A stretch of 64,000 nt of DNA from a virus. Taxonomy: Duplodnaviria > Caudoviricetes. Each line of letters starts with the position of its first letter. The first letter of the stretch is position 1. The stretch lies in IMG/VR virus record IMGVR_UViG_3300028591_000084. One strand, given 5' to 3'. A program made the translations under genes and the position numbers. The notes under the pieces are model-generated. The model made no database searches. It saw nothing but the letters and a program-made list of their open reading frames with translations, and was not told where the DNA came from. Below are positions 1 to 64,000 of this stretch, piece after piece.

Positions 1-57
1 TTAGAACCGATGAATGTAAAGATACCATAAAGAGGCTTAGAGATTATCTTAATAGTT

Positions 58-504
58 ATGTCCAAGAGCAAGAAAAGTAAAGAGAGACGATTAGAGAGAC
101 ATAATAAGAATATCCAGAAAGAAAAAGAGCATAAGATAAGTGCGTGGAATAATGGTAAGTTGATAGAAGAGAATAGAAATCAAGGACCATATTCACCAAC
201 CTATACTCGGGCTCTTACGGATAGATTATGTTTATATCTAAACGAAGAAAAAGAAAAGGCTAATCAGGTTGAGAGAGGGACTATTAAAATCCTAAACAAA
301 ACAACAGGGCTTCCACTCTCACCTGATGAGGTCTTTATTAGAGGATTTAGAAAATATAAAGAAAAAATTATTGATCTAATTATCTACTGGTCTCCTGAGG
401 TTCCACAAGATCTTTCTTATCAGTCACTAAAATTTCTGATGGAAGTCTATTGGGATGAGGTTATTGAAAAGAAAAATCCAGGAGCACTTAGAAAAGCCTT
501 ATGA
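58..504 (+). CDS. hypothetical protein
   Basis: 148-aa ORF with ATGA overlap with the next gene. Confidence 0.6.
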   Translation: MSKSKKSKERRLERHNKNIQKEKEHKISAWNNGKLIEENRNQGPYSPTYTRALTDRLCLYLNEEKEKANQVERGTIKILNKTTGLPLSPDEVFIRGFRKYKEKIIDLIIYWSPEVPQDLSYQSLKFLMEVYWDEVIEKKNPGALRKAL

Positions 505-956
505 TTAATACTGACATCATAATAAAGATTGAAAGACAGAGAGGCCACAAATATGATTGGCCAGAACAAACCAGAGAAATGATTAAGAGATTGAATGAAC
601 TGAAACTGGGATTTCCAGGACTAGGTAATGATCACTTATCACTAGTACCCTTTGAACAAATAAAACAAGGGGACTGGTTTATCTGGGATGAGTATATTGA
701 GTCTAAAAAAAGAGGTGATTCTGCCCCTATGATGCTTAATTGGATTGAGCCAGGGAAAGCAAGAATTGAAGGTATTGGTTGTGGGCTTGACTTGAAACGA
801 GACCCAGATAGAATTAGATATAGGTGGATGGATATAATTGATCTCCCTGAGTTAAAGGAGGGTCAGTTAGTGGTAAGGGTAGATGTCAGGCCTACATTAA
901 ATGGTGGACCTGGATATTACTACTTTTATAAGTCATATAGAGACTTTAGATATTGA
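501..956 (+). CDS. hypothetical protein
   Basis: 151-aa ORF followed by a hairpin and T-run. Confidence 0.6.
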   Translation: MINTDIIIKIERQRGHKYDWPEQTREMIKRLNELKLGFPGLGNDHLSLVPFEQIKQGDWFIWDEYIESKKRGDSAPMMLNWIEPGKARIEGIGCGLDLKRDPDRIRYRWMDIIDLPELKEGQLVVRVDVRPTLNGGPGYYYFYKSYRDFRY

Positions 957-993
957 GAGGACTTAGTTCCTCTTTTTTCATTTTCTTATTATT

Positions 994-1383
994 ATGAAGA
1001 TTGGTTTTAAGTTTGGATGGCTCAAAGACTTCTTTACTTACCTAGGATCCTTCCCTAATATCTTCAGCGAGAATAGTACTAAACTTCTCGCCCTTCTTAT
1101 TTCTGCTTTAGCTGGGGGATTTGTCATGTCTATTGTTATCCCCTTTACTTTGATTTGGGACGTAGTTACTAATGGCTATATCAAAACTAATCTAGTCGAT
1201 TATGGTATCTTTCTTGTTTCCCTTGGTGCCGTTATGGTGGGGGCATCATATAATGTCAAGGTTCCAGGTAAATTAGGAAAAGATATGGAGGACACAATGG
1301 GAAATAGGGTTAGAGAAAGAGGAAGAGGTGATAAAGGTAGAAGAAGAGCTGAAGAGTATGAGGAGGAAGAACTAGTAGGTTAA
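994..1383 (+). CDS. membrane protein with 2 TM segments and a charged C-tail (holin-like architecture)
   Basis: Two hydrophobic stretches, then an R/E-rich tail. Confidence 0.45.
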   Translation: MKIGFKFGWLKDFFTYLGSFPNIFSENSTKLLALLISALAGGFVMSIVIPFTLIWDVVTNGYIKTNLVDYGIFLVSLGAVMVGASYNVKVPGKLGKDMEDTMGNRVRERGRGDKGRRRAEEYEEEELVG

Positions 1384-1433
1384 TAAAATGAAGATTTTTC
1401 GCCTCAAGCAGTAGTAGTAGCCTTATCCTTAGT

Positions 1434-2024
1434 ATGAAGATAAGAATTTATTATGGACTTAGTGGGAGCATGAAAGGTGCTACTATTGAAAAATTAAAAG
1501 AGCCAAGCACTAAGATTATCTACTCCTTAAATAAGACGTGGAAATCTTATCAGTTTGGACTTTTTGAAGGACGTACAGAATATAACGACTTGAATTATGG
1601 AATCCTACACATGATTCAACTTAGGTTAGCGATGGAAGAAAGAAATTGGACAAACCTTATTGTTGAAAGAGGAATATCAGACTTTGCTTTCTATCATTAT
1701 TACAACAATCTGAAACAAGATCCTGAAATTGATTTTGTTACGTCCTTGGTAAGTGCAGAGCGTAATTTATTACTGCCAGACTTTCTAGGAGAAGCTGAGA
1801 AAATACTTCTAATTCAGAAAGATCAAAATTTCGTTAAGGATATTGTCCTTAAAGATGAATATAGAAAAAGAACGTTTAATGATAATCCCGATCTTTACTT
1901 TGAACTCCAAGAAAAGTATGTGGAGTTTACAAAAAAGTTTAATGATATAAGTGAGATCATTGAGATTACTAATGCCAAGGATTATATAATAAACGTCCTT
2001 GGTACAAGTTGGAATGAGGTTTAG
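1434..2024 (+). CDS. NMP/dNMP-kinase-like P-loop protein with an atypical Walker A
   Basis: N-terminal IYYGLSGSMKG and downstream IVERGISD, as in thymidylate/deoxynucleoside kinases. Confidence 0.5.
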   Translation: MKIRIYYGLSGSMKGATIEKLKEPSTKIIYSLNKTWKSYQFGLFEGRTEYNDLNYGILHMIQLRLAMEERNWTNLIVERGISDFAFYHYYNNLKQDPEIDFVTSLVSAERNLLLPDFLGEAEKILLIQKDQNFVKDIVLKDEYRKRTFNDNPDLYFELQEKYVEFTKKFNDISEIIEITNAKDYIINVLGTSWNEV

Positions 2025-2053
2025 TAAATAAACAAATAAAATCAAATCTTTAT

Positions 2054-5000
2054 ATGAAAGTAATAAAACGAAACGGTGAACTAGAAAAGTTCAGTATCAG
2101 AAAAATGACTACGGCCGTTGCTAAGGCTTATAAGGCCTGTAAAACGACATTCACTAGGGAAACTCAGAAGGAGCTGAAGATAGAATTCTCTGAGGCAGTT
2201 GAGGGAGTTGAAATTATCAGTGTTGATGAGATCCATGATTTTGTAGAGAACTTTCTCATGAAGAATAATCCCGATGTGGCAAAAGCGTATATCATTCATA
2301 GAGATGATCATACGAGAATAAAAGAATTCGTTAAAGGGAAAATTGATTTTATAAATAAATATAAGAAAACAAAAAATACCGCTGATGCAACTGTTGATGA
2401 TAACAGTAATGTTGGCGGGAAAAACATTGGAATACTTAATGCAGAAATTCACAAAGAAGACAATATAAATGTCTCTAGAGGAATGATAATGCAAAAGTTA
2501 AAAGAGCTTTATCCAGATTTCGATTCAAAGCAATATGTAACTGACCTGGAGTCTAAAATAATCTATAAGCATGATGAAAGCTCGTTTAGTGGTGCTATCG
2601 CTCCTTATACTTATTCAGCAAAAGAGGTAATAACGGTAAAATATAATGAACATATTCTACTATTACCATTCGATGCATTGTGGGACATGGTAGAAGAAGA
2701 GGAAGTTCTTGTAGATAATAAAAATACCGTGTATCAAAAATATCCTGAGAATCTTTATGTATTAGATAAGAACGGATGGACAAATGTAACTCACATTACT
2801 AAAAAATTAAGACATAGAGAGCTTGTAAGAGTTAAAACTTCTTTTGGAGAAGATATTATTGTAACAGATAATCATCCAATGATTATTAGTGAAAATATCG
2901 GCGAAACCGTACCTGCTCAAGATTCCTTAGGAGAAAAACAGTATAAGCTTGGAGACAAAGGAATGTTTGGGGTGTCCAAAAGCACGGTAGTAGACATGTC
3001 ACAATGTAATATTACATCTGAATGTACTGATACTTATTGTTTTAATCAGAATGAACACACAAATTGTTGGTGCAAACGTACAGTTGAGCTTAATTGGGAC
3101 TTAGGGTATTTTGTAGGATTTTTTATAGGAGACGGTAATTATGATAATACCGATGGTCATATACACTTTACTCAAAATGATAGACAAATTCTGCTAAATT
3201 TAAATTCTATAATATTTAAATCGTTAGGAATTGGTGGTAGACTTTATACAAAAAAAGATATTGCAAACTGTTATACGTTAGATATTACTAGTAATTATTT
3301 AAATTGGTTACTAAAAGATTATTTCAAAATCCAGGACAAGGCGTATAATAAAACATTACCATTCAACATCTATGAAACTAATGAAGAATTCGCGAAAGGT
3401 ATACTATGTGGTTTAATAGATTCGGATGGAACAGTTAATGGGTCCCAATTAAGCATTCGACTATCTTCTAGAAGCGCCATACTTCAATGTACCCATTTAT
3501 TGAGACATTTTGGCTATGGCGTCGGAAATACCAAACAATCTTTACCATTTAACTGCAACAAAAAATATAAAATAAATTATTCTTTGTGGGGGGTTAATTG
3601 TTCAGTCAGAAAAGATTCCATTAATCTCGGAAATTCCTATAAATTACAAAATGTACAAACATCAGATTCTTCATTAAAATATAAAATAGATGGAATAACT
3701 AAGATTATTAATGTAGAAAAATTATCAGAAGAAGACAGTTTTGTAAAAAATAATGAATTTATATATGATATAACTACTTCTTCGCACACTTTTGCTTTAA
3801 ATAATATACTTGTGCATAATTGCTGCAGTATTACAATGTATCCATTCTTAACAGATGGAATAAAAAAAGTAGGTGGGCTGTCTGCAAAACCGAAGAACCT
3901 TGATTCTTTTTGCGGGATGTATGTAAATCTGATTTTTGCTACAAGTGCCCAATTCGCAGGCGCCGTGGCCACGTCAGAGCTGCTTCTTTACTTCGATTTC
4001 TTCTCAAGAAAAGAGTGGGGTGAAGATTATTATAAAAAGGCAGACGTAGAAATAACTAATGATCATAGTCTGAGACCTATGACTATTAGAAAAAAGATTC
4101 ATCAGCATTTTCAGCAGATCATATACTCCATCAATCAACCTGCTGCAGCACGAGGACTTCAGAGTGCATTTGTAAATTTTAGCTACTTTGATAAACCATT
4201 CTTCGAAGGAATGTTCGGAGATTTCTACTTTCCAGATGGAACAAAGCCGGTATGGGAAAGTTTCTGCTGGTTACAGAAAGATTTTATGATGTGGTTTAAT
4301 GAAGAGAGAACTAAATGTATGCTCACTTTCCCGGTTGAATCTTTTGCCTTAGTTTACAAAGATGGAGAATTTTTGGATAAAGATAGTGCAGATTTCGTAT
4401 CAGAAGAGTATTCCAGAGGTCACTCATTCTTTACATATATTAGCGACACTGTAGATAGTCTATCTTCTTGTTGTTTTACAAAGGATACTAAGGTACTTTG
4501 GAAATCTTCTACCTTGGGAGTACAGCTATCTACATTTGAAGAGATGTATAAGGAGCCAAGTGAGAAGAGCCTTAGGATCTTTCATAATGGTAGTTGGGTA
4601 TCTGGAAAGCCTATAAAGTTAAAGAATAGGAAAATGTACAAGGTCACCACTGCTAATCGTAAGGAATTTTATATGACTGATAATCATATAAACGTAACTT
4701 ATGATGGAGAGAAAACAACTTCGGAACTTACTACAGATGATTTTTTGATGTTTAACACAGCCCCCTTGCAAGCGGTACCTGAACAGGATGAAAAACTATC
4801 ATACGCCCAGGGATTTGCTGTAGGAGCTTTCTTAAGGGACGGAAGTTTTGGACCTAAGAATGAAAGTGCGCTAGTTGACTTTATTCAGAAATGGACTCTT
4901 TGGTCAGAAGAAGCTTGTGTATCATTAAATCTAGATTGTCTACTGCAATCTTATGAATTTAGAAAGGGAATACTAGATGGATATAGTGCAGGTGAAGATA

Positions 5001-6515
5001 AGTGTTATACTACTTCCGAAAGTCTAAAGAATTGTATGGAGGTTTTAATCACTTCCCTGGGAATTAATACCACTATAGATGAGACGTCTGATAGAGAAGG
5101 ACAAGGATGGTGTATTAATCTGTGTAATGAAAGAGCCGTGGAAGGAGTCTCTCGGTGGAAGAACAATAGCCAATATTTTAAGGTAATTGACATCGAGGAG
5201 GTTGAATACCAAGATGAAGTTTATTGTGTTGAGCGTGACAATTCTAGTGATCCATATTTCACTCTTCCTTCTGGATTAATCACACATAATTGTAGATTGA
5301 AAAATAAAGTACAGACTAAAGAGTTCAATTTCACAAATGGTAATATGGGAGTACAAACAGGAAGTAAGTCTGTTATTACTCTGAATTTAAGCAGAATTGT
5401 TCAGGATTGGGCAAAAAATTTTGAGGATCTTCCTAAACAGTTAGATGGTTCATTCAGTGATTATCTTAATGAAATCCTTGAGAGAGTCTATAAGTATCAT
5501 ATTGCCTACAACGAACTTCTTTGGGATATGTATGATTCTGGACTGTTACCTGTATATAAAGCTGGATTTATAAACCTAGATAAGCAATATTTAACTATTG
5601 GTATTAACGGTCTTAATCAAGCAGCAGAGTTTCTCGGTCTTCAGTGTAATGATAATGAAGATTATAAGCGCTTTTGTCAGTTTATATTTGGTACAATAAA
5701 AGATGCTAATACAAATAAGAACGGAAAGTATTTTGGTCATACAGTTACACTTAATACCGAATGTGTTCCCGCTGAATCTTTAGCTATTAAGAACTACAAC
5801 TGGGATAAAGAAGATGGATTAGAACCAATGTCCATCTAAAACCTCACTTAATTGACTCGAAACTCCCTATGGCTATGGCTATGGGACAACGAGGGGCAAG
5901 CAATAACAATAATGTTATGTGCAGCCTGAGAGACTAAATAGAGAGGGCTTCTGTTGTGAAATAGAAGTATGCAATAGTCCGAACTCTATGGTAATATAGA
6001 GAGTATGATAGAAATATTATACCGCTTACTAATAAAATTAATTAACCTTATTAGTAAGTCTTCTCCCTGTACAACGGGGGAGAGCGTAACAGAATGATTG
6101 GGTTCCAGAAGATACTAATCTTTATGCATCTTATATTTATAAACCAAATGATAAGTCCCTGTCTATTCTTGAAAAGTTAACACTTCACGGAAAAGACTAT
6201 ATTGGGGAGTATCTTGATGGCGGAAGTGCAGCTCATATTAATATCGATCATCACTTTAGCAAGGAACAGTATAACAAGCTACTCCATTTTATTGCTGAAG
6301 TTGGTTGTCAGTATTTCACATTTAATTGTGTGAATTCTGAGTGTGAAGACTGTGGGTATATTAGTAAAGAGCCATTTGATGTTTGCCCGAAGTGTGGTAG
6401 CCATAATATTAATTATTATGATAGAATTATCGGCTATTTGACAAAGATTAAAAACTGGTCAAGCGGGCGACAGATTGAACAAAAGACTCGTGTTTATAGT
6501 AACGATATAGAATAA
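2054..6515 (+). CDS. nrdD: anaerobic (class III) ribonucleotide reductase NrdD; join(2054..5819,6097..6515); two inteins
   Basis: ATP-cone (VIKRNG), YKHD, SSCCRL and TECVPAESL motifs. Splicing restores WDKEDG-Y-WVP in frame (4185 nt). Exon 2 carries CxxC..CxxC and the glycyl-radical RIIGYL. Confidence 0.95.
2609..3820 (+). mobile_element. intein 1 in NrdD (404 aa) with LAGLIDADG homing endonuclease; begins with Thr
   Basis: APY|TYSAKEV...VTDNHP...YDITTSSHTFALNNILVHN|CCSITMYP; motifs LGYFVGFFIGDG and ILCGLIDSDG. Confidence 0.9.
4472..5290 (+). mobile_element. intein 2 in NrdD (273 aa) with degenerate endonuclease remnant
   Basis: SLSSC|CFTKDTKV...MTDNH...VYCVE...GLITHN|CRL; eroded AVGAFLRDG and ILDGY motifs. 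Confidence 0.9.
5820..6096 (+). mobile_element. group I intron in nrdD (277 nt, no homing endonuclease ORF)
   Basis: P1 agatggaT/Gtccatct with U.G at the splice site; P10 ccaat/attgg; P7 gagacta/tagtcc; terminal G at 6096; removal restores the frame. Confidence 0.93.
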
Positions 6516-6521
6516 TCCAGT

Positions 6522-6773
6522 ATGAAAATATTAAAATTTTATGCCGAATGGTGTGGGCCTTGTAAACAATTAACAAAAACTATTGAAGAGTTTAAGGATC
6601 TACATCCAGAGGTTGAGTTTGAATCTATTAATGCAGAGGATAGTGAGGATCTTGTTGAAAAATATGGGATACGAAATGTTCCTGTATTAATAAAGCTCGT
6701 CGATGGTGTTGAGGTTTCAAGATTCCACGGTATTCTGTGTTTAGCAGATTTAGAAAAGTTTGTTCTAGAGTAA
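6522..6773 (+). CDS. trxA: thioredoxin
   Basis: WCGPC active site and cis-Pro motif RNVP. Confidence 0.9.
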   Translation: MKILKFYAEWCGPCKQLTKTIEEFKDLHPEVEFESINAEDSEDLVEKYGIRNVPVLIKLVDGVEVSRFHGILCLADLEKFVLE

Positions 6774-6775
6774 CA

Positions 6776-7237
6776 ATGAAATATACAGAAACAGAGGTAG
6801 TATTTAAAGAGGTACCTGACGAAATAGCACTAGCTATTAATATTTCAGGGTGTCCAATCCACTGTCCAGGATGTCATAGTAAATATCTCTGGGAAGACGT
6901 TGGGGAGGAATTAACAGAATCGGTTTTGGAAAAACTGATAAAAAAGAACCATGGAATCTCCTGTATATCTTTTATGGGAGGTGATGCCACACCCCAGGAA
7001 ATAAATAAACTAGCAAGGTATGTAAAGTCTAAGTTTCCTAATATAAAAGTGGCCTGGTATAGTGGACGGGAGAAGATTTCGGAAGAGATCGATCTCAAGA
7101 ACTTTGATTTTATTAAGATAGGACCTTATCTAGATGATGGAGGACTTATTAATAAAAATACCAATCAAATCTTTTATCAAGTTTTAGATTCAGGTAATAC
7201 TCTTGTGGATATTACTGATAAGTTCTATACGGAATAA
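6776..7237 (+). CDS. nrdG: class III RNR activase (radical SAM)
   Basis: GCPIHCPGCHS (CxxxCxxC), FMGGD and KIGPY; adjacent to nrdD. Confidence 0.92.
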   Translation: MKYTETEVVFKEVPDEIALAINISGCPIHCPGCHSKYLWEDVGEELTESVLEKLIKKNHGISCISFMGGDATPQEINKLARYVKSKFPNIKVAWYSGREKISEEIDLKNFDFIKIGPYLDDGGLINKNTNQIFYQVLDSGNTLVDITDKFYTE

Positions 7238-7245
7238 AACTTAAC

Positions 7246-7279
7246 GGGCAGGCGATTGCAATTTTAGTGATCCCTGCCC
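7246..7279 (+). terminator. stem-loop after the nrd operon
   Basis: gggcagg...cctgccc inverted repeat. Confidence 0.5.
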
Positions 7280-7295
7280 TCTATTTAAATTGATT

Positions 7296-7691
7296 ATGAA
7301 AAATAATAGAGACCAAAGTGAGATGACTGATCAGTTGTTGAAATTTAGAAAGACATCAATAGGAAAGTATGTTGTTTACATAGTTTTTCCAACTAATCAG
7401 AAAGATGATAGTGTTAGTTCAGTTTGTATAGCTTGGCCAAAAATTAAATTTGATAAGGAGGCCACTGATTTTTTCATTAGAAGTATGCTTGAGAACTATA
7501 GCTTTTCTGGCGTCATTAATATCAACCAAAGTCATGAAATTTGGGATAAGATTCTGCATAATAGATCTTCCCACCCGACCTATTATCGATTTAAATCAAA
7601 GTCAGGAGATTCAGAGCAAGTGATTGTTGAAGCCTGTATTATTAAATCTTTGGATGAGGCAAATACTAACTTCGTCACTGAACAGCTCTAA
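7296..7691 (+). CDS. hypothetical protein
   Basis: ORF of about 130 aa. Confidence 0.55.
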   Translation: MKNNRDQSEMTDQLLKFRKTSIGKYVVYIVFPTNQKDDSVSSVCIAWPKIKFDKEATDFFIRSMLENYSFSGVININQSHEIWDKILHNRSSHPTYYRFKSKSGDSEQVIVEACIIKSLDEANTNFVTEQL

Positions 7692-7708
7692 TCCTTACTT
7701 TTGATATT

Positions 7709-8101
7709 ATGGTATATTATGTAATTGAACTTGATGGATTGAAATGTACGATTAAAGATCGTAGTAGACCATCTTTAGTTATAGGAAAATCATTTAGAAA
7801 AAGTTTTTTGGTTATCTTAAGTAAGAACCGTCTACCATGCGAACCACTAGGTCTTGTAGAGAAGTGTTTATCAGTTTCTCCTGATTATTTATTGGAGGCA
7901 TGGAGGCATCGCATTCGTTTTCAACGAGTTAATTGCTGGACATTAGAGGAAGATTATGTTTCAGATAAACTTTGGTTTTTTATATCTCCAATTATTCTTA
8001 ATAAATTAGATAAACGAAAATTAACCTTTAAGGTGCTCTATAATTACGTTAGAGAGAAAAAGATATTAGTAGGTTTTTCTACTACAATTGCTGTTCTGTA
8101 A
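7709..8101 (+). CDS. paralog family P1, copy 1
   Basis: Shared LVILS and DxRKLTFxxL(W/Y) motifs. Confidence 0.6.
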   Translation: MVYYVIELDGLKCTIKDRSRPSLVIGKSFRKSFLVILSKNRLPCEPLGLVEKCLSVSPDYLLEAWRHRIRFQRVNCWTLEEDYVSDKLWFFISPIILNKLDKRKLTFKVLYNYVREKKILVGFSTTIAVL

Positions 8102-8463
8102 TGTTTTTTACCTTAGTAAACATTATTGATTCAGATATTGAAGAAAGGACTGTACGCCCTGGTCGTTATTATTGGAAGTTAGTAGTATTAAGTCAAAGAA
8201 GTATACCAGAAAATTGCAAGGCACTAGTTCATATGTGCCTTGATGGTAGTATTCCCAGCCGTCATCTATATCGGCGTGGTATTATGGAAGTTTTCTCTGA
8301 AGATCTGTTTTCTTATGAGAGTCTTCCTGTGATTAACGGGGCAGTAAGGCCGTTCTTAGATCCTAGGAAACTAACATTTAGGCTTCTTTGGAAATTTATA
8401 ATAAATCAACCTAATAAATATTTCAGAAGTCAGAAGCACTTTGTCTTCATCACATGTATCTAA
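8101..8463 (+). CDS. paralog family P1, copy 2
   Basis: LVVLSQ...DPRKLTFRLLWKFI. Confidence 0.6.
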   Translation: MFFTLVNIIDSDIEERTVRPGRYYWKLVVLSQRSIPENCKALVHMCLDGSIPSRHLYRRGIMEVFSEDLFSYESLPVINGAVRPFLDPRKLTFRLLWKFIINQPNKYFRSQKHFVFITCI

Positions 8464-8849
8464 GTTTAATAGGATTATATGGGATTAAGTATGAAGAAGG
8501 TTTTATAGTGGAGTCTGCACCGCCCACGCAGATTTTAGTTATTTTTAGTCGGAAACCAGTACCTCAGGACCCTTTGCACGTAATTGAAAAAGCATTGAAA
8601 ATAGGAGGGCCAGTTTATCGCCTAAAATTAAAAAGCTTTAGAAGACGGGTAAGATGTATGAGGCTTAATGATCAAATTTTCGGAGATGAGGCTACGACTG
8701 ATAGTTCTGGTTTGTATTGGAGATGCTTTCTTTATAATTTAAGATCTAAAGTCGATCTTCAAAAAATGACCTATGATTTTCTCTGGGGATGGATTAAGAA
8801 GCGTGGCGGTCTTTTATATGGCCGTTATTCTATTTATGTTAGTCTCTGA
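8454..8849 (+). CDS. paralog family P1, copy 3
   Basis: LVIFSR...DLQKMTYDFLWGWI. Confidence 0.6.
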   Translation: MYLSLIGLYGIKYEEGFIVESAPPTQILVIFSRKPVPQDPLHVIEKALKIGGPVYRLKLKSFRRRVRCMRLNDQIFGDEATTDSSGLYWRCFLYNLRSKVDLQKMTYDFLWGWIKKRGGLLYGRYSIYVSL

Positions 8850-9239
8850 ATGTTTTTAACTAAATTGAGCCTTTTTGGATTTAGTATTGAGTCAAATAAT
8901 CTCACTTTAAGTAATTATCGCGGTGTAGAATTAGTCATTCTCAGTCAGGAGTCTTTAGGAGATCGTATAACAACTCTTGATGAACTTTTTGACGTAACAC
9001 CAGCGGGCTATTTTAGAGATAATATAGAAAAATCAAAAATTTGGTTTTATAATAAATATGTTGAAGATACAGACTTCATATATTCTTCCTTAGGCCCACT
9101 AAGATGGGAAGCTATATTCGGCAATTTGGTTTCTTGCCTTGATAAAAGAAAGTTAACATATAGAAGTCTCTGGAGATGGATAAACAGGAAGCCAAACAAC
9201 AGGTTTTTCACGAGTATATATATTTTCCTTAGTATATAA
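8850..9239 (+). CDS. paralog family P1, copy 4
   Basis: LVILSQ...DKRKLTYRSLWRWI. Confidence 0.6.
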   Translation: MFLTKLSLFGFSIESNNLTLSNYRGVELVILSQESLGDRITTLDELFDVTPAGYFRDNIEKSKIWFYNKYVEDTDFIYSSLGPLRWEAIFGNLVSCLDKRKLTYRSLWRWINRKPNNRFFTSIYIFLSI

Positions 9240-9240
9240 T

Positions 9241-9621
9241 ATGTTTTTAAGTACATTAGTGCTTACTGGTTTTGAAGTTGATTGCAATAATATATTAGTG
9301 ATGAAACATGATTACTATACATGGGATTTATATGTTTTCAGCCAAGATCCTATCTTTGATGATCTAGAGTTTGTTGTTGGAAAAATTTTTAAAGAACCTT
9401 TATGTATACAAAATAAAAGATGTATATCTTATGTATTTTTAAATAGGCCAGTTCTGGAAGAGAACTTTTTGATTAATGATTATCCCTGTCTTTTTAGATT
9501 TAAAGGGTGTGATCTATCAAAAGCAACATATAAATTCTTCTGGAAATATTTAAAAAGGCAGAGTGGATTTTTGACTATATCTCGTGGTACTTTTGCAATT
9601 TTTGAAAATGTTGTTATATAA
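9241..9621 (+). CDS. paralog family P1, copy 5
   Basis: LYVFSQ...DLSKATYKFFWKYL. Confidence 0.6.
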   Translation: MFLSTLVLTGFEVDCNNILVMKHDYYTWDLYVFSQDPIFDDLEFVVGKIFKEPLCIQNKRCISYVFLNRPVLEENFLINDYPCLFRFKGCDLSKATYKFFWKYLKRQSGFLTISRGTFAIFENVVI

Positions 9622-9696
9622 AAGCGTAATTCTACTTAGAGGGTTTATGCCCTCTTTTTTTACTACTCCTGAAATCCCGTCAAAACCTTATATATG

Positions 9697-9860
9697 TAAT
9701 AGATGGGTTAGTGGCTCATGTTCTGAGCCGAGTCCCGAGGATAGGCGTTATGATCCCTATAGACCTCAAAACGAAATATAAGTCAGCGACCCCGCAAGCA
9801 CTGGCCACGATCCGGAAGTAGGATGCGCGCCGCAGCTATTTGGCCGCTGGCTTTTTTTTT
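9697..9860 (+). ncRNA. candidate structured ncRNA (about 160 nt)
   Basis: GC-rich island between a promoter-like CCTTATATATG and a U-run; helices ggctca/tgagcc, gagg..atagg/cctat..cctc and agtcagcg/cgctggct. Confidence 0.55.
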
Positions 9861-9868
9861 ATTTTTGT

Positions 9869-9889
9869 CCCCTCAATTCTTTATTATTG
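9869..9889 (+). promoter_or_regulatory. phage promoter motif CCCYTN4TCYTTAYTATTG (leaderless start)
   Basis: cccctcaattctttattattg; ATG at 9891. Confidence 0.65.
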
Positions 9890-9890
9890 T

Positions 9891-10382
9891 ATGAAACTAA
9901 ATAAAGAATTTATTGTATATGGAAAAATAATAGACTCAAAGAAATTTATTAAACCCCATAATGGACTGAACCAGTTCATAAACAAACCTGACGGAGGCCT
10001 ATGGGCTTCACCGACGGATTCGGGATGGGGTTGGCGTGATTGGTGTGAATCGGAGGATTATCCGATTACACTAGATGTATGGACAAGGTTTAAGTTAGTT
10101 CCAGAAGCAAGGATCTTAGAAATTCATTGCTTAGATCATCTCAGAGATGTCTTCAGTCGATATGGACGACGACATCCACGACTTGGAATGGTAGTCTTAG
10201 ACTGGAATCTCTTGAGAAATCACTATGACGCAGTGTTCTTGAGTGAACAAGGAAATAACGAGTGTCACCTTCCAATGGAACCAAGTGCGCCAGATCTTAA
10301 TGGTTGGGATTGCGAATGTCTCTTAGTACTAAATATAACAAAAATATTAGTGACAAAAGAATCTGACCAGAAAAGAAAATAA
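9891..10382 (+). CDS. putative ADP-ribosyltransferase-fold protein
   Basis: Motif order IVYG...GGLWAS...HYDAV...WDCECLLVLN resembles the ART core strands with a terminal acidic residue; start re-assigned to ATG 9891. Confidence 0.45.
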   Translation: MKLNKEFIVYGKIIDSKKFIKPHNGLNQFINKPDGGLWASPTDSGWGWRDWCESEDYPITLDVWTRFKLVPEARILEIHCLDHLRDVFSRYGRRHPRLGMVVLDWNLLRNHYDAVFLSEQGNNECHLPMEPSAPDLNGWDCECLLVLNITKILVTKESDQKRK

Positions 10383-10415
10383 TAGAAGAGAGACTAGATC
10401 TCTTTTCTTTTTTGT

Positions 10416-10436
10416 CCCTTTAATTCTTTATTATTG
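10416..10436 (+). promoter_or_regulatory. phage promoter motif
   Basis: ccctttaattctttattattg; ATG at 10439. Confidence 0.65.
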
Positions 10437-10438
10437 AT

Positions 10439-11062
10439 ATGATAGAATATAAATTTGGTTGTATTTTTGAGACTTCTTGTCAAACTATCACAAACACGGT
10501 CAACACAGTAGGAGTTATGGGTGCAGGATTAGCTCTAGTTTTTAAAGCTCTGTATCCAAAAATGTTTAAAATCTATAAAGAATATTGTGACCGTGGACAG
10601 TTTAGACCAGGAATGTTATGGATTTACAAGGGATCAGAGAGATGGCCACAAGTACTAAATTTTCCAACTAAATTACATTGGAAGAACCCTAGTACTATTC
10701 CTATTATTGAGGATGGACTAAAAAAATTAGTGGAAACCTATAAAGAAAAGAGTATAACTTCATTAGCTATACCGGTTTTAGGAACTAATAATGGGAGATT
10801 AGATCCCAGAGTTGTTGTTCCTGTTATGGAACATTATCTTAGAAGACTCAATATACCAGTAGAAATCTGGACTCATAAAAGTGATTCAGTTAACCCTATT
10901 TGGGAAGAACTTAGAAATTCATGTGTTGCTGGGAGATCTAGATTTGAAGATCTTGTTCTTAGTAGTAATGGGTTTGTTGATTTGGCTAAATCTTGTGCAA
11001 CTCTTGGGAGGAAAGATGATTTTGGAGAAGAGATTAATAAACTAATAAAAATAGAAAAATGA
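10439..11062 (+). CDS. DarG-like macrodomain ADP-ribosylhydrolase, copy 1
   Basis: NTVNTVGVMGAGLA, NFPTKxHW and SLAIPxLG motifs. Confidence 0.85.
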   Translation: MIEYKFGCIFETSCQTITNTVNTVGVMGAGLALVFKALYPKMFKIYKEYCDRGQFRPGMLWIYKGSERWPQVLNFPTKLHWKNPSTIPIIEDGLKKLVETYKEKSITSLAIPVLGTNNGRLDPRVVVPVMEHYLRRLNIPVEIWTHKSDSVNPIWEELRNSCVAGRSRFEDLVLSSNGFVDLAKSCATLGRKDDFGEEINKLIKIEK

Positions 11063-11673
11063 TAGAGTTTAAAGAAGGTTGTTTATTTTCAACTAATTGC
11101 CAGACTATAGTTAATACTGTTAATACTGTAGGAGTTATGGGTACTGGATTAGCTCTAGTTTTTAAGGCCATGTTTCCAAAGATGTTTCAAGAATATAGGT
11201 ATTACTGTAGATCTGAAATGTTTGGAGTTGGTAAATTGTGGCTATACAAAAATACAAACAGGTGGCAGGTTTTGAATTTTCCAACTAAAACGCATTGGAA
11301 AAATTATTCAGAACTTCCGATTATAGAAGCATCTCTCTATAATCTCTTGGCAACTTATAAAGATCGAGGAATTACATCATTAGCCATCCCTATGTTGGGG
11401 TGTCAAAAGGGAGGCCTAAGATCTAAACAAGTATTTCCGTTGATGAAAAAATATCTTGACCAGCTTGATATACCGGTTGAGCTCTGGACTAATAATAAGA
11501 AGCACGTTAATCCTATTTGGGCTGAATTATACGCAGCCAGCAGAGACGCTGATAGTCCCTTTAAAAGATTAGTGCTTAGTTGCAGAGACTTTGAAGACTT
11601 AAGTAAGAAAGTTGGTGATAGAAAAGACGTTTTTGGAGTTGAAGTTAATCGAATAATTAGATTTGAGCCTTAA
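11059..11673 (+). CDS. DarG-like macrodomain ADP-ribosylhydrolase, copy 2
   Basis: NTVNTVGVMGTGLA, NFPTKTHW and LAIPMLGCQKGGL motifs. Confidence 0.85.
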   Translation: MIEFKEGCLFSTNCQTIVNTVNTVGVMGTGLALVFKAMFPKMFQEYRYYCRSEMFGVGKLWLYKNTNRWQVLNFPTKTHWKNYSELPIIEASLYNLLATYKDRGITSLAIPMLGCQKGGLRSKQVFPLMKKYLDQLDIPVELWTNNKKHVNPIWAELYAASRDADSPFKRLVLSCRDFEDLSKKVGDRKDVFGVEVNRIIRFEP

Positions 11674-11709
11674 ATGCATACGTTGTTAAATTCTTCCATT
11701 TTTATTAAG

Positions 11710-11745
11710 AAAGGTAGTGGTCTGTGAAGATCGCTACTTTTTTTG
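11710..11745 (+). terminator. intrinsic terminator with UGUGAA loop
   Basis: ggtagtggtc-tgtgaa-gatcgctact followed by a T-run. Confidence 0.7.
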
Positions 11746-11777
11746 TTTTATATTAAAATTTTAATAGAAGATAGGTA

Positions 11778-11819
11778 TTTCAAAACCTACCTCTAAATTC
11801 TCCTCAAAGCCTTATATAT
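11778..11819 (+). repeat. 42-bp promoter-containing repeat, copy 1
   Basis: Exact reverse complement of 29703-29744. Confidence 0.9.
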
Positions 11820-11842
11820 AGTAATAATTAATTTATACAACT

Positions 11843-12046
11843 ATGGGATATCTAGTGAATGGTTTATTGAGCTACGTCATCACCACAGGAGCTGTGATGA
11901 GCGGAAATGCTTTAACTGACTGCATAAAGATTTTTATGCTAAGTCAGAAGAGAGATTTGGAGGAGGAGTATCAGCAGATGCTCCTTGAGAAAGAAGCTTC
12001 CCTAAGAGTTAGGGAAGAAAAAATTGGAGAAAGGATATTGTCATGA
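11843..12046 (+). CDS. small hypothetical protein
   Basis: 67 aa, directly behind the repeated promoter. Confidence 0.55.
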   Translation: MGYLVNGLLSYVITTGAVMSGNALTDCIKIFMLSQKRDLEEEYQQMLLEKEASLRVREEKIGERILS

Positions 12047-12201
12047 AAAAAAATAATGTTCTTTCTAGAATGATATCTGGCGGCTTAAACAGAGTCGTCA
12101 GTAATTTCGAATCAGAAATGCTTGGGTTTGCCCAAGATTTAAAAAGGAACCTCTATTTAAAAAGAGAGGTTGCAGAGCTGAAAAAAGGAGAAGGACGTTG
12201 A
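12043..12201 (+). CDS. small hypothetical protein (52 aa; not in the ORF track)
   Basis: MKKNNVLSRMISGG...GEGR*; ATGA overlap; terminator follows. Confidence 0.55.
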   Translation: MKKNNVLSRMISGGLNRVVSNFESEMLGFAQDLKRNLYLKREVAELKKGEGR

Positions 12202-12236
12202 GCCCTTCTTTTTTTTTATTTTTAACAATAAGAGGT

Positions 12237-12404
12237 AAAAAAAGATTTCGGTTGGGAACTAAAATATAAGCTTAAACCTATATTCACCTTTTTAGTTCCC
12301 AACCTAATTTCTTAAACTCAAGTCCTTTTTTAATCTGACTTGAAACGACCTGACTTTCCCGGGAGACTTATAGTAAGTCTTGTGGAAAATCTAAGCTGAA
12401 ATTC
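12237..12404 (-). ncRNA. candidate structured ncRNA
   Basis: Promoter-like CCTTATAACCG at 12407-12417 (minus); hairpins agactta/taagtct and tcaagtc/gacttga; perfect 15-bp stem 12250-12264/12290-12304; U-run. Confidence 0.45.
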
Positions 12405-12444
12405 CTCGGTTATAAGGCATTGATCCTCCCTGATTGGTAAAATC

Positions 12445-12963
12445 TTAGCCTTCAATAATATCGTACCAGGGATAATTATCATCTGGATCAATGAAAAAGA
12501 CGCTATACAATCTCTTATTTAGAATGTCAGGATCATCGTCTTCTACTTCGAAATCATCTCTTACCTGATCCAAGTCATCAATTGCTTTTTTATCTTCATA
12601 GACCTTTCTTAGCGTAGTCCAGATATCCAATCCCTTGTCACCTATTTTCTTAATGACCGAATTGACACAGAATAAGTCGCCCTCTAGAATAATATCCTCC
12701 TCATCGCTTAAAAGATCTATATCTTCATCAACGATCCACTCTCCTGAAACAGGATCAACCTTAAATACGCCGAGAATAACAGCATTAATCTCGCGCAATC
12801 CTGAAATCTCGAACAAACTAATAGCTAATTTTCCAAGATCGTCGCTTTCCAGATAATTGATTCTTAGATCTACAAATTCTTTTAATCTCTTTAAGACGTT
12901 AACATCTGTAATTTTCTTCAGCTCTTCAACAATCGGTGATACCGTCATTTTTCTTTTCTTCAT
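12445..12963 (-). CDS. acidic hypothetical protein
   Basis: 172-aa ORF. Confidence 0.6.
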   Translation of the reverse strand: MKKRKMTVSPIVEELKKITDVNVLKRLKEFVDLRINYLESDDLGKLAISLFEISGLREINAVILGVFKVDPVSGEWIVDEDIDLLSDEEDIILEGDLFCVNSVIKKIGDKGLDIWTTLRKVYEDKKAIDDLDQVRDDFEVEDDDPDILNKRLYSVFFIDPDDNYPWYDIIEG

Positions 12964-13517
12964 TAGTATATTTTATCACTTAGAATAATATAAATATCCA
13001 TTCTATCTTTATCAGACAATTTCTCATTGAACCAATCCAGCTCTTCTCCGTTGTGTCTGATAATATAATATTCATCACCCTTTCTACCAAAACCTTTGCC
13101 CCATTTACCTAGATCAACATCTTTATAGGATCCTGGCTTAAAATATTTGGGTAATTCTTTCATTACGTCTTTAACTAAACCAGTCATAGCTTTGTTATAA
13201 GACTCTACTATGTTTTTTAAGGTTTTGCCAGACTGCTTGCTTTCATACTCATCAACAAACATTAAGATCTTTTGAATATCGCTAATTAAAGCTTCTTCGC
13301 CAGTCCAAGGATAAGTATGGCCTTTAAGAACAGTTACGATTTCCCCTGTACCCGCTATTCTACCTATTAGATCACAGACTCCCTCAATAGTATAGGGGAA
13401 GAACTGTCCTGGCGCTATAGTCTTGCAAATTATTCTATCAACCGTCACCAATAAGTTCTTAATTCCAATATCCTTATTCTCCTGGATATGTCTGTATTTT
13501 ATACTAAAGTCCCTCAT
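12963..13517 (-). CDS. hypothetical protein
   Basis: Start re-assigned to ATG 13517 (MRDFS), overlapping the upstream stop. Confidence 0.6.
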   Translation of the reverse strand: MRDFSIKYRHIQENKDIGIKNLLVTVDRIICKTIAPGQFFPYTIEGVCDLIGRIAGTGEIVTVLKGHTYPWTGEEALISDIQKILMFVDEYESKQSGKTLKNIVESYNKAMTGLVKDVMKELPKYFKPGSYKDVDLGKWGKGFGRKGDEYYIIRHNGEELDWFNEKLSDKDRMDIYIILSDKIY

Positions 13518-13971
13518 AAACTCTAATAACGTTATTTTTAAAGTCAAATAAAACTGAACCAAAATTACAAAGAATATCAGAACCAATCATAGTACTATCT
13601 CCGATAAAGATTCTTGTTTTATCTATAACACATCCTGCAAAATTAAGGGATGGTGCATAGACGGAATCGATTAGATGGCCTTGAGTTTGTAGAAAGTCAA
13701 ACTCTACCTTAGATACCATTAACCCGCCTAAAGAATCAAAGCTAATTCCGGATTTAATTGGAATTCCGCCAACTAATATTACGACCTTATGATCCTTTGA
13801 TAGTCTGGTAGAAGTCGTTGATACTTTAGTTGGGATAGTCTCTTTCTTCTCAGTTGGAATAGGTAATGGCTTATTGAATAAACCTTTATTGTCGCTATAA
13901 AAAACGAATCCTAATCCAATAATAATAAAACTAACTCCAAACGCAAATAAAAACTTACTAATTATATTCAT
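13504..13971 (-). CDS. membrane-anchored retropepsin-like protein with degenerate active site
   Basis: N-terminal TM; FDSLG at the D(T/S)G position; IGSDIL...FDFKNN C-terminal motif; promoter core just upstream of ATG 13971. Confidence 0.45.
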   Translation of the reverse strand: MNIISKFLFAFGVSFIIIGLGFVFYSDNKGLFNKPLPIPTEKKETIPTKVSTTSTRLSKDHKVVILVGGIPIKSGISFDSLGGLMVSKVEFDFLQTQGHLIDSVYAPSLNFAGCVIDKTRIFIGDSTMIGSDILCNFGSVLFDFKNNVIRVYEGL

Positions 13972-13991
13972 ATTCTCAACTATAAGGAAAA

Positions 13992-14123
13992 GAAAGGGGA
14001 AAGTAATCCTCTCAGACAACTTCCCCTTATAATAACTCGGCATGAGAATAGTTAAAAAGGATCGGCCTTCACAGGCAAATCCTCAAAGACTCCAAGGCTA
14101 ACGCTATAGCCTTTACATACTTC
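13992..14123 (-). ncRNA. candidate small RNA with three hairpins
   Basis: Follows promoter 14125-14145; aaggcta/tagcctt, ggat..gcc-tgtgaa-ggc..atcc and aaggggaagt/actttcccctt. Confidence 0.4.
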
Positions 14124-14124
14124 A

Positions 14125-14145
14125 CAATAGTAAGGAAATAAGGGG
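14125..14145 (-). promoter_or_regulatory. phage promoter motif
   Basis: Reverse complement ccccttatttccttactattg. Confidence 0.6.
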
Positions 14146-14205
14146 TTTGTTTTTATTAGAATAATATTTTAGCATTCTCACCCTCCTCTTTTCCTTATTC
14201 CTGAT

Positions 14206-15099
14206 ATGAAGAAAAATAAAGAAGAATTAATTAAAATTTTTGAAGAAACCCTAGAGGTTTGTAAGATTGGTGGTTATGAAGCTGAAAATGGTAATTTTAT
14301 TTCAATTTCAAATTCATGGCCTGGAACTAGGTTTTGTGCTAGTGTACCTCACTCCTCTTCTTCTAAGTGGCTAAGGGTATATAAATTTAAGTCCCCCATT
14401 GTAGATCCTACGAGAAAGATTAAAATAACAGTCCAGAATATAGACACTTTTAATAAGGCTAAAGAATTCGGTCCTGATTGTGTTGTTTTAAATATGGCAT
14501 CTTTCCGTTTTCCAGGTGGTGGTGTCATCAATGGTGCTAGGGCTCAAGAGGAAGATTTGTTTAGGCGCTCAAATTTAGCTCAATCCTTATACTACTACTC
14601 CCCTATGAACAACATTTTTGACTATAATGATTGGAAAAAGAAGACTTCGGGGGAGATTTTTCCTAGTGGTGAGTACCCGATTCCTATCTATGGTGGAATT
14701 TATACACCTCGTGTCACAGTTTTTAGATCAACTGAATCATACTCTTTCTTAAACAATCCTTTTGAATGTGCTGTTATTAGTTTTCCCGCCATCAAAAATC
14801 CGGATATGAATAAGTATGGTATGATGTCAGAATTAGCGGCAACTATGATGAAAGGTAAAATTCGTGGTGTTTTAAGGTTGGCTAAATTCGGTGGTCATGA
14901 AAAGGTTGTTTTGGGTGCTTGGGGTTGTGGGGCTTATAAATGCCCAGCTACTCATGTTGCCCAGTTATTTAAAGAAGTAATAGAGGAGATAGAATTTGCA
15001 GGCGTCTTCAGTGAAATTTGTTTTGCCATTATAGAAGATGCCAATAGTGTTAGAGTTAATGGTAGTAATATTAGAGCTTTTAAGGAGGTATTTTTATGA
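14206..15099 (+). CDS. bacterial-type poly(ADP-ribose) glycohydrolase (TIGR02452/DUF2263 family)
   Basis: VLNMAS..PGGG..NGARAQEEDL and VLGAWGCGAY motifs. Confidence 0.9.
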   Translation: MKKNKEELIKIFEETLEVCKIGGYEAENGNFISISNSWPGTRFCASVPHSSSSKWLRVYKFKSPIVDPTRKIKITVQNIDTFNKAKEFGPDCVVLNMASFRFPGGGVINGARAQEEDLFRRSNLAQSLYYYSPMNNIFDYNDWKKKTSGEIFPSGEYPIPIYGGIYTPRVTVFRSTESYSFLNNPFECAVISFPAIKNPDMNKYGMMSELAATMMKGKIRGVLRLAKFGGHEKVVLGAWGCGAYKCPATHVAQLFKEVIEEIEFAGVFSEICFAIIEDANSVRVNGSNIRAFKEVFL

Positions 15100-15680
15100 T
15101 GGATAATCCGAGATATAAAGGAATTCTTATTGATAGGAATAACGTGCCAATTCCTGGAACTGACTTTTTTGGTTGGAAGTCTAGATCCTTAGCAGTAACG
15201 GTTGTAATTTTAAGTAAAACTAGATCAGGATTGTATGAAGCCCTCGTTGAAAAGCGCGGCCCTGGTTGTCCTGATTACGTAGGATCCTGGTGTTGTCCTT
15301 GTGGTTATTTAGGCTGGGATGAAACACTCAAGGAAGCAGCAGTAAGGGAGGTGTATGAAGAAACTGGTCTAGAGCTCAAAGAAGAGGAGCTATCATTACT
15401 TGGAATTGATGATGATCCAGAAGCGAATAGACAAAACGTTACAGTTAGGTTTTATTGTGAAATAGATGAGAGGAGAATTTTTCCAGTCATTAATCACGCC
15501 TTGTATAAGAAATCAGACAGGGGAGGTGAAGAAGATGAAGTTGACGAATTAACTCTTGTTCCATTATTTTACGTTAGAGTCAACGAGAATAGTTTTGCTT
15601 TTGGCCATAACAAAATTATTGAAGAGGCTTTTTTGAAGATAAAAAATGAAGAAACAATAAAAAAGAAGGTAGGGAATTAA
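15096..15680 (+). CDS. Nudix hydrolase (ADP-ribose pyrophosphatase-like)
   Basis: Nudix box GYLGWDETLKEAAVREVYEETGL and FAFGH; coupled to the PARG gene. Confidence 0.88.
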   Translation: MMDNPRYKGILIDRNNVPIPGTDFFGWKSRSLAVTVVILSKTRSGLYEALVEKRGPGCPDYVGSWCCPCGYLGWDETLKEAAVREVYEETGLELKEEELSLLGIDDDPEANRQNVTVRFYCEIDERRIFPVINHALYKKSDRGGEEDEVDELTLVPLFYVRVNENSFAFGHNKIIEEAFLKIKNEETIKKKVGN

Positions 15681-15700
15681 TCCTTACCTTTATTTTTTTT
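15666..15700 (+). terminator. terminator hairpin, identical to 27071-27105
   Basis: aaggtaggga-attaa-tccttacctt followed by a T-run. Confidence 0.75.
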
Positions 15701-15710
15701 TATTTAGAGT

Positions 15711-15743
15711 AAAAAAAGAGACTACTTAATCTAGTAATCTCTT
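15711..15743 (-). terminator. intrinsic terminator just after the orphan intron
   Basis: Reverse complement aagagattact-agatta-agtagtctctttttt. Confidence 0.65.
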
Positions 15744-15752
15744 GGCATGTTT

Positions 15753-16019
15753 CAGGTTATGTTATCTCGAAGGCTTTTTATCCCCCGAATCAGGCAGTTC
15801 TCATTTCCCGCCTGCTCAGCATACATATTCATCCACTAGGGATGGCGGACACTCTTGGGTAGATTATATTCTTTATTCCTAAAGTTTCACTACCTATGCG
15901 TTACGATACTAGACCATATTACAAACCTAGTTATCTCGGTATTAGCAAATTTCACAGCCTCCACCGATATTGCCCGCTGGTTATCTTAAGTATTGCTACC
16001 TAAGACGGCAAACCAAATT
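15753..16019 (-). ncRNA. stand-alone group I intron/ribozyme (IA-like, variant P7) in a 3' UTR
   Basis: P1 ggT|aa..ttGcc; P2 with GCAA loop; P3 gcgggca/tgtccgc; P4 tcggt/accga; P7 acgcata/tatgct; P8 catcc/ggatg; P9 hairpins; terminal G at 15753 (alternative 15746). Confidence 0.8.
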
Positions 16020-16024
16020 ACCTA

Positions 16025-16924
16025 CTACTCATAAATATATTTCCCCTCCAGTAAGTTATATAGGTCAATATAATCAATCATACAATTATGAGCAGCATCC
16101 TTATCTCTACTACTAAGTCCCCATCTGCCAGAATGAGTCCCTATGTAAACCAAATCATCAAGGTTTTTCCAATCACTAATCGCCCCAGATACAGTTCTCT
16201 CCTTAGGAATTCCTTCTCGCATCTGTTTCATAACGACACAAGCTTGTCTTGGAATTCTGAGATATGTGGTTACTGAGTGTGCAATATACTCAAGTGCTGC
16301 CTCTGAACTTTCCCTATTTCCAAACGAAGGGATCAGCTCAGGTGCAGGCATAATCACATAAATTTTCTGTGGAGCAAAAGAAGCGAGCTTGTCCCAGACA
16401 TCGAATCGTGGTTTCAGATCAAATACGGCTCTAGGCATTATGTCTGGCTTTCCATTACTTTCCCAAGATTCATAAAGACAATCAAGGACGTCACAAATAA
16501 TAGCTCTTTTAACCTTTCTTTCTTCTTGTTCTGCTGGTGTTTCTTCTTTTTTCCAGGGTGCAGATTTTTCACTAGCAGGTTTCCAACCACTTGAAGATGA
16601 TCCACTTCCCCAGCCACTGAATCCTCCAGCAGGACTCCAAGGTTTCCTATCCTCTGCTTTTTCCCAAGGAGCCTTACTTGATCCGGTCCCTGATCCGGTC
16701 CCTGATGATCCCCAGCTAAACGGGTTAGGAGTAGTTTCTGCCATTTCTTTTTTTACTAAATTTTCTTGTTGTTCCATGAGGTTGTAAAGCTTAACTTCCT
16801 CTTCATCAACCTCCTCGTCAATTAAATAATCGTCATCATCATCGTCTTCCGTTGGATGCCCCGTATAATCAGGCGGAAGATATGATTTTCTTTCACAATC
16901 ACTATTATCCATTTGTTGATTCAA
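16025..16924 (-). CDS. HAD/PNK-3'-phosphatase-like domain (degenerate) with a disordered acidic, W/G/S-rich N-terminus
   Basis: ICDVLDCL and YIGTHSGR..SSRDKDAA align with HAD motifs I and IV; 12-bp tandem repeat (GTGS)2 near 16680-16705. Confidence 0.5.
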   Translation of the reverse strand: MNQQMDNSDCERKSYLPPDYTGHPTEDDDDDDYLIDEEVDEEEVKLYNLMEQQENLVKKEMAETTPNPFSWGSSGTGSGTGSSKAPWEKAEDRKPWSPAGGFSGWGSGSSSSGWKPASEKSAPWKKEETPAEQEERKVKRAIICDVLDCLYESWESNGKPDIMPRAVFDLKPRFDVWDKLASFAPQKIYVIMPAPELIPSFGNRESSEAALEYIAHSVTTYLRIPRQACVVMKQMREGIPKERTVSGAISDWKNLDDLVYIGTHSGRWGLSSRDKDAAHNCMIDYIDLYNLLEGKYIYE

Positions 16925-17450
16925 CCGGAGCAGCTTGACCTTGTTCTACATTGTTATCTCTCTCGGCTGGTAACTTATACTCTCTATTCTTAAACAAATC
17001 ATATAAGATACACATGTGATTAGATGTATTACACTCAGTATGATCTTTGTTCCAGTTAGGGCAAGTATCCTGACAAATTGCATCAATAACCTCATTAATC
17101 TTCACGAACTTATTTTCGCTGATGAGGTTTTGAAAGCAATCGGATACGTCATAAAGATTAGCCTCCAGAGTTCCACTTGCTGGCACATAAGACAGTTCAT
17201 CTTCATTCTCAGTCGTTGCGTCTTCATTTCTCCCGATCCCACAACAAAAATCCTGGAAGGAATATAATTTGTCATTCGGGTGTCTCGGATCAATAAGATG
17301 AGAACAAACCTTAACGCCATAAGGACATGCGGTTGTACAAACAATCTGAGCCCCTCCTGGTGCCTTTGGAACTGGACGGAATTCTAATGCACGAGTTCCC
17401 TTTTCTGTTTCAATTCTAAATTTCTTAACTTTTAATACTGATTCTGACAT
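16905..17450 (-). CDS. Cys-rich hypothetical protein
   Basis: Two CxxxCP clusters. Confidence 0.6.
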   Translation of the reverse strand: MSESVLKVKKFRIETEKGTRALEFRPVPKAPGGAQIVCTTACPYGVKVCSHLIDPRHPNDKLYSFQDFCCGIGRNEDATTENEDELSYVPASGTLEANLYDVSDCFQNLISENKFVKINEVIDAICQDTCPNWNKDHTECNTSNHMCILYDLFKNREYKLPAERDNNVEQGQAAPVESTNG

Positions 17451-17502
17451 AATAATATTTTAATTAGTTTTAAAATAAATTCTCATATCAACTATAAGGA
17501 TT

Positions 17503-19020
17503 TCACACCTTCACAGTAACTTTCTTAATTCTCCAATTAACGAAAGTCTTATTCTCTTTTTTTACAGAAATATGTGATCCATCAATAAATACTTTCCTTC
17601 CTGTTTTTTCTGAGAATAAAGAATATGACTTCCCAACATAGATCTTGAAAATCTCATAGCGTAATCTTCTCTTTAGGATCTTACAGATTTTTTCCCAATC
17701 ATAAGGATTCCTATCAATCATATCTAAAAACTTACTATAAGATTCATGAGGTCTTCCATTCATAAGACCTAATCTAATGAGAATTGTAGAAATCTTTCTC
17801 TCAGACTCAGCTAAGAATCCACTAACCCTATAATAGATCATCTCAGTCTCATATTCATATTTTGGATCTTCATATCCTTCATAGGGTGGGTAGTAGAATG
17901 ACCCGTAGATTCCATTTTCTCTCAAAAATAGCTCCTTTTCACTCAGATCTTCCTTGCCATTTCTATATCTATCCTTAGAGGCCTTTACTCTTTTATAAAA
18001 CAGTGCCTCCTTAGCAACAGTATATTTCCAGACAAGACGACTAAGAGCTTCTATACTAAGGGGTTTCATTTCCCTTTTACTTAGTACGGGCAACTTTCTA
18101 AGATCCAACAAATAAATCTTATCTGAATCTTCCAGATTTATGAATTTTGCTTCAACACAATTCACTGATCTTAGTACTCTGGCTAATTCTTCTGGAATTT
18201 TGACTAAGATGAATGCTGTGTTTATACAAGCATCTTTAACAATATTGAGATTTCTAACTACAGTTAAATTCTCAACCTTATCAATTCCAAATTTATTTTC
18301 AGGTAAGGATACTGTAATAGGCTGTTTAAACTCTAGGGATAAATTAGCTCTATTTTGATTACCAACTACGCCGAGGATCTTTACAAAATTCTCCTTAATT
18401 TTCTCCATACAAGCCCTTCTTTTTTCACGAGGGCCAATAAGAGTTCCTTTCATTAGTTCATAATCAGCTATGAACGAGGATCCGGTTCTCTCCAAATCCA
18501 ATAGAAGTTTGGTCACTGAATACCTCTGACCCTTCTTAAAGCATCTTCTTGGAAGTACATGATAATCAGTACAATTCTTATACCACTCTCTATTCCGAAT
18601 AAGATGCTTGCAATTCTGTTTAACATTTCTTTGTATATCTGGAGAGAAAGCGTTATAGAATGACGAAATCAATAGACCATTCTTCACACTAAGAATCAGA
18701 GCCTCCAAGGGATCTTTGTAGTTGATAGGAATGGCATAAATAAATGCCAGGATCTTAGCAGTTGATTCAAAGTCATAGTTACCTGCCATAGGAGGATTAA
18801 CAGTCTTATTTTTATACAGAATAAGAATCTCATCTAATCCTCTCGAATCAATCTTATTAGTTCGTGCAGTTGATATAGACTGAATAATCCTATATCCACT
18901 TTTCAATCCAACCACGAACTGATATACCATCTCCTTTTTATTTGGGAGAGTAAACGTATTAGCCCCATTTGTTGGGTAACTTTCAATTCTAAATCTCGAT
19001 TCGCATATTTGTATAATCAT
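17503..19020 (-). CDS. large hypothetical protein
   Basis: About 505-aa ORF with the promoter core TCTTTATTATTG immediately upstream. Confidence 0.65.
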   Translation of the reverse strand: MIIQICESRFRIESYPTNGANTFTLPNKKEMVYQFVVGLKSGYRIIQSISTARTNKIDSRGLDEILILYKNKTVNPPMAGNYDFESTAKILAFIYAIPINYKDPLEALILSVKNGLLISSFYNAFSPDIQRNVKQNCKHLIRNREWYKNCTDYHVLPRRCFKKGQRYSVTKLLLDLERTGSSFIADYELMKGTLIGPREKRRACMEKIKENFVKILGVVGNQNRANLSLEFKQPITVSLPENKFGIDKVENLTVVRNLNIVKDACINTAFILVKIPEELARVLRSVNCVEAKFINLEDSDKIYLLDLRKLPVLSKREMKPLSIEALSRLVWKYTVAKEALFYKRVKASKDRYRNGKEDLSEKELFLRENGIYGSFYYPPYEGYEDPKYEYETEMIYYRVSGFLAESERKISTILIRLGLMNGRPHESYSKFLDMIDRNPYDWEKICKILKRRLRYEIFKIYVGKSYSLFSEKTGRKVFIDGSHISVKKENKTFVNWRIKKVTVKV

Positions 19021-19083
19021 AATCAATAATAAAGAATTGACCCGCTCCCCTAGAAACCTTAAATATAAAAAGTTATTATTTAT

Positions 19084-20199
19084 ATGGAACTATTTTATGG
19101 ATTAGATGACATCACATTGATACCTTCGGCAACGAATAGTGGATATGTAGATGTAGATTTTTATGTTCAGGATACGAAGGACCAGACAGGAGCAAATCCA
19201 AACTCTCTTCCTATCTTTACATCACCTATGGAGTCGATTGTTGATGAAAAAGCAGCTAAAAGTTTTGTTGATGCTGGAATAAAACCAATCTTGCCGGTTG
19301 GTATTTCTATTGAAACAAGACTTACTTACTGTCAGTGGATATTTTCTGCTTTCACGGTTAATGAGATTCAAAGATATTTTATTAATCAGGATAGAAGAAA
19401 CACTAACAGCCAGTTTCATCTTTGTATTGATCATGGGAACGGTCATGATTCTAACCTATTAACTCTCTGTTTAAATTTAAAAAAGAGATACGGGAATCAG
19501 GTTATTATTATGGCAGGAAATGTAGCTTGCCCCGAGATTTATACAGAATACTCAAGGGCAGGGATAGATTACATGAGAGTTGGCATTGCATCGGGATCCC
19601 TAGACGACATGAGTAGGTTTGGGTTTAACTATCCAATGGCATCACTTCTAGATTCGTTCAAAAAATTCAAGAAAACGTCAGGAGTAGGCCTAACTAATCA
19701 AGTCAAGATTATTGCTGATGGTGGTATTAACTCTTATTCAAAAATCTTAAAAGCTATAGCACTTGGAGCGGACTATGTTATGATTGGTAAAGATTTTGCC
19801 AGAGTATTAGAAGCGGCTGGTGAAATTTATCAGAAAAATAATACTAAAATCAGAGATGCTTCTAATCTTTTAGCCATAGATCCAGCCACAATCAAAGACT
19901 TTAATCGAGATAAGGCTAAGATTAATGGTTATAGTAGATTTTATAGAAATAACACAGACCTAGAAACAAGAGCTAGACAGGCAGGATATCCAAGTGTTGA
20001 AGCTTATTTGAAAGATGATAGACCTGGCAATAAAATAGATAATATTGTTAAAATCTGGGTTAATATTGATATGACCCTGGAAGAATGGGTCGATGATTTT
20101 AAGAAAGTAGCTTATCACGGATTCCTAATGACAGGAAGTACTGGATGGAAAGAATTTAAAAAGAACGCAAGGTATGGTGTATCCATTTCCAACCTCTGA
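19084..20199 (+). CDS. IMPDH/GMP-reductase-family TIM barrel lacking the catalytic Cys
   Basis: LDDITLIP, PIFTSPM, MAGNV, RVGIASGSL, IIADGGI and ALGADYVMIG motifs. Confidence 0.8.
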   Translation: MELFYGLDDITLIPSATNSGYVDVDFYVQDTKDQTGANPNSLPIFTSPMESIVDEKAAKSFVDAGIKPILPVGISIETRLTYCQWIFSAFTVNEIQRYFINQDRRNTNSQFHLCIDHGNGHDSNLLTLCLNLKKRYGNQVIIMAGNVACPEIYTEYSRAGIDYMRVGIASGSLDDMSRFGFNYPMASLLDSFKKFKKTSGVGLTNQVKIIADGGINSYSKILKAIALGADYVMIGKDFARVLEAAGEIYQKNNTKIRDASNLLAIDPATIKDFNRDKAKINGYSRFYRNNTDLETRARQAGYPSVEAYLKDDRPGNKIDNIVKIWVNIDMTLEEWVDDFKKVAYHGFLMTGSTGWKEFKKNARYGVSISNL

Positions 20200-20563
20200 C
20201 GACTTTACGGATTATTGGTTACTAAAAGAACATCCCTCTTCTTGGGCTGGATTGATGATTAATGCACCAATAGGCCTCGAGATTCAAGAGATCAAAAGAT
20301 TAATCTGGAGAGTTTGTTTTGAGGATCTTATACCACCAGTAATAGGAACAAATAAATATATTTCGTTAAAAGAATTTTCATTTTTATACGAATTATACAA
20401 AAATGATAATCTAAAATCTGGAATTATTAACCCTCCCCAAAAGGTAATAAAATCTGTTCCAATAACTATCTTTTATTGGGACGGATCAGAGGATATAAAC
20501 ATGTTTGATATCCATTTAGTAGAATATACAAGATGGATCGCGGAACAAGAGGTATTAAGATGA
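20174..20563 (+). CDS. hypothetical protein
   Basis: 129-aa coupled ORF. Confidence 0.55.
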   Translation: MVYPFPTSDDFTDYWLLKEHPSSWAGLMINAPIGLEIQEIKRLIWRVCFEDLIPPVIGTNKYISLKEFSFLYELYKNDNLKSGIINPPQKVIKSVPITIFYWDGSEDINMFDIHLVEYTRWIAEQEVLR

Positions 20564-21003
20564 AAGACTATAATTTTTATTTTAAAAAGTTTTATTTTAA
20601 AAGCAATACTGAGATCCTTTTAACAGAATGTGCCTATCAAATTTATATATTAACAAAGGATAGTTCAATAACAAAAGAAAAGTTAGTAGAAGCATTTTTA
20701 AAAATGAAATATCTCTTTGTTAAAGGAGGTAAACATGCTTCTAGATCAATTCTTTTAAAGGAAATCAGCAACGATAAGCTATTACACTATAATTATGGTA
20801 TAGAGGATGCAGTGTTCTTTGCGGGAAATCACCTATTTAGAAGTATTGATGAGCAACATTTATCCCGTCTGTTGAGTATAGATAGGGGTATAATAATTAA
20901 TAAGGGTATGATAATATCAAAAGCCGTCAAAATTTGGGAGAATGATAAAATTGATGTAATTGAATATCCAACTGGTAGGACAGCCCTTTTAATAATAAGA
21001 TGA
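20560..21003 (+). CDS. paralog family P2, copy 1
   Basis: ILTKD..ITKEKL...GKHASRS...KIWE. Confidence 0.6.
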   Translation: MKDYNFYFKKFYFKSNTEILLTECAYQIYILTKDSSITKEKLVEAFLKMKYLFVKGGKHASRSILLKEISNDKLLHYNYGIEDAVFFAGNHLFRSIDEQHLSRLLSIDRGIIINKGMIISKAVKIWENDKIDVIEYPTGRTALLIIR

Positions 21004-21410
21004 TAAACTCTGATTTTATTATTAAAAAGATTTATTTCGAAAAATACCCAGGATTTTCCAAAATCCCCAACATATTTATCTTATCTAAAGAAGGTTTAAT
21101 AACTAAAGAAAAGATAGTTAGTGCTATAGTAAATGAGAATCTTCTTATAACTAGTGATGGTAAATATGCCTCACGCTCTTTCTTAGAAGACACTATATTT
21201 AGTCTAGAAGCTATAATATTATTTGATTTATGTGTCTTCTCTGATTATGATGAGATGTGTTTAAACTATATTCTTAATCTAGGAAAATATAATGACATGA
21301 GTGTGAGTATAGAAGACGTTATTATAAAATCTGTAGAGAAACTTTGGGAAGATAATAGCGTTAGAGCCGTTAAGGCAAAAAAGAACCAAATCCTATTAGT
21401 GATAAAATGA
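21000..21410 (+). CDS. paralog family P2, copy 2
   Basis: ILSKE..ITKEKI...GKYASRS...KLWE. Confidence 0.6.
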   Translation: MINSDFIIKKIYFEKYPGFSKIPNIFILSKEGLITKEKIVSAIVNENLLITSDGKYASRSFLEDTIFSLEAIILFDLCVFSDYDEMCLNYILNLGKYNDMSVSIEDVIIKSVEKLWEDNSVRAVKAKKNQILLVIK

Positions 21411-21820
21411 TCGACGAATCTCCACTTGTTATTAAGGAAATTTGTTTCGCGTGGGATACAGAAATAGTCGATCCAAGATTCCTGTTTGCCTTAACTAGGG
21501 AGAATCTAATGACGAAAGAAAGATTATTTAACTTCCTAGTGAAAGAGCGTGTTCTAACTGTTCGTGGAAAAAAATTTGCTTCTTATACAATACTAAATAA
21601 GGACCTTTGGATAAAAGATGTAACATATTCTCCATCATATATTAAAATGCTTAACATCGAAGAGACACAGTTAAAATATCTTCTTAATATCAATAATGTG
21701 TCTTTAATAAATACCGAAAATAGAGAGGATATTTTTGTGAAAGCAGCAGAAAAAATATGGAATGAGGGAATCGAAATTATCAAATGTTATGAACAAGCAG
21801 TCTTAGTAGTAATTAAATGA
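21407..21820 (+). CDS. paralog family P2, copy 3
   Basis: ALTRE..MTKERL...GKKFAS...KIWN. Confidence 0.6.
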   Translation: MIDESPLVIKEICFAWDTEIVDPRFLFALTRENLMTKERLFNFLVKERVLTVRGKKFASYTILNKDLWIKDVTYSPSYIKMLNIEETQLKYLLNINNVSLINTENREDIFVKAAEKIWNEGIEIIKCYEQAVLVVIK

Positions 21821-22191
21821 TACAAGAAGGAAAGTATTTATTAGCATTTGTACCAATGATTGTTAAGCCCTATATTATTTTGAAATCTTCAGGTGATATG
21901 GAAAGGGATGCAAAGAGATTACTGAATTATATAAACAGAAATCTAGATATATATGAAGATCGGATCCTCGCAATGTTTCAAGACCAAAAAAAGGGATTTA
22001 CTAGAGAAGAAATATCCCTAATTGGTGGAAAACGGGGAGAAGACGATTGGAAGAAAAGAGCTATTGGTTTCTTTAATGTTGATTTGAAAAAAACTGATAA
22101 AGGATTTGAAGGTATTATAACAAAAGATGATATATATCTTTTTAGCGTCGAAGGTACTGATGCTGACTTTGTATTACTAGAAGAGGACTAA
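21817..22191 (+). CDS. hypothetical protein
   Basis: 124-aa ORF followed by a terminator. Confidence 0.55.
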   Translation: MIQEGKYLLAFVPMIVKPYIILKSSGDMERDAKRLLNYINRNLDIYEDRILAMFQDQKKGFTREEISLIGGKRGEDDWKKRAIGFFNVDLKKTDKGFEGIITKDDIYLFSVEGTDADFVLLEED

Positions 22192-22251
22192 GATCCTCTT
22201 TTTTCTTTTTTACTCACCTAATAACCTTACTATTAGTATAAAATTAATAAA

Positions 22252-24934
22252 ATGAACATGAAAGAAATTAATTCTGTAAAAACAAATGAAGAAGTGATTG
22301 AGTTTCTTCCATTTCCAGAATGTGTTAGGCGTCGAGTAGGTGTTTATCTTGGCGGCAATGATCAAGAGGCTGTTAATACGGCTTTTAGAGAGATTGTCGA
22401 TAATGCCTCAGATGAAATAGCAGCTGGATATGGAGATACAATTTTATTAAGTACAAATTTTAATGGATTTTGTTTTGTAGCAGATAATGGTAGAGGTATT
22501 CCAATCTCAATGAGCAGAGATGTTCCTGAGAAGACGAGTGCTTATCTATCAATATCAGAACTACACACAGGATCAAAATTTACCAGTACCCAAGGAGTAG
22601 CAAGAGTTGGTCTTAATGGCTTAGGATCCTCAGCTACTTCTGCCTGTTCAACGGTCTATTGCTTATTGTCCAGGATAACTGAGGATAATTATAATAGATC
22701 TATTCCTGATGTAAAAACTGTTTGGGAAAAGGCAGGACCACGTTCTAAGAGAGATCTATATTATATTGTCATTATGGAGAAGGGATATAGAACGTATGAA
22801 AGTGCTGGTTCACTTAGAGATATTGAGAAGCTCTTGTTTGGAAAGGATAAAGAATATAAGATTCCCTCCGGCATGAGTACTCTGGTATTCTTTAAACCTG
22901 ATCCTGAAATTTTTGAGTCTATTAATCCCGCCATTCCTGTTAAGAATCTCCAATATTTTATGTTAATCCAGGAGAAATTCTTTAAGAGGAAAGTTAATGT
23001 TGTAATTGATGGCGTTAATATTAAAAATGATTTCAAGCCTTATCGATTTGAGGTAACAAAGATCATAACACCAAAGGACACAAGTATGAACAAAGAAGTT
23101 GGTATTTATATGTCCTTTGAGGCTGATCCTGAATTGAAAACTAAAGAAGTTACTGGATCAGTTAATGGTTTGGATTGTACAGGCCATCATCTTAGTATAG
23201 CAGAGTCAATTTATAAGGCGGCACTTAAAGATCAGTTCAAGATTAAACATTCTTATCTTGAACCTGGTATGAAATTAAATGTCATAATTCTGGCTAATGA
23301 GACGATCTTTGACTCTCAGAATAAAAGTAGAGTTAAGAGTATAGCCAAAGTCAAATCTACAGACTTCACTGAGGTAGTAAAGGATGTTGAGAAGATTTTT
23401 AGAAAATACTCTGACTATTGGGAGACTCACGTTCAGAAGTTACAATATCTGGCAGATTCTATGAGAAATATCGGTGCTATTGAAAAGGCACAGAAAATCA
23501 TAGATAGTGCCGGAGGTAATGGTATGTATCGAACAAAAGGAGATATGATAGCTGGTTTTGCTGATGCTACTGCTCCTGCAAATGATAGATGGGCTTGTGA
23601 GTGCTTTATTACTGAGGGGCTTAGTCCTTGCGGCTCTTTGAAGGCTGCTAGAAAAGCTATAGATGTAAAATATAGATGTTGTGTTCCTTTACGTGGAAAA
23701 GTGCTTGATACAAGTGATAGTACTGTCGATAAGATGATGGAAAATAAGGAATTCTTTACGATCTTTTCTCTTATGGGACTAGGTATATCAGCAAATAACG
23801 TTATCAAAGACGCTAAAGATCCGGAAGAGGCATACGAAATAATTAAAAAGAAGTCACGTTATGGCAAATTAATTATAGCTACAGATAAAACGAAAGTTTG
23901 TGTCTGAGGGTGTAGAGATACACCTAAGGAATCCTATTGTTGCGAGGAACTCTGGTTAGGTCTTAGGTACTAAAGAGTTGTAGTTAACTCTTAGTAACAA
24001 TCTTAAGAATACAGACAATTCGCTTTGTTATAAGATTAGTCTATTAATTCTATAACAAGACAACGACTATCCCTCTATGGGAGTAAGACAGCAAGTCAAT
24101 AATGGCTGTTTGAAAGATAGGATACCCAAACGTTTAAGGCGTGGGTAAAAATATAGTCTGATCTGTATGGAGACATGCAGGAGTTCATAAGAGAACCGGG
24201 AAGTAGTGACGACACTTCTTGAACAAAATGGCCGATGAAGATGGGTGGCAACAGGTTGCCCAGGGATATAGAAATATATTTCGTAATATTGCATTAAAAG
24301 CGGGGAACTCCTGTTAGGCATAAGGTACCAAAGTGTAACAACCCTTATGATAGGGACAATCCGCAGTAGAAATACTTCAACGACTATCTCAGTGATGAGA
24401 GTAGGGTGGCAAGTCTGTATAATGGCCATTCGAAAGATGCAATATCTGACCACGTAATGGTGAAGATAAAAATATAGTCTGAGCACATGGGAAACTATGT
24501 GGAGAAGAAATTCTCGTACTAAGTGTAGACGACTTAGTGTAAACAAAACTGTATCAATTCAGAAAGGTATATTATATACTATTTTGAAGTTTGCTAGATT
24601 TATGATAGATTTTGGTTTGGTTTATATTGCCGAATCTCCAATATTTGAACAAGGAGGTAAGTATTTCTATCCTAGTGATCCTAGAATACCTGGCAGTCAA
24701 TTCTGTGTAGGAATGGATCCTAATAAGAAATTTAGACGTTTTAAAGGCCTTGGTGCTCTTGAACAAGAAGATGTATATTATTCGTTCTACAATGAGCAAA
24801 CAAGACGTCTAATAAGAGTAACTCCAGAGTATGCTGATTATGCCATGGGCTTAGTAGAGGACATAAATAAAAGAAAGAAGTTACTGTTTGATAAAGACAT
24901 ATTAACTAATCCATATAATTTCACAGATCTTTAA
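22252..24934 (+). CDS. gyrB: type II topoisomerase large subunit (GyrB/ParE; T4 gp39+gp60-like); join(22252..23886,24231..24246,24552..24934)
   Basis: EIVDNASDE, DNGRGIP, GLNGLG, ITEGLS and PLRGK motifs; splicing gives IIATD-ADEDG-L-SIQ and RFKGLG in one 2034-nt frame. Confidence 0.9.
23887..24230 (+). mobile_element. group I intron 1 in the topoisomerase gene (344 nt, no ORF)
   Basis: P1 cagaT/Gtctg; P7 caacgacta/atatagtctg; P3 atcctat/ataggat; ends gaacaaaatG. Confidence 0.88.
24247..24551 (+). mobile_element. group I intron 2 in the topoisomerase gene (305 nt, no ORF)
   Basis: P1 tgggT/Gccca; P4 gcggg/tccgc; P3 attgcat/atgcaat; P7 caacgacta/atatagtctg; ends aaacaaaactG. Confidence 0.88.
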
Positions 24935-24940
24935 TTAATT

Positions 24941-26281
24941 ATGCCAAAGAAAAAACCAATTGTAGAAAATTTAACAAAATCTGTTGGAGAAATAACTGAA
25001 CAAGCTTATGTTTTGTATGGTGGATATGTGGCTAATAGTAGAGCCCTCCCCAGCATACAAGATGGTCTCAAGGTGTCAATAAGGCGCTTAATTTATGGGG
25101 CAATGCAATATAAAAAAGGTGAGTGGGTCGGAGGAGATTTGTTAACTAAGACGATGCAGAAATGGCATCCACACTCAGTTGATCAAATGCACTCCTCTGC
25201 TGCTCACTTAGTTAGAGATGGTATATTTTCTGGTCATGGATTTTTTGGCTACACCTCTATTGATGGTGTGGAATCTCCCCCAGCTGCAGGTCGTTATCTT
25301 AAAATGAGACTTAGTGATCTTTACTGGGATGTGTTAGGAGAAACAACGAAGGAACCTTTTGCTCCTTTCTGTGAATCTCCCCAAGGACCAGAAGAACCAA
25401 AGTATTTCAATGTACCAATACCTATTTGTCTCTATCAAAAGATTCAGACTATGGGTTTGGCAGTAGGTTGTAGAACAAATATTCCGTCCTTCTCACCCAA
25501 ATCAATCTTAATGGCAATGAAGAATGACGACCCTAGCTTATTAGAGTGTTCAGTAGATCTTATTATCGACAAAGAAAACTCTGAGCTTGATCGTATTTGG
25601 AGAACAGGAAGAGGAACTCTCTGTTTAGCCTATAAGATTTCAAGGATGAAAAGTGAGGATGGAAAATCTGAAGGTATCTTATTTGAAAGTGCAGATAGAT
25701 GTAGTACTGATATCTTCACACCAAAGATCTCAAAGTTCCAGAAGCTTGTTGATGATGGAAAGGTTTATATTGAAGACTTGACTGATGAAAATGGTCCAAA
25801 GCTTTTCGTCGGAAGAGTTCCTGGTGCTAGAGGGATAGCGATAGAGGACATAGAGTCAATTGCTAGAAAAATTTGTTATTCAAAGATTGAGTATCAGATT
25901 TGGGTAACTGATGGAATGAGGGCTTTTAGAATTCCTATTAAAGATTGGGTTGTAGGAACTTATGACAACTATATTAATACCTTAGTGAAAGTCAATAATT
26001 CTAAATTGGAAAAGGCTAAGTTTGATCTAGCTGTTCAAGAGGCTCTCCCTGTTATATCTTCTTATATTATGAATGTTAACCCCAAAGCTAGTGATTCTGA
26101 AATTCAAAAGGAGACTGGCCTAGGGTTAGATATCATAGAAGCAGTAATGTCTAAACCGATATCACAATTAAGAAAAAATAAAGATAATTCAGATAGAATT
26201 AAAGCAATTAAAGAACGGATTAAAGAATTGAAAAAATTTGATCCAATTGTTTATACTGACAACTTAATTAACAGCTTATGA
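24941..26281 (+). CDS. gyrA: type II topoisomerase medium subunit (GyrA/ParC; T4 gp52-like)
   Basis: RALPSIQDGLK, WHPHS, G.GFFG and catalytic PAAGRY; no C-terminal pinwheel domain. Confidence 0.88.
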   Translation: MPKKKPIVENLTKSVGEITEQAYVLYGGYVANSRALPSIQDGLKVSIRRLIYGAMQYKKGEWVGGDLLTKTMQKWHPHSVDQMHSSAAHLVRDGIFSGHGFFGYTSIDGVESPPAAGRYLKMRLSDLYWDVLGETTKEPFAPFCESPQGPEEPKYFNVPIPICLYQKIQTMGLAVGCRTNIPSFSPKSILMAMKNDDPSLLECSVDLIIDKENSELDRIWRTGRGTLCLAYKISRMKSEDGKSEGILFESADRCSTDIFTPKISKFQKLVDDGKVYIEDLTDENGPKLFVGRVPGARGIAIEDIESIARKICYSKIEYQIWVTDGMRAFRIPIKDWVVGTYDNYINTLVKVNNSKLEKAKFDLAVQEALPVISSYIMNVNPKASDSEIQKETGLGLDIIEAVMSKPISQLRKNKDNSDRIKAIKERIKELKKFDPIVYTDNLINSL

Positions 26282-26538
26282 AGAGTAGGTATATATTTGA
26301 TAATCCTGAATGTATATGTCCGGAGTCAGTTTGTGTGGTCTGGAATAGGCTACCAAAGCATGTAACAAAAACTCTCCCCTTTGGATTAATGAAGAATATA
26401 AAAATGGTTGATCCGAGTACAGGAGAGGTTTGTGAAAAGTCAGTTGTATTTTTAAAACCTGTTGAAGATTATGAAGATTGTAAGATCAAAAGACTTCATC
26501 AGATAACGGAGGACTTAGAAATCGCAGAAGTATCATGA
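26278..26538 (+). CDS. hypothetical protein
   Basis: Coupled 86-aa ORF. Confidence 0.55.
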   Translation: MKSRYIFDNPECICPESVCVVWNRLPKHVTKTLPFGLMKNIKMVDPSTGEVCEKSVVFLKPVEDYEDCKIKRLHQITEDLEIAEVS

Positions 26539-27077
26539 TATATAATAGCGGTTTAGAATCAGTTATTGAAGCTATCTATTTGGACGAGAAACTTGTACCG
26601 AAGATAGGAAAAGCAAATATTGAAGTTAATCCCAGTGAGGCCTCTTATGCTGTTGGGAAAACTATTATCTTAACCAATAATAAGTGTACGAATGTTGATA
26701 TCTTAATTAGAAATGGAAATAAAGTTATTTCTAGAGTAAAAGGATATGATGATGACGTTCAGTTTCAGCCTTATATCATTCGCCCTAATTTCAATATTTT
26801 CTGGAATGGCGAAGTTTATGAGTGTCCCAGAGAATTTAGTGGAGACCTTGATGATATTATGGAGTGGTTAGGGGCCCAAGATAAATTTCCAGTTAATTAT
26901 GACGAAAAGGTGTCTTTATGTTTCCCCAAGGTAACAGGAATATTAAAGGATGTCTTAGTTGGGCCAGAAGGAAATCTCACTTCATTAGGGTGGCTATTAC
27001 ATCAGGTGGGTGTTAATGTTGGGAAAACTTTTCTCGATATGGACTTATTAAAAACAAAAAAAATAATAAAAAGGTAG
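26535..27077 (+). CDS. hypothetical protein
   Basis: Coupled 180-aa ORF. Confidence 0.6.
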   Translation: MIYNSGLESVIEAIYLDEKLVPKIGKANIEVNPSEASYAVGKTIILTNNKCTNVDILIRNGNKVISRVKGYDDDVQFQPYIIRPNFNIFWNGEVYECPREFSGDLDDIMEWLGAQDKFPVNYDEKVSLCFPKVTGILKDVLVGPEGNLTSLGWLLHQVGVNVGKTFLDMDLLKTKKIIKR

Positions 27078-27105
27078 GGAATTAATCCTTACCTTTATTT
27101 TTTTT
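27071..27105. terminator. terminator between convergent genes, identical to 15666-15700
   Basis: 35-nt exact repeat. Confidence 0.75.
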
Positions 27106-27757
27106 AATCTTTGAAGTTTGAGACAACAATACTTCTAGCCTGCTTAATTGTTTTTACTACTCTTTTCCAATAATCATCTCCGCCAAGTCTTTCTAAGATT
27201 ATTCTACTTGACCTAATATTGATAATGATGATACAATCTTCTTCAGGATCCTCAAAATAGATTTCTCCACGATTTGGAGTCATAGACACGATATTTAATC
27301 TCTCCAAAAACTTTATAGATTTTTCAGAGATTAGGTGTCCTATGAAACTATTTGTAAGATAAGATCTTGGTCTGTAATGTTCTCTAAAATCCTCATACGT
27401 AATCTTTTTTATTAAAAATAGACGTACTGTTGGCAGAAAACTATTCTCCTTAAAATATTGAAAGGGCCTTCCTTCCAGATATTCTCGACCAAAAAGTCTG
27501 TTATTAATACTAATTCTACCACCATAAATTTTGCCAGCTCGAATACTAAGAACAAGATACCTACTATTATCTATACCTCTAACTGTTACTGAAAGGAAGT
27601 ATTTTTTTGGGATATAATGTACCTCAAAGTTACCAGGAAGATTACAGAAGATATTTGCCAATTCTATACAACACTTAGCAAAATCAGATTCTAAGTTATG
27701 ATCAAGAATTATATCTTTAAGTAATTCCTTAAATTTCTGTATTGTTAGTGGCATCAA
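27104..27757 (-). CDS. hypothetical protein
   Basis: 217-aa ORF. Confidence 0.55.
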   Translation of the reverse strand: MMPLTIQKFKELLKDIILDHNLESDFAKCCIELANIFCNLPGNFEVHYIPKKYFLSVTVRGIDNSRYLVLSIRAGKIYGGRISINNRLFGREYLEGRPFQYFKENSFLPTVRLFLIKKITYEDFREHYRPRSYLTNSFIGHLISEKSIKFLERLNIVSMTPNRGEIYFEDPEEDCIIIINIRSSRIILERLGGDDYWKRVVKTIKQARSIVVSNFKD

Positions 27758-28202
27758 TGAAACTACAACTCTTTAAGTTATAAGTTAGTGGAGGAATCTT
27801 AAGCTTTAAAATATCACTGAGGAAATGAATCTCTCCTAGGTACTCAGGATCCTTATCATTACTGAACGCTGGATGAAAAAAGACCCATCTCTCATCGACT
27901 ATAAGAACATACTCGCCCTCTGTAATAAAATCAATCTGTAATACTCCAAAAACTAAATTCGAGTCTTCCTTGACCACCTTACGAATCAATTTACATAACC
28001 TGGAGGGGTAATTAGTTAAATATCTTTGAAGGGATGGGATATGAAAAGCCTTTAAGATACTCATAATACTAACAGGTATCTCTTCTAAACACTTTCTGAT
28101 ATCTTTATCCAGATTTTGAGAATTTCGAACAATTATATAATGACTAGTTCGTTTTCTTTCTCTCAGAATAACATCACTCTTTAAAGTAATAATTTGTTCC
28201 AT
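27729..28202 (-). CDS. hypothetical protein
   Basis: 157-aa ORF. Confidence 0.55.
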   Translation of the reverse strand: MEQIITLKSDVILRERKRTSHYIIVRNSQNLDKDIRKCLEEIPVSIMSILKAFHIPSLQRYLTNYPSRLCKLIRKVVKEDSNLVFGVLQIDFITEGEYVLIVDERWVFFHPAFSNDKDPEYLGEIHFLSDILKLKIPPLTYNLKSCSFIDATNNTEI

Positions 28203-29013
28203 CCAAAGCTAAACCTCTGTCAATCAAGCCGTTTATGTCGATTCGATAAGTTACGGCAAAATTTCTACCAGCCCGAGTGTTCAGAAGTAAATTATTATAA
28301 TATTCCATCTCCTTTTCTTTTGATGAAAAATGTCTTACGTTCTTCTGGAGACCATTAACAAACAGATTAAATAATAATTTCTTCTTACCATTAACTAGAT
28401 GATATTCATAAATCTCCTTGAGCGGAACAAGATAAGGAATAACCCCTGATAGGTCATTAAAGGATCCATCACTTAAGTAAACTTTAAGAACCCCGTTAGT
28501 ATCCTTTCTGATACCTTCCAAAAGACAATCTTTATCGTTTACTAGATTCTTTACTAACAATGATTCTTCAAGTCTCATCGAAAGATCAGATCCTAAGATT
28601 TTCAACTCATCCTTATCTAGAATACAAATACCGCCTTTATCAGCAAATTCAATAAAGGATTTGGGTTCTCTATTTCTAAAGGATGAAGTCTTGCAATAAA
28701 GATCATAATACTTCTCCCAAACTTCAAGTCTGTGTAAAACCTCATTGCAAAACTTATCGTATCTTTCGTCCCAGGAGTTAATAACCTCATTTGATCCAGA
28801 GGGTTGGGTTGCATTAAACCAGTCAAGTTGATCAACAATCTCAATACTTTCACTAATTAAACCCTTAACTGTCACATAATCCTTTAAAAACCAGGAATTA
28901 ACCTCCGGGAAGTTCTTAATAGCCTCTTCGACATAATCTACTTTGTTGTCGGAGAAAGGACATTTTTTCAAATCACTCAATAACGTCAATAAATCTTCTT
29001 TACCAAGAGTCAT
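28174..29013 (-). CDS. hypothetical protein; C-terminal half distantly like family A
   Basis: DLSMRL...PYLVPL...IDINGLIDRGLAL. Confidence 0.55.
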   Translation of the reverse strand: MTLGKEDLLTLLSDLKKCPFSDNKVDYVEEAIKNFPEVNSWFLKDYVTVKGLISESIEIVDQLDWFNATQPSGSNEVINSWDERYDKFCNEVLHRLEVWEKYYDLYCKTSSFRNREPKSFIEFADKGGICILDKDELKILGSDLSMRLEESLLVKNLVNDKDCLLEGIRKDTNGVLKVYLSDGSFNDLSGVIPYLVPLKEIYEYHLVNGKKKLLFNLFVNGLQKNVRHFSSKEKEMEYYNNLLLNTRAGRNFAVTYRIDINGLIDRGLALDGTNYYFKE

Positions 29014-29194
29014 AATCTGTTATATCTTTTGTTACTTTACAATGATTGCATCGTATGCTAACACCAACACCTATTCCGGTTGGTGTAAAAATATAAGAGT
29101 AGTAACTGTAATTTTCTTTGCATGACTTATTATGCTCCTCTATAAAATCTTCAGCTCTCTTATATTCAACATCATTCAATATAAATTCTTTCAT
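29000..29194 (-). CDS. small hypothetical protein with CxxC
   Basis: FTPTGIG..CNHC..KDITDYDSW; promoter 29196-29216, leaderless. Confidence 0.65.
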   Translation of the reverse strand: MKEFILNDVEYKRAEDFIEEHNKSCKENYSYYSYIFTPTGIGVGVSIRCNHCKVTKDITDYDSW

Positions 29195-29243
29195 ACAATT
29201 ATAAAGAAATAAAGGGTTAAAGAAAGAAAAAAAAGAGAGCAGA

Positions 29244-29573
29244 CTAAATCTGCTCTCCTTTAAAGTAAGTGGTAATCAGCACAAATCTGCTGTAGTTCGC
29301 CAACCTACTCTTTCCATTGAATACCCACCATAGGTAGCAAATATTCGCTGCCATTGGCAATGCTGCGATTGCCAGTAGAGTTTGTCCCCACCAACCGAAG
29401 GCGAAGACGCCTACAAACCATGTCAGATTCAGTAGATTACCTACTATTACCAGTGACATCATGGGCCATTTCACTTTCAGTCCATACTGGCGCTTGATCT
29501 TCCAGAAACGGAAAACCAGCTGTCCGATATTAAGAATTAACATCAGGAAACTAGCCATTAATATAGTTCGCAT
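29244..29573 (-). CDS. membrane protein with 3 TM segments
   Basis: Hydrophobic segments, higher GC, downstream of the repeated promoter. Confidence 0.6.
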   Translation of the reverse strand: MRTILMASFLMLILNIGQLVFRFWKIKRQYGLKVKWPMMSLVIVGNLLNLTWFVGVFAFGWWGQTLLAIAALPMAANICYLWWVFNGKSRLANYSRFVLITTYFKGEQI

Positions 29574-29702
29574 AGTATCATCCGCACTAAAAATCCCTCA
29601 TCAGGACCACCCACATGCGGTCAGGTGTTGTGTTGTTGTTTTCTTCCTTAAATAAAAAAAATGTAATAATATAGAAACCTACTTAAGGTAACTTATTATT
29701 AC

Positions 29703-29744
29703 ATATATAAGGCTTTGAGGAGAATTTAGAGGTAGGTTTTGAAA
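29703..29744 (-). repeat. 42-bp promoter-containing repeat, copy 2
   Basis: Exact reverse complement of 11778-11819. Confidence 0.9.
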
Positions 29745-29796
29745 AAAAAAGAAAAATCAGAGCTAAAACTCTGACTCTTCTTTAACCACTTATCTT

Positions 29797-31107
29797 TTAT
29801 AAGACTTCATTCTCATCAAACAACTTGTCTTCTAGGTGTGTGAACAAACCAATTTGATCGTCAATACTAACCTGGTTATCTGTAACAATACACAGCTTTT
29901 CCAGATCTATTATCAACTTATCAGCTAATGTTTCAGGATAGACCGACTCAAGAATATAACTCAGATAGACAAACTTAGTCCATTTATTTCTAAGTTGATT
30001 TCTGGTCAATGAGAGTTTAGATCCTTGATTCTTTGTACTTTCAGAAAACAAGAGGATCGCATTAAGAATATAGATCCAGCTTAATATCTTTCTGAAATTA
30101 TAAGTTGGTCTAAGAAATCTAAACTCTATCGTCTTATTAACCCGATAACACAGGGCATTAATTAAGTTCAGCCAAAAATACCTAGTGTTGATTTGCCATT
30201 TCCTACTTCTTTCTGGATCTTGAGGATGTGGCTGAGTGAAGGATCCTGCAAAGTTTCTTCCTACCAACGCAAAATAGAGATCCCTAAATGTCCCCATTTG
30301 CGGCAATTTCTTACAATAATCCTTACCGCTCTTCTTATACTTGGCGGTATTAAAGGTTAGTGGTGGTAATAGTTTTTGCAGATCATTTTCAATCTTACAA
30401 CAGACCGTATATAGTCGCCATATAGTATCTTCCTCCAGCGGAAAACCTCCCATGTGAATATGCAATGAACACTCTTTATTAAATGTTGTATTTGCTTTTA
30501 GGGAAGTTACCTGCTGTTTTAGTAGATTTAATCCAAAGTTTCCCTGAAGTACGACAGTTGAATATTCTAATCCAGATATTGAACCATCTCTTAATGGAAT
30601 CAAACCATCTTGAATAATGATATTCTCTGGTAAATAACCCGATCCTGTTTCAAATTCTAAACCAAAAGTATATTTTATCAGTTCAGAGTGAGGAAACGCG
30701 ATCTCTTCGCTACGTAGGGTCTGTTTAGATTTGAATATGTCGAAAGATTCAACAGCTTCATATCTCTTCTGAAGAATTTTATAAGGGAACCCGCCTTGTC
30801 CAAACATATACTTAGATCTTAGTTTGAAATCTGGAGGCAATACACCTGAGTCTAGGAAGTAACCACCATTCTTTTGATTATAGATGATTGCTTTCTCGAT
30901 ATTAGGTTTTCCTAAGAGATAATATTCATTTTCAAAATAATTACCTCTTTCCGGACTGTGTTTAGCCACGGGGACCCTTCTTACTCTGGTGATATCTCTG
31001 GTATAACCATATATCAGCTGGTTCTCAACTATATCTACTATAACAAGTCTACTACCGACACTGCCAAAATCAATTAATTTTCCAGTTAGTTCATCAATAA
31101 CTTGCAT
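29797..31107 (-). CDS. putative amidoligase (glutamine-synthetase-like COOH-NH2 ligase)
   Basis: TFGLEFE, DGSI..LEY, CSLHIHMG, RY..LN and TIEFR motifs. Confidence 0.8.
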   Translation of the reverse strand: MQVIDELTGKLIDFGSVGSRLVIVDIVENQLIYGYTRDITRVRRVPVAKHSPERGNYFENEYYLLGKPNIEKAIIYNQKNGGYFLDSGVLPPDFKLRSKYMFGQGGFPYKILQKRYEAVESFDIFKSKQTLRSEEIAFPHSELIKYTFGLEFETGSGYLPENIIIQDGLIPLRDGSISGLEYSTVVLQGNFGLNLLKQQVTSLKANTTFNKECSLHIHMGGFPLEEDTIWRLYTVCCKIENDLQKLLPPLTFNTAKYKKSGKDYCKKLPQMGTFRDLYFALVGRNFAGSFTQPHPQDPERSRKWQINTRYFWLNLINALCYRVNKTIEFRFLRPTYNFRKILSWIYILNAILLFSESTKNQGSKLSLTRNQLRNKWTKFVYLSYILESVYPETLADKLIIDLEKLCIVTDNQVSIDDQIGLFTHLEDKLFDENEVL

Positions 31108-32483
31108 TCTTCATTAATTTTACTAAGTACTACTCCGTCTGGTTTATCAAATACTTCAAACGGCGTGGCATAGTCGCCCTCCGTATTAAGTTGCTTAGTA
31201 ATATTTCCTTTCTCTATATTGGAAACCCACATACTTCCTAATTGCTGATAGGTTCCAGTATAGACCTCATAGGAATCGATATAAGTTGCCTTAAACCAGG
31301 TATTATTCTTCTTGAATAGCTGATCAACGCTGAAAAATCTAACAACGTTTTCATACTTCTCGAAAAACTCTGCAGCCTTCATCTTACACTTAATTTGGAG
31401 ATATTCCAAGAACCTATAATACTTATAAGCTCTAAGAGGCACACCATTATAGAAGGCTATTGGAAAAGTCTTGAAATCAGTCTTCTCATCCTTCTCATAA
31501 ATCCTTCCGAATTTTGAGATTTTATACATTCCGTGCACTGAGTCTCCTTTTGTTCCACGAAAGGAATACGTATTAGTTCCAAAGTCCTCCTTTAAGAACG
31601 ACGGGAGTGCTTCTTCTTTTTTCTTTTGTGGCTGAAACTGGGCTTGATTATTCTGGTACCCTCCCTGGTAACCAGCTCCATAAAATCCACCATAATACCC
31701 AACATACTCACGACCCCACGACTTTGACTGAAAGGAGTTCTTTCTTGGATATTCCTTAAATATTTCCAGTTCTCCTTTATCAATATCAAATTTCACCAAG
31801 GTATTTTCTCTTGGCACTAAAAGTTTTGTCTTCCTTGCTGTCGTTTGAAGCCATTTTGGAATAGAGCTAAAGATTATTCTATTCTTATCACTCACTAACC
31901 ATAAAGGCCTCTCTTCATCTTCAGTATTACTATTTTCAGTCTTCTTTGAAACACCCCTCCATAAAAGAACTAGGGGAGAAGGCTGTCTATAATCAACTAC
32001 CACAAAAGCAGCACCACCGATATACTCACTAAGACAATCATAACCCTTGTAATAGAAGATCCTAGCAAGAACTTGAGAATCGGTTAATCCTTTTATATCA
32101 ATCTCAGGAATATATTTTTTAGCTAGATCTTCGTAATTATGAATCGTGCCGTTATGGATCATCACAAACTTTACTTCTTTCGATCCACCTTTACCAGTTA
32201 TAACAACTGGCTGAGCATTTTCTAGGGTAACTTTTCCTATACTAGCTTTCCTACAATGAACTAAAGCGATTTGTGCCTTAGTCGTTTTTGCTAATAGTTT
32301 TGAGTCTGCAAAGAAATCTTGAAATAATTTCTTTTCATTGACTCCATACTCAACCTCGCCATCGATGAAAATACCACAGCTATCACCACCTCTGGTATCA
32401 TTCGCTATACCTAAAGTTGTAAAAGTCTGGTAATCAAACGAGGCTCTTTTATCAACATTTATGATTCCTCCTATTCCACACAT
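31086..32483 (-). CDS. class II (Ntn) glutamine amidotransferase
   Basis: MCGI N-terminus, RGGDSCG, HCRKAS, HNGTI and DSQ motifs. Confidence 0.88.
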   Translation of the reverse strand: MCGIGGIINVDKRASFDYQTFTTLGIANDTRGGDSCGIFIDGEVEYGVNEKKLFQDFFADSKLLAKTTKAQIALVHCRKASIGKVTLENAQPVVITGKGGSKEVKFVMIHNGTIHNYEDLAKKYIPEIDIKGLTDSQVLARIFYYKGYDCLSEYIGGAAFVVVDYRQPSPLVLLWRGVSKKTENSNTEDEERPLWLVSDKNRIIFSSIPKWLQTTARKTKLLVPRENTLVKFDIDKGELEIFKEYPRKNSFQSKSWGREYVGYYGGFYGAGYQGGYQNNQAQFQPQKKKEEALPSFLKEDFGTNTYSFRGTKGDSVHGMYKISKFGRIYEKDEKTDFKTFPIAFYNGVPLRAYKYYRFLEYLQIKCKMKAAEFFEKYENVVRFFSVDQLFKKNNTWFKATYIDSYEVYTGTYQQLGSMWVSNIEKGNITKQLNTEGDYATPFEVFDKPDGVVLSKINEECKLLMN

Positions 32484-33280
32484 GAATACATCAGATTATA
32501 TTTACGAATAAGTTCCTTTGCCAGATTGGCATCACTACCATTAATACAGGTAATAACCTCATCACTCGATGGTAAAGGCTTAAAGTTATTCAGGGCATTA
32601 ATTGACCTCTTAATACCATTCCAAACTGCCTCAAGAGTTGACACGTCCTTCATCATGGCACTGGACAAAATTCTCCACTCACAGCCATAATCTGTTAATC
32701 TGAAAGATCCTGCCTTTCCATACAAACTTCTTCTTCGCGTATCAGGATCCATAATAACAGAAGGAATACCAAGATAAGCATCCAGGTAACGAATCAACAT
32801 TGTCGATGTTTCAATATTATAGTCATCATAACCTACATGAATATGAAATCCAGCGCTTCTAAGGTTAGTTGAATTCCCTTTAGGTCTGGGATTTTCTGAC
32901 TCTGTGTAGACATTATAATCAGGATCACAACCAAACATTCTGGCTTCCTTAGATTTTAATTGATCCGTTGGAACCATTTGACTAGCAGAACACAATATCC
33001 CAAGGTCAGGGTTAATATTCTTCACAAACTTATTAATATAACCTTTCATATACTGGATATTGTTAACAAATCCCTCCTTTGTTGTGACGGGTGGGATATT
33101 AAACTCAGCTAAAATATTGTCAATCTCAATCCCAAATCCCTCCGGCATATCATCAGATCTCCAGGGATTACCTTTTTCTCCTGGAATAATACCAATCGAT
33201 GATACTACCGTTCCTGTCTTTTCATTGACGATGAAAAGCTCAGGATCTGCTCCAATAGTTACGTTTGTTGCTAGAATCAT
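32471..33280 (-). CDS. phiEco32-like COOH-NH2 ligase type 2
   Basis: IGADPELF, DNILAEFNIPP, FGCDPD, RSAGFHIHVG, RRSLYGKAG and GCEWR motifs. Confidence 0.88.
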   Translation of the reverse strand: MILATNVTIGADPELFIVNEKTGTVVSSIGIIPGEKGNPWRSDDMPEGFGIEIDNILAEFNIPPVTTKEGFVNNIQYMKGYINKFVKNINPDLGILCSASQMVPTDQLKSKEARMFGCDPDYNVYTESENPRPKGNSTNLRSAGFHIHVGYDDYNIETSTMLIRYLDAYLGIPSVIMDPDTRRRSLYGKAGSFRLTDYGCEWRILSSAMMKDVSTLEAVWNGIKRSINALNNFKPLPSSDEVITCINGSDANLAKELIRKYNLMYSCVE

Positions 33281-33894
33281 AAATTATTTTTAATTAAATC
33301 ATTAATCATTTTTGCTACTGGACTGTCCGGAATCATTTCTGGATGGCCCTGAACTGCTAAACACTTAGGTTTATCCTTCAAGTGATATAATACAATTTCA
33401 GGTTCTCCAAATCTTTCAACAACTTCAGGAACAATCTTATCTCCCTCTAGTTGTCCATAGCTCAGATTCTCAGCCCAGTATAAGATATCATAGTTTTCCT
33501 TGGGTAAGTCGAAAGGGTACTGCATCTGATGGTGAGTGCTCGTTATCTGATATATAAAGTTTCCGTTTGTTATCGCATGGGTTGATCCTATTGCGTGATT
33601 TCTGCAATTTTGAATTAACTTACCTCCATTCATAACACAAAGAAACTGAGATCCTCTACAGATACCTAAAACCAATTGATCAGGACGAATAGAATCAAAA
33701 ACCTTCTTCTCTTCCTTGTCTCTTCTCTCATTGTTATAGGTAGTCGCATGTTTTTTACATCCATACAATCTCGGTGTAACATCTTCGCCACCAGTGAAAA
33801 TTACTAATTCTGCATCTTCAATCTTATCTACCAACTCGACATTCTCAATAAATCGTGCATAATTTACACTGTTTCCGACCACATAAGTCTTCAT
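33277..33894 (-). CDS. class I glutamine amidotransferase / gamma-glutamyl hydrolase (peptidase C26-like), copy 1
   Basis: FTGGEDV, GICRG, HHQ and QGHPE triad. Confidence 0.85.
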   Translation of the reverse strand: MKTYVVGNSVNYARFIENVELVDKIEDAELVIFTGGEDVTPRLYGCKKHATTYNNERRDKEEKKVFDSIRPDQLVLGICRGSQFLCVMNGGKLIQNCRNHAIGSTHAITNGNFIYQITSTHHQMQYPFDLPKENYDILYWAENLSYGQLEGDKIVPEVVERFGEPEIVLYHLKDKPKCLAVQGHPEMIPDSPVAKMINDLIKNNL

Positions 33895-34727
33895 CCTATT
33901 TTTATCTTATTATCTATTAGAAAATTATAATATTTTAAATACTTGACTTCACGGACTTTATAATCCTCGTCAGTAATAAAGCATTCAGGGCTTTTTAGAT
34001 TTATAACACATTCATCAGCAACCGCAAAGCTTGGCCTCTTGACTCTATCAAGATTATAGTACAAACCATTACAACATTTGCACTTCTCTAACTTTTTTCG
34101 AATCTCCTTTCTCCCAATAGGTATATTGCCCCTGCCATATTCTGATAGACTATGACCTCCATTCCAGTGACAATTCAAGGAAAAACCAAAGTAACATCCA
34201 GCATCGGAACAGATTACAATTGCTGCTTCTGGAGAGATCAAATTCTGGAGAGTAGCCCTGAATCTAATAGCATCCTTAAGAAATCCTGCGAAAGGATACT
34301 CATAAGCATATCTAACCCAGGTCAGGATATATTTATGTATTATAGGTTTAGGACTATTTATAATAAGATCTATGACAAAACAGGGATATTTCTTCTTTAA
34401 TTCTGGAAGCTTTTGTTCATTCTCTTCCTTGATAGAGAACTTCATAATACCAGGACCAACCACAAATTGAGCTGACCTTATATGATTAAGGAGTTGTCTT
34501 TTAGTCAGTAGGGTATAATTATTCCAACTATGCTTTGTAATTGGCTCTGGATCCCTGACCATAATAATATGATAATGAGTCTTCTTAATATCTTTGGAAT
34601 GACCATCTAAATAACGAAAATCGTTGGAAAAGCAAGCATGGGTTCCCATTGAAGTAATGTAGTTGCCATCCTTGCCATCTTCGTTAACTATCGCAGAATA
34701 ATAAAGGGTTCTATAGTTTAGATACAT
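33891..34727 (-). CDS. hypothetical protein, paralog of 35340..36188
   Basis: KYILTWVRYAYEYPF versus KFILTSIRYLYEAPY. Confidence 0.6.
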   Translation of the reverse strand: MYLNYRTLYYSAIVNEDGKDGNYITSMGTHACFSNDFRYLDGHSKDIKKTHYHIIMVRDPEPITKHSWNNYTLLTKRQLLNHIRSAQFVVGPGIMKFSIKEENEQKLPELKKKYPCFVIDLIINSPKPIIHKYILTWVRYAYEYPFAGFLKDAIRFRATLQNLISPEAAIVICSDAGCYFGFSLNCHWNGGHSLSEYGRGNIPIGRKEIRKKLEKCKCCNGLYYNLDRVKRPSFAVADECVINLKSPECFITDEDYKVREVKYLKYYNFLIDNKIKIG

Positions 34728-35343
34728 AATTTCTTATAGTTTGATTAACCCATGAACAAAATTTAGATCCTAACATCATTTCTGGATGTCCTTGAATTCC
34801 AAAACAAGTAGGAAGTCCAGGTCTATGATAAACTACTACTTCTGGCTCTCCATAAATCTGAAATTTCTCAGGATCTACACCATCACCTTCATAGAAAGTA
34901 CTTTGATTACCCTTTGACTTAAACAGGATTTCATAGTCTGTCTCAGGTAAGTCGAAAGGATACTGCATCTGATGGTGGAGAGACGTAACTGAAAACTCCT
35001 GCTTTCCATCAAGACTAGTGATCATGTGTCTATAGCCGGTCCAATGATTATCACAATCCTGAACAAGAATCCCACCGTATAAAGCACAGAATAACTGGGC
35101 CCCACGACAAATTCCAACAGCTAATTGATTAGGCTTCATTTGTTTAAAAGCCTGTATCTCCACTTTATCTCTAAACCGATTAAAATATGTCGTTGGGTGT
35201 ACTTTCTTGTTATAAATCTTAGGATTAATATCTTCACCTCCAGCAAAGAGGACAATATCTGCTTCTTCTATATTATCAACCAGATTTCGTTCCTCTAAGA
35301 AGGCTGTATAACTATAGTAATTTCCTACTAAATATGTCTTCAT
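34711..35343 (-). CDS. class I glutamine amidotransferase / gamma-glutamyl hydrolase, copy 2
   Basis: FAGGEDI, GICRG, HHQMQYPFDLP and QGHPE. Confidence 0.85.
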   Translation of the reverse strand: MKTYLVGNYYSYTAFLEERNLVDNIEEADIVLFAGGEDINPKIYNKKVHPTTYFNRFRDKVEIQAFKQMKPNQLAVGICRGAQLFCALYGGILVQDCDNHWTGYRHMITSLDGKQEFSVTSLHHQMQYPFDLPETDYEILFKSKGNQSTFYEGDGVDPEKFQIYGEPEVVVYHRPGLPTCFGIQGHPEMMLGSKFCSWVNQTIRNYVSKL

Positions 35344-36188
35344 ACTTTTAAAACTTCATAACAAACTTTATATAATTCAGTAAAGAATTGCTGAACCTTA
35401 GTATCAAACCAAAATTCCTCTGAATATATTTTACTCTCCCTATCGCTAATCACACCATAGTTAGGGTCGACTTCCTTCATCTTATCGTATAGAGCTGAAT
35501 CAATCTTACGCCTTTTTTCATAAGGTACGCTCAGATAAGCACTGGAGATTTTATCCTTAGTTGTAAGTCTCTCTTTTATATCCTCTATTGAAGTGAGTTG
35601 CTTATAGGGAATCATAAGACACTGATCATATCTATATCGCAACCTAATAGCTTCAGATCCCGCAGTGGTCGAGACAAGATTGATTAAGTTCATCAAATGC
35701 TCATCAGGAAATACGGATTTAATTCTAAGAGCTTCCAACAGAATAAAGCTGTATGGTGCTTCATAGAGATATCTGATACTAGTGAGAATAAACTTCAACT
35801 CACACTTTCTTAGGTTTCCTTTAATTGTTATAGCATACCAGAACAAATCTGAACCCTTTGGCACTCTTTCAATGCATTTAAGAGATCTCAAGAAGACTTT
35901 CTTTATTGAATAGCGGAAGTCTACATATGTTCTAATCTCATCCAAATATTTCTTAGTTGAGGGTAGGTTGAGATAGGAATAGTTTTTTGCTTTCCGTTCA
36001 AACTCTGCATTAGGATTATCATAAAGATGTCTAGGACGAACATAAACGGTCCATTTAATCCTATGCTTTTCCCTAGCCTTATTGAACATACTTAACCCAC
36101 GATAAAAACACGGCCCAGAATGAAGGCCTAAACGAACATGCTTACTACAGCGAAAAACACTTAATGTTGATAAATAATTTGTATTCAT
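35340..36188 (-). CDS. hypothetical protein, paralog of 33891..34727
   Basis: Shared CF, NY(S/T)xL and ILTxxRYxYExP motifs. Confidence 0.6.
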   Translation of the reverse strand: MNTNYLSTLSVFRCSKHVRLGLHSGPCFYRGLSMFNKAREKHRIKWTVYVRPRHLYDNPNAEFERKAKNYSYLNLPSTKKYLDEIRTYVDFRYSIKKVFLRSLKCIERVPKGSDLFWYAITIKGNLRKCELKFILTSIRYLYEAPYSFILLEALRIKSVFPDEHLMNLINLVSTTAGSEAIRLRYRYDQCLMIPYKQLTSIEDIKERLTTKDKISSAYLSVPYEKRRKIDSALYDKMKEVDPNYGVISDRESKIYSEEFWFDTKVQQFFTELYKVCYEVLKV

Positions 36189-36268
36189 AACACTAAAAAA
36201 AGAAGATGGAGTATTTCCACAGTTGAATACTCCACCAAGCTGAAATTAACTTCGACTAAAATCTGTTA

Positions 36269-37336
36269 TCACTCAGCTGCCTGTTCAGGCTCTGACTTAG
36301 GCGCTGCTGCCTGCACGGGCTGGCCAAAGATGTTGCCACCAAAACCGCCCAGACCGATAGATGACATGAGCAGAAGATCCTTCATATCGAAACCGTCACC
36401 TCCCTTGTCGCTGAGCAGGGCGAGCATCATAGGATTCATACCTACGGCACCACCAGCCTGGTTCATCAACATAAGGGGAAGCAGGTTACTGCTCTTCTTG
36501 TCATCAGCCATTGCCATGAGCAGAAGCGGATTGATATTCTGACCGCCACCAAACATGTTCTCAAGGTTTCCAGCCAGGCTAACCACGACACGGACCATCG
36601 TCTGGTTGAACAGGAAGTCCTTAATCGTGTGAATAGTCTTGCCAGCGCCGGTATAACCAATGGCAGTAATCTTCTGGCCATCGATCTTCGTCACCTTGGC
36701 ATAACCACGGCCTGTTGCGATGACATCACCAGCTGTCAATTGAGTAGCAGGCTTAGACATCACAAAGACGGGCAGCCCAGAGATAGTCATCTCCTCCGGA
36801 TAGGAAATCAGCTCGTTGTTCTTGTCGATCGTCACATAACCACTGTCGGTGGCCACGCACAGTTCGCCATTCAAGCTAATACGTACATCACTTACCTCTT
36901 TCGGGGTATACATTTCGCGGAGACGCTCTCCAAAGCCTTTGATTGAATTCTTCATGTTTGTTGCTTTTACGTTGTTATTTGTTTCTGTGATAAGTGGTTT
37001 AGCGCTTTTGCACCAGGTCTCAAATCTTACGATCTGACTAACGCCGGTAATGTTGACATTCTTGGCGCCATACTCTCTCTTGATCTTCTCAAGATAAGTA
37101 CGATCCTCGAACGAGAGATTCTCAAGCTCCTCAGTGAATGCACGAAGGATGTATGCGCTATTACCCTTCTTTGTAATCACCAAGTCACCTGCCTTGACAT
37201 CTGCGAGAGATTGAGACAAGGCTACACTTGCAATGTAGAACTTTGGCTCTGTCTTTGCAAACTCAATCACATCCGCCATGTTTCGCGGAGACGTCCTCAA
37301 ATTAGAGGTGTAGACAATAATCTTGTTGTTCTTCAT
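36269..37336 (-). CDS. hypothetical protein with Met/Gly-rich repeated C-terminus
   Basis: 355 aa, GC-richer than its neighbours; NPLLLMAM, LPLMLM and NPMMLALL repeats. Confidence 0.7.
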   Translation of the reverse strand: MKNNKIIVYTSNLRTSPRNMADVIEFAKTEPKFYIASVALSQSLADVKAGDLVITKKGNSAYILRAFTEELENLSFEDRTYLEKIKREYGAKNVNITGVSQIVRFETWCKSAKPLITETNNNVKATNMKNSIKGFGERLREMYTPKEVSDVRISLNGELCVATDSGYVTIDKNNELISYPEEMTISGLPVFVMSKPATQLTAGDVIATGRGYAKVTKIDGQKITAIGYTGAGKTIHTIKDFLFNQTMVRVVVSLAGNLENMFGGGQNINPLLLMAMADDKKSSNLLPLMLMNQAGGAVGMNPMMLALLSDKGGDGFDMKDLLLMSSIGLGGFGGNIFGQPVQAAAPKSEPEQAAE

Positions 37337-37384
37337 AATTAAAACTAGTTTTGATTAAACGCTGCTCTGTGGACAGCAACTTTG

Positions 37385-37437
37385 AACCTGTATCCGGATT
37401 CGAACCGAATAAACCCAAAAACTCTTGTCTTACAGGT
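37385..37437 (-). other. tRNA-like mini-structure (acceptor stem plus T-arm, no D or anticodon arm)
   Basis: ACCTGTA-21nt-TTCGG TTCGAAT CCGGA-TACAGGT. Confidence 0.65.
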
Positions 37438-37517
37438 GACTCTTGGAGAAACTAACTTATTATTGCAAACTGTCATCAATAAGCAATCAATAATTTTCTT
37501 TATTTTGTTTCTCATCA

Positions 37518-37538
37518 CAATAGTAAAGAGTTGAGGGG
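37518..37538 (-). promoter_or_regulatory. phage promoter motif
   Basis: Reverse complement cccctcaactctttactattg. Confidence 0.65.
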
Positions 37539-37607
37539 ATTTGAATTCCAGGCAATTTTTAGGAATAAGTTAATACAGAGTCCAGTTAAAAAAGAAACTG
37601 CCCAGAA

Positions 37608-37976
37608 TTACTGAGCAGCCTCTTCATATAACAATCTAAATTGAATAGGAGTTAATGAAAATATTCCTCCTATCTTTCGACTAATATCTTTACAAATCAC
37701 ATCAGACCTACTTTTTGTTGTGACTAATTTTGAATTCCCTGAACTAGTTAATAATTCATATCCACCTTGATTATTATCCCTGGTCTGAAGGTAGACTCTA
37801 TTTGTATTTGCATCAATAGCTGCTATTTTGGCCAAATCGGATAACCACTCTGGTACTGGTTGACCTAATTTCCAGGTTATTATTTTGGCAGGATACTTCT
37901 CATTCCACCCCCTCTGAACGTAATAGCCGCTATAGTCCTTTCTTCTTCTCTTTATCAATTTTTTTAAAATACTCAT
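37608..37976 (-). CDS. hypothetical protein
   Basis: ORF of about 122 aa. Confidence 0.55.
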   Translation of the reverse strand: MSILKKLIKRRRKDYSGYYVQRGWNEKYPAKIITWKLGQPVPEWLSDLAKIAAIDANTNRVYLQTRDNNQGGYELLTSSGNSKLVTTKSRSDVICKDISRKIGGIFSLTPIQFRLLYEEAAQ

Positions 37977-38658
37977 CAAGACCAAAATTTAGGTTATCTA
38001 AGCCTAATTTCTTAATATAGGATCCTAAGAGATAAGTTAAATCGCCCTCTGAAAAAGTTTTGATGTAATCCTGAATCTCCTTGTCTTCCGGATCTTCTCC
38101 CAACATAGCATTAATAACAGGCTTCTTCAAATAGATTATTGGAGAAGTTGTTTTATGTGTTGACCAGACTCTATCATTAATCAACTTATCCTTTCCTATC
38201 CAAGCCTTCTTAGCTTCATAAATTTCAGCCAGTTCAACGTTATTAAGACGACGAATTTCGGTTATAGGAAGATTACTACCGCCAAGAGCTATATCTTCTG
38301 GGATTCTGTTAATAAGATCAGAGTAATTATTCTCAGATAAATAGTTCGTATCAGTTATAATAAACTCTGAATGTTTATTAAATACTTCCCTGCAATAAGA
38401 TAAAAGAATAAAGAAAGGAACCCCAAGTGGCTCATCAGTATTATTGATAAAACCACAAGCACCATAAAGATTTGAAAATTTATTTGGAAAGATATTATAC
38501 TTCTCCTTAAAAATAAATAGAAGATCACTAATCTTAGCCAAAGCATCTAAATTTTCATGAACTGCCTCATTAACAGGAAATTCATCTCTATTAACAAGAA
38601 CGATTGAAACAATACCATGTGTTGGTTGTTTCAATACAAAAACTGAATTCTTATCCAT
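37930..38658 (-). CDS. hypothetical protein
   Basis: 242-aa ORF. Confidence 0.6.
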   Translation of the reverse strand: MDKNSVFVLKQPTHGIVSIVLVNRDEFPVNEAVHENLDALAKISDLLFIFKEKYNIFPNKFSNLYGACGFINNTDEPLGVPFFILLSYCREVFNKHSEFIITDTNYLSENNYSDLINRIPEDIALGGSNLPITEIRRLNNVELAEIYEAKKAWIGKDKLINDRVWSTHKTTSPIIYLKKPVINAMLGEDPEDKEIQDYIKTFSEGDLTYLLGSYIKKLGLDNLNFGLDEYFKKIDKEKKKGL

Positions 38659-38669
38659 ATACGTTAATT

Positions 38670-39059
38670 TTATAATAAATTTTTCATTACACGTTTTTCA
38701 TAGTCATATAAAGATTTTTGTCTTCTTTCTAACTCCTGGATGAGTAAAAGATTCCAAATATCTCTAGCCTCTTCTTCTGTTTTTACAACAAAAGACTTAC
38801 CATCCCAGACTGATGACTCTAAATATTCTACTCTTGTTTGAAATATTAGCTGACCAGTTTTTTCAAAGTATTCAGCATCATAAAACTCAGTAAATTCATC
38901 TTTACCACTAGGGGTAACATAACGATTACAAAGAACTCTAATTGGTCTTTGCCCAAAATTAGGTTGATCAAACCTTACCCAGATATGATAATAATAGTTA
39001 CCGGGCTCATAAGTTTTTAAATTAAACTTTCTAAGTTCTTTTATTTGTTCTTTAGTCAT
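38670..39059 (-). CDS. hypothetical protein
   Basis: 129-aa ORF; divergent promoter cores at 39063-39110. Confidence 0.6.
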   Translation of the reverse strand: MTKEQIKELRKFNLKTYEPGNYYYHIWVRFDQPNFGQRPIRVLCNRYVTPSGKDEFTEFYDAEYFEKTGQLIFQTRVEYLESSVWDGKSFVVKTEEEARDIWNLLLIQELERRQKSLYDYEKRVMKNLL

Positions 39060-39126
39060 CTCAAAAATAAGGTTTTGACTCCTTTAAACCACCAAAATCC
39101 TTAATAATGACGTAAAACGAATTATT

Positions 39127-39459
39127 ATGAGAATAACAAAAATTAATTTAGAGGTTTTAGGTATTAGAAAAATGTTAGAGAACATGGGTCTCGACATAGA
39201 TGATGTTAGCAAACTTCCAAACGAGGAACTTGAACAACTAACACAACTTGGTATTGATCTTCCTAAGATTCTAAGTTCTGAGCAGGAGATTAAAATCAAT
39301 ATTAACCTTAATCAAGTTATTGCTTATGGGGAACCTAAAGAAATTCCTGGATTTCCACAAGTTAGAGGATTTCATGTTTGGGTCAGTGGAAGTAAAGATC
39401 CCTGGTTTATTGCTGAGGAGGATTACGAAACCTTTAAAATTGGCTTTGAGAAATTATGA
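39127..39459 (+). CDS. hypothetical protein
   Basis: 110-aa ORF. Confidence 0.6.
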   Translation: MRITKINLEVLGIRKMLENMGLDIDDVSKLPNEELEQLTQLGIDLPKILSSEQEIKININLNQVIAYGEPKEIPGFPQVRGFHVWVSGSKDPWFIAEEDYETFKIGFEKL

Positions 39460-40112
39460 TTCTAACTATACTTGGTAGGAAGTATAAGATTGATTGTGGT
39501 AAGGGTCAGACAAACTATACTTCTCCTAAGATCCTAGAAAAACTCAATAAAATCATAGAGTGGGACTTAGTAAAGGTTGCGGGTGATGTACCAAAAGAAT
39601 CATATCTGACTAATAAATGTCTTTGTCCTGGTGATGTCATAACTATTAATAATACAATAATTGCTATTAATAGTGAAGATGAACTTGTTACTATTATTAC
39701 TTCTACCGGTATAAACTCACTAAAACGAATAGTAGAAGAGAGTATTTTAACTGAGTATAGGATTAGACAAGCCCCGGATATTGATAATATAGAGTGGGAA
39801 GTGCTCGATACTGAAAGCGATAATCCTACTTATGACGGAAAAGTAACAGTTGACTATCCCGTTTATAGACTCTGGAAGGATATTTTTGCTAAAGATAGAG
39901 GAAACTATATTAAAGTTAAAGCTAAAATCCCGGAGCTCTTAGTACCCATCGACCTAGTATTTGGACCGTGGACAGTCTTATATAAATCGTGTGATTGGGA
40001 CGAAGACGATAGATTTCTAATAATACAGGTCGTCGAACAAATAATAGGTAATTTCATAAACAAATATGATAGGATATTACCTCCTGATGAAAGTGAGTCG
40101 AAGGAAACCTGA
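39456..40112 (+). CDS. hypothetical protein
   Basis: 218-aa coupled ORF. Confidence 0.6.
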   Translation: MILTILGRKYKIDCGKGQTNYTSPKILEKLNKIIEWDLVKVAGDVPKESYLTNKCLCPGDVITINNTIIAINSEDELVTIITSTGINSLKRIVEESILTEYRIRQAPDIDNIEWEVLDTESDNPTYDGKVTVDYPVYRLWKDIFAKDRGNYIKVKAKIPELLVPIDLVFGPWTVLYKSCDWDEDDRFLIIQVVEQIIGNFINKYDRILPPDESESKET

Positions 40113-40128
40113 TTGATCAAAATCTCCT

Positions 40129-40902
40129 ATGAATAAAGTCTTAGTGTTACCAAGGTCAGAGTTTCAAAATAGAATCGACGAATTTGTTGAAAGAGATGAT
40201 GTTATAATTTCGATAGAAGATTACAGAAATCCACTTCCACATATTCTTACAAAAGATAACTGCAACAATTATATCCTTAATATTAACTTTGATGATATAA
40301 ATGAAGAGCGGTATATGTGGGTAGGGCCAGATCCAACTGATTATCTGAAACAAGTCACGAAAGAGCAGATACAGGAAATAGACGAAGCAGTGGATTATGC
40401 TAGTAAACAAGAAAAAAGATTAGTAGTTCACTGTACGGCTGGCCAATCAAGATCTAAGGCTGTTGGGGAATATGCTAGAACAGTGTACGGATATGTACCT
40501 GAGGAGGAGATATTCTATTATAATGGTACTGTCTTAATGCTTCTTAAAAAATTCTACTATCGGAAGCATGGTTTTTATCAATACGAAAGCCCAGAATCAG
40601 AGATAGCTTACCTAAAAGAAGAATTCTCTGGTAAACCATTGATATTTATGAACTCTATTAGAGAACTCAATTCAATCACAAAAGGTGATGGGTATGAACT
40701 AGTAAGGCCTGATGATGTTTTCTTCTTAGAGGAAATAAATCCATGCTCAGAAAAGGAAAAATATCTCTGGACCTTAAGTCAACTCGATACTGGAAAACTA
40801 ACATCAATTGTTGGTTGGCCAGAAACTATCGACGATCTTAGACTATTTCCAAAACTGAAAAAGTATGAGAAGAAGTTACAGAATTATAAAGGAAGCAGTT
40901 AA
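40129..40902 (+). CDS. protein-tyrosine/dual-specificity phosphatase domain plus an unknown C-terminal domain
   Basis: VHCTAGQSRS (CX5R) with an upstream FDD loop. Confidence 0.75.
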   Translation: MNKVLVLPRSEFQNRIDEFVERDDVIISIEDYRNPLPHILTKDNCNNYILNINFDDINEERYMWVGPDPTDYLKQVTKEQIQEIDEAVDYASKQEKRLVVHCTAGQSRSKAVGEYARTVYGYVPEEEIFYYNGTVLMLLKKFYYRKHGFYQYESPESEIAYLKEEFSGKPLIFMNSIRELNSITKGDGYELVRPDDVFFLEEINPCSEKEKYLWTLSQLDTGKLTSIVGWPETIDDLRLFPKLKKYEKKLQNYKGSS

Positions 40903-41050
40903 TAAGTACAGAATTGAGAAAAGAAAATACTGGTTCTTTTGGGGAAAACCAAAATTTAACAAACCTCACCTTTTCAATAATCTAGATAATGCAATAGAAA
41001 AATTAATAGCTGAGGATCCTAACTGTAATATAGACTATGAAACTAGCTGA
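40865..41050 (+). CDS. family G small protein
   Basis: YRIE.R...W..P.F..PH.F shared with 51582..51902. Confidence 0.55.
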   Translation: MRRSYRIIKEAVNKYRIEKRKYWFFWGKPKFNKPHLFNNLDNAIEKLIAEDPNCNIDYETS

Positions 41051-41366
41051 ATTCATAAAGACTTTCTCTCACAATAATGAAGTATATGTAGAAAATAGAT
41101 TGAGAGAAGTAATATACTTTAAGTATAATTCAAGTGATATTAAAAGGCGAAAAGGCTTTTTAATGGACTGGGAATTAAGATATACTGATCTTGCAGAGAT
41201 TGAAGTTCTTGGAATTACCTTTGTTTACGGAAGAGAACCAGGAATTACTATAATCTTGGATACAGAAGTCAAAGAATTTAATTTTTTGCCAGATAAAATA
41301 GATGATGCGCCTCTTTGGTTAAAAGAAAAAGTTAAAGGAGTCAAAGAGGTGTGGGGAGAGGCCTAG
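41037..41366 (+). CDS. hypothetical protein
   Basis: 109-aa ORF. Confidence 0.55.
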   Translation: MKLAEFIKTFSHNNEVYVENRLREVIYFKYNSSDIKRRKGFLMDWELRYTDLAEIEVLGITFVYGREPGITIILDTEVKEFNFLPDKIDDAPLWLKEKVKGVKEVWGEA

Positions 41367-41372
41367 GTCTTT

Positions 41373-41393
41373 CCCTTTATTTCTTTATTATTG
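41373..41393 (+). promoter_or_regulatory. phage promoter motif
   Basis: ccctttatttctttattattg. Confidence 0.65.
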
Positions 41394-41406
41394 AAATTAA
41401 AAATAT

Positions 41407-41649
41407 ATGAAAAAAACTATAAGAATAGAAATAGATATTGATGATAAGTATGTTGAAAAATGGAATAAAGATTTTCTAAATTATCATACTACTCTATATA
41501 AAGATGAAGAAAAAGGTAGAAAAGCATTAGAAGAAAATCCATTAGAAAAAGCAATAGCGCATCAAATTGAAGACTGGCTTGAGAATTATCAGGATGGATT
41601 ATTGTGTTGTAATGCTTGTGTAGAAGAATTAAATGAATATAACAACTAG
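41407..41649 (+). CDS. hypothetical protein
   Basis: 80-aa ORF. Confidence 0.55.
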   Translation: MKKTIRIEIDIDDKYVEKWNKDFLNYHTTLYKDEEKGRKALEENPLEKAIAHQIEDWLENYQDGLLCCNACVEELNEYNN

Positions 41650-41665
41650 AATAATTATTATTTAT

Positions 41666-41841
41666 ATGAAAAATTTAAAATTTATTAGTGGTATTGTAAT
41701 TGTTTTGTGATCTGTCTTCTAGGTGGGAATGTTATTTCGCTCCTTCTAAAGGACAATAACAAAACAGAAGAGTGTATTCTTCTTATTCTAATAATCTGGT
41801 TAATATGTTGGTTATTTGATAAAATCTATAATAAAAAATGA
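41666..41841 (+). pseudogene. frameshifted 2-TM protein
   Basis: Adding one T to the T4 run at 41703-41706 gives a continuous hydrophobic ORF coupled to 41838. Confidence 0.45.
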
Positions 41842-42200
41842 AAGCAAAACTTCTAAAAAAGCTTAGAAAAAAATATCTAAAGCAGTATTGTGTTTATAGA
41901 GATACATATAGCGGGCGATATTATGTAAGAAGATACGGGAAGACATCTATAGGCTCTTCTTTTGGATCACCATCTGACTACCAAGAGGGTGCGATAGAAA
42001 CCGTAAAAAAGCTGGTAAACAGAGATATCCAAACTTATCTTCATGGCAAGAGATTGGGAGTCTTTAGAGTAAATCCTTGGAGTGGTGAGATTAGATACAC
42101 GAAGGTTAATTTAGTGCCATTTAATTTCCTTCTTACTGCAATTATTATAGCAGTTCTATTAGTATCAAGTATTATATGGAAAGTCTTAATCTTAAAATAA
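41838..42200 (+). CDS. hypothetical protein with C-terminal TM
   Basis: MKAKLLKKLRKK start. Confidence 0.55.
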   Translation: MKAKLLKKLRKKYLKQYCVYRDTYSGRYYVRRYGKTSIGSSFGSPSDYQEGAIETVKKLVNRDIQTYLHGKRLGVFRVNPWSGEIRYTKVNLVPFNFLLTAIIIAVLLVSSIIWKVLILK

Positions 42201-42628
42201 TACCTGATTGTCTAGTTGGTAATAGAACTTTTAATGAGGACGAACTAGACAATAATTCTTGGTGGTATTTACACGGAGAGCTAGAGAGGAGGTTTGGATA
42301 TGATAAAGGTATAGCTGTGAACTGTAAGACTGTTGGATTATCTATCCCCACTATTGACTGGTCTTCTATTGACGGGAAAGAAGTTAAGCAAGTCTTTAGT
42401 GAGAAGGATAGATGGGAACTTCATGCTAACGGGGAAATACCGGTTGAGGTAGAAGGTGTTGATGAACCCTGCATTGGTTATTTTTGGACAACTGATCTAA
42501 CACTAGTCTCTTGGAAAGGTAATAAATATCCTTTATGGAAACAGAGAGGCTTAGTTTGTCTACTAAGCGATAAAAAAGGTTGTGAAGATGCCTTGAAAAA
42601 ATATAAAGCGTCAAAGAGTCGGATTTAA
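42176..42628 (+). CDS. hypothetical protein
   Basis: 150-aa ORF followed by a terminator. Confidence 0.55.
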   Translation: MESLNLKIIPDCLVGNRTFNEDELDNNSWWYLHGELERRFGYDKGIAVNCKTVGLSIPTIDWSSIDGKEVKQVFSEKDRWELHANGEIPVEVEGVDEPCIGYFWTTDLTLVSWKGNKYPLWKQRGLVCLLSDKKGCEDALKKYKASKSRI

Positions 42629-42655
42629 TGTCCGGCTTTTTTCTTTGATCTTTAG

Positions 42656-42676
42656 CCCTTAGGATCCTTATTATTG
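42656..42676 (+). promoter_or_regulatory. phage promoter motif at the head of the cassette array
   Basis: cccttaggatccttattattg. Confidence 0.6.
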
Positions 42677-42748
42677 ATGAATAAACAAATTTTATTGATA
42701 CAGTTAAATTTAAATAGAATAAAAAATTAACACTTAGAGCATTAATTA

Positions 42749-43132
42749 ATGAACGAACCGTATGTAGATTATGAGTTAGCTAAGTTGCTAAAGGAGAAAG
42801 GATTTGATGAACCTTGTAACTACTTTTTTAAGTATAGTAGTAAAGTTATTTATTTTGGTACTGAATTTAAAAATAGTCAGATAGGTGAACTATTCTTTAA
42901 TGCTCCTACAATACGTGATGCTTTAAAGTGGCTAAAAAAGAAATATGGGATCTATGCATCTCCAATAGAACAGGGTAATAGTGACGAACCCCCTACTGGA
43001 CAATATACATGGTGTGTATCAAAGGATAGTGTAATCTATAGAAATCACACCGTCTCTGAGAAATTAACCTGGGCAGACGCTGGTAAGGAGGCTTTAAAGT
43101 TTGCATTAATAAATGTTGTAAAAGCTTTATGA
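42749..43132 (+). CDS. family B protein
   Basis: YVDYELAKLLKEKGF...APT...KWL. Confidence 0.65.
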   Translation: MNEPYVDYELAKLLKEKGFDEPCNYFFKYSSKVIYFGTEFKNSQIGELFFNAPTIRDALKWLKKKYGIYASPIEQGNSDEPPTGQYTWCVSKDSVIYRNHTVSEKLTWADAGKEALKFALINVVKAL

Positions 43133-43536
43133 TAAATTTAGAAAAACTATTTTGTGATCTAATAAGGTATAGTGAAAGCGATTCTAAATGGCACAGCATT
43201 GTTATGAAGGCCTTAAGAGAACAGGGTCTAGATTGGAATGGCAGTGAGATCATAAAGGCTTCTCCTTATCCAGATCCAAAAATTAATAAGTGGTATGTCT
43301 GTCTTAGGAATTTTCATATTGGAACAAGTTTAGTATTTGTAAAAGGAGAGTGCTATAGATGCCCTGAATCCTGGTCTATGCTGGATAAGTGTAATAGGAG
43401 AATAGGGTTTAGTAAGGACAGTTTCTATAAAGTTTTTCGCCTTGCAACTAATAATGAAATTCCAACAGAAGCACAATTTTCAGATAGCAGCTATCATAAG
43501 TCTTTTCAGCTATAAATTCTTTAAATTTTACTATAC

Positions 43537-43974
43537 ATGGAATATGATGAAGTGCAGTTATTATTGACTGATCTTTGTTGCAGACAACCTTTTAATGTTA
43601 AGATAGCCTATGTCGGTAATGAACTGATTAATGGATCTCTCATAGGCATTACAGGGGAACAAGTTACAATGTTTAGTAGTGGGAGGACGACCTTTAATGT
43701 CAGGGATGTTAGACCTTATCTTCGTCCATTTTCTTCAATGACCGAGGAGGAGTTTAAATCTCTTACAGAAACCACTGGTCTTATATATGACCAACTAGAA
43801 CTTATGAGATTTGATGATTGCGCAACATTGGAATTTTGGCTTGAAGAAATTCCATCTTATGTTGTAATCAAGGTGTTTGATTGGCTCAACAAGAACCACT
43901 TTGATTTTCGCGGATTAATTGAGCGTAAATTAGCCATCAAAGTAACAAAAGAAAATAATCCTTATGAAAATTAA
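43537..43974 (+). CDS. family A protein
   Basis: LLLTDLCCR...PYLRPFSSMT...DWLNKNHFDFRGLI. Confidence 0.65.
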   Translation: MEYDEVQLLLTDLCCRQPFNVKIAYVGNELINGSLIGITGEQVTMFSSGRTTFNVRDVRPYLRPFSSMTEEEFKSLTETTGLIYDQLELMRFDDCATLEFWLEEIPSYVVIKVFDWLNKNHFDFRGLIERKLAIKVTKENNPYEN

Positions 43975-44364
43975 AACAAAACTCTGTGAAGGTGAAAAAG
44001 AATTAGAAGATTTCCTAAATAATGAGATTGATTATGGAGGTTTTCGTGAAGAAAGTATTATATTAGGTATAACACAAGATAGAATGTTTTATACAGTAAT
44101 ATATAAAGATTATAAAAACTAAAATTCATGCAGCAATTATGATTTACCTATATAGATTTTTGTGGGTGATGTTTTACATTCCGGTTATTGTCTTTACATT
44201 TTTAATATTTATATTAAGCATTCCTATATTTGCGCTTGTCCGTTTGTTTTACTTTATAAAAACAGGCGACGAGGATTGTACCCCAGATGAACCTATTCCC
44301 TTTGAACTAGTAGCGCTAATTTTTAGTTGGTATACTAATATATTAGAGAAAATAGAAGAAAAAT

Positions 44365-44727
44365 ATGAAAACAAAAATTTACACTTCAGTTGAACAATCC
44401 AAGAAACTAATTAAGTTAGGTTTGGATCCTAATACCGCTGATATGTATTATTATACAGTCAATGGGGATTTATATAAAACACCTAATATAATAGAGAGTG
44501 AAGATGATCTATGCGCGGATGTAAACTCTATTCCTGCATGGACTCTTCCTGCTTTATTGAATATTATTGCTGACGTAAACTGTATCAGGCTAGGTACGAA
44601 CGATGCAGCAGCCTGGCAATGCAAACTAAATCTTGGGGAAAGAGACCATCATAATACAACACAATACAACAACCCTCTTGATGCAGCATTTGAAATGGTT
44701 TGTTGGTTAAAAGAGAATAAATTATGA
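44365..44727 (+). CDS. family C protein
   Basis: YTSVEQSKKL...ADM...PAWTL...DAAFEM. Confidence 0.65.
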   Translation: MKTKIYTSVEQSKKLIKLGLDPNTADMYYYTVNGDLYKTPNIIESEDDLCADVNSIPAWTLPALLNIIADVNCIRLGTNDAAAWQCKLNLGERDHHNTTQYNNPLDAAFEMVCWLKENKL

Positions 44728-45152
44728 CACAAGAAGGTAAACAACTATTATTAGAGGATCTTAGTGCAAGATTACCTTATGAAGTAAAAGTAACGTGGGA
44801 TGACAAACATCCGTTAACAATTACACCTCATATTTATTGTGCAATAGTAAGTGAAGATAATATAAAGAATCTCCCAAAATTATTACTTCGTCCACTATCT
44901 TCAATGACAAAGGAAGAATCTAAAGAATTTGAAAGCATATGGAATAGTGGATTTGAAAAGGCACTTGATGCACAGGTTTCTAACTGTGATGATAACGTTG
45001 TTAGAAATTTAGAAATTATTGCCTCGTCTAAAGCTATTGATTGGCTTAATAAGAAAATGTTTGCCTATCGTACTATTGATGGTAAGGATATGTTTGAGTT
45101 AGGACTTGCTATTGAAGCACTAGACGGCATGTACAATATAAAAGAGAAATGA
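44724..45152 (+). CDS. family A protein
   Basis: MTQE..LLLEDLSARLPY...RPLSSMT. Confidence 0.65.
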   Translation: MTQEGKQLLLEDLSARLPYEVKVTWDDKHPLTITPHIYCAIVSEDNIKNLPKLLLRPLSSMTKEESKEFESIWNSGFEKALDAQVSNCDDNVVRNLEIIASSKAIDWLNKKMFAYRTIDGKDMFELGLAIEALDGMYNIKEK

Positions 45153-45300
45153 CTGCGAAGTTTCATGTTGGAGATGTTATAAGCTGGGGCGCTAGTAGGT
45201 TTGTTCCTATTATCAGTATTGAATATGGTTCTTATGTTACACCCTACGGAAGAGTATCCTCTATTTATGACAGTAGAATTACACTAAAGGAGAAATAATT

Positions 45301-45684
45301 GTGGCAACAATTGCAGAAGATTACGTTAGTTTTGAAACAGCAAAATTGTTGAAAGAAAAAGGGTTTGATGAATCATGTTATCAAAAATACGATGATGAAG
45401 GATATTTATCTTTTAATCATGTAGGATATATTAATAGTGACAAACCTCGTGATGATTTTTATGCATTAGCTCCAACTCTTCAGATGGCAATGAAGTGGCT
45501 GAGAGATGTATATAATATAAATATTGATATTGTATCAATCTGGAATCAGAAGCGATTTGAATATCAGGTTTTTGTTGTTACTCCTGAAAATGCTAAACAT
45601 TGCTATGTAGATGACAAATTGTATCTTGGCTACGAAGAAGCCTGTGAAGAAGCAATTAAATATTGTCTTAAAAATTTAATTTGA
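45301..45684 (+). CDS. family B protein
   Basis: ATIAEDYVSFETAKLLKEKGF...PTLQMAMKWLR. Confidence 0.65.
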   Translation: MATIAEDYVSFETAKLLKEKGFDESCYQKYDDEGYLSFNHVGYINSDKPRDDFYALAPTLQMAMKWLRDVYNINIDIVSIWNQKRFEYQVFVVTPENAKHCYVDDKLYLGYEEACEEAIKYCLKNLI

Positions 45685-45984
45685 ATAATTATGGGAGCAG
45701 AAATATCTGTTTCGGCACATAATACACATTCTTGCACAAAACCTAAAAATATAAAGACGATGGATTGTTGTAAGACGTGTACTTCAAGACAGCCTAATAT
45801 GAATTGTAAGTTTTTAAAGATAGAAACTGTTTATCTTAAAGATTAAATAACTATGACAACAATTAAAAGAACTATAGAAGAAAAATAGAAATATTTAAAA
45901 AACAATGTCGACTCCTTGAATACAATGCTGAAATGTTAGTAAGTGACAAATATGATATTGAACCAGTTATTAAAATGAGTAACT

Positions 45985-46167
45985 ATGGCAACAATTAAAT
46001 CACTCATAATAATTTGCTATCTACTGTCATTGATAATATGTATTATTTCCCAAATACACTATCATGACCATGACATTGATTTTGTTGACATATTTGCAGG
46101 GATATGTCCTGTTTTAAATTCGATTTGTGCAATTGTTTATATTTATAATTTTATACAAGAAAGATGA
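45985..46167 (+). CDS. chimeric TM peptide with a family C start (MATIKS)
   Basis: First 18 nt identical to the start at 63822. Confidence 0.5.
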   Translation: MATIKSLIIICYLLSLIICIISQIHYHDHDIDFVDIFAGICPVLNSICAIVYIYNFIQER

Positions 46168-46556
46168 AAGTAAGTGTAAATAACAAATGCAAGGCTTTCA
46201 CATCTTTGGAACAAAGTCGCGAGTTGGCAAAGATCCTGCCGCTTGAGAGTGCGGATATGCATTATATTAAGCATCCTATTGAAAAGTACTATAGCCCTAT
46301 ACCACTTATAGGTAAGTACTTTAAAATACAAGATGAAATGCCTTGTTGGAGCCTTGCGACATTGATTAATATTTTACCTCGATCCATAGAATTTAAAGGT
46401 GATGAGTATTATCTCAAATTTATGAAAGAATATGTCGAATACGCTAATGATGAAGTATCTATTACTGGTAGGTGTTTACATACCACAGGCAATAACAACC
46501 TTGTTGATGCTTGTGTTGAAATGATTATTAAGTTGCACGAAAAGAGTTTGTTATGA
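46164..46556 (+). CDS. family C protein
   Basis: TSLEQSRELAKILPLESADM...NLVDACVEM. Confidence 0.65.
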   Translation: MKVSVNNKCKAFTSLEQSRELAKILPLESADMHYIKHPIEKYYSPIPLIGKYFKIQDEMPCWSLATLINILPRSIEFKGDEYYLKFMKEYVEYANDEVSITGRCLHTTGNNNLVDACVEMIIKLHEKSLL

Positions 46557-46978
46557 AAAGTTATACAGATCTAGAACAGTCAAAGAAGTTGGCAGAGATA
46601 TTGCCAATAGAAAGTGCGGATATGGTATATCTTAGATGTGATTTTGAAGATGAGGATGAATATAGTATTCTTGTTGGTTCGTATCATGAAGGATATGCAG
46701 AAAGAGAAGACGGAACCATAGTTCCTGTCTTTGATGAGCACATTCCTGCTTGGAGCCTTGCTGCATTACTTAATGTTTTACCTCTCAATCTTATTGTAAA
46801 TAATCATAACTACGCATTTAGTATGGTAAAGGGTTTGAATAAAAATGGTGAAACCTATGCAATTAAATACGCTATATTTAATACAACCTTTTATTTTCAC
46901 CTGACAGAATTTTATAATAATCCAGTTGATGCTTGTGTGGCTATGATTGAGAAATTACACGAAAGGAATTTGTTATGA
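46553..46978 (+). CDS. family C protein
   Basis: YTDLEQSKKLAEILPIESADM. Confidence 0.65.
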   Translation: MKSYTDLEQSKKLAEILPIESADMVYLRCDFEDEDEYSILVGSYHEGYAEREDGTIVPVFDEHIPAWSLAALLNVLPLNLIVNNHNYAFSMVKGLNKNGETYAIKYAIFNTTFYFHLTEFYNNPVDACVAMIEKLHERNLL

Positions 46979-47097
46979 CACAAGAAAATAAAAAACTATT
47001 GCTGCAAATAAGACTAAAGGCAATGCTGATAGCAGCAACAATAGGAATTGGGATTGTGTTATTTCTTATAAGTATTGCTTATTTTTTTACGGAATAA
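46975..47097 (+). CDS. chimeric TM peptide with a family A start (MTQENKKLLLQ); 40 aa
   Basis: Family A N-terminal tag fused to a hydrophobic segment. Confidence 0.45.
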   Translation: MTQENKKLLLQIRLKAMLIAATIGIGIVLFLISIAYFFTE

Positions 47098-47112
47098 TTA
47101 CTTGGTGTAGTG

Positions 47113-47454
47113 ATGGACAAAGTAGAAAAAATTAAAGCGGAGATTGAGGTACGTTATAATGAATGCCTGAAACGGGCTAAAATAATTGATGCTGAATATT
47201 GGAATGGCAAGGCTGATGCTTATCGTGATATGTTGGTTGTTCTCGACACCCTTGAAGTGAAAGAGGTAGATTTGAAATTAGAAAATGAAAATAACAGCCC
47301 CAAGATTACTATTGGAACTAAAATCCGTTCAAAGACAAACCCAGATGTAATTCTGAGTATCATTTCTGATGATTGTCACGAGGATGAGTTTGAGTGTTCG
47401 AACGGTAGCGTATTATCATTAAAACAAATTGAAAAATACTATGACCTCGTTTGA
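47113..47454 (+). CDS. family D protein
   Basis: MDKVEKIKAEIE...IRSKTNPDV...YYDL. Confidence 0.65.
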   Translation: MDKVEKIKAEIEVRYNECLKRAKIIDAEYWNGKADAYRDMLVVLDTLEVKEVDLKLENENNSPKITIGTKIRSKTNPDVILSIISDDCHEDEFECSNGSVLSLKQIEKYYDLV

Positions 47455-47824
47455 AAAAAAAATTATGACACAAAATATATGAAGATAGATTATAAAATAG
47501 GCGATTGGGTTGAGACTTGTGATTGGTATCCGGCCATTGTTCAGAAAATTGATAGGGATAATGATAGTGTTGAACTGTTTTATCCGAGCAAGGCCTTTGA
47601 TAATGAAGATAATCCTAACAAAACGTATCGAGGTGGAAGTTTATGCTCTATTGAAAATTGTGGGGTTCATAAAATTACGCCTGAATACGCCTCTATGTTA
47701 ATGTCTTTAAGTTTAGAAAAATTAAAGGACTTATGGGAAACCTCAAATACGGTAGAGGAGTATGAAAACAAAGTTAGGGAAGAGTACGAAAAGGGACTTA
47801 ACCAAAACAACCTTACATGAATTA

Positions 47825-48049
47825 ATGATGACTAAAAAATATATAAAACCGAGGGTTGAGATCCTAGATTGTAATATAAAGAATATTATATGTGGATCTT
47901 GTGAAGACATAGATTGTGGATCTTGTGAAGACATAGATAACAGAGAAAATGATTATAGATGTGGAGGTGATTGTAAGTTCTGGCATTTCTGTTTAGATAG
48001 AGAATGGTATCGTCATTGTTCTGATAAAGAACTAAAACAATATAGGTAA
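47825..48049 (+). CDS. Cys-rich peptide with a YxKP...ICGS leader-like N-terminus
   Basis: MMTKKYIKPRVEILDCNIKNIICGS. Confidence 0.55.
   Translation: MMTKKYIKPRVEILDCNIKNIICGSCEDIDCGSCEDIDNRENDYRCGGDCKFWHFCLDREWYRHCSDKELKQYR
47891..47938 (+). repeat. 24-bp tandem duplication (CGSCEDID x2)
   Basis: tgtggatcttgtgaagacatagat repeated twice exactly. Confidence 0.95.
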
Positions 48050-48142
48050 TTATGACAATTCTTGGCTCTGAAAGAATGTTGTAATTTGTTCTTTCATTCT
48101 ATGTTTTGTTGTAGTAGAAATTATTAAAATTTATTAAAGAAA

Positions 48143-49234
48143 ATGAAAAAAGACACAAATAGATTGAGATTAGCGAAAAAGGCTTTAGAGTCAGGATCCT
48201 ACGATAGAAAAACTATTGAATATATCTTTCCTGAACTTAAAGAATCCGAGGATGAGAGGATAAGAAATGGGCTTATAGGGTACTTTCGAGCAGGTAAATG
48301 TGAAAATATTAGTAGTTATCATGGTATTTCTACTAATGATATTCTTGCTTGGCTTGAAAAGCAAAGTGAACATGCTAATTTTAGAGACAAAATTCAGATT
48401 GGTGACAAAGTGACACGTAATGAAGATGGTATGCTTGTTAAAAGAATAGCAAAGAAAGATGAAAAGCAAGACGAACAGGAGCCAGCTGATGAGGCTAAAC
48501 CTAAGTTTAAAGTTGGGGACTGGGTAATAGATAAGAATGGAATAGTTAAACAAATATTATCCTATAAGGATTGTATATATAAGCACACAGACGGCTATTC
48601 TTCAAAAATGTTTGAAGATGAGTGGAGGTTATGGGACATTACCAAAGATGCAAAGGAAGGTGATATACTTATCCATAATGAATGTACCTTCATATTTATG
48701 GGCATCAAAGATGGTATAGTACAGGCTTTGGAAGAAAACCTCTTAGATGGTACAAATCCTGTACCTTTTGGCGAGCCAAGTAAAGGCAAAGATTATTATT
48801 ATCCCGCAATCAAAGAACAGCGCGATGCTCTGATTAAAGCAATGGCTGATGCAGGATATACTTTCGATTTTGAGAAAAGAGAATTGAAGAAGATTGAGCA
48901 GAAGCATACTCCTAAACATAAAGTTGGCGACACTATTTACTATAACTCATTTGGAGAGGTTAAAAGTATGATTGTAGCTAATATTGTTACAGATAATACA
49001 GACAACCCAATGTACGAAGACGAAAATGGCAGTGCCGTATTTGAGAAAGACCTTGTTGAGCAAAAACCTACTTGGAGTGAAGAAGATGAACAGTTCCTCC
49101 TTGTGTGTAAAAATGCTTTGGCTAAATACCAAGTTTCAGATAAATGGGATGCAAGTATTATTTCACAATGGTTAGAAAATAGGCTCAAACCTTTACGCTT
49201 TCAATCCTCTACTAACACAGGAGAAACTCATTGA
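48143..49234 (+). CDS. family E multi-module protein
   Basis: FPELKESEDERIR, PKFKVGDW, LWDITKDAK, KEQRD and WSEEDE modules. Confidence 0.7.
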   Translation: MKKDTNRLRLAKKALESGSYDRKTIEYIFPELKESEDERIRNGLIGYFRAGKCENISSYHGISTNDILAWLEKQSEHANFRDKIQIGDKVTRNEDGMLVKRIAKKDEKQDEQEPADEAKPKFKVGDWVIDKNGIVKQILSYKDCIYKHTDGYSSKMFEDEWRLWDITKDAKEGDILIHNECTFIFMGIKDGIVQALEENLLDGTNPVPFGEPSKGKDYYYPAIKEQRDALIKAMADAGYTFDFEKRELKKIEQKHTPKHKVGDTIYYNSFGEVKSMIVANIVTDNTDNPMYEDENGSAVFEKDLVEQKPTWSEEDEQFLLVCKNALAKYQVSDKWDASIISQWLENRLKPLRFQSSTNTGETH

Positions 49235-49660
49235 AGAATATTTCGGGCGCCATCTTAAAAACACAGAAATTCAATAAAGGAGAAATAGACTATGTTCAAC
49301 AGGTATTTCATTGGTGGAGACACTAAAAATCAGAAATGTGAAGTTAATCTGAATCAACCATCAACAGGCTTTATTCAGAAATCAAACCCCGTAAGTAGGT
49401 TTATTCGTTTTCAGCGTGGTTCTAAAATAGAGGAGCAATTGTTTCCGACAGATCCGCGGAATAAACCCCATCTTACTTATGTAGAGAATCAATTTGATGT
49501 AGATCATGGCGACATTAGTAGGTACTATGATGTCACTAAAGAAGAGGAAGTTATAGTACTTCAAGTGTGTATTTTTGGGCAAGATTATATGTTGGCAGAA
49601 TATGTGTTTGTAAAAGACATTAAATAGATTAGTGAAAGCGGTTTAATCAAAACAACTAAT

Positions 49661-49993
49661 ATGGTAAAAGAAGCATACGTTAGCTCTGAAATACAAAAGC
49701 TGTTATTAGAGAAAGGCTTTAATGTTGATGAGTATGAAGTTCATTATATTTCAACAGACCGCTCCGAATTTAATATCACCCATCAAATGGCTATGAGGTG
49801 GTTGAGAGAAAAGAAGGGGTTGTTTATTGAAATATGCTGTGACGATTTGGACTATGACTGGCAAATATTTGATGTTTGGCATAGAGACTCAAACGGAGAT
49901 CCTACCGTAAAATCAGAATCATACGGAGGCTACAGTGAATATGAGAAAGCCATAGAGACAGCACTAATGTTTCTGCTTAAATTCTTGATTTGA
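49661..49993 (+). CDS. family B protein
   Basis: EAYVS..KLLLEKGF...QMAMRWLRE. Confidence 0.65.
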   Translation: MVKEAYVSSEIQKLLLEKGFNVDEYEVHYISTDRSEFNITHQMAMRWLREKKGLFIEICCDDLDYDWQIFDVWHRDSNGDPTVKSESYGGYSEYEKAIETALMFLLKFLI

Positions 49994-50372
49994 TTATGTT
50001 ATTAATAATTTGGGTAGGTTTAATTACTAGTTGTCTTATTATTCTTCTTATAGTAGAGTATTTAGATGCTAAGAAGAACAAAGAAAAGATTGAACGTCTT
50101 CATGATAATACCCCTGTCATATTATTTACTGAAGATAACGTTCTTCATTGGAGAACTAGCATGTCAAAAGATCTGGGTGAGTTAAGGGAGGCTAAAAAAG
50201 ATGGAGTCTATCTTAATGGCAAGTCGGTCTCAGAAGGGCCTCACTATAGAAAAATATTAGTCTTAAATCCAAAAGAACTGGAAGGATGGGCTAAAAAATT
50301 TAAAACTGTGAGAGATATTAAAGAGTGGTATAGAATACAGGCTAATATCCTAAAAGAAGCAGAAAACCTGTA

Positions 50373-50589
50373 ATGAAAAAAGATTTGGTATGAAAACAGT
50401 GAACCGCCAACAAAAGATAAATTCGGTTGTCTCATTAATCTTGGAGGAGATAATTACCGTGATTTCGAGGTTGTGCTGTATGATGCCAAAGATCAATGTT
50501 TTACTACTGCTCTGCATCCTTATTGTACTATAACGGATGATGAAGAGAACCAACGTGATAGGATCCTACTAAACGAAATTAAAAAGTAG
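50373..50589 (+). pseudogene. frameshifted small gene (MKKIWYENSEPP...)
   Basis: One extra A in the A6 run at 50376-50381. Confidence 0.5.
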
Positions 50590-51066
50590 AAGACCTATTA
50601 AAACAATGATATATGAATGAAGAGAGTAATTTAAACTCTCTTTTTCTTTTTTATTAGCCCATAGAATCCTTACTTATGAATATGAATTACGAAAAAGATT
50701 TTAAGTATGGAATTATTGATGGCTTTAATGTAATGCTGTTTAATGAAACAGAACATGAAGCAACAGTATCAACGTCAGATTTTCTAATAAATGTAAAAAT
50801 TAAAATGGAAAATAGTGGCGTTATTAATATACAGGCAAATCGGATTATCTATGACTTCTATGACCCTAGTAGAGAACGAAGAATTTTTGAAAAAGATTGG
50901 ATACACCAGCCTCACCCAAGACTAATACACAAGGGTAAACGTTGGTGGAAGGTATTAACAGGAAGCAAAGAGACCGAGCGCTTTGTATATAGTGGTTATG
51001 TTAGAAGTACAGAAACAGAATCTGTACAATACATACTACCAAGTAATAAATATACAATTACTATAT

Positions 51067-51585
51067 ATGACTGATAAGGACAAAAAAATAAGAGAAGCTC
51101 TTCTATCTGATATCGAAGGGTGCTCTGAATGGTATTGTGATAATGGTACCAAGAAAGAGGGCATTATTGACTGGCTTAAACGGCTAGAATGGAGTGAAGA
51201 AGATGATATGAGATTGGAAGAGACGATTGAATTAGTAGAAGCGAATAAATACCACCAAAGCCGACTAAGTGCTGTCGAACGAAGCGTAAACTGGCTAGAG
51301 TCTCTTATCAGTCCTCCACAAAAACAAGAGTGGAGAAGACCAGGGAAAGGGGATCAAAAGAAGATAAAAGATCTTATTGACCACTTTGAATATAAAAAAG
51401 AATTTACAGAGAAAGAGGATTACGAAATTCTTCTTTGGCTTAAAGATCTTCTTAATTGGATTTGTTATAAACCTAATAAAGAACAACTTGATGTCTTAAA
51501 AGAAGCCGCAGATAATCACCATAACGTTGATGATTCTGTTTTGTTATATGATCTTTATAAAAACTTAAAGCGTATAAATCTATGA
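51067..51585 (+). CDS. family E-related protein (WSEED/KPxKEQ modules)
   Basis: DKKIRE...WLK...WSEEDD...KPNKEQL. Confidence 0.6.
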   Translation: MTDKDKKIREALLSDIEGCSEWYCDNGTKKEGIIDWLKRLEWSEEDDMRLEETIELVEANKYHQSRLSAVERSVNWLESLISPPQKQEWRRPGKGDQKKIKDLIDHFEYKKEFTEKEDYEILLWLKDLLNWICYKPNKEQLDVLKEAADNHHNVDDSVLLYDLYKNLKRINL

Positions 51586-51902
51586 AAAAGAAATTTAGAA
51601 TTGTTAAGAATGATTTATCTGAAGAAGGACAAAAAGCATATCATCCCTATTGGTATCGAATTGAGCAAAGACACAGTATCCTCTTTGGACTGATAAAATG
51701 GTGGATATCGCCAGAGTTTGCACCACCGCACAACTTTGAATTTGTAGATGAAGCTTTGAAGTATATTTTAGATCAATGTCCGAAAGCAATTGTGATCGTC
51801 CCTGAAGAAAAAGGAGAATTTATCGGTTGCGTCTCCTGTAAATTTCAGGATGAATGTAATAGTTCTCAATTTGGACTAGGTTGTGACAGAGGAAAACAAT
51901 GA
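51582..51902 (+). CDS. family G protein with a Cys-rich tail
   Basis: YRIEQR...WW..PEF.PPHNF. Confidence 0.55.
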   Translation: MKKKFRIVKNDLSEEGQKAYHPYWYRIEQRHSILFGLIKWWISPEFAPPHNFEFVDEALKYILDQCPKAIVIVPEEKGEFIGCVSCKFQDECNSSQFGLGCDRGKQ

Positions 51903-52753
51903 CTGATTATATTTCCGAAGCAGAGGCATTGTCCGAGATTTATGATGGATTTGAGGAAAATTTTGAACCCTATACGACCGAAGAAAAAATGTATTTTATT
52001 CGGTCTAAAAATTTTAGATTTTCCAAATCCGACATTGGAAAGTTTGTAATAATACAGACTCCAAGAAGAAATAAAAACGTAATGAAAATACTCTATCTTG
52101 TCGATCGTCAAAAATGTAAGACTTTCTGGTGGTCACATGATTCTAATTTTGCAATGATTTTTAATTGTAGATCTGCTGCTCAGAATCAAGTGAGCAAATA
52201 CAGATATAATAATGCCAAAATTATGGAAATTAAACCCTGGATGATAAAATCTTATGGACAGTAAAGAAGAAATTATTTATTTTAGTGTTAACAATTGGTT
52301 TGAGGGCCAAGACTATCCTCCAACTAAAAACTTCAAAAGATGGTTAGTAGACGATTCTAACCAAGCTTTTAAAAATGATGAGTGGGCAAAGGAAAATAAG
52401 CTGTGTATCTATTATGGCTGTATTGATATGAGCTTTAACTATACCATTGCAGCACCACGTTCTTGGGTTGAGAAGAATTGCCCTGAGCTGCTAACGGATG
52501 AAGAATACACATATACTCTCTGCTGTCATTGGAAGGGCGGAAATGAAGTTAAGGAGTATAAGAAAAAATACTCGGACTTTGTTGACCATCCTGATTCTGA
52601 TGGTAATATTATATCTCGTTTTGACTGGCCTTATCCCGAGTATAAAGAGGAGAATTTTGGCTGTCAATATTATGAGGATCCTAACGATTGCTGGGATGAT
52701 GAAGACGACGCTTCAACACGCACTACGACTTTGTAGGATTAAGAAGAATGACT

Positions 52754-53128
52754 ATGGCAACAATTAAAGCGTACACAGACTTAGAACAGTCAAAGAAGCT
52801 AGCAGAAATATTGCCAATTGAAAGTGCAGATATGTATTGGTGGTACTCAGGTAGAAGGTACTATATAGAAGCAATTGATGATGGTGATTTCAATGAAAAA
52901 GGAGATATTCGTGCTTGGAGTCTTGCCGCATTAATTGAGATTTTGCCTGAAATTATACATATAAAAGATTGGGAAAATTACATTATTTGCATTGGTAAAG
53001 ATAGTATATGTTATAAGCGTAAAGAAGACGTACTATCACAAACAATTTTACATGAATCACGGGGCACTAATCTCGTTGATGCTTGCTACGAAATGATATT
53101 AAAGTTGAATAAACTTAATTTATTATGA
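52754..53128 (+). CDS. family C protein
   Basis: MATIKAYTDLEQSKKLAEILPIESADM. Confidence 0.65.
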   Translation: MATIKAYTDLEQSKKLAEILPIESADMYWWYSGRRYYIEAIDDGDFNEKGDIRAWSLAALIEILPEIIHIKDWENYIICIGKDSICYKRKEDVLSQTILHESRGTNLVDACYEMILKLNKLNLL

Positions 53129-54162
53129 TTATGGAAATAGAAAAATTTATTATCTTACAAGAAATTAAAGTCTCTGCCTCTAGTTTTCTTCATAATTTAA
53201 AGATAGGCGATAAAGTAGTTGTTGATCTTACTAACAATACTTATCGTGAAGCCGTTATAGAGTCTGATCCTTATTCAGCGCCCTCTGGAGCAACATATAT
53301 AGATGTATCTGTATTTAACAAAATTTTATCAACTAATAAAAAACATGCTGTACCTATCTGGGACTTATATCCACTAGGTAGTAAGAAAATAATATATACG
53401 GCATATATCTATTCATTAAGTCACAGAGGACCATATTTTAGTGGAAGAGGCAGTTATGAGTTGGTTTGCGAGGGGAAAACACTTAAAAGAGTACAAGACT
53501 GTCTTGGAAGAAGAGACGCTAATGAAAGATTGTTGGATAAAGAATTATTAGAAAAGCATGGTATAAATAAAGTAATTTCTAATTCTTCTACAATTTATAC
53601 TGATTGAATATGAAACCAACTAAAGAAGAACTTGAAAAAATAAAACTTGATGCTACATTAAGTGGCGATATAGAAAAATATGTTTATCTTAGAAAAGATG
53701 AAAAAGGTTTCTATATTGAATATGCTTTTAAACCAGGATCCCCTCATGATAATAGATGTCTGTCATGGTATGATTCTTGTCAAGAAAAAGCATATATTAG
53801 AAATGGATGGGTAAAAGACACTACAAACGAGAAAGATATTAAATTTCTCGCCGCCATCAAAAGAAATAGAGAGAACAGGGTCGGACAACTCTTCATACTT
53901 TCGTCTTTTACCTGTGGTTTTGAAGAATATCCCGAGGAGCGACTTAAGGAAAGTGAAGAAGACTGGAAGAAGTATCATGAGAGTGAACCTTTTATTCCAG
54001 AAGATCATATCTGTAAGGTAGGATGTCCAGCCCCAAAGTGCAGGTCATGCATGTGTGAACATTGGACTTACGAAGAGCCAGTTAAATGTGCGTGTTGGAC
54101 TTTAAAAGAACCAAATGTTCCCTCTAAGGTTATGATACCAATTGATTTAGCGATGAAACTCT

Positions 54163-54355
54163 ATGAACAAAATTTATTGTAATTGTGATACAATATCGAA
54201 AATCTGATGGAACTTTAGGAGAGTTTGATTCTGATAAACTTCTTGGCATCAGTGTCACAGGACATACTTTTACAATAACTCTTAGACATTATTTTGATGA
54301 TGAGTGGGATTGGGAAGACGAAGAAATAACTGATGTGGTAGAAATTAGAATATAA
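54163..54355 (+). pseudogene. frameshifted small gene
   Basis: Removing one A from gaaaatc (about 54199-54202) opens an ORF to TAA 54355. Confidence 0.4.
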
Positions 54356-54691
54356 TTATGAAAGAACTTAAATTGTTGTGATTATGATATTTATCAATCC
54401 TTGGGCATTTTATAGTCCAGATGATATTCCTGACTTAAATCCTCAAAATGATGATGAAGCAAGAGGGTGTATCTGTGGCGTGTGCGGATTTATAATAGCA
54501 TCAGCAATTTTTGTATGGCTCATGCATTTTATATTAAATCTTAGATTAAATGGTATAATAAGTACAGAGGTTCATTTTATATTGATACTTATCAATTGTA
54601 TAATAGTTTATCCAATTTTGACAATATTGTTAATGAAACTATCATTTAAGATTGGAGACAAAATTACAACAAACAATAGAAAATAATTATT

Positions 54692-56590
54692 ATGAAAGAA
54701 CTATCAATAGAACAAAAAGCAAAAGCCTATGACGAGGTTGTTGAAAGACTGAAAGATTTTAGATTTGAATATAGATTTTCATCCTTTGGTGATGTTATAG
54801 AAGAAAAATTTCCTGAAATCAAAGAATCCAAGGATGAGAAAATAAGAGAAGAACTATTAAATGCTTTTCAGGAGTCGGAAGATTCTCTTTATATGGTTCT
54901 AACTCCGCATAGAAGAGAGTCATTTATTGCTTGGCTTAAAAAGCAAGGTGAGCAGTCTCAATACTGGAAACCGTCAGAAGAACAATTAGAGGCATTAGAT
55001 TATGCTTACAATTCGTGTCCTGATACCGAAAGAGGAAATTATTATGAGGGTGTCTTGGAAACTATAATAGACGATTTACACAAATTGTCAGAAAAACAAG
55101 GTGAGCAAAAGCCTGATAAAGTTGAGCCAAAGTTTAAGGTTGGAAAATGGTATCAATGTACTAAAGACTTCTTTGGTAAAGGTGTTACTTTTGACAAGAA
55201 CACTGCGTATTATTGTGCAAAAGAAGGGTGCTTACAAGATGAATATGGGTGCCACATAGCAATCGTTAAAGATTTGTATGATAATTTCAAATTATGGGAC
55301 ATTACCAAAGATGCAAAGGATGGTGATGTACTTATAGACAAATCTAACGATAGGGAATGTCCATTCATATTCAAAGCAACAAAACCATCTGATATAAAAA
55401 CAGATATATTGAACCCACTAGCCGTATTAGGATATTGTGGAATAGGAGGAGCAGGATTTACCACAAGCAGCGGATGGGGAGACACAGCCAATTGTATATA
55501 CTATCCAGCCACCAAAAAACAGCGTGATGCTCTAATAAAAGCAATGGCTGATGCAGGATATACCTTTGACTTTGAAAAGAAAGAACTTAGAAAATTAAAG
55601 TTCAGAGTTGGTGACGAAATAAAGACTGTCAATGAAGAACCACTGACTATTACCAAGATTGACGAAAAAGGCTATTGGTCAGAGGATTTGTTTATCTGTG
55701 GCTTTGACAGTGAAGTCATTTGGGATTTAATTAAGCAGAAAAAAACAGATAAGGTTGAACCAAAGTTTCATGAAGGTGAATGGGTTGTTCAAGGTCACAA
55801 TATATTAAAAATTCGATACATTGGTGATGAATACTATTGTTATGAAACAGTTGGGGGGTATGTAGATAGTATGCTTATTTCTGAAATAAATTCTTTATAC
55901 CATAAATTCACCATCCAAGATGTGAAGGAGGGTGACGTCCTTGCAATAGAGCCGATTAAAGGATATCATTCTCCATTTGTTGCTATCTATAAAAAGCGAA
56001 ATAAAGAAGACTTCGACTCATATTGTTTTATTGGGTTTGATGGCAAATTTTATAAAGGAGAAAGTGGTCATTCTACAGAAGGAGTTCATCCTGCAACCAA
56101 AGAACAGCGTGATACTCTTGAAAAAGCAATGACTGACGCTGGCTATAGATGGAACCCAAACGAGAAGAAACTGGAGAAGATTGAGCAGAGACAGGTAATA
56201 GATTACCCAGATAGTCTTCCAAAAGATAACTGGGAACTTGTTCATGAATTTATTGAGACGTTTGGGAGAATACCAAAAGATGAGGATGAACTAAACGTCC
56301 TTGTGGAATATGTCTTAAAGAGGCAGAAACCTACTGAGTGGAGTAAAGAGGATGAAAGAATGTATAGAGGATTACATAATTTAATTTATTCTACTCCATA
56401 TTGTGATTCAAGAAAAGAATTATCTGATTGGCTCGAATCCCTTAGATATAAGATAGGATCCCAGAAATATTGGAAACCAAGTGATGAGCAGATGAACACT
56501 TTAGAATACTATATGCATACTCTTGTTTGTGACGAACATAAAGAGATTTTGTTTGGGTTATATGCAGATTTAAAGAAACTAACAGAATAA
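54692..56590 (+). CDS. family E multi-module protein (632 aa)
   Basis: Internally repeated PKF(K/H)xG, WKPS(E/D)EQ and PATK(K/E)QRD modules. Confidence 0.75.
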   Translation: MKELSIEQKAKAYDEVVERLKDFRFEYRFSSFGDVIEEKFPEIKESKDEKIREELLNAFQESEDSLYMVLTPHRRESFIAWLKKQGEQSQYWKPSEEQLEALDYAYNSCPDTERGNYYEGVLETIIDDLHKLSEKQGEQKPDKVEPKFKVGKWYQCTKDFFGKGVTFDKNTAYYCAKEGCLQDEYGCHIAIVKDLYDNFKLWDITKDAKDGDVLIDKSNDRECPFIFKATKPSDIKTDILNPLAVLGYCGIGGAGFTTSSGWGDTANCIYYPATKKQRDALIKAMADAGYTFDFEKKELRKLKFRVGDEIKTVNEEPLTITKIDEKGYWSEDLFICGFDSEVIWDLIKQKKTDKVEPKFHEGEWVVQGHNILKIRYIGDEYYCYETVGGYVDSMLISEINSLYHKFTIQDVKEGDVLAIEPIKGYHSPFVAIYKKRNKEDFDSYCFIGFDGKFYKGESGHSTEGVHPATKEQRDTLEKAMTDAGYRWNPNEKKLEKIEQRQVIDYPDSLPKDNWELVHEFIETFGRIPKDEDELNVLVEYVLKRQKPTEWSKEDERMYRGLHNLIYSTPYCDSRKELSDWLESLRYKIGSQKYWKPSDEQMNTLEYYMHTLVCDEHKEILFGLYADLKKLTE

Positions 56591-57248
56591 AAGCTATGAT
56601 ACCAATTATTATTATTTACTTACTAGGAGTTATTGCTACTGTTATTTTATTAATATTTATATTTATTGCAGTAAAATATGACAAAATAACATTACTTGAT
56701 TTGGCTTTGGGTATTATTATTTCTTTAACGTCCTGGTTTGGTTTTATGCTTATTGGCTTTATTGGCTTAATAAGATACGGTGAAGTAGTGATTTATGAGA
56801 GGAAAAAGAAGTAAGTCATGACGGTAGGAACATTAAAACAATTATTAAATGACTTGCCAGATGATAATGCAATAGTTGTTACAGAAGGTAATCGTTATCC
56901 AGATTTCAAAATAACCCATATTGAAGATTCTACATCTGTTGGAGTATGGGAGATAAGAATAACTAAATTTGAAACAGATAACCCTTGGGAGGAATAGAGT
57001 TATGAACGCAAACGAAGCACCAGAGAAAATATGGATGACTGATGAATGGGTTCGTCAGTTTGATGATAAAGACTTTATGGGCGAAGATAGTGTAGAGTAC
57101 ACCCGCACTGATGTTTTTATTGAGAAATCAGAAAAATACTTAAAAACCCAATTTATTAAGGATGTTTCCGTTTTAGCTGGAGGTGCAGTTCATATTAATT
57201 TTGAAATGGCAATTAAAAATTTTATAGAATATATGAAAGGATAAAGCT

Positions 57249-57465
57249 ATGAAAACAGGTAAACTCATAGAAGCCATTATGCAATATAAGCATATAGGGA
57301 TAGAAGAACTTGCACAAAAAATTGATATGGCACAACCTAATTTATCTAGTCTTATTATTGGTAATAGAAAAAATTACAGTGCAACTTGCCAAGAAAATAG
57401 GCAAAGTTCTTGATATAGATCCTATAGTAATTATGCAGAACAGGCTATGTGAAGAAATTAAATAA
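57249..57465 (+). pseudogene. frameshifted Cro/HigA-like HTH regulator
   Basis: IEELAQKIDMAQPNLSSLIIGNRK / ITVQLAKKIGKVLDID split by an extra A in the A6 run at 57368-57373. Confidence 0.65.
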
Positions 57466-57472
57466 TAGAACT

Positions 57473-57784
57473 ATGAAACAATATATCGACAAATCCAAAT
57501 TAGTAGCAGAGATAGAGAGATTAATAAGAAAAAATGAGCTGTATCTTGATGATAATGTGACGGATGCTGTAAGATTTCAAAAGACAGGCGCTTATAGTGT
57601 CCTCAATGAAGTTCTCCATTTCCTCGAGATCCTTGAAGTGAAAGAGCCAGACTTTGAAAAAGAATTTAGTAGAATATGGTTTGATTTTGGGGAATATTTC
57701 AATAATAGTGCTGTTAATTTTGCTCGAATAAGATCAATTTGTAAGCACTTCTTTGAACTTGGATTAAAAGCAAAAGGAGAATAA
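57473..57784 (+). CDS. family D-related protein
   Basis: LVAEIERL...LEILEVKE.D...HFFELGL. Confidence 0.55.
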   Translation: MKQYIDKSKLVAEIERLIRKNELYLDDNVTDAVRFQKTGAYSVLNEVLHFLEILEVKEPDFEKEFSRIWFDFGEYFNNSAVNFARIRSICKHFFELGLKAKGE

Positions 57785-58242
57785 TTTATGGAATACATAG
57801 ATAAAAATTTAGTATTTGAAATAGTAAAAAGAGTATTTAATCTTCTGATTGAAGAAGATAAGGTTAAATCATTACTACCTAAAATAAGTAATGATACACC
57901 TGTAATTTATGAAGGATTTATGCATGATCTTTCTGATTTGTATAAATTCGTTAATAACGAATATAAAGATAAGATTGTTAATGTAGTATTAGACAATATC
58001 GCATTAGATAATCTTATTAAAATAAAAGAGATAGATTTGGAGAAAGAAAAAGTAGAAAATATAAAAAAGCAATGTCCATTTAGAGAGGTTGTATGTAGCA
58101 AATATCAAGACCATCCGCTTAAATGTAGTGGTGCTTGTGCATTTGTTTCTGACAGAATAACTTCAGAAAAGAAACATCTACATAACATACAGAATGTTCC
58201 TGTTGATGAAGAAAGACTTAAAATGGATAGAAGAAATACAGT

Positions 58243-59043
58243 ATGACAGACAAAGAGAAAATCCGTAAAGAGATTGTAAAACTACAGAAGAAGCTTAGTT
58301 TTGGTTCGGATATAGATGATGCTTGTATCTTAGAACTGCAAAACGTACTAACTTATATAGATTCCTTGCAAGAAGAGTCCAAATTCAAAGTAGGACAATA
58401 TCTAAAGCAAGGTGACACCATAGTAAGGATACTTGAAGTTTCAGATGATGGCTATCATTGTGACAGTGCCTTTATTCCATTCTCCGCACAAAACCAATGG
58501 AAGCTTGTAGAAAAACCCATAAGCGAGTTCCCGAACACAGAATCAATGATTGAATCATACAGACAAAGGTTAATATCACAAGTTAACGGTATGAAGAATA
58601 GCCCTCTTATTGATATGTGTTTAACTTCTTATAAGCACGGAATCAATGAAACACTCGACACACTAAATCTTTCCAATGTTAAAAGAACTGTAAAGAATTG
58701 TAAAGATCCTGTAAGCAAGGGAAGAGATATTTTTGATAATTGTCTAAAGAGTGAGGAGAAATTTATTTTGCCACAAAAGATAAGTGGTAATATAAATCGT
58801 GAAAACTGTCTATATAGTAGTGCTTGTGCTCTTGGAGATATTCAAGCATGTATTATAGATAAGCCTGTAAGCGAGGACTTGGAAGAAGCAAGTAAGAAGT
58901 GGCTTATACCGAAACTCGATAAGTCCTATACCATCTATGGAGAGGAAAAGATGATGGAGCTAACACGCTTTGACGGATATGCTATGTTAGATGCTATTGT
59001 GTTCGGTGCTAATTGGCAGAAACAGCAAGATGCAAAATATTAG
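58243..59043 (+). CDS. family D-related multi-module protein
   Basis: KEKIRKEI...IDSLQEE, PVSEDLEEA and GANWQK modules. Confidence 0.6.
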   Translation: MTDKEKIRKEIVKLQKKLSFGSDIDDACILELQNVLTYIDSLQEESKFKVGQYLKQGDTIVRILEVSDDGYHCDSAFIPFSAQNQWKLVEKPISEFPNTESMIESYRQRLISQVNGMKNSPLIDMCLTSYKHGINETLDTLNLSNVKRTVKNCKDPVSKGRDIFDNCLKSEEKFILPQKISGNINRENCLYSSACALGDIQACIIDKPVSEDLEEASKKWLIPKLDKSYTIYGEEKMMELTRFDGYAMLDAIVFGANWQKQQDAKY

Positions 59044-59076
59044 ATTCTTTTCTCAATACTTTTAAAATGATGCAGT

Positions 59077-59479
59077 ATGGAAAAATTAAGATGTAAATGC
59101 GTTAAAGGCTTAGATGGTTTTACATGGGGAGAAATCTATGACGTAGAGTTTGCTGGAAGAGTGTGGTGGGCAGTGAATGATGATGGTAAAAGAGTTTCTG
59201 GAGCAAGCGAGTCCTTTGATCCGATAGAAGAACCTATAAGCGATGACTTAGAGAAAGCATGTTGGAAAGCCCGTGAAAAATATGATGCCAAAATTCCATT
59301 TAGCAAATACATGTTCAAGGCTGGCGCTAAATGGCAGAAAGAAAAAAAAAATGATGTCAAAGGCTATTGATGCTACGTGCTTTGGTTTCCAAGATGCTGC
59401 GTTGTTTTCTTTCAGATTACCAGCGGGTAGCTATCTTGTAGGCTCAAAAGTAAAAGTAATTATTATTAAGGAGGACTAA
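59077..59479 (+). pseudogene. gene split by an A10 frameshift (…GAKWQKEK / MMSKAID…)
   Basis: A9 at 59342-59351 would fuse ORFs 59077..59370 and 59273..59479. Confidence 0.5.
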
Positions 59480-59481
59480 TT

Positions 59482-59733
59482 ATGAGTAGGGCAGAAAATT
59501 TTATACAAGAGAACACAAAAGACTGTAGTAATATTTTTGAAGGCTATTACCCAAATGGAAAGCAAGCTTATTTTCCTTGGATCCATCCAAAACAAGCAAG
59601 AAAGGCTGTGGAGATTGCAAGGGAAGAAGTCTATGAGTGGTTAAAAAATAATATTTACATGTATAATGGTGAATGTGAAGGTGATAGAAAAGCAATTATA
59701 GAAGATTTAAAACAAGCAATGAAGGATGAATAA
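59482..59733 (+). CDS. family F protein
   Basis: AE..I..NT...PW..P.QA..A..IA.EE. Confidence 0.6.
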   Translation: MSRAENFIQENTKDCSNIFEGYYPNGKQAYFPWIHPKQARKAVEIAREEVYEWLKNNIYMYNGECEGDRKAIIEDLKQAMKDE

Positions 59734-60283
59734 GGCAGAAGAATATATCAATAAGAACACAAGGAATGATAGCAATATAGCTTTTGATGCAAGTTTTGGT
59801 TATATTCCTTGGCTAACCCCAGATCAAGCAGAAGCTGCCGCCAAAATAGCCGTTGAGGAATATAAAGAGAGGATTTATCAAGAGGTACAAGATTTTACTG
59901 ACTCTTATCACAAGGATCCTACAGATAAACTTGCTGAGTCAATATCTAAACTTATAAAAAGTCTAGGATATGTTAGGGAAAATAATCCTACGCAAAATAG
60001 AAAAATGAAAGTAAAAGTAAAAGAGACGGGTGAAATTATTGATGTCAAGAGGCTCTGTCCTGTGATTTATTCAAGACTAGATTGTAATGGTAAAATAGCA
60101 GAAGAATATGATGAGGATGAACTTGAGTTTATTCAGCCAGAAAAGAAAAAAGTTCTTCTAGATGATGTCTATGGGTGGATGTCAGATAATCTTTCGAAGT
60201 ATGTAGAAACAGATAGAGGAATTTATGCAGGGATTAATTTAGAAAAACTTAATAAAGATCTACATAAATTTTTTGAAAAATGA
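59726..60283 (+). CDS. family F protein with fused modules
   Basis: Same N-terminus as 59482, plus a KVKETGEII module. Confidence 0.6.
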   Translation: MNKAEEYINKNTRNDSNIAFDASFGYIPWLTPDQAEAAAKIAVEEYKERIYQEVQDFTDSYHKDPTDKLAESISKLIKSLGYVRENNPTQNRKMKVKVKETGEIIDVKRLCPVIYSRLDCNGKIAEEYDEDELEFIQPEKKKVLLDDVYGWMSDNLSKYVETDRGIYAGINLEKLNKDLHKFFEK

Positions 60284-60708
60284 AAGTAATATGTTTAGTT
60301 AACATTGCACTTAATATTATCACTATCTGCCTCTGTATTATAGGCATAATTAAGGGGTGGAAAGTAGATAGCTGGGTCTTACTGCTCTGGGTAATTAATG
60401 TTACCTATAGAAGTATTCGTGATTATCAAAAACTAAACTCAACTGATCTGGACAATAAATGATTACAAGTACTTATTTTTTCAATATTAGAACAGGAGAG
60501 TTGATTAAAACCATTAGAGGTGCAGTAGAAAATCTTGCGGAGGGGCAAACAATTTCTCTAATAAGTTCAAAAGTGAAAGACTCTAAGCAAATACGCTATC
60601 GTATTGCTGGGATCTTTACAACAATTGATAAGGATACAGACGCTGTTAACCAATATATTAGACTGGAACGTATGGGATTTTCAGACTAATAATAGAAATG
60701 TTAAGACT

Positions 60709-61095
60709 ATGACACAAGAAGGAAAAGAAAAAGAATTATTGCTTCAAGACCTTTGTGCGAAGTTGTATTATAAAGTTAAGGTGCAATACAAAGGCGCTAT
60801 TAAAGAAGTGCAATATATAGAGCCTGAATTTGATGAATTATGTTTTATATATCCAGATAATTCTTTTACTGTACCGGTTGCTGATTGTAAACCCTATCTC
60901 CGTCCTTTGTCTTCAATGACTAAGGAAGAGATTAATGAGTTTGAGCAAATAACCGACAATCTTCTTGATAATGGAACATCTGAAGAAATATGGAATACGG
61001 TAATTGACTGGCTTAATGCCCATCATTTTGACCATAGAGGTTTAATTGGGAAAGGTTTAGCAATTGAAGCACCGAATGATATGTATAAAACATGA
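60709..61095 (+). CDS. family A protein
   Basis: MTQE..LLLQDLCAKL...PYLRPLSSMT...HFDHRGLI. Confidence 0.65.
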   Translation: MTQEGKEKELLLQDLCAKLYYKVKVQYKGAIKEVQYIEPEFDELCFIYPDNSFTVPVADCKPYLRPLSSMTKEEINEFEQITDNLLDNGTSEEIWNTVIDWLNAHHFDHRGLIGKGLAIEAPNDMYKT

Positions 61096-61425
61096 AAAAG
61101 TTTAAAGATATTAAAATCGGTGATACAGTATATGTATACGGCAACCTAGAACCAGTACAAAAATTTACAGTGACATATATCGAGGATTTTGATATTAATA
61201 ACCCACAAAATTTATATAGTATTGGTTATGATAATTTTGGTTCCAATCCAAAATCATATCAAGATTCTATACAATCGAGTTGTAGATTAAACGATACATG
61301 TAGTACTTTTGGTTGTTATGCCGCAACTGTATATTTTAATCAAGAAGATGTTATAAATCGTTTCAACAAAGATATCAAAACTTTAGAACGTTATAAACAA
61401 GACTTCATTGATAAAACAAAGAATC

Positions 61426-61806
61426 ATGACACAGGAAGATAGAGAACTATTGCTTAAAGACCTTTCGAGCAGGTTACCCTATAGGGTTAAAGTATTAGAC
61501 AATTCTCATAAGAACTATGGAGTTTCTAAACTAATTAACATCGGAATTGATGGTTCTATGTTAATCGATAATGAAGCTAATGATACTCAATATTATCCGA
61601 TTATTGATGAAACCAAACCATACCTTCGCCCGATATCAAGTATGACTGGGGAAGAGCTAGATAAATATGAAGAGCTTGAATGGGATGGAAATTTCGAGCA
61701 TTTGTCTTTACCACTCTTAGACTGGTTAAACAAGAAAATGTTTGATTATCGAGACCTAATAAGGAAAGGGCTTGCTTTGGCGGCTCCCGACGGAATGTAT
61801 GAATAA
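61426..61806 (+). CDS. family A protein
   Basis: MTQEDRELLLKDLSSRLPY. Confidence 0.65.
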   Translation: MTQEDRELLLKDLSSRLPYRVKVLDNSHKNYGVSKLINIGIDGSMLIDNEANDTQYYPIIDETKPYLRPISSMTGEELDKYEELEWDGNFEHLSLPLLDWLNKKMFDYRDLIRKGLALAAPDGMYE

Positions 61807-61947
61807 AAGGAGAAATAGGTATGGTAACAATTAAAGAAGAAAAATATCTAAGTCTCCTTGAGAAGACTATTACCTATAATGTATCGCAAGCTATCATCGA
61901 CCTAGAAAATAATAAACATCGTGGCGACACTTAGAGATTGCATCGAA

Positions 61948-62268
61948 ATGGACAAGGTAGAAAAAATTAAAGCTGAGATTGAAAGGAAGAAATTATTGGC
62001 TGACAAACAAGCAGACAATATGTATTTCCTTGCAAGAAGCGATGCTTATAGGGAATTATTAAACTTTATTGACTCTTTGGAAGAAGAGTCCGATATCTAC
62101 ACACCGGACAATCCCCGGATTACTGTTGGAACTAGGATCCGTTCAAAGACAAACCCAGATGTAATCCTGAGTATTATTTCTGACGATTGTCACGGGGATG
62201 AGTTTGAGTGCTCAAATGGTAGCGTTCTATCATTAAAACAAATTGAAAAGTATTATGACCTTATATAA
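61948..62268 (+). CDS. family D protein
   Basis: C-terminal third nearly identical to that of 47113..47454. Confidence 0.65.
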   Translation: MDKVEKIKAEIERKKLLADKQADNMYFLARSDAYRELLNFIDSLEEESDIYTPDNPRITVGTRIRSKTNPDVILSIISDDCHGDEFECSNGSVLSLKQIEKYYDLI

Positions 62269-62351
62269 GATATGACAATTAATATTGATAGAGAATATGA
62301 ACCAAATCGTAGCTATGCATGCTATGGTTGTAAACATTATTTGAGAAAATT

Positions 62352-62753
62352 ATGACACAAGAAGAAATCTCACTACTCTTACGAGACCTTTGCGCAAGAT
62401 TGCCATACGGAGTAATATGCCAAGTAGACGATGGAGTGGCTGGTTTAAACGATGGAAAACTAGTAGAAATTGATATTTCAAAAGAACTTGTAAGATTTGA
62501 CGCTGATTATTATTGGGATGCATATATAGATGACGTTAAGCCATATCTTCGTTCTATGTCTTCAATAACTGAGGAAGAAAAGAAAGAATATCATTCTTAT
62601 TGTGATAATTATTATGGTATTTATTTTGATACCATAGCGAGTATTGATTGGCTAAATAAGAAAATGTTTGCCTATCGTACTATTAATGGTAAGAATATGT
62701 TTGAATTAGGTCTCGCTGTTGAAGCGCCAAACGGAATGTATGATAGAGTTTGA
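62352..62753 (+). CDS. family A protein
   Basis: MTQE..LLLRDLCARLPY; 3' end nearly identical to that of 44724..45152. Confidence 0.65.
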   Translation: MTQEEISLLLRDLCARLPYGVICQVDDGVAGLNDGKLVEIDISKELVRFDADYYWDAYIDDVKPYLRSMSSITEEEKKEYHSYCDNYYGIYFDTIASIDWLNKKMFAYRTINGKNMFELGLAVEAPNGMYDRV

Positions 62754-62970
62754 ATGGAAACCGATTACTCAAATACCAACTGAACATTGGGCTAATAATT
62801 ATGCACTAAGTCCTTTGTACTTGGTAAGATGTGGTGAGAAGAACGGGGTGTCCATCCTTGGATATTCCAATTATTCATTTGCCACTAAAACTTGGTTAGA
62901 ATGTTACCGTGCTACTGAACCTGGTGTTCATGAAGTCACTGAATGGACCGACATTAAACTTTGAATAATT

Positions 62971-63348
62971 ATGGCAACAATTAAGGAGGATTACGTTTCT
63001 TTTGAAACTGCAAAACTATTAAAAGAAAAAGGGTTCGAAGGCTTTACGATGTTTTCCTACTCTAATAGAGGGTCTACTATGTGTGGTCATTGGGAAAATG
63101 AAACTGATTGGCTACCTAAATGTACTCTACAAATGGCAATGAAATGGTTGAGAGAAGTACATGACATATATATAGATATAAGCATTTATGTTATTACTAA
63201 GAATACACTTAAATATAATATTAATGTTTACTACAAAAAACACAAAAATGATTCAATGTATTTAGGAATCCATCTTACTAAAGAATATACAAAATATGAA
63301 AAAGCTTGTGAAACAGCTGTTTTATATTGTTTGGAAAATTTAATTTAA
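62971..63348 (+). CDS. family B protein
   Basis: MATIKEDYVSFETAKLLKEKGF...YCLENLI. Confidence 0.65.
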   Translation: MATIKEDYVSFETAKLLKEKGFEGFTMFSYSNRGSTMCGHWENETDWLPKCTLQMAMKWLREVHDIYIDISIYVITKNTLKYNINVYYKKHKNDSMYLGIHLTKEYTKYEKACETAVLYCLENLI

Positions 63349-63821
63349 TATGTATATATTTATGATATTTTTAGGTTTATGTCTAGGAATATTAGGCAGT
63401 ATAATGCTTGCTGTTGCTGATGAAGAAAATATTCCTATAGGTATAATAGGAGTAGTAATCCTCTGGATTGGAGTATTTTTGCTCATTCATACTAGTCGTG
63501 ATAAAGGAATTAAAGACGGTGCTTATAACCAACTTCGAGGAAAATATGAAATAAGTTATATTATAGATAAAGATAGTTGTATAACTGACACTATAATTAA
63601 TATTAAATAACTATGGCAACAGAAACATTAGGAGCACATTTAAGGAATTTATTAACACCCTATAGAACATTACTCGACTTGGTTAAAGACGTCAATAATG
63701 GCACAATACCAGCAGATTTTTTAAAGAAATTTGAGTGTAATAACATTAATGAAATTATAGAATTTTCTCATTCTGATAAAATGGAAAATACTCTATGGAG
63801 AAACGAAAATGAATAAAGATT

Positions 63822-64000
63822 ATGGCAACAATTAAATCATTTACTGATTTAGAACAGTCAAAGAGGTTGGCAGAGATACTTTCAATTGAAAGTGCAGATC
63901 ATTATTATTCTTGGCACGATAAACAATATTATGTCGTTAATAAAGACTGCCCTTATCCGTATTCATTAAAAGAGCGGATCCCTTGTTGGTCTCTTGCAGC
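63822..64000 (+). CDS. family C protein (partial, runs off the window)
   Basis: MATIKSFTDLEQSKRLAEILSIESAD...PCWSLA. Confidence 0.65.
   Translation, partial: MATIKSFTDLEQSKRLAEILSIESADHYYSWHDKQYYVVNKDCPYPYSLKERIPCWSLA

What the first reader, a model, noticed from the sequence alone, without database searches (positions are those of the whole stretch)
23887..24551. 16-nt micro-exon between two tandem group I introns encodes the topoisomerase catalytic motif
Seen: the large-subunit ORF stops after IIATD, then two complete ORF-less group I cores flank GCCGATGAAGATGGGT (24231-24246). Double splicing gives ...IIATD|ADEDG|LSIQ... in a 2034-nt frame, with U.G at both 5' sites and G at both 3' ends. 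Known: DxDxDG is the TOPRIM metal-binding motif. Inference: the same 16 nt must serve as the 3' exon of intron 1 and the P1 strand of intron 2, which implies ordered splicing. Skipping the exon would frameshift the gene, so this could act as an on/off switch. ORF callers would miss it entirely.
Basis: partly seen in the sequence, partly recalled or inferred. Interest (0 to 1): 0.85.

Follow-up and report, generated by a model that had tools for sequence, protein, structure and literature searches.

The report
Two phage introns flanking 16-base exon
In a large sheep-gut phage, the gene for a DNA-untangling enzyme is broken by two self-splicing introns only 16 bases apart, and RNA data show both are removed so the tiny exon supplies the enzyme's metal-binding residues; it looks like mobile introns crowding one hot spot, not a designed switch.

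Summary
The GyrB-like topoisomerase II gene (22252-24934) is interrupted by two ORF-less group I introns (23887-24230 and 24247-24551). They flank a 16-nt exon, GCCGATGAAGATGGGT. In-silico splicing gives a 2034-nt, 677-aa frame that aligns without gaps to uninterrupted homologues (..IIATDADEDGLSIQKG..).

Sheep-gut metatranscriptome contigs of the same strain carry both predicted junctions. They also carry an intermediate with intron 1 removed and intron 2 retained. Intron contigs sit at about 0.23 of exon depth in RNA, while the DNA run is flat.

Relatives show that this DxDxDG-coding stretch is an intron hot spot, with five insertion positions within 17 nt. Intron 1 is 96.6% identical to an HNH-endonuclease-bearing intron in a phage whose flanking exon 1 is only 72-77% identical. 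Intron 2 is an 80% relative of an intron that sits 4 nt upstream elsewhere, with a changed guide sequence.

A second phage lineage (nine contigs) independently has two introns around a 15-nt exon. Near-identical genomes in that lineage lack the first intron.

Obligatory ordered splicing and an on/off switch are not supported. The general phenomenon of intron-rich gut jumbo phages is published. The micro-exon, the hot spot and its coincidence with the T4 gene 60 bypass site appear new. The scan has not noted this on other DNA.

The parts
22252..23886 (+). Exon 1 of the GyrB/ParE-like topoisomerase II large-subunit gene (545 codons, ends ..IIATD)
   Evidence: ORF list. Pfam HATPase_c and partial Toprim. 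1310 homologues. The RNA contig ends exactly at 23886 and continues into the micro-exon.
23887..24230 (+). Intron 1: 344-nt ORF-less group I intron of IA type (P7.1/P7.2 present). Guide sequence GUCUG at 23902-23906 pairs with exon CAGAU at 23882-23886. P7 is 24065-24070 / 24153-24158. The terminal G is at 24230. The in-frame stop 23905-23907 overlaps the guide sequence.
   Evidence: RF00028 46.6 bits, E 1.7e-10. The MFE fold recovers P1 with a U.G pair, z = -4.5. Helices with compensatory changes. 96.6% identical to the HNH-endonuclease-bearing intron of L006 at the same site.
24231..24246 (+). 16-nt micro-exon GCCGATGAAGATGGGT, encoding A-D-E-D-G plus the first base of the Leu codon
   Evidence: Translation. 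Gap-free alignment of the spliced product. Found in RNA contigs between exon 1 and exon 3 (tables 5c and 7).
24247..24551 (+). Intron 2: 305-nt ORF-less group I intron, a paralogue of intron 1 (about 71% identity). Guide sequence GCCCA at 24258-24262 pairs with micro-exon UGGGU at 24242-24246. The terminal G is at 24551.
   Evidence: RF00028 39.9 bits, E 1.8e-8. The MFE fold recovers P1 with a U.G pair, z = -3.95. 80% identical to the single intron of L001/L007, which sits 4 nt upstream.
24552..24934 (+). Exon 3 (TA completes the Leu codon, then SIQKGILY... to the stop at 24932-24934)
   Evidence: Pfam DNA_gyraseB_C. Alignment. The RNA contig starting at 24552 is preceded by the micro-exon.
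24941..26281 (+). Adjacent GyrA/ParC-like subunit gene (context)
   Evidence: Pfam DNA_topoisoIV, E 1.2e-20.

Best explanation
Two independent self-splicing group I introns of the phage IA type sit 16 nt apart in the codons for the TOPRIM metal-binding motif DxDxDG. The gene encodes the GyrB-like topoisomerase II subunit of a roughly 312-kb sheep-gut (rumen-type) jumbo phage. Each intron picks its own 5' splice site through a 5-bp P1 with a U.G wobble (CAGAU/GUCUG and UGGGU/GCCCA), and each ends in G. Both are removed in vivo, and the 16-nt exon is kept, restoring a 677-aa enzyme. The micro-exon is a by-product of mobile introns crowding one conserved target, not a designed regulator. Intron 1 is a recently transferred derivative of an HNH-endonuclease intron that has lost its endonuclease. 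Intron 2 is a relative of an intron found 4 nt upstream in other phages, retargeted by two changes in its guide sequence. The two splicing reactions are most likely independent and can occur in either order. Shown here: anatomy, homology, junctions in RNA, one splicing intermediate and recurrence. Inferred: independence of order, the history of insertion, and that splicing needs no protein factor.
For: Intron models and folds.

Compensatory base pairs in P3, P4, P7.1, P7.2, P8 and P9, with an invariant P7, across seven family members.

P1 covaries with the exon. ACA-GAU/GUCUG (window, L006) versus ACG-GAU/GUCCG (L003, L010) tracks a synonymous Thr codon change.

The spliced frame is gap-free against uninterrupted homologues.

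RNA:
- Same-strain metatranscriptome contigs (X2, X3; the listed pieces show no other letters) carry exon1+micro-exon+exon3.
- One contig carries exon1(14 nt)+micro-exon+intron 2.
- Exon contigs sit at 77x and 69x, intron contigs at 17.8x and 15.6x.
- The DNA run X1 is one colinear contig at a flat 38x with no joint.

Origins:
- Intron 1 is 96.6% identical to the L006 intron, which carries a 392-aa HNH_3 ORF (E 5e-17), while the flanking exon 1 is 72-77% identical.
- Intron 2 is 80% identical to the L001 intron (exons 63%). That intron sits at GAT|GGA with guide GUCCU, against GGGT|TA with guide GCCCA here.

Hot spot: truncated homologues stop after D1, D2, D3 or the Gly codon. DNA confirms this in L003, L009, L013, L001 and L089.

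Recurrence:
- Nine contigs (L092, L095-L102) have intron | 15-nt exon AGCGATGAAGATGGT | intron. For L092 the spliced product is an open 670-aa frame.
- L089 (exon 1 99.8% identical to L092), and L090 with the same architecture, have only the second intron.
Against: Both Rfam scores are below the family's gathering score (46.6 and 39.9 against 50). The RNA evidence comes from assembled contigs, not raw reads, and RNA libraries can contain DNA. The third run's junction contig (X8) carries SNPs and has no intron cover, so it may come from an intron-less relative. P10 pairings are weak for both introns. Self-splicing in vitro is untested. The intermediate with intron 2 out and intron 1 in is only inferred, from 14 unlaid letters at the end of one contig (record 9). 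Contigs cannot exclude a minor exon-skipped product.
Confidence: 0.88

Rival explanations
1. Ordered splicing with a regulatory role: the micro-exon must first be released by one intron before the other can act, and skipping it frameshifts the gene, giving an on/off control of topoisomerase production.
For: Skipping would frameshift, with a stop at codon 556. The two introns are paralogous and share the 3' end AACAAAA(C)UG, so one core might use the other's terminal G. Exon skipping by tandem phage group I introns has a precedent in Twort orf142 (Landthaler and Shub 1999, cited in PMC11878797). Once intron 1 is removed, ribosomes can read 28 codons into intron 2, which could disfavour that order.
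Against: The P1 of intron 2 and any P10 of intron 1 use opposite ends of the exon. The intermediate with intron 1 out is seen and the opposite one is inferred. No skipped joint is listed in the four runs laid (three RNA, one DNA), even at a 1% reporting threshold. The arrangement is explained by hot-spot crowding and by presence/absence polymorphism of the first intron in near-identical genomes.
Confidence: 0.08
2. The 'spliced' contigs are DNA of intron-less variants of the same phage contaminating the RNA libraries; the introns in this genome may not splice.
For: RNA libraries can hold DNA. Uninterrupted alleles exist in relatives (P0002, P0003, P0005; L004). The X8 junction contig carries SNPs and has no intron cover.
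Against: In X2 and X3 the listed exon and intron pieces are identical to the window. At least three forms coexist: unspliced, intron 1 out only, and fully spliced. That would need several DNA alleles identical everywhere else. Intron depth is about 0.23 of exon depth in RNA but equal in the DNA run. Both introns keep intact cores, P1 and the terminal G.
Confidence: 0.04
3. The gene is genuinely split and its pieces are translated separately and assembled, as with T4 gp39 and gp60.
For: An ATG at 24497 opens a 145-aa frame continuous with exon 3. T4 shows that a split at this motif can be tolerated (bioRxiv 10.1101/2022.08.31.505936).
Against: The two pieces would lack ADEDG, the second and third Asp of the metal-binding motif. 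The ATG lies inside the P9 hairpin of intron 2. The joined RNA exists. There are no MobA-type extension tails.
Confidence: 0.02

Closest known systems
Staphylococcus phage Twort orf142 (three group I introns in one gene, exon skipping; Landthaler and Shub 1999, known here only through the reference list of PMC11878797)
   Same: Several self-splicing group I introns lie close together in one phage protein gene. Related introns sit in tandem.
   Different: Here the intervening exon is only 16 nt (15 nt in a second lineage) and encodes catalytic residues. The gene is a topoisomerase. No skipping was seen. I could not read that paper, so its exon sizes are not compared.
Placozoan mitochondrial cox1 single-base micro-exon between two group IB introns (PMC5436844)
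   Same: A micro-exon is created by a second group I intron landing next to a first. It was proved there too by two overlapping partly spliced transcripts. The micro-exon restores a conserved catalytic residue.
   Different: That case is an organelle rather than a phage, IB rather than IA-type introns, and 1 nt rather than 16. It is fixed across the phylum, whereas here presence and absence are polymorphic among near-identical phages.
Group I introns and inteins of Jug (jumbo gut) phages (PMC12880540)
   Same: Gut jumbo phages (the window's contig is 312 kb; Jug genomes are 360-402 kb) have many group I introns and homing endonucleases in essential genes, validated by metatranscriptome junction reads. 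Relatives L013-L018 (contigs of 199-375 kb) carry a compact ~180-nt intron in the same motif.
   Different: In the passages I read, that paper reports terL, nrdD and DNA polymerase and lists topoisomerase IV only as a conserved core gene. No micro-exon or motif hot spot is described there. The window's phage is from sheep gut and its protein is only about 48% identical to those loci.
T4 gene 39 / mobA / gene 60 cassette with the 50-nt translational bypass (bioRxiv 10.1101/2022.08.31.505936)
   Same: Same gene family and same motif. The T4 coding gap follows the Gly codon of ..TDADHDG. That is exactly where the L089/L092 intron sits, and 1 nt upstream of the window's intron 2. An HNH homing endonuclease is involved in both systems.
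   Different: T4 repairs the interruption by ribosome hopping plus a split protein. Here it is repaired at the RNA level by two ribozymes. Sequence similarity between the T4 gap and the intron 5' ends is not significant (p 0.11-0.15).
T4 td, nrdB and nrdD introns (subgroup IA2; from my own knowledge)
   Same: Phage introns with P7.1/P7.2. An in-frame stop lies just inside the intron. Insertion is in codons for conserved catalytic residues. Variants exist with and without an endonuclease ORF.
   Different: Those genes each carry one intron. No tandem pair or micro-exon is known there.

Membership tests
Group I intron (Rfam RF00028) | Significant match to the covariance model | tested here: inconclusive
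   46.6 and 39.9 bits, with E 1.1e-8 and 1.1e-6 for the whole window. Both are below the curated gathering score of 50.
Group I intron (Rfam RF00028) | P1: the last exon base U pairs with G of an internal guide sequence | tested here: met
   CAGAU/GUCUG and UGGGU/GCCCA are recovered by free-energy folding. The guide covaries with the exon in relatives.
Group I intron (Rfam RF00028) | Terminal G at the 3' splice site | tested here: met
   G at 24230 and G at 24551. The junctions are unambiguous in RNA contigs.
Group I intron (Rfam RF00028) | Conserved core P3-P8 with the P7 guanosine-binding helix, supported by covariation | tested here: met
   P7 GACUAU/AUAGUC is invariant. Compensatory changes occur in P3, P4, P7.1, P7.2, P8 and P9 across seven introns.
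Group I intron (Rfam RF00028) | Precise exon ligation in RNA | tested here: met
   Metatranscriptome contigs carry both junctions and one intermediate. The evidence is from contigs, not raw reads.
Group I intron (Rfam RF00028) | Protein-independent, guanosine-initiated self-splicing | not testable with these tools
   Needs in-vitro transcription and a GTP-labelling assay.
Subgroup IA (phage-type) | Extra hairpins P7.1 and P7.2 between P7 5' and P3 3' | tested here: met
   UCCC/GGGA and GACAGC/GCUGUU in intron 1, with equivalents in intron 2, both with compensatory changes.
Mobile (homing) group I intron | Intron-encoded homing endonuclease | tested here: not met
   Neither intron has an ORF, and the window has no homologue of the relatives' endonucleases. 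Orthologous introns do carry them: HNH_3 in L006, TnsA-like in L092.
Twintron (intron within an intron) | One intron interrupts the other; no exon sequence lies between them in the mRNA | tested here: not met
   The 16 nt are retained in the RNA and are needed for the frame.
Type IIA topoisomerase B subunit (GyrB/ParE/T4 gp39+gp60) | GHKL ATPase, TOPRIM with DxDxDG, a C-terminal domain, and an adjacent A subunit | tested here: met
   Pfam HATPase_c, Toprim and DNA_gyraseB_C on the exons. The 78%-identical uninterrupted P0003 scores 35.5 bits on Toprim against a cutoff of 23.1. Best PDB matches are ParE and GyrB, E 5.6e-37. DNA_topoisoIV gene at 24941-26281.
T4 gene 60-type bypass / MobA split | A coding gap hopped over by ribosomes, with the gene split by mobA and added tails | tested here: not met
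   No mobA homologue and no take-off/landing codon pair. The interruption is removed from the RNA.

The most novel reading that the evidence does not exclude
The crowding is not neutral. An intron resident at the Gly codon of DxDxDG may alter the homing target and compete with invaders, as the T4 bypass cassette protects against MobA. The tandem pair may then couple translation, splicing order and occasional exon skipping into a control on topoisomerase output. A more radical version is that the unexplained T4 gene 60 coding gap, which sits at exactly this insertion point, is the relic of such an intron.
Probability: 0.12. Interest if true: 0.85.

Novelty: new variant of a known kind. Interest (0 to 1): 0.6.

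Why it matters
Annotation: gene callers split an essential enzyme into 551-aa and about 127-aa pieces and lose the two catalytic aspartates. The same happens in at least nine other contigs.

Ribozyme biology: a 15-16-nt exon is enough to serve as the 3' exon of one ribozyme and the P1 substrate of the next. RNA from a natural community shows that it works.

Evolution:
- Five insertion positions within 17 nt make this a compact natural record of mobile elements competing for one conserved target.
- Endonuclease-bearing, decayed and ORF-less forms are all present, together with retargeting through guide-sequence changes.
- Near-identical genomes exist with and without the first intron.

The T4 gene 60 bypass element sits at the same point. 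These phages therefore give a comparative frame for a long-standing puzzle about why that gap lies where it does.

Tried and rejected
- The default Rfam scan at gathering threshold found nothing. The introns appear only with E-value thresholds.
- No whole genome is held for the window. P0001 could not be looked up by identity.
- The single-protein scan of viral contigs found no relative. The alignment-based scan was needed.
- Megablast against known phages gave only a 50-nt intron-core match to Pseudomonas phages. There is no close cultured relative.
- A pattern search for two such intron cores 195-225 nt apart found none in viral contigs. It found three non-topoisomerase loci in metagenome contigs. 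It missed the second lineage because its second intron belongs to another family.
- The idea that the T4 50-nt gap is homologous to the intron 5' end was tested. They share the 10-mer TATAGAAATA at a similar offset, but local alignment scores are not above dinucleotide shuffles (p 0.11-0.15). It is kept only as a lead.
- No exon-skipped joint (23886 to 24552 with nothing between) was listed. Contigs cannot prove absence.
- The X8 junction contig was not counted as proof of splicing, because it carries SNPs and has no intron cover.
- The helix search mislocated P5 and the inner part of P8, and the registers of P2, P5a, P5b and P6 in that alignment are unreliable. Those rows are not used.
- No structure or complex predictions were run, because no claim here depends on them.
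Full report
**What is there.** The window is AT-rich (about 34% GC) and densely packed with phage-like ORFs. Its own contig is 311,995 bp, and no whole genome is held. The DNA occurs in sheep and goat gut metagenomes.

At 22252 a GyrB/ParE-like gene starts (Pfam HATPase_c and a partial Toprim). The called ORF reads ..IIATD, then KTKVCV and a stop at 23905-23907. A frame matching the GyrB C-terminal domain resumes at 24552 and ends at 24934. It is followed at once by a GyrA/ParC-like gene (PF00521, E 1.2e-20).

Between the two pieces lie two matches to the group I intron model RF00028:
- 23879-24180, 46.6 bits.
- 24237-24501, 39.9 bits.

Their E-values are 1.1e-8 and 1.1e-6 for the whole window. 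They are the only such hits in it, and both fall just below Rfam's gathering score of 50.

The 16 nt between the introns, GCCGATGAAGATGGGT, read A-D-E-D-G plus one base. Joining 22252-23886, 24231-24246 and 24552-24934 gives 2034 nt and 677 codons. The product aligns without a gap to uninterrupted homologues that are 71-79% identical. Two of them read exactly ..ATDADEDGLSIQKG... Leaving out the micro-exon, or removing only one intron, gives early stops.

**The introns are intact ribozymes.** Free-energy folding of each intron with six flanking exon bases on either side recovers a P1 helix in which the last exon base U pairs with G:
- Exon CAGAU (23882-23886) pairs with GUCUG (23902-23906).
- Micro-exon UGGGU (24242-24246) pairs with GCCCA (24258-24262).

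The z-scores are -4.5 and -3.95 against dinucleotide shuffles. Both introns end in G.

An alignment of seven members of this intron family was built from the window and from loci L001, L003, L006, L009 and L010. P7 (GACUAU/AUAGUC) is invariant. Compensatory changes occur in P3, P4, P7.1, P7.2, P8 and P9. The P7.1 and P7.2 hairpins place the introns in the phage-typical IA type.

P1 also covaries with the exon. Where the Thr codon is ACG instead of ACA, the guide reads GUCCG instead of GUCUG. Neither intron holds an ORF. The minus-strand 159-aa ORF across them matches no family.

**RNA evidence.** Three runs on record as metatranscriptomic RNA hold this stretch. They were laid on 22200-25100 together with the probable source DNA run.
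- The DNA run gives one colinear contig at a flat depth of 38 and no joint at either intron.
- In RNA run X2 (listed pieces show no other letters), the exon contigs have depth 77 and 69. The contigs carrying intron 1 and intron 2 have depth 17.8 and 15.6.
- In X2 one record continues from 23886 with GCCGATGAAGATGGGTTATCAATTCAGAAA. That is the micro-exon followed by exon 3.
- In X3 (same sample) a record starting at 24552 is preceded by TTATAGCTACAGATGCCGATGAAGATGGGT. That is the end of exon 1 followed by the micro-exon.
- Another X3 record holds 14 nt of exon 1, the micro-exon, and intron 2 up to 24472. This is an intermediate with intron 1 removed and intron 2 retained.
- An X2 record covers 23857-24246 (exon 1 end, intron 1, micro-exon) and then has 14 letters that do not fit intron 2. 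By the logic of 31-mer assembly (16 + 14 = 30) these are most simply the first 14 nt of exon 3, which would be the opposite intermediate. This is my inference, because those letters were not printed.
- A third run from another study (X8) has a contig joining 23886 to 24552 with exactly the 16 nt between. It carries SNPs and shows no intron cover, so it could stem from an intron-less relative. I do not count it.
- No exon-skipped joint was listed. Contigs cannot exclude a rare one.

**A hot spot, and where the two introns came from.** The protein has more than a thousand relatives, mostly on gut metagenome contigs of up to 420 kb. I sorted the best 120 representatives by where they stop relative to the motif:
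- 66 run through the motif uninterrupted.
- At least 18 stop right after the first Asp (xTD|).
- 13 stop after the second Asp.
- 8 stop after the third Asp.
- 2 stop just after the Gly.

DNA confirms group I introns at each of these places:
- After GAT|GCN: L003, L006, L010, L093.
- After the second GAT: L009, and a compact ~180-nt intron in the large (199-375 kb) contigs L013-L018.
- After the third GAT: L001/L007.
- After the Gly codon: L089, L090.
- After Gly plus 1 nt: the window's intron 2.

That makes five positions within 17 nt. The same gene also carries inteins near residue 450 and introns near residues 120 and 618 in various relatives.

Intron 1 of the window is 96.6% identical to the L006 intron at the same site. 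The flanking exon 1 of the two phages is only 72-77% identical there. The L006 copy holds a 392-aa HNH endonuclease in P6 (HNH_3, E 5e-17). So the window's copy is an endonuclease-less form of a recently transferred mobile intron.

Intron 2 is 80% identical to the L001 intron (exons 63%). That intron sits 4 nt upstream at GAGGAU|GGA with guide GUCCU. In the window the guide is GCCCA and the site is GGGU|UA. The core is the same, and two guide changes moved it to a new site.

**The arrangement is recurrent.** Locus L092, from a 301,585-bp contig, has a protein 56% identical to the window's. It reads as follows:
- Exon 1 ends ..ACGGAT.
- A 1337-nt intron holds a 320-aa TnsA-like endonuclease ORF.
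- A 15-nt exon reads AGCGATGAAGATGGT.
- A 259-nt intron of a different family follows.
- Exon 3 follows that.

Spliced in silico, it gives an open 670-aa frame. Eight further contigs, each from a different sample, have the same layout. In four of them the first intron has shrunk to 633 nt with an 89-aa ORF remnant.

L089 is from the same lineage: its exon 1 is 99.8% identical to L092 and its second intron 99.6% identical. L090 has the same architecture and gene neighbourhood. Both lack the first intron. This shows directly how a micro-exon arises: an endonuclease-bearing intron invades a gene that already has an intron 15 nt downstream.

**How it most likely works.** Each ribozyme recognises its own 5' site. 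The micro-exon is divided between them. Its last five bases are the P1 substrate of intron 2. At most its first two bases could form a P10 with intron 1 (G.U and C-G, read from the sequence). Eleven bases in between are free. There is therefore no structural reason for obligatory order, and the RNA intermediates agree with that.

One kinetic asymmetry can be inferred. While intron 1 is present, ribosomes stop at 23905-23907, inside its guide sequence, and never reach intron 2. Once intron 1 is gone, they can read 28 codons into intron 2 before a stop. This could disturb its folding, so splicing of intron 2 first or at the same time may be the more productive path. This is inference, not shown.

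The switch idea has no support beyond the fact that skipping would frameshift.

**Comparison with what is known.**
- Abundant group I introns and inteins in gut jumbo phages, checked with metatranscriptomes, are published for Jug phages (PMC12880540). In the passages I read, that paper names terL, nrdD and polymerase genes but no micro-exon and no topoisomerase intron.
- Tandem phage introns with exon skipping are known from Twort orf142 (cited in PMC11878797; the paper itself is not held).
- A micro-exon between two group I introns is known from placozoan cox1, proved there by the same kind of overlapping intermediates (PMC5436844).
- In T4 the same motif is hit by the mobA cassette. The 50-nt bypass gap of gene 60 follows the Gly codon of TDADHDG. 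That is the L089/L092 insertion point and 1 nt from the window's intron 2. The preprint on that cassette stresses that its origin is unexplained.
- A shared 10-mer between the T4 gap and the P2 region of these introns is not significant.
- My literature searches found no report of a phage topoisomerase group I intron or a phage micro-exon. The library searched is incomplete.

**Verdict.** This is a real, expressed and correctly read feature. It is a new variant of known kinds. Its added value lies in the five-site hot spot, the independent second lineage with presence/absence polymorphism, and the coincidence with the T4 bypass site. Interest is 0.6.

Noticed in passing
L087:147-1370: Three strong group I intron matches (79.8, 64.2 and 79.9 bits) lie within 1.3 kb of what looks like a phage tape-measure-like gene. 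The second and third matches are no more than 80 nt apart, so this may be another very short exon.
   Followed up: partly
relatives of window 22252-24934 (P0013, P0038, P0055 and others; L012, L006, L009, L013, L020): The same topoisomerase gene carries inteins (PF14890) near residue 450 in many relatives. It also carries further introns near residues 120 and 618 (KGL|G). The gene as a whole is heavily colonised.
   Followed up: partly
L092:4284-5246 versus L099:3890-4159: The endonuclease of the first intron decays within one lineage. A 320-aa TnsA-like ORF in a 1337-nt intron contrasts with an 89-aa remnant in a 633-nt intron, at the same site with the same 15-nt micro-exon.
   Followed up: partly
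L091:2803-2852 (T4 gene 60 gap) versus window 24266-24275: The T4 bypass gap and the P2 region of intron 2 (and of the L001 intron) share TATAGAAATA at nearly the same distance from the motif. This is not significant by shuffling (p 0.11-0.15).
   Followed up: yes
window 20174-22191: This is a run of five 124-156-aa ORFs directly upstream of the topoisomerase gene. At least the three at 20533-21820 look like tandem paralogues, sharing ..TKEK..ASRS/ASYT.. blocks.
   Followed up: no
L004:1799-2929 (and L005): In the uninterrupted relative, the gene just upstream of the topoisomerase has a weak RVT_1 (reverse transcriptase) hit on record. An earlier scan note reads the window's ORF at the similar position (19084-20199) as IMPDH-like.
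   Followed up: no
window 15600-16200: An earlier scan note proposes an intron at 15753-16019 on the minus strand. RF00028 gives no match there even at E up to 1. It may be a subtype this model misses, or not an intron.
   Followed up: partly
window 24328-24469 (run X2): One RNA contig at depth 38.7 joins 24328 to 24469 with unknown letters between. It is probably a related intron of another phage sharing core segments, but this is not resolved.
   Followed up: no
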